NCBI GenBank assembly: GCA_039589315.1
Contig: JBDHHQ010000110.1
Span: 1-13,097, forward strand
DNA length: 13,097 bases
Direction: 5' to 3'
Source: Gemmatimonadota bacterium
Lineage (GTDB): Bacteria > Gemmatimonadota > Gemmatimonadetes > Longimicrobiales > Gaopeijiaceae
Shown one piece after another: positions 1 through 13,097 of the stretch. The translations under genes were made by a program, and so were the position numbers. Below the pieces are notes generated by a model that made no database searches, was not told where the DNA came from, and was given only the letters and a program-made list of their open reading frames with translations. Position 1 is the stretch's first letter; each line of letters starts with the position of its first letter.

Positions 1-12
1 TGCGGGCAAGAG

Positions 13-768
13 CTACCAGGTGGCGCGATACGGTACATCTGGAACGGGCAGCTTCTTGAGTATCACCTGATAGCCATTGTGGATCACGTCGAAATGATGA
101 CCGTAGAACCGATGGAATACATTGATTGCCGGAAAGGGAAAGTCAGCCGAGTTGCCGCCCCAAAGATAGTCGTCAAAGATCAGTATGCCCCCTTCCTTGA
201 GGAGCCTCCAGGACAGGACGGCATCCTCCAACACGTCGTCGGCTGCGTGCGACCCATCGATGTAGACAATGTCGAAGGAGGCGAGAGGAAGGCCCCTCAA
301 AGCCTCTTGAGAGAACCCCTCGATTGTGGTGACCTTATTGGCCATGCCGGTGCGCGCGATATTCTGCACGTACGTGTTCTTGAAGTCGCCGATGAAGGGG
401 TCGATCCCTGTGAGTCTGGCGGTGGGATGCGTTAGAATGTTCTCCAATGCCCAGATAACGGAACGACCTTCGAATACGCCTATCTCCAGGTAGTGGATGT
501 CCGGCTCGCCCCTGAACTCCTCCAAGGCCTTCTCCCAGACCGGTATGGCTTCGGTAAACCAATCGTCAGAGAAGGCATAGGCCTTTTGGTAGGCGTCGGT
601 GACAGGTGCCCTCTCTGCCAAAGAGACGTCGGGAAGGGTGGAGGACAAGAGCGGTGACCGCATGACGAGATATGTGGTCACGGAGGTCAATAGCACGAGG
701 AGAACCGGGAAGATGGAGCGCCCGAGATTACGCAACCTATGCCTTCGCGTGTCCTGTGCGCCGTTCAT
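13..768 (-). CDS. Class I SAM-dependent methyltransferase (Methyltransf_24-like) with an N-terminal membrane anchor
   Basis: Motif I YLEIGVFEGRS, LTGIDPF and the C-terminal FDIVYIDGSH...LLKEGGILIFDDY signature. Hydrophobic stretch SIFPVLLVLLTSVTTYLVM follows a basic N-terminus. Start placed at ATG 768 rather than GTG 948 because the first 60 codons of the ORF look non-homologous; the start is uncertain. Confidence 0.85.
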   Translation of the reverse strand: MNGAQDTRRHRLRNLGRSIFPVLLVLLTSVTTYLVMRSPLLSSTLPDVSLAERAPVTDAYQKAYAFSDDWFTEAIPVWEKALEEFRGEPDIHYLEIGVFEGRSVIWALENILTHPTARLTGIDPFIGDFKNTYVQNIARTGMANKVTTIEGFSQEALRGLPLASFDIVYIDGSHAADDVLEDAVLSWRLLKEGGILIFDDYLWGGNSADFPFPAINVFHRFYGHHFDVIHNGYQVILKKLPVPDVPYRATW

Positions 769-959
769 CTGAGTGCCCCGCGCAAGTGATGATGAAGTGA
801 GAAGCTGAGCTTTGGGCCAAAGATGACGGAGGCCGGTCAGTTCCAACAAGGTCTTCTTGCGGTGGCGGAGGAGAAGGCCCCGTGAGGTCGAGCCCTCGGG
901 CGGCCTGCGCTTCGGCTCCGGAGAGGCCGACGGCTTCGGCGCGGCCACGGCGGTGGCGG

Positions 960-1616
960 TCAGTCGGGACGGCCCCGTTGATCTCCACGTGGGGACGCGG
1001 TATATGAGCGGGCGGCGGCCCCAGCGGTCACCATGCGGGCGGCCAGCTCCGGTGCGCGTTCATGATCCAACCCGCTATCGGTCAAGGTTCGCCACGTGTC
1101 GAAGTCCACCGCGACCCTCAGGACTGCTTTCAGCTCCGCATCGTCCCTCTGTTCCACGGGCCAGCCTACGGCCAGCGTACGCACGATCTCCTGGAGGTAG
1201 GGCCACCACAGATCGTCCATGACTCGGGCGAGCGATGGGAGGATGGGGGTGTCTCTCAGCACCTTACCCAGCATGTCTTGCTTGAGTCGGTACCATCGGT
1301 ACAGCTCCCTCAGCGCCGTGATGAGGCGCTCCGACGGGTCGTCTATGCCCGCCCACGCCGAAGGGCGGGGAAAGGGGTTCACGGTCGCCCAATGGGTCGA
1401 GCAGGCCCTGAAGAGGTCGGTTTCGGTCGGGAAGTGGTTGTAGACCGTCATCCGGCTCACGCCGGCCAGCTTCGCCACATCCGTCACCGCCGTGTTCGCC
1501 GGCCCTGCCGTACCGTGCAGCTGTACCGCAGCCTCCGTGATGCGCCGACGGGTTTCCTGCTCCTGCTCGGCGCGCTTCCTCTTGCGATACGGTCTCGGAG
1601 AAGCATCAGAGCTCAT
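960..1616 (-). CDS. TetR/AcrR family transcriptional regulator
   Basis: N-terminal RPYRKRKRAEQEQETRRRITEAA followed by the HTH TAVTDVAKLAGVSRMTVYNHFPT. Start placed at ATG 1616, 6 nt downstream of a TATACT -10 box. The ORF-track ATG at 1634 lies inside the promoter spacer. Confidence 0.93.
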   Translation of the reverse strand: MSSDASPRPYRKRKRAEQEQETRRRITEAAVQLHGTAGPANTAVTDVAKLAGVSRMTVYNHFPTETDLFRACSTHWATVNPFPRPSAWAGIDDPSERLITALRELYRWYRLKQDMLGKVLRDTPILPSLARVMDDLWWPYLQEIVRTLAVGWPVEQRDDAELKAVLRVAVDFDTWRTLTDSGLDHERAPELAARMVTAGAAARSYTASPRGDQRGRPD

Positions 1617-1622
1617 GATTTC

Positions 1623-1652
1623 AGTATACACCATGTCCTACCAACTTGACAA
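1623..1652 (-). promoter_or_regulatory. Putative sigma70 promoter for tetR (TTGTCA-N18-TATACT), probably leaderless
   Basis: On the minus strand, TTGTCA is the reverse complement of 1647-1652 and TATACT of 1623-1628, with an 18 nt spacer. ATG follows 6 nt after the -10 box and no SD is present. Confidence 0.7.
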
Positions 1653-1674
1653 GCCGCCACGGCCAGTGTAGCAT
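1646..1674 (+). promoter_or_regulatory. Putative sigma70 promoter for the DUF5602-like gene (TTGACA-N17-TAGCAT)
   Basis: Perfect -35 TTGACA at 1646-1651, 17 nt spacer, -10 TAGCAT at 1669-1674. Confidence 0.75.
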
Positions 1675-1685
1675 GGCCTAAACAC

Positions 1686-1700
1686 TAGACACACTGTCTA
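1686..1700. promoter_or_regulatory. Palindromic operator TAGACA-CAC-TGTCTA, likely TetR binding site
   Basis: Perfect 6-3-6 inverted repeat just downstream of the predicted start site of the plus-strand promoter. A degenerate copy, TATACA-CCA-TGTCCT at 1625-1639, overlaps the tetR -10 box. Confidence 0.7.
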
Positions 1701-1789
1701 ATGAAAATGGGCTCGGCCCTCCATCCATGAGCGCGCATGCGGACCTCGACCGGATTCGAGCGCGCCCACCATCGCGAGGAGACGTCAAG

Positions 1790-2563
1790 ATGGACTCGAG
1801 ACACGCAGCGGCATCGGTTGCTCTGGCACTTGCGGTCGTACCTGTCATCGGAACGGGCTCGCAGGAGCCTCGTTCAGTGTTCCGCTCGTGCGAGGCAGTT
1901 CTCGAACAGGAGGTTTGTACATGGGTGGCGATGGAGGGAGCGACCGCAGTGGAGTTGGGCGCTACGGTCCCGCTGGGGCTGATCGAGCAGGTCCCCGCCG
2001 ATGCGGAGATGACGTGGCCACCGGAAGAGCTGGCAGCGGTCGCCTTGCCTCCGCAAGCGCGGGCGAGTCTCGGCATCGATCACCTGGGGATCAACTGGGA
2101 GGCGCACGGCCATCCGCCAGGGCCATTCCTGACGCCACACTTCGACTTCCACTTCTACAACCTCACGAAGCGGGAAATCCGAACGGTGGACTGCTCGGAC
2201 AAGACCAAACCATCGAGCCTGCCCTCTGGCTACACTCTCCCGGACATCGAGGTGGAGGGAATGGGTACGCTCGTCGGTCTTTGCGTGCCGCGGATGGGGA
2301 TGCACGCGATGCCCGAGAAAGAGGTCACGGGGAGTGATCCGTTCACTGCGACACTCGTCGTGGGATACTACGGGGGAGAGGCGATCTTTTTCGAGCCGAT
2401 GGTGTCACGGGATCGACTGCTCGAGAGATCGGATTTCTCGCTTCCGATGCCCGTCGTGGGGAGCCTGCCCGCTGGCGTCCACTATCCGACGGAGTTCAGC
2501 GCCAACTACGATGCGGCACAAGATGAGTATCGGTTGGTCATGCGAGGCTTCCGTCCCCAATGA
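1790..2563 (+). CDS. Secreted His-rich protein, DUF5602/TTHB210-like
   Basis: GAGGAG SD at 1776-1781 before ATG 1790. Signal-peptide-like MDSRHAAASVALALAVVPVIG. Motifs DHLGINWEAHGHPP, PHFDFHFY, VPRMGMH and GYYGGEAIFFEPM match my recollection of this family. Confidence 0.75.
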   Translation: MDSRHAAASVALALAVVPVIGTGSQEPRSVFRSCEAVLEQEVCTWVAMEGATAVELGATVPLGLIEQVPADAEMTWPPEELAAVALPPQARASLGIDHLGINWEAHGHPPGPFLTPHFDFHFYNLTKREIRTVDCSDKTKPSSLPSGYTLPDIEVEGMGTLVGLCVPRMGMHAMPEKEVTGSDPFTATLVVGYYGGEAIFFEPMVSRDRLLERSDFSLPMPVVGSLPAGVHYPTEFSANYDAAQDEYRLVMRGFRPQ

Positions 2564-2805
2564 CTGACCGATGATGCAAGCGGCGAATCCGCCAGGCGGT
2601 AGTCCGCGTGACCGCGACGAAACGCTTCCGACTGCAGGCCGCCGGGGAGGCCGTCTCAGGTATGCCTCCCGGCCAGATTCCCGAAGGTGCCGAGCGCGCC
2701 GAGCCAAGGGATGACTGGTCCACCGCTGTGGGCGAACCGGCTTGATGCGACCCGTGAGCCCAGCCTATGCTCGAGCCGGCTACCGAAGGCCCGACTCAGC
2801 CCAGC

Positions 2806-2916
2806 GTCACGACGCCCAATCGCTGGCACCCTATTGACCTGCACACGGCACTGCCACTGCTTCACTGGCTCCCGCCGAGTATCTACAGACCCATCTACGG
2901 GATGTTGGGATTCGGT
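2806..2916 (+). pseudogene. Remnant of a class I SAM-dependent methyltransferase (C-terminal motif only)
   Basis: VTTPNRWHPIDLHTALPLLHWLP resembles the TTPNRWFPxExHxxLPLLHWLP segment of Methyltransf_11-type enzymes. It sits in the short ORF 2767-3018, and no SAM-binding motif I was seen upstream. Confidence 0.55.
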
Positions 2917-3180
2917 TTGGCCATCTTGTCAATGCTGCATCATGCTCCATGGGGGAGAGATGAGGCGTGCCCACGAGGCGCTGAGCGCCGGTGTGCCCGC
3001 CATCTGTTGTGCCGCTGACCGGCAACGAGGACTTCTGTAATCGCAGCTCGCTTCCGATACCAAGTCTGTGCGGGAGGCTCGTCCGAGGATTCCGCCCACC
3101 GACGTCGATTCGTTGGGCTGGGCAGGGTGCGGATCTCAGAGCTACGTTGGTGCCGGACGAATCCCCGGGGATCATGTAGA

Positions 3181-3882
3181 ATGAGTAAAACCAATGGCAT
3201 ACAGGTCCATCTCGAGCTTGGACGACGAGGAGCCGTCGCTGCTCGAAGGCGCGGGGGGGTGGTCATCCTGATCGACGCGTTGCGGGCAAGCGCCACGATC
3301 GTGACGGCGTTGGGGACGGGGATGGCAGCGGTAAGGCCCGTTCGTGAGCTCGAAGAGCGTGTGGGCGAGGTAACGGCCGGTGAGCGGGGGGGACGCAAGC
3401 TGCCGAGCGCAAAGCACGGGAATAGCCCCACAGAGCTTCTGGAGCAGGACTACGCCGGGAAGACTCTGGTTCTCGCGACGACGAACGGGGTCGAGTGCCT
3501 TCTGACGGCGGCGGGGCCAGCCACGAGAGTGATGATCGGAACCACTCTCAACTGTAGTGCTGTCGTTGCCGCGGCCACTGAGGAAGCGCGAGAGCTGGAT
3601 GTACCGATCACGCTGCTCATGGCCGGACGAGACGACCGCCCTGCCGCTGAGGACGCTCTGACAGCGAGTCTGCTCGTCCGGTCGATGGGGCCGGAGGCAC
3701 ATCTACACGGCTCTTTGCCCCCGTCGTCCTTGAACATGGCGGCGCCGTTTCTGGCGAGCGCGGCCGGACAGAATCTGGTCGAGCTCGGATACACTGACGA
3801 CGTGGAGTGGTGTGCCAGGGTAGACGTGTATGACGTCGTTCCCGTCCTGAAGCACGATCATTTGGTGCCCCGTCCCAGCTGA
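3181..3882 (+). CDS. comB: 2-phosphosulfolactate phosphatase
   Basis: ComB family motifs VILIDALRASATI, AGERGG, GNSP, LATTNG, AGR...AED and GQNLVELGY.DDVEWC. Start ATG 3181 preferred over GTG 3127. Confidence 0.92.
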   Translation: MSKTNGIQVHLELGRRGAVAARRRGGVVILIDALRASATIVTALGTGMAAVRPVRELEERVGEVTAGERGGRKLPSAKHGNSPTELLEQDYAGKTLVLATTNGVECLLTAAGPATRVMIGTTLNCSAVVAAATEEARELDVPITLLMAGRDDRPAAEDALTASLLVRSMGPEAHLHGSLPPSSLNMAAPFLASAAGQNLVELGYTDDVEWCARVDVYDVVPVLKHDHLVPRPS

Positions 3883-3980
3883 GTCATGTCGATACGCATG
3901 CGCCTCGGTGCCACTGGCTTCATCCCCGGGATGCGGCGCCCGTTCCGGCGAGCTGGCTGTTCCGGCCCGCCAGAGGTGAG

Positions 3981-5090
3981 ATGGAGGCTCGAGTGCCGAC
4001 TGTCCTCGTAACGGGCGTCGGAGGTGGCGGGGCGAACAACCTCATTCGAGCTCTTCGTCCATATGATCCGTATCCGACAATCATCGGGGTCAACAGTGAC
4101 GCGCTGGCCCTGGCTAGATCACGAGCCGATGGGGATTACCTCATTCCACACTCGGGAGACGAGGACGCTTATGTGGACGCTCTCAACTGTGTCAGCGAGC
4201 TGAACGCAGTGGATCTCGTGATACCGACCAACGATACGGAGGTACGCGTCGTATCCGAGAGACGGTCCGACCTGCGCAGCCAGGTACTGCTTCCGTCTAC
4301 CGAAGCCGTGCGTGTCTGTACCGACAAATGGGAGTTCTACGTCCGGTGTCGTGAGGGTGGCGTGAGCATGGCTCGCAGCGCGTTGGTCCAGGACTTGGCT
4401 GAGATCCCCCGGCTGTTCGCGGAGCTCAAGGGAGAGGAGCCGGGAGTTCTGTGGTGCAGAATGAGGCGGGGTAACGGGGCTCAGGGGGCCCTGCCTGTAA
4501 GTGAACCGGAGCAGGCGCGGTCGTGGATCCAGTATTGGATCTCCATGCGCGGGGCAAAGGTGGACGACTTCTCGCTGAGCGAGTACCTGCCGGGTCGCGA
4601 CTTCGCGTTCCAGAGCCTTTGGCGTGACGGCGATCTGGTCATCGCGAAGACGTGCGAACGGCTCAGCTACCTGTTCAGCCGCCAAACGCCATCGGGGAGT
4701 GTGTCCACCCCGAACCGAGGTCGCCTGGTGAACATCGCGGACGTGAACGAAGTAGCGCTTCGGGCGATTCGTCACGTGGACGCGTCGCCTACAGGAGTCT
4801 TCTCCGTCGACCTCAAAGAGGCCGCCGATGGACGGATCTGCGTCACCGAGATCAACGCCGGTCGCTTCTTTCGAATCAGCCCAAGCATGAATCTCGTTGG
4901 GCGGCATAACATGGCGACGATGTTCTTGGCTCAGGCGCTCGAAGGACGGAGGTTTGACCTGCCCGAGAACGAGATCTTCGGAGACATCGGTGAGGAGCCG
5001 ATGCTCTACCTCTGCGATGTTGACGAAGAGCCCTCGCTGGTCCCTGAATCAAGCATCAGAGGCCACATAAAGGAATACGGGAGTAGTTAG
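3981..5090 (+). CDS. ATP-grasp domain ligase (carbamoyl-phosphate-synthase-like, PylC-like N-terminus)
   Basis: N-terminal VLVTGVGGGG, then DLVIPTND.E, CTDKW, GNGAQG loop, SEYLPGRDF, FSVDLK and TEINAGRF. GAGG SD upstream. Confidence 0.88.
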   Translation: MEARVPTVLVTGVGGGGANNLIRALRPYDPYPTIIGVNSDALALARSRADGDYLIPHSGDEDAYVDALNCVSELNAVDLVIPTNDTEVRVVSERRSDLRSQVLLPSTEAVRVCTDKWEFYVRCREGGVSMARSALVQDLAEIPRLFAELKGEEPGVLWCRMRRGNGAQGALPVSEPEQARSWIQYWISMRGAKVDDFSLSEYLPGRDFAFQSLWRDGDLVIAKTCERLSYLFSRQTPSGSVSTPNRGRLVNIADVNEVALRAIRHVDASPTGVFSVDLKEAADGRICVTEINAGRFFRISPSMNLVGRHNMATMFLAQALEGRRFDLPENEIFGDIGEEPMLYLCDVDEEPSLVPESSIRGHIKEYGSS

Positions 5091-5092
5091 AG

Positions 5093-5869
5093 ATGGGCGC
5101 TTCATTCCTGGACGTTCCCGAGCGCACGTCCAAACCCCGCCGGTCAGGCGTCACCTCACTGCTCGACGGTGGAGTCAGCCTGGGGACCTTCAGAGATGTA
5201 GTCGAATCTTTTCACGCGTTCATAGACTACATAAAGCTCGGGTGGTGTACCGCCGCGCTGACGCCCCACCTGAATGAGAAAGTCGCAATAGCGCGATCGC
5301 ATGACATCGAATGTTACTTCGGCGGTACATTATTCGAGAAGGCACTCTTGCAGAACAAGCTCTCGGAGTTCCGACACTTCTGTCGTAGCGTAGGGTGCGA
5401 TCATGTCGAGATCTCGAACGGTACGATTGATCTGAATAATCGACAAAAGGGTGATCACATACGCGTATTCGCAGAGGACTTCCATGTATTCAGCGAGGTG
5501 GGATACAAAGATCCTGAGCGTTCGATCAAGCTTCACCCGGCGGCGTGGATCGCGTTCGCACGCGAGGATCTGACAGCCGGTGCTGAATATGTCACAATGG
5601 AGGCACGAGAAAGTGGCCGAAGCGGGATCTGTCGACCAAATGGAGAACTGAGATATGGTTTGATACAGGAGATCATACTCTCCGATCTCGATAACGAGCG
5701 CCTTATATTCGAGGCACCCAACAAGACGCTGCAGGCCTACTTCATCAAGGAACTCGGCGCCAACGTGAATCTGGCCAATATCGACTTCGCACAAGTGCTT
5801 GCGCTGGAGACGCTGAGGACAGGTCTGAGATCTGACACGCTCACGCTTTTCGAGGAGGCGCAGTCGTGA
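5093..5869 (+). CDS. comA: Phosphosulfolactate synthase
   Basis: KPRRSGVTSLLDGG, IDYIKLGWCT, GGTLFE, VEISNGTI, SEVGYKD, MEARESG, LIFEAP, NVNLANI and LETLRTGLRSDT are all ComA family signatures. Confidence 0.96.
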   Translation: MGASFLDVPERTSKPRRSGVTSLLDGGVSLGTFRDVVESFHAFIDYIKLGWCTAALTPHLNEKVAIARSHDIECYFGGTLFEKALLQNKLSEFRHFCRSVGCDHVEISNGTIDLNNRQKGDHIRVFAEDFHVFSEVGYKDPERSIKLHPAAWIAFAREDLTAGAEYVTMEARESGRSGICRPNGELRYGLIQEIILSDLDNERLIFEAPNKTLQAYFIKELGANVNLANIDFAQVLALETLRTGLRSDTLTLFEEAQS

Positions 5870-6261
5870 CGGGCAGTATCTTCCATCTGGCCATACCGTG
5901 TGCCGATCTCGACGCCGCCCAGGAATTCTATGTCGACGGACTTGGATGCCGTCTCGGTCGACGGATGGCGGACCGCATCACGTTGGACTTCTTCGGCGAC
6001 CAGGTAGTCTGCCATCTTTCTCCGGATCGGATCGATCCTGAACCGACGATGTATCCACGGCACTTTGGCCGTACCTTCGACAGCAAGTCGGACTTCGATG
6101 CGTTGGTGCGGCGGGCCGAGGACAAGGGGCTGCCGTTCTTTCAACGGCTCTCCACGCGGTTCGGTGGTCGTAGGGACGAGCACCTGATGTTCTTCCTCAA
6201 GGATCCCTCCAACAACCTTCTGGAGTTCAAGTACTACTTCGACGCCGAGATGAGGTATTGA
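5866..6261 (+). CDS. VOC (glyoxalase/bleomycin resistance/extradiol dioxygenase) family protein, COG3565-like
   Basis: FHLAIPCADLDAAQEFY.DGLGC, FFGDQVVCHL, PRHFG and FLKDPSNNLLEFK. GTGA overlap with the comA stop. Confidence 0.9.
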   Translation: MTGSIFHLAIPCADLDAAQEFYVDGLGCRLGRRMADRITLDFFGDQVVCHLSPDRIDPEPTMYPRHFGRTFDSKSDFDALVRRAEDKGLPFFQRLSTRFGGRRDEHLMFFLKDPSNNLLEFKYYFDAEMRY

Positions 6262-7100
6262 TGAACCATCCTTCCCTGCTGGAACGTCGTGAGGCGTCGG
6301 CCAGGGGGTCCGAGGTGGAGCAGCTCGTCGTAGTCATTCCCTGCTTCAACGAGGAGGGGACGCTTCGTGAAACGGTCGGGAGCGTCAGGGACGTGGCGCC
6401 TCATCTGGACCTGAGGACGACGATCTTGCTGATGGACGATGGCTCTACGGATGGCACGCGGGAGGTCATGGCCGAGATGTGCGACGAGCACGAGAGCTGC
6501 CGAATGCACGTGAGCGATCGCAATCAAGGTCTCGGACGCACCGTGATGAAGGCGTACGAGCTGATCGAATCGGGTCGATGGGTAACGGTGATTCCGGGCG
6601 ACAACGAGTTCATCTTTTCGTCGATCAAGAACCATCTGGCGGTGAGGGCCGAGCACGACATCGTGCTCGGCTTTCTGCAGAACGCGGTCGTGCGGACGGT
6701 CCGCCGCCGGGTTGGCTCCACCGTGTTCCAGAGGACGGTCGGGTTCCTGTACGGTTTCCCCTACCGATACCTGAATGGCCTCAAGCTCTATCGGAGCGAT
6801 GCCTTCAAGGGCCTGGACATCGTCTCGTCGGGTCACGCGTTCAACGCCGAGCTGTTGGCGAAGGCGCTACTCCGAGACCCAACGCTCCGCATCGGAGAGG
6901 CGCCATTCCTGGCTCGTGGTAGGTCGGAGGGTCACTCGAAGGCCTTCCAGCCCCGGTCCGTGGCTCGCGCGGTGTGGGACGTGTACCGGGGCTTTCGGAG
7001 CGTCACGGGATACCGGAAGCGACTGCTGGCGGCTCAGGCTCGTCAACTTCGGGATTCCTCGGCCCCGACCGCGTCCGGCTCGCTGCGGGGAGACCCGTGA
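6261..7100 (+). CDS. Glycosyltransferase family 2 (DPM1/polyprenol-phosphate glycosyltransferase-like)
   Basis: VVIPCFNEE, MDDGSTDGT, NQGLG, YLNGLKLY and R..G.SK. TGATG coupling to the VOC stop. The DxD position reads PGDNE. Confidence 0.9.
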   Translation: MNHPSLLERREASARGSEVEQLVVVIPCFNEEGTLRETVGSVRDVAPHLDLRTTILLMDDGSTDGTREVMAEMCDEHESCRMHVSDRNQGLGRTVMKAYELIESGRWVTVIPGDNEFIFSSIKNHLAVRAEHDIVLGFLQNAVVRTVRRRVGSTVFQRTVGFLYGFPYRYLNGLKLYRSDAFKGLDIVSSGHAFNAELLAKALLRDPTLRIGEAPFLARGRSEGHSKAFQPRSVARAVWDVYRGFRSVTGYRKRLLAAQARQLRDSSAPTASGSLRGDP

Positions 7101-8053
7101 AGCCACGGCGCCAGCGTCACGACGCCGAGTAGGGTATAGGGCCCGATTGCCATCGCGTGGGCGATCACGGCGAAGGACGCTGCCACACTCTGCTCGACGC
7201 CGAGCAGGGTGAGCGCAAGTGCGGCGAAGTAGTGGTAGGTCCCCACGTACGCGGGCGATGACGGGACGGAAACGCCCACGCCGACCAGGGCGAGCACCAG
7301 GGCCGGGCCCCACCAAGGCAGGGCCAGCCCGAACGCCATCGACACCAGGGTGAGCGAGGCGAAGCCCATCGTCCAGTAGCAGAAGGTGGCCAGCGCCGCG
7401 CCGATAGCCTTTCTGGGAGACGAGAGCACTTCGAAGCCCCTCCGGATGGACTCGGCTCGCGCGGCCACGTTGGCGGCGGCCGCAGGACTGATCCGGCCCA
7501 GCCAGCCCTCGAGAAGTCCTGGAAGGAATCTCGATTTCCCGACCACCAGGACGGTGATCAGTGCCGCTGCCGTTGCGCCGACGAGCAGTCCGACACCCGA
7601 GTCGAAGCCTCGGTCCCTCAGCATCGACTGCGCAACGAGGGCGAAAAGGGCCAGGAGCAGCATGGCGTCGAGCAGCCTCTCGACCGCGGCGGTCGCCAGC
7701 AGGAAAGCTCGGCTCGTCCGTGTGCGGCTGCCCAGGTAGTCGACCCGGATCAGCTCACCCACTCGAAAGGGCAGGATGTTGTTCGCGGTGAAGCCCAGCA
7801 GATGCGAAGCGAAGAGCTCATTGAAGGGGAGGGGACCGGGTTGCGCGGTCGTGATACGCGACCGCCACGCCATCGCCGCGAAGCCGGCCCCTTTGGTTAC
7901 GAGAACGAGGCTGAGGAGAGGGAGAGACACACCGGTGAGCGCCTTCCACATCTCCGCCCAGTCGATCCCGCGCAGCGTGAGGTAGACGAAGAGGGCGGAG
8001 ATCGCCAGGCCCAGCGAGATCAGCGCTTTTCTCGATCGCAGAACGCCGAGCAC
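7043..8053 (-). CDS. Lysylphosphatidylglycerol synthase TM / UPF0104 flippase-like membrane protein
   Basis: Multi-pass hydrophobic protein with AWR, GFTANNILPFRVGELIR, VERLLD and VPSSPAYVGTYH motifs. Confidence 0.9.
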   Translation of the reverse strand: MLGVLRSRKALISLGLAISALFVYLTLRGIDWAEMWKALTGVSLPLLSLVLVTKGAGFAAMAWRSRITTAQPGPLPFNELFASHLLGFTANNILPFRVGELIRVDYLGSRTRTSRAFLLATAAVERLLDAMLLLALFALVAQSMLRDRGFDSGVGLLVGATAAALITVLVVGKSRFLPGLLEGWLGRISPAAAANVAARAESIRRGFEVLSSPRKAIGAALATFCYWTMGFASLTLVSMAFGLALPWWGPALVLALVGVGVSVPSSPAYVGTYHYFAALALTLLGVEQSVAASFAVIAHAMAIGPYTLLGVVTLAPWLHGSPRSEPDAVGAEESRS

Positions 8054-8055
8054 GG

Positions 8056-9915
8056 TCAGCGTTCCGACGCCGGTGGCAACTCACCGGTTGGAGAGTGAGC
8101 GTCCGTGTAAAGCTCTCTTCGATCCAAGTAGTACCGCATCTGGCCGTTCGGTATCTCGGCCGCGGAGGGATGGTCCAGTGGGATCAGCTGCATCCTACAG
8201 TCTTCGGTCCAATGAGCTACATAGCCAGCTCGTGCGGGGAAGAACTCCATGAGCTCCCGATCCCGCGCCGAGCTGAGGTGGTTGGCCCAGATCAAGTCAT
8301 TCCTCAGGTCCGGATCGTTCATGGGCCACCAGAACACGAAATGGCTCGGCACCTCGCCTCCGTCGGGTGTGCACGAGGGCGCGAAGGGGGGGGAGGCGAA
8401 CACGACGGCATTGGTGAGCCCCGCATCCTCCACTGCGCCGAGGGGGGCCTTGACCGAACGGGCGATCTGAGCGACGGCCCTGAAGCGGTGGGGAACGTAG
8501 AGGAGCGAAGCACCGAGGATCAGGGACCCGAGCAAGGTCAAGGGAAACAAACGGTGCTCTGGCGCCCGCCATCGGAACCAACGGTGTAGGCGCTCCAGGC
8601 CGACGCCCGACAGCAAGATGACTGGAATCGCCAGCTCCGTGAGGTGGACGGGTCCGAAGGTGTCGATCCCGGTGTCCTTGAGCGGGACGTGCACGAGCCA
8701 GAAGAGCGCGAGCGCCGCCCAGAGCACGCGGGCCTTCTTCGCGCGGATAGCGAAGAGGAGAAACAGGAACGAGAGTGGCCAGCCGAATAGCGCGAAGTTG
8801 AGACGAAACACACCGAGCGCGAAGATCACCGGCGTATCGGGCTTGAACGCCAGGTTGGCCACCTCCGTTGCCCGGTCGACGTTGAGACCGCTGAAGCGGT
8901 AGTCGTTCTGGGCCGCGTACGACTGAAACGCCTGGTAGGCCGGCTTGAGCGCGTGGCCGGTTTGAGCCCAGTTGATCCAAAGGAAGAGGGCTGCTAGCGC
9001 CGTGACCGGGAGCGCAAAGGCCATCAGCCTGGGCAAGACGGGGTTGCTTTGTCGCAGGAGTCCCCAGAACCAAAGGACCAAGAAAGGGGTCCCGATCCCG
9101 ATCACCGACAGGGGCCTTATGAAGAAGGCGACGCTGAGCATCAACCCGAACCCAGCGTGGACCGCGACGTTGGTCGGTGAGCGGGCGGCCCTCACGGCGA
9201 AGAATGCAGCCCACGTCAGGGCGGCGACCGTTGCCGTATGCGAAAGCCGCGTTGCCGCCATCATCTGGAGCATGGGCGACGCCAGCATCAGGACCACCGC
9301 GATCTGTGCCCAGCGCCGGCTCATGAACTCCTTCGCGAGGCCGTACAGACCGGGGATCGTCAGGCCGGCGATCAGGGCGTTTTCGTATCCGTGCACGCCA
9401 AGCCGCACACCCGGGGCCATGAGGGCCGGCCATCCGAGGAAGTACTGGGAGTAGACCCGTCCGTCGTTTATGAGGAAGATGTGGTCGAAGAACAGCTTCA
9501 ACGGGTGGGACCGGGCATACAGACGGCCCGACGCCAGGAGCTCCGCTGAGAACCTGTACAGCGTCTCGTCATCGGCGAGCGGCATGCCCTGCAGTAGGAA
9601 CGCGCGGAGCGCTGCGGGAATGAGGATCGCGAGTCCCACCGCGACAACGAGGAAGGCCCGTTCGTCGAACCCTCGCCAAACGAACCGGCCGTGACACGCC
9701 GCGTCCAGTCCGGAGGCAAGGAGGATCGCCCCGGCGCCACCCAGGATGGAGTAGTACGTGAGGAAGCGCAGGTATCCCGGCTGAGGGGTCGTGATGCTGC
9801 CGAGGTCGAGGGGAAAATGGTCGTTGAGCAGACCGAGGGCTGGTAGGGCGGCCCACAGGAGAAGTCCAGCGAGGATGAGTTGGATTCCGATGCGCGGACG
9901 CTTGGTTGGGCTCAC
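8056..9915 (-). CDS. GT-C fold membrane glycosyltransferase (ArnT/PMT_2, GT39/GT83-like)
   Basis: Many TM helices, acidic DDETLY motif in the first large external loop, then SQYFLGWPALMAPG, ASPM, FFIRP and NWAQTGH, plus a soluble C-terminal domain. GTGA overlap with the upstream gene. Confidence 0.8.
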   Translation of the reverse strand: MSPTKRPRIGIQLILAGLLLWAALPALGLLNDHFPLDLGSITTPQPGYLRFLTYYSILGGAGAILLASGLDAACHGRFVWRGFDERAFLVVAVGLAILIPAALRAFLLQGMPLADDETLYRFSAELLASGRLYARSHPLKLFFDHIFLINDGRVYSQYFLGWPALMAPGVRLGVHGYENALIAGLTIPGLYGLAKEFMSRRWAQIAVVLMLASPMLQMMAATRLSHTATVAALTWAAFFAVRAARSPTNVAVHAGFGLMLSVAFFIRPLSVIGIGTPFLVLWFWGLLRQSNPVLPRLMAFALPVTALAALFLWINWAQTGHALKPAYQAFQSYAAQNDYRFSGLNVDRATEVANLAFKPDTPVIFALGVFRLNFALFGWPLSFLFLLFAIRAKKARVLWAALALFWLVHVPLKDTGIDTFGPVHLTELAIPVILLSGVGLERLHRWFRWRAPEHRLFPLTLLGSLILGASLLYVPHRFRAVAQIARSVKAPLGAVEDAGLTNAVVFASPPFAPSCTPDGGEVPSHFVFWWPMNDPDLRNDLIWANHLSSARDRELMEFFPARAGYVAHWTEDCRMQLIPLDHPSAAEIPNGQMRYYLDRRELYTDAHSPTGELPPASER

Positions 9916-11456
9916 CCCCGCAGCTCCGGGCGCCGTCTCATGAACTCCAGGAGGCGGGGCAGGTCGACCAGGCGGTTTCCCATACGGCTCACACCCACCG
10001 AGGCGATACAGGCGCCGATGTAGGCACTGACAGGGGGGGGCGCACCGGCCTGGTCAGCAAGCACCACGCCGCTGAGAAAGAGATCCCCGGCGCCTACCGA
10101 ATCGACCGCGATATCCACCAGGGCCGGCAGGTAGGAGGCGCGGAGGCGTCTCGCCTCCTCGTCGAACGGTGAGAAGCTGACGCACCCACGCTGGGCCAAG
10201 GTCACGATCACGCTGCCGGCTCCCGAACGGCGAAGGTAGGAGTGGGCCACCGTAGACAAACCGCTCTCCATGTCTCCCAGAGCGAAGCGGAGCTCTCTCT
10301 CCGTGGGCGTGGCCAGCTTGGGCCCGCCGAACTTCAGGAGATTCGCCTGGCCGCTGGTGCTGACGTCGGCGAACAGGGATCTCGTGGTACCGCCGCTCGA
10401 TGGGCTGAGAGCCCGGCAGAGCCGATCCCCGAAGAACCCGTAACCGAAGTCCGTAGCCACGACGGCGTTGAAGTCGCCCGGCAGCGTTTCGAGGTACCGG
10501 ATCAACCCGTCGACGGCGACGTCCGTCAGCGGCGTATGGAATCCTTCGTTGACCTTCAGGAGCTTCTGCTGCCCGGCCACGTACCTGCGCTTGACGAAGA
10601 GGGGCCGTGCCCCCGACGGCACAGAGACCAGTTCCACTCCGGCCCGCTCGAGCGCCCGCTCGAAGCGCTCGAACATGGGGCCCTGCCCAGCCGAGGTCAG
10701 AAGCGTGGCCTGGGCTCCGAGCGCCGCCAACTGGGACGCGATGAGCGCGCCACCACCGACGTAGAACTCTTCGTCCACCGGTGATACGGAGAGGATGGGG
10801 CTTTCGGGTGCGACCGACGTTCCCTCGCAGAAGACGTAGTGGTCGAGGATCGGGTCGCCGATGACGAGGATCCTCAGGCCCGCTAGAGCGCTGAGCAGCT
10901 CATCGACGCGGGCGCGCTGAATCCCGTGACGACGACAGTAGGCTTCGACACGCTCGTCCCGAAGGCCGAAGGCCTCGGGTCGGTTCTCGATGATCTCCGT
11001 GGAGGAGAAGACGAGGTCGCCCGAGCCGAAGACGATCTCTCCACCGTAGTCGTGTACGATGTTTCTTTCCTCGGCGAAGCGAGGATCTTCGTTCGTCTCG
11101 TATTCACGACCCTTCACGTAAACGTCGGGACGGAGCGCTCCGAGGGCCGGTCCACCCCATGTGGCATCGGCGAGGCAGACGTAGTCCACGAACTCGAGGG
11201 AGGCGAGGTTCTCCAGGCGGAGCTCCTCGGGGATGTAGGGTCGATCGAAGCCCTTACCGACACCGTCGTCCGCGCTCACCGAAACGATGAGGACATCGCC
11301 CAGTGTTCTGGCAAATCGTAAGTATCGAATGTGCCCAGGGTGCACGACGTCGAAACACCCGTGACACTGGACCACCCGCTTGCCCTCCCGTCGCAGGTGT
11401 TCACGGATGACCACGAGGTCATCGATCGGGAGGATCTTGCTGTCCGGATCGCTCAC
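9912..11456 (-). CDS. Bifunctional cytidylyl/adenylyltransferase plus PfkB sugar kinase (HldE/RfaE-like, reversed domain order)
   Basis: N-terminal HGCFDVVHPGH (HxGH), KGFDRP, VYVKG.EY and SSTEII. C-terminal VIGDPILDHY, VGGG, DFGYG and DSVGAGD. Start placed at GTG 11456, which has GGAG 7 nt upstream and avoids overlap with the HAD gene. Confidence 0.9.
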   Translation of the reverse strand: MSDPDSKILPIDDLVVIREHLRREGKRVVQCHGCFDVVHPGHIRYLRFARTLGDVLIVSVSADDGVGKGFDRPYIPEELRLENLASLEFVDYVCLADATWGGPALGALRPDVYVKGREYETNEDPRFAEERNIVHDYGGEIVFGSGDLVFSSTEIIENRPEAFGLRDERVEAYCRRHGIQRARVDELLSALAGLRILVIGDPILDHYVFCEGTSVAPESPILSVSPVDEEFYVGGGALIASQLAALGAQATLLTSAGQGPMFERFERALERAGVELVSVPSGARPLFVKRRYVAGQQKLLKVNEGFHTPLTDVAVDGLIRYLETLPGDFNAVVATDFGYGFFGDRLCRALSPSSGGTTRSLFADVSTSGQANLLKFGGPKLATPTERELRFALGDMESGLSTVAHSYLRRSGAGSVIVTLAQRGCVSFSPFDEEARRLRASYLPALVDIAVDSVGAGDLFLSGVVLADQAGAPPPVSAYIGACIASVGVSRMGNRLVDLPRLLEFMRRRPELRG

Positions 11457-11478
11457 TTCAGGACTCCGTCGGTTCGCT

Positions 11479-12135
11479 TCAACCGGGGGTAGCTCGGACC
11501 CATGGTTGCACGGGCAAGTCGGCAAGGCCGCTGATTCGGTAATCGGCAGGTTCTGCGTCTCCGACGACCACTACGAACGCCCCGGCCTCGGACGCCGCCT
11601 CCGCGCCCGCGGTGGTGTCCTCTACCGCGACGCAACGATTGATCGCAACACCGAGGCGCCGCGCCGCGACAATGAATCCCTCGGGCGAAGGCTTGGGGGC
11701 CGTAACCGCCGAGCCGTCGACGATCGTCTCGAAGGCCCATGTGAGTCCGAGGCTCTCGATCACGATGACGGCGTCGCGACTGTTCGAGACGATGGCTGCG
11801 GGGACCCCGGCGTCCTTCAGAGCGATCAGAAGGCGTTCGCTGCCCTGGGCCCTCGTCACGCGCTGCGACGAGAGAAGGCGACGGAACGCCTCAGCCTTGG
11901 CGTGGGCCACGCGTTCACGGAGCGACGGAGACAGATCGAGAAGGGCCAGCACCTCATGACGAGCAGCGCCCCTTCGGGCTTCCCGTCGGGCGCTTTCGGG
12001 GAAGTGTACGTCGTGCGCTTCGCATGCCAGCTCGTAGGCCTCTACGTGCGCTTCGCTCGAGTCAGCGATCACGCCGTCCAGGTCGAAGAGGAACGCGGCG
12101 GGCAGGAACGGTAGCATGCTCACAGGGTCTGACAT
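11479..12135 (-). CDS. HAD-superfamily phosphatase, beta-phosphoglucomutase-like
   Basis: Motif I FDLDGVIADS, motif II VSNS, motif III KPSPEGF, motif IV VEDTTAG. Start could be 12135 or 12117. Confidence 0.9.
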   Translation of the reverse strand: MSDPVSMLPFLPAAFLFDLDGVIADSSEAHVEAYELACEAHDVHFPESARREARRGAARHEVLALLDLSPSLRERVAHAKAEAFRRLLSSQRVTRAQGSERLLIALKDAGVPAAIVSNSRDAVIVIESLGLTWAFETIVDGSAVTAPKPSPEGFIVAARRLGVAINRCVAVEDTTAGAEAASEAGAFVVVVGDAEPADYRISGLADLPVQPWVRATPG

Positions 12136-12236
12136 GGCCTGGAAGTTGCAGCTGGCACGGGCGAAAGCGAGCGAAACCCATAGCTCGAAAGCAAGAGCCG
12201 CAAAACAAGGACGTCAAGCCTTCGAGGAGGTCTCGC

Positions 12237-13097
12237 GTGCCAAAGGGGCAGCTTCACGTGCTCGTTACGGGCGGCGCCGGATACATCGGCTCGATCCTGG
12301 TTCCCGAGCTCCTGGCCGAGGGGCACCGGGTAACCGTCCTGGATCTGCTGCTTTTCGGCACCGCGCCACTCGCCTCCGTGGCGAACGAGCCGGGGCTCAC
12401 GATCGTGAAGGGGGACCTCCGTGATCCGGACGTTCGAGCCCGGGCCCTGTCCCTCCGTCCCGACGTCGTGATCCACCTGGCGGCCATCTCCAACGACCCC
12501 AGCGCGGAGCTCGATCCCGATGTAACGAAAAGTGTCAATGGGGATGCAACGGAAGCGATCATGCGCGAAGCGAAGCTGCATGGGGTCGGCCGTTTTCTGT
12601 ATGCGTCGTCTGCGAGCATCTACGGGATCAAGGACACCGCGGAAGTCACGGAGGACCTGCCTCCGGACCCGCTTACGCTGTACGCCAGGTACAAGCTGCA
12701 GGGCGAGGAGAAGCTGACCGATCTGGTGGCCGACGATTTCGTCGGCGTCTCCGTGCGCTCGGCCACCGTCTGCGGGGACTCACCGAGGCTCCGACTGGAC
12801 CTCACGATCAACCTCCTTTCCGACCATGCCTTGAGGCTCGGACGCATCCGCGTATTCGGCGGATCCCAGATGCGGCCCAACGTCCACGTTCGCGATCTCA
12901 CCGCGTTCTATCGGCTGCTCCTTCACGCGGACTCGGAATCGGTCAATGGTCAGGCCTTCAACGTGTCCCTGCGAAACGCCACGGTCATGGATCTCGCAGA
13001 GATGGTGGCGGATCAGCTCGGCGGAGGAATACCGGTCGACGTGGAGCCGACAGACGACGTGCGCTCGTACCACCTGTCCGGGCGCCGGGCGAAGGAT
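12237..13097 (+). CDS. NAD-dependent epimerase/dehydratase (extended SDR), truncated by the window end
   Basis: Not in the ORF track because no stop codon falls inside the window. GAGGAGG SD at 12224-12230, GTG at 12237. Manual translation: MPKGQLHVLVTGGAGYIGS...VIHLAAISNDP...YASSASIYG...YARYK...RPNVHVRD, containing GxxGxxG and YxxxK. Confidence 0.93.
   Translation, partial: MPKGQLHVLVTGGAGYIGSILVPELLAEGHRVTVLDLLLFGTAPLASVANEPGLTIVKGDLRDPDVRARALSLRPDVVIHLAAISNDPSAELDPDVTKSVNGDATEAIMREAKLHGVGRFLYASSASIYGIKDTAEVTEDLPPDPLTLYARYKLQGEEKLTDLVADDFVGVSVRSATVCGDSPRLRLDLTINLLSDHALRLGRIRVFGGSQMRPNVHVRDLTAFYRLLLHADSESVNGQAFNVSLRNATVMDLAEMVADQLGGGIPVDVEPTDDVRSYHLSGRRAKD

Follow-up and report, generated by a model that had tools for sequence, protein, structure and literature searches.

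A Gemmatimonadota locus predicted to join a ComA-derived sulfonate to an amino sugar

What role could phosphosulfolactate synthesis play among glycosylation genes? ComA joins sulfite to phosphoenolpyruvate (PEP), and ComB then dephosphorylates the product to give sulfolactate. Genes of both families lie beside an ATP-grasp ligase gene and a set of glycosyltransferase genes in the stretch of DNA analysed here (the window), which is 13,097 nucleotides long and represents the entire contig C110 of the Gemmatimonadota genome G000. A first-pass annotation had suggested that sulfolactate or its phosphate is amide-linked to an amino sugar and carried to the cell surface. We find it reasonably probable that the product of the locus is an N-(sulfo-acyl) amino sugar, which a polyprenyl-phosphate carrier brings to an acceptor beyond the membrane.

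Gene content of the window and its continuation

3181..3882, plus strand: comB, ComB, 2-phosphosulfolactate phosphatase family (PF04029, E 4e-44; PDB 2yyv, E 7e-22)
3981..5090, plus strand: ATP-grasp ligase of the PylC-like carboxylate-amine type, a candidate for sulfo-acyl ligation (PylC-like_N, slightly short of the cut-off at E 5e-6)
5093..5869, plus strand: ComA phosphosulfolactate synthase, VOC-linked/YitD clade (PF02679, E 1e-83; quick trees)
5866..6261, plus strand: small VOC metalloprotein, ComA partner, PDB 3RRI family (PF00903, E 1e-13; 3RRI, E 3e-49)
6261..7100, plus strand: soluble GT2, ArnC/DPM-synthase-like, candidate polyprenyl-phosphate loader (PF00535, E 9e-17)
7043..8053, minus strand: LPG_synthase_TM flippase-like membrane protein (PF03706, E 6e-41; TIGR00374 below cut-off)
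8056..9915, minus strand: GT-C-like polytopic membrane glycosyltransferase (weak PMT_2, E 0.004; NF047440, E 2e-7, below cut-off)
9912..11456, minus strand: nucleotidyltransferase-PfkB kinase fusion, HldE-like with reversed domain order (family matches)
11479..12135, minus strand: HAD sugar-phosphate phosphatase (family matches; orthologues in genomes G004, G152 and G1388)
12237..13097, plus strand: NDP-sugar epimerase/dehydrogenase, divergent, truncated at the contig end (family match; rest on contig C155)

All genes named in the first-pass annotation are present at these positions, and the window lacks xcb genes as well as, as it had stated, comC and comDE. The tight coupling that it described was also recovered: a 2-nt gap separates the ATP-grasp gene from comA, and a GTGA and then a TGATG overlap tie comA, the VOC gene and the GT2 gene into one run. 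Upstream, 98 nt separate comB from the ATP-grasp gene. The minus-strand flippase-like, GT-C-like, nucleotidyltransferase-PfkB and HAD genes converge on this plus-strand run. Scans for promoters and terminators gave no signal above the shuffled level. The GC3 of comA is the lowest in the contig (0.63; GC3 is compared here as raw values, percentiles being biased by the ORF caller).

The GT2 protein has ArnC as its only PDB sequence matches (E 7e-7) and scores 34 against 529 for the ArnC equivalog NF007986; no hydrophobic segment was found in it. The GT-C-like protein, which the Atlas assigns to PMT_2 clusters at 0.99, is a candidate GT-C enzyme on weak profile scores.

The truncated epimerase gene almost certainly continues on contig C155 and runs straight into a DegT aminotransferase gene, as judged from the alignments: the head of C155 matches the C-termini of epimerase orthologues (67% and 64%) in frame with a 12-codon gap. 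The DegT gene (G000:C155:111-1211; PF01041, E 3e-93) overlaps the epimerase C-terminus, and its product shares 63% and 61% identity with the DegT proteins behind the epimerase in G152 and G1388, respectively. No exact overlap of 15-25 bases was found between C110 and any other contig. Given the contig join, the sugar aminotransferase predicted in the first-pass annotation to lie downstream is present; it scores 171 against the 631 cut-off of the ArnB equivalog NF008658.

ComA, the ATP-grasp ligase and the VOC protein

By profile and conserved positions, the window ComA belongs to the phosphosulfolactate synthase family. It keeps the positions of Glu103, Glu133 and Lys137 of M. jannaschii ComA, which we take to be functional, and scores 234 against the 280 cut-off of the archaeal equivalog TIGR03849. 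In our quick trees, all of them built with no bootstrap, it groups with YitD (51% identity to the Bacillus protein) and lies outside the XcbB sequences (38-41% identity). The ComA of G1388, a genome of another genus, is 41% identical to it and falls outside its clade. G1388 encodes a ComA-ComB fusion, with whose ComB half the window ComB shares 63% identity and the ComB paralogue on contig C8 of G000 34%, and the ATP-grasp proteins of the window and G1388 share 30% identity. The window module is a mosaic, with ComB orthologous to that of G1388, and ComA (with the VOC protein) and ATP-grasp of other lineages. ComA relatives were absent among viral contigs, and the Verrucomicrobiota genome samples gave a match in the centre genome only (1/401 and 1/121).

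The predicted structure of the ATP-grasp protein (pLDDT 94.7) matches ATP-grasp folds. The wider ATP-grasp family is not tied to ComA: none of 80 metagenome loci with ATP-grasp homologues carries comA, comB or a VOC gene, which counts against the sulfo-acyl reading. Flanks of 1 kb or more on either side were available for only 42 of these loci; 71 had their best match in a distant subclade, and the subclade of the window protein was the nearest one for none. MR/MLE enolase genes beside two of the ATP-grasp homologues were set aside as a link to yitD, because their products are only 23-26% identical to that of the enolase gene beside Bacillus yitD.

ATP-grasp homologues also occur in sugar loci without comA. 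This would suit a locus in which ComA, ComB and the VOC protein are passengers making a free sulfonate (a solute or counter-ion, compare the spore sulfolactate of B. subtilis) and the ATP-grasp enzyme adds an unrelated acyl group, as would the grouping of the window ComA with YitD, the low GC3 of the cassette and the comA-VOC pairs without a ligase in Alicyclobacillus and one cyanobacterium. However, in two genera ComA and ComB, with ComA of different lineages, lie against the same GT2 gene and an ATP-grasp gene with overlapping stop and start codons, and a sulfotransferase occupies the slot in a third genus (see below). We therefore regard free-sulfonate production as rather unlikely.

Across 47 VOC sequences, H7, H50, H66, H106, E120, four arginines and K122 are invariant. 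The nearest characterised folds are FosA/FosB and not oxygenases, which we count against the sulfo-acyl reading. comA lies directly upstream of the VOC gene in 21/21 other loci and the window ComA-VOC pair belongs to a separate clade, suggesting that the VOC protein is a dedicated ComA partner. Among the 19 loci with wide flanks, an AMP (acyl-CoA) ligase and an AT3 acyltransferase accompany comA-VOC in 11, ATP-grasp and DegT genes in one (L024, a Wzm/Wzt locus), and no ligase is near in seven (six scanned, L004 judged by ORF layout only), the last of which speaks against the sulfo-acyl reading. A separate phosphatase is found in the window and in 3/19 of these loci, and ComB is encoded elsewhere in 3/5 comA-VOC genomes, so that the VOC protein is disfavoured as a substitute for ComB. 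It may be a sulfite supplier, a role on which the presence of PF01507 in 3/5 comA-VOC genomes bears; in G000 (95% complete) the PAPS/APS reductase family PF01507 was not found, which again counts against the sulfo-acyl reading. In a Verrucomicrobiales MAG, a 47%-identical ATP-grasp protein and a 67%-identical VOC protein carry consecutive accessions.

A close known arrangement is misNOPQ, the predicted source of the 2-sulfoacetyl group of misaugamycin (PMC9136965). In the accessible part of that report, the 2-sulfoacetyl amide is established by NMR, sulfite feeding favoured the sulfoacetylated product, and the link from genes to group is a prediction. As in the window, a gene of the glyoxalase family comes directly after that of the phosphosulfolactate synthase, and a ligase that activates an acid is encoded next to them, a likeness of gene order only. 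The mis cassette, by contrast, has an acyl-CoA ligase and an ACP, acylates a peptide and, as far as the accessible part lists its genes, has no ComB; ACP and acyl-CoA ligase genes are absent beside the window comA, where ATP-grasp is found instead. The best 120 homologues of an actinobacterial VOC protein included no mis-bearing Streptomyces, and the genus search returned no mis-type cluster. Because the comA-VOC order resembles misNOPQ, the acyl group of the window may be sulfoacetyl rather than sulfolactyl; on this analogy the two have about even odds. The earlier proposal of sulfolactate as acyl donor is hence weakened for the window, where 2-sulfoacetate made by the VOC protein may take its place, and is retained for G1388, which has no VOC gene and would use sulfolactate or sulfolactate phosphate. 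The first-pass statement that no characterised pathway resembles this one also needs amending, misaugamycin-B (a peptide) being a partial precedent; for glycans, no sulfonate-acyl pathway of this kind was found in the open-access literature searched.

The glycan core and its substituents in related genomes

An orthologous glycan core is present in 4/113 genomes of the same family. GT2 and nucleotidyltransferase-PfkB orthologues (the latter 58-63%) occur in G004, G152 and G1388, flippase-like orthologues in G004 (47%) and G1388 (51% over a partial match), and a 46%-identical GT-C-like orthologue in G1388. In G1388 the core is joined, without a VOC gene, by an ATP-grasp gene and the ComA-ComB fusion, which overlaps both the GT2 and the ATP-grasp genes. 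Because the core recurs with ComA, ComB and ATP-grasp in another genus, the gene association is not due to chance; nor is the linkage unique to G000, as seen also from the ATP-grasp-comA-VOC-DegT order of L024. In the third genus (G152), a PAPS-type sulfotransferase gene (PF13469, E 4e-19) lies in the same slot directly upstream of the GT2 gene and may provide an alternative anionic sulfur decoration, while G004 keeps an IS-flanked relic of the locus. Searches of G1388, G004 and G152 turned up no VOC homologue, indicating that the VOC protein is dispensable for the core. Sulfonate genes thus occupy the core slot on two occasions, in the window and in G1388, and their ComA proteins are of different lineages. 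The interpretation of the first-pass annotation is partly supported: it gains from the amino-sugar supply and the recurrent linkage, but the core without sulfonate genes in G152, and the relic in G004, count against it.

In the Arn (L-Ara4N) route an NDP-sugar is oxidised, transaminated by a DegT enzyme and N-acylated; a GT2 then loads it on the carrier, and after flipping a GT-C transfers it. The window locus parallels this order of steps, and with the inferred contig join it holds an Arn-like set in one locus: epimerase/dehydrogenase, DegT, ArnC-like GT2, flippase-like protein and a weak GT-C. It differs from Arn in its low sequence similarity, its flippase family and its HldE-like supply module, and whereas the formyl group of Arn is transient, the sulfo-acyl group is predicted to be permanent. 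The kinase, HAD and nucleotidyltransferase set would supply an NDP-sugar, possibly a heptose, which the epimerase/dehydrogenase and DegT proteins would convert to an NDP-amino sugar, to judge from their families. ComA and ComB, by the established chemistry of the families to which they belong, would produce sulfolactate from PEP and sulfite, and the VOC protein would probably alter this sulfo-acid, perhaps cutting it down to 2-sulfoacetate in the manner predicted for misNOPQ. The ATP-grasp enzyme would then form a sulfo-acyl phosphate and an amide on the sugar amine. By analogy with Arn, the GT2 would load polyprenyl phosphate with the sugar, which the LPG_synthase_TM protein would help across the membrane and the GT-C would transfer to protein or lipid.

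GT2, flippase-like and GT-C proteins are the usual set for lipid-carrier transfer, and ~13 kb away from the G152 core there are genes for pilins and for TPR/PMT-like glycosyltransferases. Both observations argue against a diffusible sulfonated amino-sugar metabolite, or a glycolipid, as end product in place of a decorated surface polymer or protein. Such a product would accord with the secondary metabolite that is the only structurally proven product of a ComA and glyoxalase cassette, and with a candidate GT-C without assigned acceptor, yet we judge it quite improbable.

The amide itself has a parallel in C. jejuni, where, in the accessible part of the source, the ATP-grasp enzyme Cj1438 amidates a capsule sugar and Cj1435 then dephosphorylates the product (PMC11800379). 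This resembles the window in its ATP-grasp amide on a surface glycan and its phosphatase partner, and ComB might likewise act after ligation. Unlike in the window prediction, the carboxylate there comes from the sugar, the enzyme has a TupA-like fold and there is no sulfonate. Since Cj1438 joins the sugar carboxylate to serinol phosphate, it offers a precedent for the sulfonate entering the glycan by another bond, in which ATP-grasp would couple a sugar carboxylate to cysteate or taurine (from sulfopyruvate), or the GT2 would glycosylate sulfolactate directly; unlinked ComC-like and ComDE-like genes could lead toward sulfopyruvate or sulfoacetaldehyde. However, neither the window nor the orthologous loci inspected hold a UDP-sugar dehydrogenase gene, the aminotransferase linked to the locus is of the DegT sugar type, the GT2 is ArnC-like, and the ComD-like genes seen in 6/40 relatives never accompany ComA, which makes another bond unlikely.

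An N-sulfo-acyl sugar made in this way would explain, beyond coenzyme M and spore sulfolactate, what many orphan ComA genes of bacteria are for, and would extend the range of known glycan substituents by a sulfonate acyl group, a permanently charged surface decoration. A C-S sulfonate resists sulfatases, and such a decoration could matter for phage or predator recognition and for organosulfur cycling. What the window locus adds is the lipid-carrier core and a natural swap series: ComAB with a ligase; ComB with a ligase and ComA-VOC; a sulfotransferase. A bolder version, which we put forward as doubtful, holds that bacteria can place a hydrolysis-resistant C-sulfonate on surface glycoconjugates without a sulfotransferase, exchangeable with O-sulfation in one gene slot, that the VOC protein is a new metalloenzyme turning (phospho)sulfolactate into 2-sulfoacetate, and that the product is an N-sulfoacetyl amino sugar (perhaps an amino-heptose) for the window and its N-sulfolactyl counterpart for G1388. 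If true, the sulfo-acyl reading could also give the structural-genomics protein 3RRI a function and bear on the predicted sulfoacetyl step of misaugamycin.

Coenzyme M genes and sulfite supply elsewhere in the genome

The presence of ComA and ComB also raises the question of coenzyme M synthesis, by the archaeal ComABCDE or the bacterial Xcb route. A ComA homologue performs the first step of the Xcb route, as described in the accessible part of PMC9457059, and methanogen ComA/ComB and B. subtilis YitD/YitC belong to the same two families as the window proteins (PMC9457059 and PMC517825, accessible parts). The first-pass annotation had left the rest of the genome to be searched. An Ldh_2 protein on contig C111 is ComC-like (232 bits against the 500 cut-off of NF040650) and two ComDE-like pairs lie on other contigs (the better with 127 and 125 bits against 148 and 221.5); no G000 protein reached the curated cut-offs for ComC or ComDE, so that these genes are lacking as orthologues and present as unlinked sub-cut-off homologues, which we also count against the sulfo-acyl reading. 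In tblastn searches of G000, epoxyalkane:CoM transferase and XcbA had no match, and 2-KPCC, XcbC, XcbD and XcbE gave only generic homologues, each on a different contig. By tblastn, then, no CoM-using enzyme, clustered xcbC/D/E or alkene genes were found in the genome. Together with the position of the window ComA outside XcbB and the ComD-like genes without ComA in relatives, this makes coenzyme M synthesis by the window genes unlikely, and as the function of the locus we give it hardly any credence. The yit layout of B. subtilis, comB-comA with sat, cysC and cysH, is not seen at the window either; in place of linked ComC/ComDE or sat/cysC/cysH genes, the window carries VOC, ATP-grasp and the glycosylation core, and G000 has sat-cysC on contig C19, unlinked to the window.

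Gene content of the locus and a proposed route

The window spans all of contig C110 in a genome of 6.67 Mb and 288 contigs. Pfam and NCBIfam searches bore out the genes named in the first-pass annotation, as well as their tight coupling. Five of them form one co-oriented set:

3181-3882, + strand, comB
3981-5090, + strand, PylC-like ATP-grasp
5093-5869, + strand, comA
5866-6261, + strand, VOC
6261-7100, + strand, GT2

The last four are joined by a 2-nt gap, a GTGA overlap and a TGATG overlap. Opposite-facing genes for a flippase-like LPG_synthase_TM protein, a GT-C (weak score), a nucleotidyltransferase-PfkB fusion and a HAD protein converge on this set, and a divergent epimerase gene is truncated by the contig end. 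The aligned ComA retains the positions of Glu103, Glu133 and Lys137 of Methanocaldococcus jannaschii ComA, which we take to be catalytic. It is the only comA found in a search of the genome, and the gene is scarce among kin (2/41 near relatives and 11/401 phylum genomes, this one counted in each).

In the best model for the locus, which we hold to be somewhat probable, an Arn-like lipid-carrier route delivers an N-sulfo-acyl amino sugar. ComA and ComB would supply sulfolactate, a sulfo-acyl group would be placed on the amino-sugar nitrogen, and the product would travel on a lipid carrier; we infer the enzymatic steps beyond sulfolactate, the identity of the acyl group and the acceptor. The locus resembles Arn in its working mode, and the misaugamycin cassette misNOPQ in donor supply, but belongs to neither; PMC9136965 predicts that misNOPQ provides the 2-sulfoacetyl group of misaugamycin. 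PMC11800379 describes a Cj1438 ATP-grasp domain that amidates glucuronate with serinol phosphate or ethanolamine phosphate, after which Cj1435 strips the phosphate. No sulfo-acyl glycan was found in a search of the open-access literature.

Left of the cluster (13-2563), a TetR gene accompanies genes for a Methyltransf_24 protein and, in divergent orientation, a TTHB210-like protein with a 48% paralogue on contig C71. Two consensus promoter-like sites occur within 1623-1674, their overall frequency being at shuffle level. A short frame 5' of comB (2740-2920) may be a methyltransferase remnant; it looks like the motif at the C-terminus of methyltransferases from glycan loci, and neither Pfam nor tblastn supported it. 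An intact methyltransferase adjoins the ATP-grasp gene in the relative G1388.

The glycan core in the family

GT2 orthologues are present in 4/113 same-family genomes, this one counted, and in 3/401 genomes of the phylum sample. G1388, from a second genus, carries DegT, epimerase, HAD, HldE-like (63%), GT-C (46%), shorter flippase-like and methyltransferase genes on one side, facing overlapping genes for GT2, a 493-residue ComA-ComB fusion and ATP-grasp. The linkage of comA, ATP-grasp and core is hence not confined to the genome in which it was first noticed. No VOC of the window's clade was found in G1388 (89% complete). G152 possesses the core, with a sulfotransferase (PF13469) immediately 5' of GT2 and no ComA found, indicating that the core does not require the sulfonate genes. 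In G004, HAD, HldE-like and flippase-like genes face a GT2 whose frame has an internal stop and, next to a Mutator-type transposase, an ATP-grasp gene that starts about 50 residues short; ComA was not found in this genome. Sulfur-decorating genes thus occupy the slot beside GT2 in three of the four core genomes. Near the G152 core (L159:13407-19898) we also observed pilin-like genes alongside a GT2 and two membrane proteins with TPRs, one of which matches PMT_2 weakly; these neighbours hint at protein glycosylation.

The first-pass annotation had suggested looking downstream for a sugar aminotransferase, and a DegT gene (PF01041, E 3e-93) was located on contig C155, which probably continues C110; no sequence overlap linking the contig ends was detected. 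The C155 head comprises 37 codons to a stop that overlaps the DegT start, and matches in frame the C-terminal end of the epimerase orthologues of G152 (67%) and G1388 (64%), beginning 12 codons past the last matched window codon. Both orthologues are 66% identical to the window's epimerase, and the DegT that comes next shares 63% (G152) and 61% (G1388) identity with the C155 protein. At C50:20462-22894 an iron-containing alcohol dehydrogenase-like gene comes after one for a DegT aminotransferase, giving a second amino-sugar module. A GmhA-like gene (180 bits vs a cut-off of 209) occurs outside the locus in this genome and in G001, G004 and G152, which makes a heptose precursor for the sugar possible.

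The sulfonate module seems to be mosaic. Window and G1388 proteins share 63% identity in ComB (the fusion's ComB half), 41% in ComA and 30% in ATP-grasp. In quick trees the window ComA groups with Bacillus YitD and every VOC-linked ComA (SH-aLRT 96-98), with XcbB and the G1388 fusion outside. GC3 is 0.63-0.74 from comB to VOC versus 0.75-0.83 in the core, but low values (0.73-0.77) are also seen in the three genes to the left of the cluster. The simplest interpretation would have ComA and the ligase swapped together upon arrival of VOC, as would be expected if the acyl donor changed.

Partners of ComA, VOC and ATP-grasp

Among 24 GTDB comA loci, 10 have VOC directly downstream; the others comprise 11 from Bacillus and 3 Salinibacter-like ones. 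A search that started with VOC gave matches in 10/401 Actinomycetes genomes, and comA lies directly upstream in all nine new loci and in two more from a genus search, bringing adjacency to 21/21 loci from lineages that are not independent. More distant VOCs lack this linkage: one on a cyanobacterial plasmid, 47% identical, does not adjoin comA. Of 19 wide-flank comA-VOC loci, 11 carry an AT3 acyltransferase together with an AMP-forming ligase, three a histidine phosphatase and none a visible ComB; one (L024) reads Wzm-Wzt-FkbM-ATP-grasp-comA-VOC-DegT-GT2, and no ligase was seen in seven, including L004, judged by its ORF layout. Homologues of the window ATP-grasp (47%) and VOC (67%) have consecutive accessions in a Verrucomicrobiales MAG, implying that they are adjacent. 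Invariant in 47/47 aligned VOC sequences are four His, a Glu, four Arg and a Lys, a pattern consistent with binding of a metal and of an anionic substrate. The closest structures, the uncharacterised 3RRI and then FosA/FosB, do not fix the chemistry. In a cyanobacterial MAG (L008:8307-11163) a TauE sulfite exporter gene stands just upstream of comA-VOC.

No comA, comB or VOC was seen in 80 metagenome loci of ATP-grasp homologues, and DegT was nearby in six; many loci are short (42/80 have 1 kb or more on each side) and no locus has the window's subclade as its closest, so this indicates only that the wider ATP-grasp family is not sulfonate-specific. In two amino-sugar loci (L044:4184-7926 and L122:5292-8968) an MR/MLE enolase and an FMN_red-domain protein accompany the ATP-grasp homologue, possibly as a different acyl-donor module. 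In a distant subclade (L095, L107, L115 and L121, of unrelated context) an ORF of 65-77 residues that matches no Pfam family lies downstream of ATP-grasp.

Sulfite supply and coenzyme M genes

The genome carries sat-cysC, and a profile search gave no PF01507 match. PMC9457059 describes the Com and Xcb routes to coenzyme M. In a genome-wide search for comC, comDE and xcb, as the first-pass annotation had proposed, tblastn found no match to XcbA or epoxyalkane:CoM transferase; an Ldh_2 protein and two ComDE-like pairs lie on other contigs, all under equivalog cut-offs. The pairs are:

C29:44442-45562, TPP-dependent ComDE-like pair
C40:31136-32349, TPP-dependent ComDE-like pair

ComD-like genes occur in 6/40 relatives, none of which has ComA. 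In Bacillus, yitCD has been tied to spore sulfolactate by inference, according to PMC517825. The same-family genome G380 (L039:8135-10761) has a ComA 57% identical to the window's, without VOC and with a Wzx-type flippase nearby on the opposite strand. At L163:4853-8481 (NZ_CP071528.1), a 970-residue fusion of fatty acyl-AMP ligase-like, acyl carrier and ComA domains is preceded by an aminotransferase and followed by comB, a further coupling of ComA with acyl activation.
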